From NCBI GenBank assembly GCA_048213135.1, contig PS015083.1:62001-84579 (forward strand): DNA of 22,579 nucleotides. Direction: 5' to 3'. How positions within the stretch are numbered: position 1 is the stretch's first letter; each line of letters begins with the position of its first letter. This DNA is from Reclinomonas americana ATCC 50394 (Eukaryota). The notes under the pieces were generated by a model that was not told where the DNA came from, searched no databases, and worked only from the letters and a program-made list of their open reading frames with translations. Shown one piece after another: positions 1 through 22,579 of this stretch. Made by a program: the position numbers and the translations under genes.

Positions 1-3000
1 ACGAGATCTCCACGGTAGGGTCTTGCTCTGCAGAGATGATTCTGTGTGAGTTACTGCTCACCGGAGTCAATTCTACACAGGCTCTCTACAGGCAGATGAT
101 AGGCTTGGGACCTGGGGATGCTCATGAACCTTCTCTGGCCTCACTTGGCGATGGTCAGCTGTTCACAGACGTTGACCGGTTATTCATGTTGAAGTTCCGC
201 TCTCATGAGTTGTTGTTTTGCAGACGAAGTGTTGTCGAGCGAAGACAGCAGCAGCGTAAGCTCTGAGTCGGACATCGAAGAGCATCAGCCGTTGCCTGCT
301 GCACCACATGAGCAAGAGCAGCGTATCGGTTCTTCAAAACAAAAGGTCCATATGGCTTCAACTGTCGAAGGTAAGCGACATGCAGTCTTTTCTGTCAGCG
401 CACGCTCACATTATTATCTTGTGACAGAGACTACGGGCGCCGATAATATCCATCAGTCGGGCTCCAAGCGCACCGCAGCATCGGGAACGAACGCCAAACG
501 CCACCACCGTCGGGAATCTGAGTCAAGCAGCGCAGGTCATAAATCGCGGAGGAATTCAGGCGCTGTTTCGTACCTTGTTGACATGATGACGAACGCCTCG
601 AGAAACTAACTTTATCGCGACTTTATATTTGCAGAGTATAGCATTGTCGCGAAAGTCCACACGCAGACGAGGTCTGGTTGCGACACGACTACGCTGCCTG
701 CGTCACACACATGTACTCATTCCATAACTTTCTCGCGCAGTGGGTGCACACATCGCGGAAGACGGGTACGTATACTGGTCACGGTGTCGACCTCCGGCCT
801 GTTGCTCTGGGTCTCACCGCATTTCCCCCTCTGTTTGTGCAGAATGTCTTCGAACAGCTCTGGTACACAGCAGTCCTCCAACGGGTCGTCACGCAATAGC
901 CGTGATTCGCTTCGATCTGGAATGCTCCGCTCGTCCATCGTCCGCGACAGAGTTGCGTGGCTCTTGTTGGCTCACCTCGTTCCGTGGGTTGTCGACATAC
1001 CCATCATGACCCCGTATATGCAGAATTCGACCGTGACGCAAGCTCATGTTGCTGTTATGATGTTGGCCGTCGGAAGCGTTGCCAGTCTCCTTTTCTTGGT
1101 AGTCCTGACTCGCGGCGAGGCGCGAGAGCTGAAGAGACTCCACGAAGAAGTCTTTGATTCCATTCAACGCGCTCGGTATGCTGTAATATGCCCCATGTGC
1201 ACCCGATTCTGCCGATTGTTGACATGCAATGTGTCCCAGCAATGCGCGCTACCACATGGCCACTGATCTTGTTGAGTTGCTACTTGTACTGGAGCAGCGC
1301 GCGTGTTTCTGTTTTCCGTACTCATCAACTGTTGTCTTGAAGGTTGGAGTGTGGTCAGATCTCCGAATCAACAAAGGCATTGACAATGAGAGCACCCTCG
1401 AACGGCGAACTGGCTTGCGAGATCACGTCAATCAAGTACGCGTCATCCTCACTGCAGCCGGAATCAGAACGTTCGTGAAAGAAGCCAGTGACAAGTTGAA
1501 CGCTGAGTACGCGGTGTGGACTCCATTTGGACTCGTGCGCAAACTCGAGGTGCCAGTTGCCGGCTTGGACTACGCCAGTTTATTGACGGACTGGGCAAAC
1601 GTTTGTCGCCCTCATTAGTTTTCTGTTCCTCAGGCACAAACACTAACGTGCGCACGTGTTTTTGTCTCGTCACAGGAAGTATCCGCACTTGCGGGCCCCG
1701 TTTACATGACTGCTGAGATGTGGGATACCAGATTTTACGCTATCGTGCGGAACTCTCTATTCGGTGCCGCCGACTCCGTCGACAATATCGGAAACGCAGG
1801 TGCGCTGTTGGCACGACAGCCCGGTGTCAAGTACGAGGTCTTCGCATGGATTCTTGCGGCAGCGTTTTGCGGGTGAGCTGCTTAATTGTTGGCTGCGTGC
1901 GAGTGTTGACGATGACTTCACTGAAACTTCTCGAAACAGCGGTGCCGTGGTCCTTATCCTACTCTTTATGCCGCTGACGCTGCATCTGCGCTACATGGCC
2001 ACCAAAGCCGTCGACGCTTTCTTTGTACTGCCGCGCCCTGTCACCGCTGGTGTTGCCTCGAATATCTCCGACTTATACCTGTCATTCATTGAGCAGTCGG
2101 AGACGCACCGGCAGGTTTGTCGAGGTGTGTACGTCTGTGGTTCTGAGAGGATCTGAAGAGTGTTGTGCCACTGTGTAGGGTGTCCATCCGTCGACTGTCA
2201 CGCAGCCACGCTACCTGCCGACGCAGTGCACGCGAGCTGACTGGCAGTTCCTGCAGAACCTGATGCTGCGCGCCACCGCTCTTTGTCTCGTCATGCTTAT
2301 TGCCATCGTGATGTGTGGGTGCGTATTTCATGCATGCTTCCCGAGTCATGCACTGGGAGTATTGTTCGCTCATTACCATCTCCATGGAACAGTTACTCTG
2401 GTTCAGTTGCTGGTCGAGAGGCCGCTCGTGTTGTCGACGGCAACTGGCTGAATAAGGAACGCACGACGATGCTCAGCCGTCTCACGCACATTATCCGTGT
2501 GTTCTCGGTACCGGATCTGCAAATGTTTGGCGACGATGAGCTGATCGATGAATTCCGATCAACTTTGGCGGAGGTGAGAACACTGTCTGATGTGATACTA
2601 CTGAGCCACACAACGCACTAGTGCACTGACTCACACGGGCATTCTACGCAGGCAAAGAGATTGCACATACAGGAGTTGGAGTTTCTACCGACGATGCCGT
2701 GGGGCGAAGGTTTTGTGTCCGCGGCGTTTGTTATCGTCGTCGTAATCTAGTTGTACTCAAGCTGTGTCCAACAGAAAACCGAGAGAAACTTTCACACGTG
2801 CACACGCGGATGCGCTGCTCGCCGGACCAGATCACCGACACCGTTAGTGACGAATATTTCCTCACGTGCTCTTCGTGGGGTGAAATGGTACGACAAGCCA
2901 CTGGGAGTCTAGCACACTGCAGAGAATGCTTCTCACGCGGGCGCAGATCACGCGGATGCTTGCTCGGTTTGACGAATTTCTCGCGGTCATTGAAAGTGGC

Positions 3001-6000
3001 CACCGATGGACGCTGGCGGAACTACACCCGATGCTTGAGTTCCTGATCGTGGCCGACGACTTGATTGACGAGGAACTGTCGGTCGAGATTGAAGAGGTAT
3101 GTTTCTCAAACGTGAAGAAACTGCCTCTGCAAGTCAATGCAACTAATCGTATGTTTTGCACACTCTTTCTAGCTTATGGACGGTGGTGTCAAGGACTTTA
3201 CCGCACTCACTCTGGTGATTAGCGAGTCCATCAGCGGATGCGCGATCTGTTTCATCCTGTTCGGCGCCTACTGGTTTCTCACGCGACAAGTCAGGCTTGT
3301 CGATCAGCAGATCAGTTGCGCACGCACTTGGCGGTAAGTGTAATTCTCTGAAACTCACTCATGTGCCGCTTTGTGTTGCAGAGTTCTTCAAGCGACTTCT
3401 GCTGTTGGTGCCAATGGACACGGTGCAGTCGATTGAACAAGTCAAACTGCAACTGCTGCCCGGTTTGCTCTTTCGTGTCTCTGTTGCACCAATTTTATGT
3501 GTGTACCATGTACGCTGACGTTGAGCATGATTGTAGAATCTGTGCTCAAGTCAATGGAGGTCTCGCAGCGGATGAACGAGAGTGAGCAAATGTTCAAGAA
3601 GCTCATCCAGCGTGCGTGTGATTCTCTTTCGAGAAAGAGAGCAAGAGCAGCACTTTCGCTGACTTTACTTGTCGTGCACGACAATTTCAGGGCATGCTGT
3701 GGTGCTCACGACTGATGCGGGCATCATTGAGTCCGTGAACCACACCTTCTGTCGCCTCCTTGGATACGCCAACGAAGATATCATTGGCTGGTTTGCTTGC
3801 ACCTTCATGTGAAAGCTTCTCTCCGTCGTTGCTCTGACTAGTCGACTGGTCTGTCTCCATGTGTATCTTCTCAGCAACATCAAGGTGAGCAGCCGAACAA
3901 TGTCGCTTGTGATAAACAGATTACGAGATCTCATATGCTGCATACAGGTCGTCTGCTCGCCAAACGTGGCCGCTGTTCACGACAGCTACATTGCTCGTCT
4001 TCAGAGTGGCGCCGCCGTATCCGCAAGCAAGCATTTTGGCCGCCACTTTGTGACCACTGTTGCGTGACGCAGTATGTCGAATGAGCGCTTACCTGTGGCT
4101 GAGATGTCGATTGCGCAGGCCTCACATCGCGATGGTCGACAAATTCCTGTCATGGTCACTGTGTCGGAGGGTGCAGTGGGCTCGAAAAAATTCTACTCAG
4201 CCACACTTCTCGACATGAGCAAGAAGCTGCGCGACAAGGAGGTCCAACGGCTCAAGTTAGAAAAGGTACCACCAGCGTGTGTGTTCGTGTACATTAGTCT
4301 CTAGTCGTTGTTGGTGATTAATCATGGACAATGTGTCCTGTGTGCAGTCAACGAGCCTGGCGCATACGTCGCCCGACGCTATCGTTGTTTGCGACACCAA
4401 AGGAATCATTCTGGAGGCGAACGAAGCCATGCTTGGCTTGTTCGGCTACTCGTCGGCAACGGAGGTTGTGGGAAAGAACTGTCGGATATTGATGGCTGCG
4501 TCATTTGGCGACCGCCACAATGAGTTTAGTGTTCTCCTGTTCCTTCACGTAGTTTCCCGCCGTACTCTCACACCGTCATTGGCTCCAGGTACATCGCCAA
4601 CTATGTCAACCGCAACCCCGGCTCGCATGATATCAGTCACGTTACCGGGATGGAGTTTCGTGCCCACGCTACGCACATTCCATGGACTTCACCCACGTCG
4701 TTTGACAAGAGTGGTTACTTGTGTCTGCACAGCGGTCGCGAAGCGCAGGCGCTGCACAAGAAGGGCACCATGTTCCCGGTCCGACTGCACCTAAGCGACG
4801 TGACGATTATGGGCCAACGATACTTGTGTATGCAGTTGCGGGAGATTGTTGACGAGGCCAAGCAGCGAGCGCGTGTACAGGAGTCGATTGACCAAGTGTC
4901 GAGCATTATGGGGACGTCTCCCGATGCAATCTTCTGGTGTGAACCTGACGGCACCATTTGCGACTGCAACACCGCCGTCTCCGCAATGTTCGGCTACACG
5001 CTCGAGGAGTGCAAAGCACGCGACAGTTAAGTGGCAGAGGATGAGTGGACCAACTACACTTCGTGGCTCTGACACACGCTGCTCGTAGTGGTCAACATGG
5101 ACACTGTGCTGCATCCGACCTCCTTCAGCAGTCTCTACGCGAGCCACCAAGATGACGAGAGCGGCGGCTCAGAAGTAACTATAGCGCGCAAGGACGGTTC
5201 AACGTTGCGTCAGTCATTGCAGAAGAGTTGTACAGACTGAAGGTTGATGAGGATGAGCTGACGCGCGAGGTGCTGGTGCGGTTTGCAGTTTTGCGGCTTT
5301 TGTCACCTTCCGCACTTCCACTCTGTCGTATGAGTCGCGCGTGCTGTGTCGTGTATCGGCCATCAACCAGCAACTGCAGCAAGCTCATAGACAGGAGCAA
5401 CGCAACGAGATCATCGTAAAGGTACGGGCCGTCATCATTTCCTCCACTGCAAGCGACTCTTGCTGAACATATAAAACCTTCTTCGTAGCTGCTTCGCGTC
5501 ATGTTCCCAGACCCCGTGATGCAGCACCTGCTACCGCGCAGTGCCAGTATTGCATATGCCGTGCTCAACCCAGTTGCGTGCGACAAATTACATCGGTGGG
5601 GGGGAGTGCCACTGTCTGATGATACGATACGTTGCGGCACAGGTGGTGGACCCAAGTGCCGGAGAGACGCTGGTCGACTTCCACCCCTCAGTGACTGTCG
5701 TGTTTGTCAAATTCTACGGCTTCAAGCGGCCCAAGTCGGAGAGTGACCCGGAACTGGTCTCCGTGTCCCTGACAGAGAAGGTCATCAACTTGAGTACCAT
5801 TTTCGGCATGCTGGATAGCCTCGTGCGCGGACATCGGATCGAGAGGGTCAAGACCATTGGTGTGTGAGGGAGGAGTGAGGAGAGGGAGCAGAAGCGTATT
5901 TATGGACACACAAGAGAGAGAGAGAAAGAGAGAGAAAAAGAACACGACTTGCTTTGTGGTTTTGTGTGCAGCCCCACGACCTTGCGTTGAAACGAAAGAG

Positions 6001-6983
6001 AAGAGGGAGTATTGACAAGCAGATAGACAGAGGAGAAAAGGAGAGAAGGAAGGAGCGTGGGAGCGAAACGGCTTGTTTGAAGGACAGTGGGTGCTGGCAC
6101 CACGTCCCATTTAGTTAGGAGACAGTGCAGAAAGAGGGGACGCGGATATGCAGACGGAGAGAAAGGGGAGAGAAATGTACGAGAGAGCGAAGGGAAGAGA
6201 GGGACAAGAAGAGATCATTTGGAGGACGATCGTTGCTGACACCACCACGTCACTGCATGTAAAGGAGAAAGAAAAGACAGGGAGCAGGAGATAAGAAGAG
6301 ATCGGGGCTGTTGACACTGTTTTTCCTTCCGCAGGCTCTGCATACATCGCAGTGTCTGGCATGTACTATCAGAGAACGGACCACAGTTCTTCTGTGGTTG
6401 ATTGGTGCTTGGCTGTGCGGCGCATGCTGACAGAATTTGAAGCCAAGGTCGGCAGGAGTGAGGAAAGCACGCCATCTGCCCCTGTCGTGAGCTCATCATC
6501 GCGTCTTTTTCGTTCTCTCAGACGGGACTGGAAGTGTTGTACAGAATCGGTGTCAATACGGGACCGCTCACGTCGGGTGCGTACACTCTGCATCGCTGTG
6601 CTGCGGTGCAGATCGAGTTCTCACGTGCTCCACAGGCATTGTTGCCGGCCTCATGCCCACGTTCGACGTCTACGGCGGTAAGTAGTTTCTCGCTGTCAAT
6701 GTTCCCTCCCATATCGCGCGAGCTGCATCTGATCCAAGATGTGCATGCGCAAAGATGCCGTCAATATGGCATCCAGAATGGAGAGCCTGAGTCCGCTCAA
6801 CCAGATTCAGCTTTCCGAGTCCACGCACGCTCTCGTGCGCAGTCACTACGACGTGGAGACGCGCATGGTTGAAGGTGAGATGATTCGTTTTTTTTGTGTC
6901 GCGCGGCTTGGAAGCTCACAACACGTCGCTACGCAGTCAAGGGCATTGGCATGACTTCAGCGTTCGTCGTGCACGATCGATAG
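1..6983 (+). CDS. Multi-exon transmembrane PAS-domain class III nucleotidyl (adenylyl-type) cyclase-like protein; 5' end lies upstream of window
   Basis: Hydrophobic segments (AHVAVMMLAVGSVASLLFLVVL ~1040-1110; GAVVLILLFMPLTL ~1940-1985; ATALCLVMLIAIVMC ~2270-2318; CAICFILFGAYWFL ~3238-3280). Three PAS domains (~3690-4220, ~4345-4850, ~4900-5200) with 'TSPDAI..D..G.I...N.A...FGY' and 'HRDG/HKKG/RKDG' motifs. Cyclase motifs VTVVFVKFYGF, RVKTIG|SAYIAVSG, YRIGVNTGPLTS|GIVAGLMPTFDVYG|DAVNMASRMES, IQLSEST, E|VKGIG. Stop TAG 6981-6983. Confidence 0.85.
5860..6334 (+). other. Unusually long (475 nt) purine-rich intron inside the cyclase domain
   Basis: Donor GT at 5860 after KTI-g and acceptor CAG at 6332-6334 restore KTIG-SAYIAVSG; interior dominated by GA/GGA/AAG tracts. 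Confidence 0.75.
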
Positions 6984-7179
6984 ACTAGAATCCGAGAGGC
7001 AATCGACCCACGTATTGTACTATATGTCTCTGGGAGGTTAAATGCACCGTCTGCGATCACGTATCGCCACCAAGTGCAGGGACACGCCTCCTTATTGCGC
7101 TCGGCGACCTTGAACACCTCCACATCGCCCTCCAGCGCATCGCTCTGCGCTGCGGCCGACAGACTCGGTTCTTCGCATT

Positions 7180-7706
7180 CTACACCTGCTTGTCAATGTG
7201 CTGTATCCTCGGCATGCGAAGCAGCACGTTCTGTTGAACTCCACGAGAGAGATCAGCACGCAGTTGACCTCTCTCTCTCACACACACAGGCAGGCACAGA
7301 ACTCCTCCTGTGATCATCGATCCCATGATCTCCATGGCGCCACCAATCGCAATCACACTGTGAGCACAACACACACANNNNNNNNNNNNNNNNNNNNNNN
7401 NNNNNNNNNNNNNNNNNNNNNNNNNNNNNNNNNNNNNNNNNNNNNNNNNNNNNNNNNNNNNNNNNNNNNNNNNNNNNNNNNNNNNNNNNNNNNNNNNNNN
7501 NNNNNNNNNNNNNNNNNNNNNNNNNNNNNNNNNNNNNNNNNNNNNNNNNNNNNNNNNNNNNNNNNNNNNNNNNNNNNNNNNNNNNNNNNNNNNNNNNNNN
7601 NNNNNNNNNNNNNNNNNNNNNNNNNNNNNNNNNNNNNNNNNNNNNNNNNNNNNNNNNNNNNNNNNNNNNNNNNNNNNNNNNNNNNNNNNNNNNNNNTACG
7701 TACGAC

Positions 7707-7794
<88 letters not shown>

Positions 7795-8109
7795 GAAGCA
7801 CACCTGTTGTTCCGTGTGAGCTCCACCTGATCCGTTGCGCCTATCAAGTTGTCAACGAATGCACACTCTCTCACTCTCTCTCACACACGCAGACCTTTGG
7901 TCGACAACAGCGTGGCACAGAACTCCAGGTTCTCTCGCGTGTGTCGCCACAACAGCGGAAACTCATCGCACAACAACAAGAACAGCTCACGCGTCTGCTT
8001 CACAAACACACTCTCAGAGTCACACACACAGAGCGAGAGGTGCTCACCATCACGCGATACTCTCTTCCTCCAGCAACGCAGCTGTCTCGGCGGCTGCCAC
8101 TGTGCTCAT
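7180..8109 (-). CDS. Rogdi/Rav2-like (RAVE/Rabconnectin-3 subunit) gene, apparently frameshifted in exon 1 and lacking the C-terminal half; possible pseudogene
   Basis: GT-AG exons 8109-8048, 7997-7895, 7840-7804, 7357-7303, 7230-7186 give MSTVAAAETAALLEE/EYRVM|QTRELFLLLCDEFPLLWRHTRENLEFCATLLSTK|GATDQVELTRNN|SVIAIGGAMEIMGSMITGG|NVLLRMPRIQHIDKQ. This resembles, from memory, the ROGDI N-terminal half (AVLEEEFRWLLHDE...[23 protein letters not shown]). 3' end uncertain: TAG at 7180-7182 or one more short exon to ~6985. Confidence 0.55.
7378..7696. other. Assembly gap (N run), within an intron of the Rogdi-like gene
   Basis: N characters flanked by CA repeats; exon phases on both sides are compatible. 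Confidence 0.95.
7708..7792. repeat. (CA)n microsatellite
   Basis: Perfect AC dinucleotide run of ~85 nt. Confidence 0.98.
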
Positions 8110-8166
8110 TCTTGAATGTCCTCGTCCTCTCACTCGCCTTTCAGGCCCTTTCACAACACAACCACA

Positions 8167-11006
<2,840 letters not shown>

Positions 11007-11223
11007 GAGGGCAGTCATAAAGGGGGAACGAGATTGTGGAGTGACAAGTTTTGGCTCATTCGACGGAGTGTGTTGTTCATTACAAAGACCTCGCATAGAG
11101 AGTGAGCAAAGTGGCACCCCTTGTCTCTGAGGCATCCTCACCATCAACACCACCACCAGCAGCTCTCCTCCCACTGTGCGTGATTGGATTCTAGCTCTTC
11201 CTTCGCTTCGTTGTTGCTTTGGA

Positions 11224-14200
11224 ATGGAGGCAAGCCGACGTGTGAGCAGTCGACATGAGCGACCTTCTGCGGAGCTGTGGCGAGAGGTGTGTATGTGACT
11301 GCGTGGAGTGCTGTCTGTTGTGGCGGGAGATGATGGGATGATTGATCTCTCACACACTCCTATCTTCGCCCAGTACGTCGACGCGCGCAGAGTGGTGAGC
11401 GGCGGGTGCCAGAACGTTGTTGGAGAAGTCTCTTTGTCTCTCGCACACTCAATCTCCCCTACTCTTGTTCTCCACGTGAGCAGCGCGATGACATCAAGTT
11501 GGTGACAGAGGCCTGCCGCACACTCCAAGTGCTCACGGACAGCATGTCTGGTACGCCGTGATCTCTGTCTCTCTCTCTCCTCCACTTCCGCCCACAAGTT
11601 GGTCACCTCTACGTGTGCACACAGTGAGACCTCGCGATCGTTTTCTCGACGAGAGCGACATGCGATCGCCACTGGTGTGCATGAAGGGATCGGTGCCGTA
11701 CTCGGTCGGCGGTGTGGTGAAGCAGTGCCCGTTGGCCATTTGGATCCCACGCTCGTATCCCGAATCGTGCCCGCTGTTTGTTGTGCGCCCGTCGTCACGC
11801 TCGACCGAGCCCATGTTCCTCAACGCCAACAATCGGTGGATCAGTGCTGACGGTCTGCTGCCATTGTTTGTTTCGCCTCTGCGTCTGTGTAAGCTGACTG
11901 TGTGAGCAGGTGTGGTACAGCACGAGTACCTGTCGGTGAGAGTGGTGTTGTTGTCAGATGATGCAGGGTCGTGTCTCACAGGTTCGCACAGACGTGGGAG
12001 TCGAATCACGGCCTGCTTCCGATGGTGGCCATCTTGCGTGATTTGTTCTCCACCGTGCCGCCACTGGTGCCAATCGCATCAGAAACTCTGCCCGTGGCCA
12101 CCGCCACAGTGCCGTCTGCGTCAGTCGCTGCCGCCACCGCTGCTGTGCCAGTGGAAACGGTCGTCGATGTTGTACCTCAACGTGTAGTGACTTCCGGGCG
12201 CACCCGCATCGCGACGACAGCGGCCGCAACAGCAGTGCAAGCAGCAGCGGTGCCGCCTGCGTCGACCGCGGACGTTGTGGATATTACACGCACACGAAGT
12301 GCGCGGGTGGGTGCTGGTCGTTCTGCGGTTGAGCCCTCGGCGCCACCACCACCACCACCGCTTCAACCGTCACGAATGCCATCTGCTCCCCCTCCCCCCC
12401 TCCCTCCTCATCCACCGCCGCCGCCGTCGGCTCCGATCCTTGCGTCGGCACCGACCGGTCCGCCAGCACCTCGTCCTCACATCGATCCCCCAGACGAGGT
12501 GCCGTTTTCAGTTTTGGGTTCGCCACCGACCGCTGCCACGTATAATCGTCACCCGCCGGCGCCAACAGCGCCGACTACGGTGACAGTAGCACCAACTGCG
12601 CCGTTGCCTGGAGTCGTACGGAGACCCTCGCCGTCGGCGGCTGGGACTACGACGACGACAACGCCAGCACCTGTTGGAGTTGCGCGGAGACCCTCGCCTC
12701 CTGCTGCTGTGTTTACGACGACGACGACGACGACCGCAACACCAATGGTGCCTGTTGGAGCTGTCCGGAGACCCTCGCCGCCGGCACCTGTGACTACGAC
12801 AACGACAACGCCAGCACCGACGGCATCTGTTGGAGTTGCGCGGAGGCCCTCGCCTCCTGCTGCTGTGTTTACGACGACGACGACCGCAACACCAATGGTG
12901 CCTCTTGGAGCTGTCCGGAGACCTTCGCCACCTGCTTCTCTGACTGCGACAACCACGGCGTCGACGGCACCTGTGGGAGTTGCGCGGAGACCCTCGCCAC
13001 CTGCTACTGTGACTACGACGGCGATTGCGACGGCACCAACGCCTCTTAACGGCGCGCGGAGACCCTCGCCGCCGGCATCAGTTACAACGACGACAACAAC
13101 AACAACACCCACGGCAACAGCTGCTGTTGCTGTTGCCGCACGCCGGCCTTCTCCACCTGCAGCATTTGGCGCAATTGCGCGAGCTGGTCCGCCTGCAGCC
13201 AGCGCGGTCACTTTGCCATCGCCACCACCACCGCCGGTGACTGCCGAAGCGCCTTCTCAGTCGTTGCTGTCGCTGCTTTCCAGTGGCGATCGCACCACCC
13301 CGGCCGCCATCCATCTTCCAATGACATTGTGGCAGGTAGAGCAACACAGAACGAGCCTCTTGTTTCCTTTGGTGTACGTGTGTCACAGCCAATATCTCGC
13401 TGCAGGCTCCTGCCGACGACGACGACGATGACGATGATGATGATGATGACGAGGATGATGACGAAGCCGATGAAGAGCATGACCAAGTTGCCCCGAAACC
13501 CCTCGGCGGTTCTCCGCCTGGAAAGGACACTGGAAGGAGACCACGGCCCCTTCCTTCTGCATCTTCCTCATCGTCGTCATCTTCAGCCTCCGCCCCGCCA
13601 CACGCACCACCCGATGAAGTGGTGAGCACTCCTCGCGTGTACGGCAGCGCGGAGGAAACCGAGCTGGCCGAGCCACTTGATCCCGCGCTAGTTGGCAAGG
13701 ACACTTGTCAACTGGTGTCCGAGTTGCGTGCGCTGCAGCCGCTGGAAGAGACAGCAAACCGCAGGTTACATGATCTGCAGTACTTGAGCAAGACTATGTA
13801 CCGGCGGTGAGCGGCGTTTCGTTGCCCATGATACACGCAAGCTTCTTCGGCCCCTGATCGATTCTCGCAGGTCTGCCGATCGAGCCGACCGCGACCGCAG
13901 CCTCGCGCAAGTGCGCGGCGAAATAGACGAGCTGAAGGAACGCAAGAAGCAGATCCTGCGCGTGCTAGTGCAACGAGCCAAGTCCGGCGGTCTGCAAGTG
14001 CTGGAGGACAAGGACATTTACCTGGCTCTGTTGGAAGAAGTGGATCTCATGTCGCACGATGTGTGGCTCACGCACCACGTGTACCAGAATGGCGACTATC
14101 GGTTCGCGACTTCATCCTTTTGTTGCTCTACTACCCGCAGCAGGCACACTGACAAATTGCGCGCGCGTACGTGCAGCTCACGGATGGACATGTTGTGTGA

Positions 14201-16130
14201 CATGGAGACTGCGGTTGCCGGTTTGTTGGGCGCACTTGCTGTTGGTGACGGCAAGTCTGTGTCTCACGCGATGGCGTACATGTACAGGGGTGGATTCTGG
14301 ATTGTTCCTGGCCAGGCGCCAGCTCTCAGACTACCGAATAGTTGCATCCTCGATGATACTCTTCTTCTTCACACTCTCGTACTTAAGCACGGAGGGTATT
14401 CATGGCGCATGCAGATTCAGGAAGTGGTCACTGGGCGCATCTTCAAAGTGTCTTACGGCGGCAAGCAGTTTGTCTTGAAGGTGGGCGAGCAGCTCCATTC
14501 GTGATGCGTTGGCTGGGCACTCACCCTCACTCGCAGGTGTATCCCTACACCGACAGGACATTGTTTGAGAAATCGCTGCGTGTGCTCTCCCGTATCAGGC
14601 ATCCAGGAGTCATTCAGATCCGAGGTCTATCTTGTCGCTCTTCAAAGGTTGTACTCTAGCATGCACCGTCCTCACAACCTGATCGATCCACCACTTGCGC
14701 AGGCTACTTTGTCGATGAGACCTCGCGTCAGTATTACTTGCAGATGCCATACTATTCGGGCGGCTCGCTACGGGATTGGCTGGCGACGCACACCTCGTCA
14801 ACCGTTGAGAATTATTCGGCCAAGATCGAAGGTTTGTGTGTGTGCGCGAGACGTCGTCAATTCCACAAGTCCGCCAACGTCGAATTCGTGATCGCAGTCA
14901 TGCGCAACTTGCTGAATGCCGTGTCGTTCCTCCACTCGCACGGTATGTGACAGTGGTTTGCCTGCTTATTACTCCCCCGTTGTTACTCACCAAGTGTATG
15001 CGACAGGCATTGTGCATCGAGACCTGAAACCATCAAACGTGGTGATGAGTGCACTGTCGCAGCCGGTGATCATCGATGTGGATCTTGCAAAGGACCTGTC
15101 CATGCAGGGAATGCTGTTTGGCGACGACCGCACTGTGACCGGCAGAAGCGTTGTTGTCGGCACTCACGGCTATCAGGTGCGTCTCAATGAGGTTGACGTG
15201 GGGGAACAATGATTGTGTCGTTGACTGTGAAAATTTCAGGCGCCCGAGTTGATGCGAGGAGGCAAGCACACAAAGGTAGCTTCATTTGTTGACCACATCC
15301 ATGGGTACGCTGTTTTTCCTTACCTCGCTGATTTCGTTATTGCCGCAGGCCTCGGACATGTATGCTGTTGGAATCGTCTTTCTCAAGTGTTGCCTCGGGG
15401 TGGCATTCGACCCGACCCGGCTACAGTACGTCCGTCAGACTGGCAGATACATGCTGCCCGAGTTCCCACAGCAGCTCCGTGCAATGCGGCTCCTCATTGA
15501 GGACCTCACTGCTGAGGTGGGTGGTGGCGCACCCGCTGACACCTTGCCTGTCCGCCACACGTTCTCAATATCTGTGACAGAACCCCGAGGAACGGCCGCA
15601 GGCGCACGAGCTGCTCTCGAATGCTGCGTTTGTCGTGACGGACATGCTGAGTCGGCACGGGCACTTGCGGCCTGCGTTGGAGAAGGCACATCGTCTGCAA
15701 GATGCTCTGCGTTCACTGCAGGGCCGAGTCCCTCTTCGTTCTGCTGTAGCCGATCGGCCATCAGTGCAAGTGAACAGAGCGCGGGTCGTCGATGATCTGG
15801 TTGACAAGGTTTGGAGAGTGCGCGGGGCACAGCAATCACGCTAGTGTTCGCTCTCACTCTGCGCGGCGCAGATTCAGTGCATGCCCGAGGACGACATTTT
15901 CTTGGCATGGAGCGTTGCGTTGCCGTGCATTCACAGTCGTCTTTGTGCGCACTAACCATTTGGATGCGCTGACAGTGCAAGTTTGAGGGCGAGGAGGGAG
16001 TTGACGCCGGCGGTGTGTCGAACGAGGTGCAAAGCGAGTTCTGGAGCCAGCTGGAGGAATCGACATATGTGCAACGCAATGTGGATGGCGTGTGTTTGGT
16101 GGCGACACCGGGAGGCATGCGTGCCGACAG

Positions 16131-16191
<61 letters not shown>

Positions 16192-17502
16192 GTGTAAGGT
16201 GTATGAGTTTACCCACCTGGAGACTCATCGCGCGCATGGTGTCACAGGTACCGACAGCTGTGGGTTGGTGCGTTGTGTTTGTGTGTGCCGCAGTGACGAG
16301 GAAGATAATGTGCCTCACTCGTGCTTCAGGTGTGGGCAAGATGATGGCGCGATCTCTCGCCGTGTTCAAGACGCTGCCGATCGAGTTCCACGAGTGCGTC
16401 TACGAAGCGCTGCTGGGTCGCCTACCAAGAATAGGTGACGATCATCCGGGCGGTGGCGAGTCGTTCGAGCAGCTGCTGGTGCGGGCACGACTTTTCTCCA
16501 TTCTGTTCACACCCACAGTATGTTTCGTGCTCATCGCATGCAACGTAGGAGGACACGTCTCGTACCGAGGGCTTGCTGAGCGAGCTGCTGGACTATACCG
16601 ACAGTACGTCGTCCCTCTTTACGAGAACAAAATCGATCTCTCTCGCCTCATGCTGCAATGCTGCAGGGTGGAATCCAGAGCAGGCTCGCAGTTGTCGGTC
16701 TACATTGCGCGACTGGCGGCAGGCAGTGGAACTGGTAACGCTGCCCGAGGTGTCGCTAGGCGGGCACGTTCTCGAAGTCGACAGCGACACGGCGACGGAA
16801 GGTCAGTCGTCGTGGTGTTCCACGCGCAAATTGATGCATAACTCAATGCGCACGCGCAGCTCACGTGCGAACGCACATGATGCTGTACTTGTACACGGAA
16901 CTGATTGGTGGTCGCTGGGCGGCGTTCGAAAGTCTGCACAGCGGATTCACCAGGCATGTGTGATCACAGCTTTACTTTTCGTTTGCGGGCGTGCTGACAC
17001 CCTCTCGTACTAGTGTGTGTGGCTCCGAAATGGAGTCTGCACTGAACGACATGACTGGTGCCGAGGTGCAGCTGGCGTTCCAGTGTCGGCGACACATTGA
17101 CGCTGCCATGCTGCTCAACAACACCTACTTTGTGTTTCGCGAGGGTGCTCGTCCCGAGGAGGAGCAGTGGTTCACAGCTGTGCGTTTGCGAGTTGTTTTG
17201 TCGTTGCTTTCTTCCTTTGTTGACGATCTTGCGTGCGCGGACAGATTGTGCGCCGCCTCTCGCCGACACTACTGCGTCGTCTCTTGCGCTTCGCCACGGG
17301 TCTCTCGGCGATTCCGCCTTCTGGAAATCTGGCGCAGAGAATTTCTGTCACATTCCTCGGCCCTGGGCGCAGTTCTGGAACACTGCCCTCCTCGCATACT
17401 TGTTCCTCGGTGCTCGATATGCCGCAATACGATTCAGAGGCACAAATGGAGGAGCGGCTGCTGGAGTCGATCGGTCAAGAATTCGCGCTGCTCTTTGCAT
17501 AA
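11224..17502 (+). CDS. UEV (Tsg101/Vps23-like) - Pro/Thr-rich - acidic - coiled coil - protein kinase - HECT E3 ubiquitin ligase fusion protein (multi-exon)
   Basis: UEV: YVDARRV|RDDIKLV...LVCMKGSVPY...CPLAIWIPRSYPESCPLFVVRP...WISADG...HEYLS...W.SNHGLLPMVAILRDLFSTVPPL. Kinase: FVLK, IRHPGVI, MPYYSGGSLRDWL, GIVHRDLKPSNV, IIDVDLAK, GTHGYQ|APEL, ASDMYAVG, NPEERP. HECT: KFEGEEGVDAGGVSNE, GVGKMMARSL, LRRLLRFATG, LPSSHTCSSVLDMPQY (catalytic Cys codon 17401-17403). Splice phases are consistent across the domain junctions. Stop TAA 17500-17502. Confidence 0.85.
12605..13165 (+). repeat. Coding tandem repeat, 8 units of 66-84 nt encoding (G/A)-x-x-RRPSP(P/S)-A..-poly-Thr
   Basis: RRPSP codons start at 12619, 12685, 12766, 12841, 12916, 12985, 13057, 13141; units 2-3 and 4-5 are near-identical, forming a ~150 nt higher-order duplication. 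Confidence 0.92.
13415..13483 (+). repeat. (GAC/GAT)n trinucleotide tract encoding a poly-Asp/Glu stretch
   Basis: Exon from 13406 reads APA-D(13)-EDDDEADEEHD. Confidence 0.85.
16137..16195. repeat. (GT)n microsatellite in an intron of the HECT region
   Basis: GT dinucleotide run with one interruption. Confidence 0.97.
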
Positions 17503-17585
17503 ACTAGTAATCATGTATCGCATCATCCGCCCGCGTTGCGAACAATCGCGTTCATATAACTCAACGAAAAAGCCAGGCACTACGA

Positions 17586-20500
17586 CTACACCGACGCAGA
17601 GGGACCAGCAGCAGCGGCAGAAGCAGGAGCCGGCACGAGTTGGATGCGAGAAGTCTCCGCAGCGCGCACCTGCTCGTCGGTCCAGTGCATAGGCTTCAAC
17701 CGGCCACCGAGCCAGTACTGGACTTGATCGTCGTAATGCGGGGTGCCGCGAACGCCACTCTGGCCCGTCGGCAGGATGTTCATCGAGCGGGACAAGTCGG
17801 CACAGTCGACAACCATGCGGTACGAGGGCAGGAAAATGTGTGCCAGGTAGTTATTCACGGGATCGGCGGCCGTGTTGTTCAACGTATCAGCATCCTGTGC
17901 GCGATGAGAAAATGAGACTGTGCGGTCCACTGCAGCATAACTACTCTCAACGCACTCCGCCAAGCTCGAATGGGCCACGGTTGAAGGCGCCGACCGCCGC
18001 GCCAATCGGATGCTCCATGGTGAACTGGTGCAGACGGCCCCATCGCCACTTGTTGCGGTTCGAACCTGCAGCAGCAGCACGAGTTAAGGTCGGCTACCAA
18101 CAAGTACCAGACCAGAGGGCTGACAAACACTCACCCAGCCTCCGCTTCAGCTCGTCATGTGCGTCCTGCAGCGCATGTGCCACCAGCTGCTGCTTGCCAC
18201 CCACTTGGCGCAGCAGTTCCGAGTCCTGGTCCAGTTGCAACAGTCGAACCAGAGTGTTGATCTCCGTGCCATACAACGCACCTGGTGACCGTCAGCGTGA
18301 GCAACGAGTCGTGTGTCTGGCGCGCACACATACATCCTCGTTCAACGCAACTGTCCTCCTTGATCAGGGGGAACACCAGCTTGCCGGTCATCATGTCGGT
18401 GACCTCCGGGCCGATCGTGTCCTCCAGCACATTGCGCAGCAGACGAGCTCGGAACACCTGGAGTTGAAGTGCGATTCTCACGTGAATGGCAGAGAATAAT
18501 GCACGCAAGAGGACCACACAATGAACCTGGTAAATGGCGGCGGGGGCAGATTGCGCATCCATGACGCCGTCAAAGTTCAAGAACTCCTGGAACAAGTCTC
18601 GCAACTCCTGGCTGAGGCCACTGACATCGACTTCGCGAACACTGCGTGCCAGGCAAGACGATAAGTGAGACGAGCACGAACATGGCTGGCCACTCGTCAT
18701 GCGACGCAACGCGGCCTGCAGATCCAGTGCCGCCAGCGACTTGATATCCATCTGGTGACGACGCGCGTCCTCCAGAGTGTACTTGCCACCATCTGCAGTG
18801 GTTTCCTGCAGACACAATCACGTCAGCCATACTGATTTCCAAAACACAAAGAGACGACGCACAATAATGAGATCCTTGATGCGACGCGCACGGTTGCCGT
18901 TCAGCCACAGATTGCCGAGATCGTACGGGTACGTCTCCGGATCGATGACGCGATGATTGCAGCTGATAATGTATCCTACATCAATGGGCACGGGCAGTGT
19001 GAGTCATTGCATTGCGTCCATCCGCAACCACATTAAAAGAAGCGGACCTTGCGCAGGATTCAGACAGTGCGGCATCTCGTGCTTCGGCACAAAGCCAGTC
19101 CATTCGGTGCGGCTCGTGTTGCCGGGCTGCGGGAAGCGCGGCGACACGGAGCGAATCGGCACTGCAGCCGCACGCGTGAGCGGGTAGTCGCGCGATGTGC
19201 CAACAATGCGTTAACTCACCAGCACCCGACAAGCAGTAACCAATGTTGCCGTCGACATCGGCGTAGGTAAGGTTGAGGCACACGCAGTCGAAGCCCTGTA
19301 CAAAGGCCTTGAAGCTGGCCCAGTCGTGCAGGTGCATTTGGTCGCGCAAATAGTGCACAAAGTACGGCATCGTGCCGGCCCAGCACTGGCGCTCTGCCGG
19401 CAGCTCGCTGGCGGCCACTGCATGTGCACAAGTGAGTGCGACAGCTTGTTTGGAACACCACAAAAAAAAAAGCAAACCTCGCGGGAGGGGTGGCGACAGG
19501 AACACTGCCTGCACTGCAATGGCGCGGTCAACGCTGTGCGGCGCCGACAGCACCGAGCTGATCACTGGGCCGTGATGCGACACGCGCACCGTCTGAAAAT
19601 GCGAGGCGTGCACGTGAGTCTCTCTTGAACTGTGCACAGGGGGGGAGTGTGCGTCTCCACAGACCAGCGTTTCGTCGGGCTTGCTCTTGATCTTGATCAC
19701 CTCGTGGATCACCTGGAAATCACGCCACTGTTCGTCGTACTTGTACTGCCCGTCATTCTCCGGGTTCACCTCCTCGATGAAGATGTCGGCAATGTCGGCA
19801 AAGCCGAGCGTGATGCCGTACGTGATGCGGTCGGTGTGGCCAATGGTGACGCCTGGCATGGTGGGCATGGCCACGCCTGGGGGAAGGGAGAAGGGGGAAG
19901 GGGGCAAGGAGAAGACAGAGGGAAAGAGAGAGGGACAAGGGAGAAGGGAGAGGAGGGGGGAGCAATGAGAGTATGAACTGTGACGAAAAGCACTGGTCTT
20001 CAACAAGCGTACGCACAGATACCATATGACACGCTCACACGCTCACACACTCGCACAAGACATGTTTCTTTGTCTCTCTCTCTCTCTCCCTCCCTTCCCT
20101 CCCTCCCTACAAACCAGTGACATTGATGCCAGCACTCTCGCACTTCAGGTGGAACTCCATCCAGATCGACGGCAGACCGACAGCCAAGTGCGGATCCGAC
20201 GCCAAAATGGGCTTGCCAGTGTCGGTGAGAGCGCCACTGGGGTGCGGGGGAGTTGGCGATGAGCCGCGTGCATCAAAATGTGCGACGTGCAAGTCACTGG
20301 TAGGCTCACCTGACCACCCACGAGTTGGAGCCCTGGCCCGTGGGAATGGCACGCAGCGGCTCCAGGTTCACCTCGTTGACGCCGAGCGGCAGGATGGTGG
20401 GCACATACGACGGGTGCCAGAAATCGAGCTCCTTGGCCGCCTCTTCGCCGATGCGGTCCACAATGAGCTGGTTCACCAGCGGCTCGTACCTTTGTGTGCA

Positions 20501-20898
20501 AGCATGCGTCAGTACGAGCGGGGACGCACATTGACAGGGAAAAACTCACCAGCCGTAGTTCATCTCGAACGAGATAAGACTGCACGTACGTGTAATGGAG
20601 ACGATGAGAGGCTGAACTCCATCGCGCACCAGACGCACACACACATACCGATGAATGGCTAGCAAGTCGGCGATGGTGAACGGAGCCGTGGCGATGCCGG
20701 CGAGCGTAAACTCCACCGGTCGCTTGTACGCCGCGCCGGCAATGTACGCATTGATGCCGTCGACATACGACGAGAACCAGCGTCGCGTCTCCTCATCAAT
20801 GTGCGCCGCATCCAGCAACCCATTGGCGGCAAACCGCAGCGTACGCGCCAGTCGATCGGTCGGCAGCGCCGCCTCACCAGCAAACTCGGACAAGCGAC
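17586..20898 (-). CDS. Penicillin acylase / AHL acylase family Ntn-hydrolase (peptidase S45), main body
   Basis: GRLSEFAGEAALPTDRLARTL; YVDGINAYI...PVEFTL; beta-subunit start GQG-SNSWVV|SGALTDTGKPILASDPHL (nucleophile Ser codon 20329-20327); PGVTIGH; VRVSHHGPVIS; LNLTYADVDGNIGY; PSYRMVVD; PTGQSG..GTPHYDDQ; stop at 17586-17588. Confidence 0.92.
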
Positions 20899-20961
20899 CT
20901 TTGTGTGGCACATAAGATGATCAATGCAAACTGACACACATCATGATCATGCATGCATCGT

Positions 20962-21264
20962 NNNNNNNNNNNNNNNNNNNNNNNNNNNNNNNNNNNNNNN
21001 NNNNNNNNNNNNNNNNNNNNNNNNNNNNNNNNNNNNNNNNNNNNNNNNNNNNNNNNNNNNNNNNNNNNNNNNNNNNNNNNNNNNNNNNNNNNNNNNNNNN
21101 NNNNNNNNNNNNNNNNNNNNNNNNNNNNNNNNNNNNNNNNNNNNNNNNNNNNNNNNNNNNNNNNNNNNNNNNNNNNNNNNNNNNNNNNNNNNNNNNNNNN
21201 NNNNNNNNNNNNNNNNNNNNNNNNNNNNNNNNNNNNNNNNNNNNNNNNNNNNNNNNNNNNNNNN
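20962..21264. other. Assembly gap (N run); probable breakpoint of a mis-oriented contig
   Basis: N characters; genes on the two sides do not continue into each other. Confidence 0.95.
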
Positions 21265-22112
21265 TTAGATCCCATTGCTCGCCATTGACCTGTTGTTTTG
21301 ACATGAATGAGTTGAAATGGACTGAAACTAGGCGCAGTGCGCGTCGCAGGAGACACACACCAGTGCGACGCAAGCGCTCTCGGCCAGCGACTTGGCAATG
21401 ACGCCTGCAATGTCGAGCGGAGTCGTCTTCCACGCCACGCCCGGCACCTCACGGCCCGTCGGCAGCGTAATGGTAATCGGTCGATTCTCCGCCGCCTTGG
21501 CTGTCATGATGAGATGACAGAGAGAGCAAACGAAATCGGCAGTCAGTCGCTCACGAGTCAGCAAAGAGTCAACTGACATGCAGCACACACACACACACAC
21601 CGCTGGCACGCACCTTCAATGGCCGCCTGCTGCTCGGCATACAGGCGATCAAACAGATCAATGCGGTACGGCACAAACTCGGGGATGGCAAAGTCCTCCA
21701 CGCGCTTGCCCGCCGACCCAGAGGCAGCATCCTGCACCAAGAAAGAGCACAAAAGTGAGACAAGTCAGGAGGCGCGAATCACACTCTCTTGTCTCGAATT
21801 CCTCGCGTTGACAGACCATAAAAAGAGCTCATGGAAAAAGAAAGCGAGCACACAAGAGAGAGAACACACACGCGCGCAAGTGGCACACAACCAACACGAC
21901 ACACTCAAAGAGGGTTCCGCGGTGGGGGGAGGTGCACGACAAGTGACATTTCCGAGGGCATGTGCAAACACTTTTCTCTCTCACTCGCACGCGCACTCAC
22001 GACTGACCTTGGCCGGCTTGGCGGCCTTGCCCTTGGGGCCCTTGGCCGGCTTCGGGGCAGCAGCTTCAGCAGCAGCGGGTGCAGCAGCAGCAGCAGCAGG
22101 TGCGTCACTCAT
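21265..22112 (-). CDS. TARS1: Cytosolic threonyl-tRNA synthetase, 5' part (N-terminal extension + TGS domain), cut off by the gap
   Basis: MSDAPAAAAAAPAAAEAAAPKPAKGPKGKAAKPAK|DAASGSAGKRVEDFAIPEFVPYRIDLFDRL...|AKAAENRPITITLPTGREVPGVAWKTTPLDIAGVIAKSLAESACVAL|VNGEQWDL matches the eukaryotic ThrRS pattern (PI.ITLPDG...G..WKTTP..IA..IS..LA.....A.VNG..WDL). Confidence 0.88.
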
Positions 22113-22208
22113 TCACGCAATTGAACACAAAAGTGTGTAAGAATCACAAGAAATTTCACGACCTTCATCTCCGCTCGTTCCTCGTCTTGTACGCAAACTG
22201 CAATCATC

Positions 22209-22385
22209 ATGGTGCGGCTCTCAGGCTTGTGAGAGTTCTCCTTGCACCATGTGCTTACGAGTGCGTTGTCTTCAGGGCGGACTCATTGCACGCATGATTG
22301 GTGTCTTCCGTCGCCCTCCGCAACGTGGCGACTTTGAGTGCCCCGGCATCACGCACCCCGTGCACATCTCTGTCGACGAGTTTGG

Positions 22386-22433
<48 letters not shown>

Positions 22434-22573
22434 GAGGGATATTGACGTCATGTTTCGCACAGGTGTTCCGCATATTGTGGCGGAGACCGAGGCCGACTTG
22501 CTGTTCGCGCAGGGATGGTACGTGGCGAAAGAGCGCCTCTTCCAGCTCGAGCTCATGCGCCGCTTATCGGCCG
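22209..22573 (+). CDS. First three exons of a penicillin acylase (S45) gene; N-terminus of the gene at 17586-20898
   Basis: MVRLSGL|GGLIARMIGVFRRPPQRGDFECPGITHPVHISVDEFG|VPHIVAETEADLLFAQGWYVAKERLFQLELMRRLSA-g| is the S45 alpha-subunit start; phase-1 donor at 22574. Confidence 0.88.
22390..22430. repeat. (CT)n microsatellite in an acylase intron
   Basis: Perfect CT run. Confidence 0.95.
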
Positions 22574-22579
22574 GTGCGT

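What the first reader, a model, noticed from the sequence alone, without database searches (positions are those of the whole stretch)
11224..17502. Tsg101-like UEV + protein kinase + HECT ligase in one polypeptide
Seen: phase-consistent GT-AG junctions link UEV, proline-rich region, coiled coil, kinase and a HECT domain with its catalytic Cys. Known: Tsg101/Vps23 is UEV-PRR-coiled coil-steadiness box and binds ubiquitin and P(S/T)AP motifs; HECT ligases (Nedd4/Rsp5) ubiquitinate ESCRT cargo as separate proteins. Here the Tsg101-like front end is kept, but kinase-HECT sits where the steadiness box would be. I do not know of a described protein with this architecture. Inference: a single-chain reader/kinase/writer that captures PTAP-bearing or ubiquitinated targets (endosomal cargo adaptors or viral late-domain proteins, i.e. 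a possible integrated decoy) and modifies them.
Basis: partly seen in the sequence, partly recalled or inferred. Interest (0 to 1): 0.85.

Follow-up and report, generated by a model that had tools for sequence, protein, structure and literature searches.

The report
UEV–kinase–HECT ligase fusion gene
An intron-rich gene of an unidentified microbial eukaryote appears to join a Tsg101-like ubiquitin-recognition domain, a protein kinase and a HECT ubiquitin ligase in one protein, a combination found in none of the searches made here, but with no transcript or orthologue yet to prove that the front end belongs to the same gene.

Summary
On the + strand, 11224-17502 can be read as 23 exons joined by 22 GT-AG introns (20 of 22 are 54-89 nt). 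They give a stop-free 1562-aa protein: Tsg101-type UEV, a Pro/Ala/Thr-rich linker with five P(S/T)AP motifs and eight RRPSP(P/S) repeats, an acidic/Ser tract, a predicted helix, a Ser/Thr kinase (HRD kept, DFG replaced by DVD) and a full C-terminal HECT domain with its catalytic Cys. The kinase-HECT join lies inside one open exon (15581-15808). The UEV-to-kinase link depends on two introns. It is supported by coding-potential scores and by the lack of usable start codons in exons 7 and 8. No RNA run, orthologue or genome could be obtained. I put a single gene at about 0.8. There is no Vps23 core (steadiness box), so it is not an ESCRT-I Vps23 orthologue. Kinase-bearing HECT ligases were noted in Naegleria and Ectocarpus in a 2013 survey, function unknown, and artificial Tsg101-UEV-HECT chimeras work in human cells. 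The natural three-way fusion did not turn up in my searches. Verdict: a new variant of a known kind, function inferred only, moderate interest.

The parts
11224..17502 (+). Whole predicted gene: 23 exons, 1562 codons plus TAA. Exons: 11224-11286, 11374-11394, 11484-11550, 11625-11852, 11910-11935, 11992-13335, 13406-13806, 13871-14480, 14537-14624, 14703-14831, 14898-14942, 15007-15176, 15240-15275, 15349-15516, 15581-15808, 15872-15913, 15976-16135, 16294-16434, 16549-16667, 16723-16801, 16860-16959, 17014-17179, 17245-17502
   Evidence: model, phases, translation; all 22 introns GT-AG; codon score best in the model frame for 20 of 23 exons
11224..12081 (+). Tsg101-type UEV domain (aa 1-165), split over exons 1-6
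   Evidence: Pfam UEV E 3.4e-11. Best solved relatives are 7 Tsg101 UEV chains, E 0.005-0.01. The spliced model matches a UEV HMM over aa 21-180
12082..13335 (+). Pro/Ala/Thr-rich linker (aa 166-583), in the same exon as the last UEV helix. Five P(S/T)AP motifs start at 12334, 12379, 12424, 12562 and 12592. Eight RRPSP(P/S) repeats lie in ~25-aa units between 12619 and 13158
   Evidence: 75/150-nt tandem units at 12645-13101. P(S/T)AP: 5 observed against 0.94 expected, P=0.003 in 20,000 shuffles
13406..13806 (+). Exon 7: poly-Asp and poly-Ser tract, then the start of a helical/coiled-coil segment. No in-frame ATG from 13340 to 13796
   Evidence: 3' half scores as coding in the model frame; 0.17% of null windows reach it
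13871..14480 (+). Exon 8: helix (aa 717 to about 755), unassigned linker, and kinase strands beta1-beta3 ending at Lys920 (14478-14480). The frame is closed upstream at 13785-13787 and the first in-frame ATG is at 14049
   Evidence: 13872-14048 coding; 0 of 5010 null windows reach it; helix over residues 2-38 of the exon, pLDDT 56-69, remainder unreliable
14406..15634 (+). Ser/Thr protein kinase domain (aa ~896-1150): Lys920, Glu931, HRD Asp1013 (15021-15023), Asn1018, DVD in place of DFG (15075-15083), APE 15240-15248, subdomain XI Arg1137
   Evidence: Pfam Pkinase pieces. PDB: all 11 hits with E<=0.01 are kinases, and 24 of 26 weak hits are kinases. Residues located
15581..15808 (+). Single open exon holding both the end of the kinase (subdomain XI) and the start of the HECT domain, so the kinase-HECT fusion does not depend on a splice
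   Evidence: one uninterrupted frame
15764..17499 (+). HECT domain (aa ~1194-1562), N-lobe very divergent. Catalytic Cys1530 at 17401-17403, 32 residues before the C-terminus
   Evidence: Pfam HECT E 6.8e-16. All 58 PDB hits are HECT ligases, best E6AP at 2.6e-8 with the Cys aligned. Collinear 344-column alignment with locus L001
14081..14140 (+). Possible extra 60-nt in-frame intron (optional; would remove 20 aa of the linker)
   Evidence: Pyrimidine-rich acceptor scores 4.76 but the donor scores -2.37. Local codon score is low. Unresolved

Best explanation
One gene encodes a 1562-aa HECT-type ubiquitin ligase of the kinase-bearing kind, and its N-terminal module is a Tsg101-like UEV domain followed by a long disordered linker. 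Shown: the domains, their order, the in-exon kinase-HECT join, retention of the HECT Cys and of the kinase catalytic residues (Lys, Glu, HRD Asp, Asn, first Asp of DVD), absence of a Vps23 core, and five P(S/T)AP motifs in its own linker. Inferred: the protein is not an ESCRT-I subunit, because it has no interface for Vps28 or Vps37. It acts instead as a self-contained ligase in which the UEV supplies non-covalent binding of ubiquitin or of a proline motif, either on substrates or on its own linker (self-inhibition or self-association, as I recall for Tsg101's own PTAP). The kinase phosphorylates the bound partner or the RRPSP repeats of its own linker to gate the ligase, and the HECT transfers ubiquitin through Cys1530.
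For: - Domains.
- Model: phase-consistent, stop-free and GT-AG throughout.
- Kinase-HECT join: inside one exon.
- UEV end and linker: in one 489-codon open frame.
- Exon 7 and the first 59 codons of exon 8: both score as coding in the model frame (0.17% and 0 of 5010 null windows reach the observed scores). Neither has a usable in-frame ATG, so each must be entered by splicing from upstream.
- Intron 7: donor and acceptor score 6.8 and 7.2, above the 95th percentile of background GT and AG sites.
- Gene boundaries: the neighbouring genes end at 11006 and 17586, which leaves no room for other partners. The large minus-strand ORFs carry no family.
- P(S/T)AP enrichment.
- Precedents: kinase-HECT proteins exist (PMC3673628), engineered UEV-HECT chimeras are active (PMC2958808), and Tsg101 UEV contacts a Nedd4 HECT domain directly (PMC9944984, abstract).
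Against: - There is no transcript evidence and no orthologue.
- The intron 6 donor is weak (1.2, near the background mean), and 67 frame-compatible GT-AG pairs could join exon 6 to exon 7, so a consistent junction there is not itself strong evidence.
- In-frame ATGs lie just before two donors (13321, seen as the Met five codons before the exon 6 donor in the translation; 13796). An internal start giving a separate kinase-HECT product therefore cannot be excluded.
- The linker's codon usage is uninformative.
- The kinase has DVD instead of DFG and only one of the three glycine-loop glycines, so it may be weak or inactive.
- The recalled Tsg101 PTAP/Ub contact residues are not conserved in the pairwise alignment.
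- The N-lobe pieces of the HECT find nothing on their own.
Confidence: 0.62

Rival explanations
1. There are two adjacent genes on the same strand. One is a short UEV-linker protein, with or without the acidic tract, ending at the in-frame stop reached by reading through intron 6 (13429-13431) or intron 7 (13808-13810). The other is a separate kinase-HECT ligase starting at ATG 13796 or 13321. The fusion would then be an artefact of chaining compatible splice sites in a very compact genome.
For: The intron 6 donor is weak and 67 alternative compatible junctions exist. Stops follow directly if either intron is retained. ATGs lie 4-5 codons before both donors (for 13796; translation for 13321). 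Intergenic spacers here are very short, 218 and 83 nt. Kinase-HECT without UEV is the form recorded in the literature. None of the 14 database UEV relatives carries a kinase or a HECT domain.
Against: Exon 7 and 13872-14048 score as coding. The second gene's promoter and 5' UTR would therefore have to lie inside the coding sequence of the first, and the two reading frames would overlap at 13796-13810. A UEV-linker protein with neither coiled coil nor core domain would be an odd product.
Confidence: 0.18
2. It is one gene, but the UEV works in cis as a pseudo-E2 for its own HECT domain. It would occupy the E2 site or ubiquitin exosite, or position an acceptor ubiquitin, rather than act as a substrate or PTAP reader.
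For: Tsg101 UEV binds the Nedd4-1 HECT domain through its ubiquitin-binding elements (PMC9944984, abstract). The recalled PTAP-pocket residues are not conserved.
Against: The five P(S/T)AP motifs in the linker point rather to proline-motif binding.
Confidence: 0.12
3. It is a decaying or non-functional fusion, or an integrated decoy that baits pathogen late-domain proteins.
For: The kinase motifs are atypical (DVD, degenerate glycine loop). The HECT N-lobe and the UEV are very divergent.
Against: The frame is open over 1562 codons and 22 splice junctions. The catalytic Cys and the kinase catalytic residues are kept. Codon scores are coding-like. No immune-receptor domain was found in the gene.
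Confidence: 0.05

Closest known systems
Tsg101 / Vps23 (ESCRT-I subunit)
   Same: N-terminal UEV of the Tsg101 Pfam family, followed by a proline-rich region with P(S/T)AP motifs and then a helical segment
   Different: It has no Vps23 core or steadiness box and carries a kinase and a HECT domain instead. The UEV is only 25-43% identical to the nearest of 1.84 billion representative proteins. The recalled PTAP-contact residues are substituted
Kinase-bearing divergent HECT ligases ('GL-Bikonta') of Naegleria gruberi and Ectocarpus siliculosus (Grau-Bove et al. 2013, PMC3673628, passages read)
   Same: An unusual protein kinase domain in the same protein as a divergent HECT domain, with function unknown
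   Different: No UEV is mentioned there. Family membership of this HECT could not be tested because I could not fetch those sequences. The C-lobe here is closest to E6AP and AREL1 among solved structures
[quoted passage not shown]
   Same: A UEV fused N-terminal to a catalytic HECT domain. The chimeras act on PSAP/ASAP-bearing Gag and need the HECT Cys
   Different: They are artificial, use human parts, and have no kinase and no long linker
UEV-UEV-RING protein of Saccoglossus kowalevskii (P0001)
   Same: A natural fusion of Tsg101-type UEV domains to an E3 ligase domain
   Different: The ligase is a RING, not a HECT; there is no kinase; it is an animal protein and is uncharacterised
MAP3K1/MEKK1 (kinase plus PHD/RING-like E3 motif; PMC4356348, abstract start in the search listing only)
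   Same: Kinase and ubiquitin-ligase activities on one chain
   Different: The E3 module is of a different type and order, and there is no UEV

Membership tests
Tsg101/Vps23 (ESCRT-I) | N-terminal UEV domain (E2 fold, Pfam PF05743) | tested here: met
   Pfam E 3.4e-11, 43.5 bits against a cut-off of 27. The spliced domain matches a UEV HMM at 71.7 bits. The HMM's six sequences were found with exon 4, so support for exon 4 is circular, but support for exons 2, 3, 5 and 6 is not. Seven Tsg101 UEV chains are the best PDB hits
Tsg101/Vps23 (ESCRT-I) | C-terminal Vps23 core / steadiness box that builds the ESCRT-I core with Vps28 and Vps37 | tested here: not met
   No PF09454 hit on any + strand piece. 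An HMM of the C-terminal 190 aa of 5 canonical Vps23 proteins scores -0.7 bits on the whole model
Tsg101/Vps23 (ESCRT-I) | Proline-rich region and coiled-coil stalk after the UEV | tested here: inconclusive
   The Pro-rich region and five P(S/T)AP motifs are present. The helix is predicted only at low confidence and has no significant similarity to Vps23 stalks
Tsg101/Vps23 (ESCRT-I) | P(T/S)AP- and ubiquitin-binding residues of the UEV | tested here: inconclusive
   In the ungapped alignment, Tsg101 Y63/Y68/F88/M95 align with V/K/V/S. The roles of these residues are recalled, not taken from a call. At about 31% identity the alignment could be out of register
HECT E3 ubiquitin ligases | C-lobe with the catalytic Cys near the C-terminus | tested here: met
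   PF00632 E 6.8e-16. The Cys in the HTC motif aligns with the E6AP active-site Cys. It lies 32 residues from the end
HECT E3 ubiquitin ligases | Complete bilobed domain (N-lobe with the E2-binding part) | tested here: met
   The spliced model aa ~1225-1553 aligns collinearly with a contiguous HECT in L001: 344 columns, 24% identity, E 2e-16 against that one 1.2-kb locus. For the first N-lobe motif, 6 of 6 weak PDB hits are HECT ligases. The other N-lobe exons find nothing on their own
Eukaryotic protein kinases | Catalytic core motifs: beta3 Lys, alphaC Glu, HRDxKxxN, DFG, APE | tested here: inconclusive
   Lys920, Glu931, the HRDLKPSN loop, APE and the subdomain XI Arg are present in order. 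DFG is DVD and the glycine loop keeps one Gly. The Pfam pieces score 27.5 and 15 bits, below the 31.7-bit cut-off, because the domain is cut into about 8 exons. PDB hits are kinases, and exon 14 finds none
GL-Bikonta kinase-HECT group (Grau-Bove 2013) | Placement in that HECT clade by phylogeny | not tested
   No Naegleria or Ectocarpus sequences could be fetched, and all three word-based homologue searches returned nothing

The most novel reading that the evidence does not exclude
This is a natural 'Rosetta stone' protein that hard-wires three activities which animals and fungi keep on separate proteins: Tsg101-type UEV recognition, phosphorylation, and HECT ubiquitin transfer. Its five own P(S/T)AP motifs and eight RRPSP repeats would form a phospho-switchable self-binding linker. 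Kinase activity would release the UEV from the linker and switch the ligase on, or drive its self-assembly on ubiquitinated membranes. If so, it gives genetic evidence that the UEV-HECT contact seen in vitro for Tsg101 and Nedd4 is an ancient functional coupling.
Probability: 0.15. Interest if true: 0.75.

Novelty: new variant of a known kind. Interest (0 to 1): 0.52.

Why it matters
Domain fusions are among the cleanest genomic hints that separate proteins work together. Tsg101's UEV domain and Nedd4-type HECT ligases cooperate in endosomal sorting and virus budding. A direct UEV-HECT contact was reported only in 2023, and artificial UEV-HECT fusions are active. A natural fusion with a kinase in between would support that coupling from an independent lineage. 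It would also offer a compact single-chain system for studying how phosphorylation, ubiquitin reading and ubiquitin writing are coordinated. It further shows that a Tsg101-type UEV can be used outside ESCRT-I. If the locus is in fact two genes, it is just a UEV paralogue next to a kinase-HECT ligase of a type already recorded.

Tried and rejected
- Whole genome: none is held for this window, so a separate canonical Vps23 or paralogous kinase-HECT genes could not be sought.
- RNA: no RNA holder was listed for 11100-17700, so read laying could not be used.
- Word-based homologue searches with exon 8, exon 15 and exon 23, 'longer' proteins: 0 hits each. The tool itself calls this weak evidence.
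- HMMER over 1.84 billion representatives with UEV exon 4: only 14 hits, none close. Failing to see the architecture there is therefore weak evidence.
- Metagenome scan with exon 8: 232 pattern matches, 0 confirmed. The scan with exon 23 gave one unrelated-lineage HECT (L001), useful only as a collinearity ruler.
- ESM Atlas with exon 15 and exon 8: no usable hit, and hits at 0.79 only.
- AlphaFold of exon 8 alone: mean pLDDT 39, too poor for a fold search, so none was run.
- PDB searches with exons 18-19, 22 and 14 found no HECT or kinase.
- Spliced proteins cannot be given to the Pfam, folding or complex tools, so whole-domain Pfam scores, a full model and a UEV-HECT complex test were not obtained.
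- An extra intron at 14081-14140 was considered and left open.
- Literature searches gave no description of UEV+kinase+HECT. Supplements were closed, so domain tables in the supplements of PMC3673628 or of kinome papers may list such proteins unseen by me.
Full report
**What the window is.** The window is eukaryotic: about 57% GC, with many short GT-AG introns and compact spacing of genes. Everything below therefore rests on the window itself, on a few distant database proteins, and on papers.

**The observation.**
- Stop-to-stop frames on the + strand between 11.2 and 17.5 kb carry recognisable pieces. Pfam finds UEV (PF05743, E 3.4e-11, 11492-11905) and HECT (PF00632, E 6.8e-16, 17224-17502).
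- Pfam also finds two Pkinase pieces (E 2.5e-6 and 0.017). Each is below the family's 31.7-bit cut-off because the domain is chopped into small exons.
- Reading coordinates off, I built a 23-exon model from ATG 11224 to TAA 17500-17502. All 22 introns are GT-AG. Twenty of the 22 are 54-89 nt and the other two are 114 and 158 nt. Phases agree throughout, and the product is 1562 aa without a stop.
- Introns are T-richer than exons (29% against 21%).
- A codon log-odds score was trained on the domain-supported exons plus two ORFs of the neighbouring amidase gene. It is highest in the model frame for 20 of 23 exons, and for 5 of the 7 exons not used in training. The exceptions are exon 1, the low-complexity exon 6 and exon 19.

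**Does splicing restore whole domains?**
- UEV: an HMM built from six UEV proteins found matches the spliced model over aa 21-180 (71.7 bits, E 3.3e-24). The match runs through the junctions of exons 2 to 6, whereas the unspliced ORF covered only profile positions 18-87. The six sequences were found with exon 4, so support for that exon is circular; support for the other exons is not.
- HECT: a metagenomic locus (L001) carries an intronless HECT domain. The spliced model aligns to it collinearly over 344 columns (24% identity, E 2e-16 against that single locus), from the first N-lobe motif in exon 17 to the end of exon 23.
- The last exon's best solved relatives are E6AP and AREL1. All 58 listed hits are HECT ligases, and the Cys of the HTC motif (C1530, 17401-17403) aligns with the E6AP active-site Cys.
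- The rest of the N-lobe is very divergent. Its exons find nothing on their own. Exon 17 has 6 of 6 weak hits to HECT ligases.
- Kinase: exon 12 finds only kinases (11 of 11 at E<=0.01), exon 10 finds mostly kinases (24 of 26 weak hits), and exon 14 finds none.
- Read directly, the kinase keeps the beta3 Lys (920), the alphaC Glu (931), the HRDLKPSN loop, APE and the subdomain XI Arg. It has DVD for DFG and a single glycine in the glycine loop.

**One gene or two?**
- The kinase-HECT join is not in doubt. Exon 15 (15581-15808) is one open frame that holds both the last kinase helix and the start of the HECT domain.
- The last UEV helix and the whole Pro-rich linker lie in one 489-codon frame.
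- The UEV-to-kinase link rests on introns 6 (13336-13405) and 7 (13807-13870).
- Intron 7 has good signals, with donor 6.8 and acceptor 7.2, above the 95th percentile of background sites. Intron 6 has a weak donor (1.2), and 67 other frame-compatible GT-AG pairs could join exon 6 to exon 7. A consistent junction there is cheap.
- The stronger argument is this. The 3' half of exon 7 and the first 59 codons of exon 8 score as coding in the model frame (0.17% and 0 of 5010 wrong-frame or antisense null windows reach them).
- Yet exon 7's frame has no ATG from 13340 to 13796. Exon 8's frame is closed at 13785-13787 and has no ATG before 14049. Both must therefore be entered from upstream by splicing.
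- The only escape is a second start at ATG 13796 or 13321, each 4-5 codons before a donor. That would put a promoter inside coding sequence and make two reading frames overlap.
- The neighbours fix the outer limits. A carboxylesterase-like gene ends at 11006, and a convergent penicillin-amidase-like gene ends at 17586. The large minus-strand ORFs inside the locus carry no family.
- I put a single transcript at about 0.8. This is inference, not observation.

**Anatomy of the rest.**
- The linker (aa 166-583; Pro 22%, Ala 19%, Thr 18%) has three PSAP and two PTAP motifs, all within aa 250-339. That is 5 observed against 0.94 expected on shuffling (P=0.003). For the front part alone, 0 of 20,000 shuffles reach 5.
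- After these come eight RRPSP(P/S) repeats in ~25-aa units, seen as 75/150-nt tandem repeats.
- Exon 7 adds a run of 12 Asp and a run of 8 Ser. A leucine- and charge-rich helical stretch then bridges exons 7 and 8.
- A single-sequence AlphaFold model of exon 8 gives a helix from its first residue to residue 38 at pLDDT 56-69 and is unreliable beyond that.
- About 105 residues between this helix and the kinase match nothing.

**What it is not.** There is no Vps23 core or steadiness box, neither by Pfam on the pieces nor with an HMM of five canonical Vps23 C-terminal halves (-0.7 bits). A defining feature of Tsg101/Vps23 is thus tested and not met. This is a UEV-bearing paralogue, not the ESCRT-I subunit. 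In the ungapped alignment with human Tsg101, the positions I recall as PTAP/ubiquitin contacts (Y63, Y68, F88, M95) are V, K, V and S. Binding of P(S/T)AP therefore cannot simply be carried over, although the enrichment of such motifs in the protein's own linker is suggestive.

**Relatives.**
- Three word-based searches (exons 8, 15 and 23) found nothing.
- A full HMMER pass over 1.84 billion representatives with the UEV exon found 14 proteins at E<=0.001, 25-43% identical.
- All 14 are UEV proteins. Five have a Vps23 core, one has four UEVs, and one is a UEV-UEV-RING protein from Saccoglossus. None of the 14 has a kinase or a HECT domain.
- Because no close relative was recovered at all, this says little about how widespread the fusion is.

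**Literature.**
[quoted passage not shown] UEV and Tsg101 do not occur in its main text.
- Zhadina and Bieniasz fused Tsg101 residues 1-157 to three HECT domains and obtained Cys-dependent activity on PSAP/ASAP-bearing Gag (PMC2958808, section 8).
- Nyenhuis et al. report a direct contact between the Tsg101 UEV and the Nedd4-1 HECT domain (PMC9944984, abstract).
- Five full-text searches gave no natural UEV-kinase-HECT protein. Supplements were closed and may hold domain tables I could not see.

**Mechanism.**
- Shown: the parts, their order, and the retained catalytic residues.
- Inferred: the protein is a self-contained HECT ligase whose UEV provides non-covalent recognition of ubiquitin or a proline motif. 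Its kinase acts on the bound partner or on its own RRPSP linker, and its own P(S/T)AP motifs may fold back on the UEV or link molecules together.
- A cis role of the UEV as a pseudo-E2 on the HECT domain is a live alternative.
- The 'integrated decoy' idea has no support in the data.

**Verdict.** The architecture is probably real as one polypeptide but is unproven. It is a new combination of known modules in a protein class already noted but never studied. Function is inferred only.

Noticed in passing
L001:73-1047: The metagenomic HECT locus used as a ruler has four in-frame TAA/TAG codons (289, 544, 799, 814) inside a well-aligned HECT domain. The first TGA comes at 1045, just after the domain ends. 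This looks like a ciliate-type code in which TAA/TAG are read as a residue.
   Followed up: partly
window 17586-20800 (-) and 22141-22578 (+): A penicillin-amidase-like (Ntn hydrolase) gene lies on the minus strand, convergent with the finding (Pfam E 4.3e-30, 3e-16, 8.9e-5 on three pieces). The start of a second such gene lies on the + strand at the window's end (E 2.3e-12, profile positions 9-47). This family is unusual in a eukaryote.
   Followed up: no
window 17503-17585: Only 83 nt separate the stop of the UEV-kinase-HECT gene from the stop of the convergent amidase gene, so their 3' UTRs must overlap or be extremely short.
   Followed up: no
window 8116-11006 (+): The upstream gene has a carboxylesterase domain (Pfam E 1.2e-22). 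Its last open frame ends at 11006 after a hydrophobic, membrane-anchor-like stretch.
   Followed up: no
window 4318-5030 (+): Two PAS-domain pieces (E 1e-7 and 1e-5) indicate a PAS-containing gene further upstream.
   Followed up: no
window 7001-8000 and 21001-22000: Two stretches of much lower GC (0.37 and 0.41 against about 0.56). The first has a perfect (AC)42 run at 7708-7792 and long open frames in several frames, so it is low-complexity DNA.
   Followed up: no
window 16136-16195: A (GT)30 microsatellite fills the start of intron 17, so the exact donor there is ambiguous and the length may vary between strains.
   Followed up: partly
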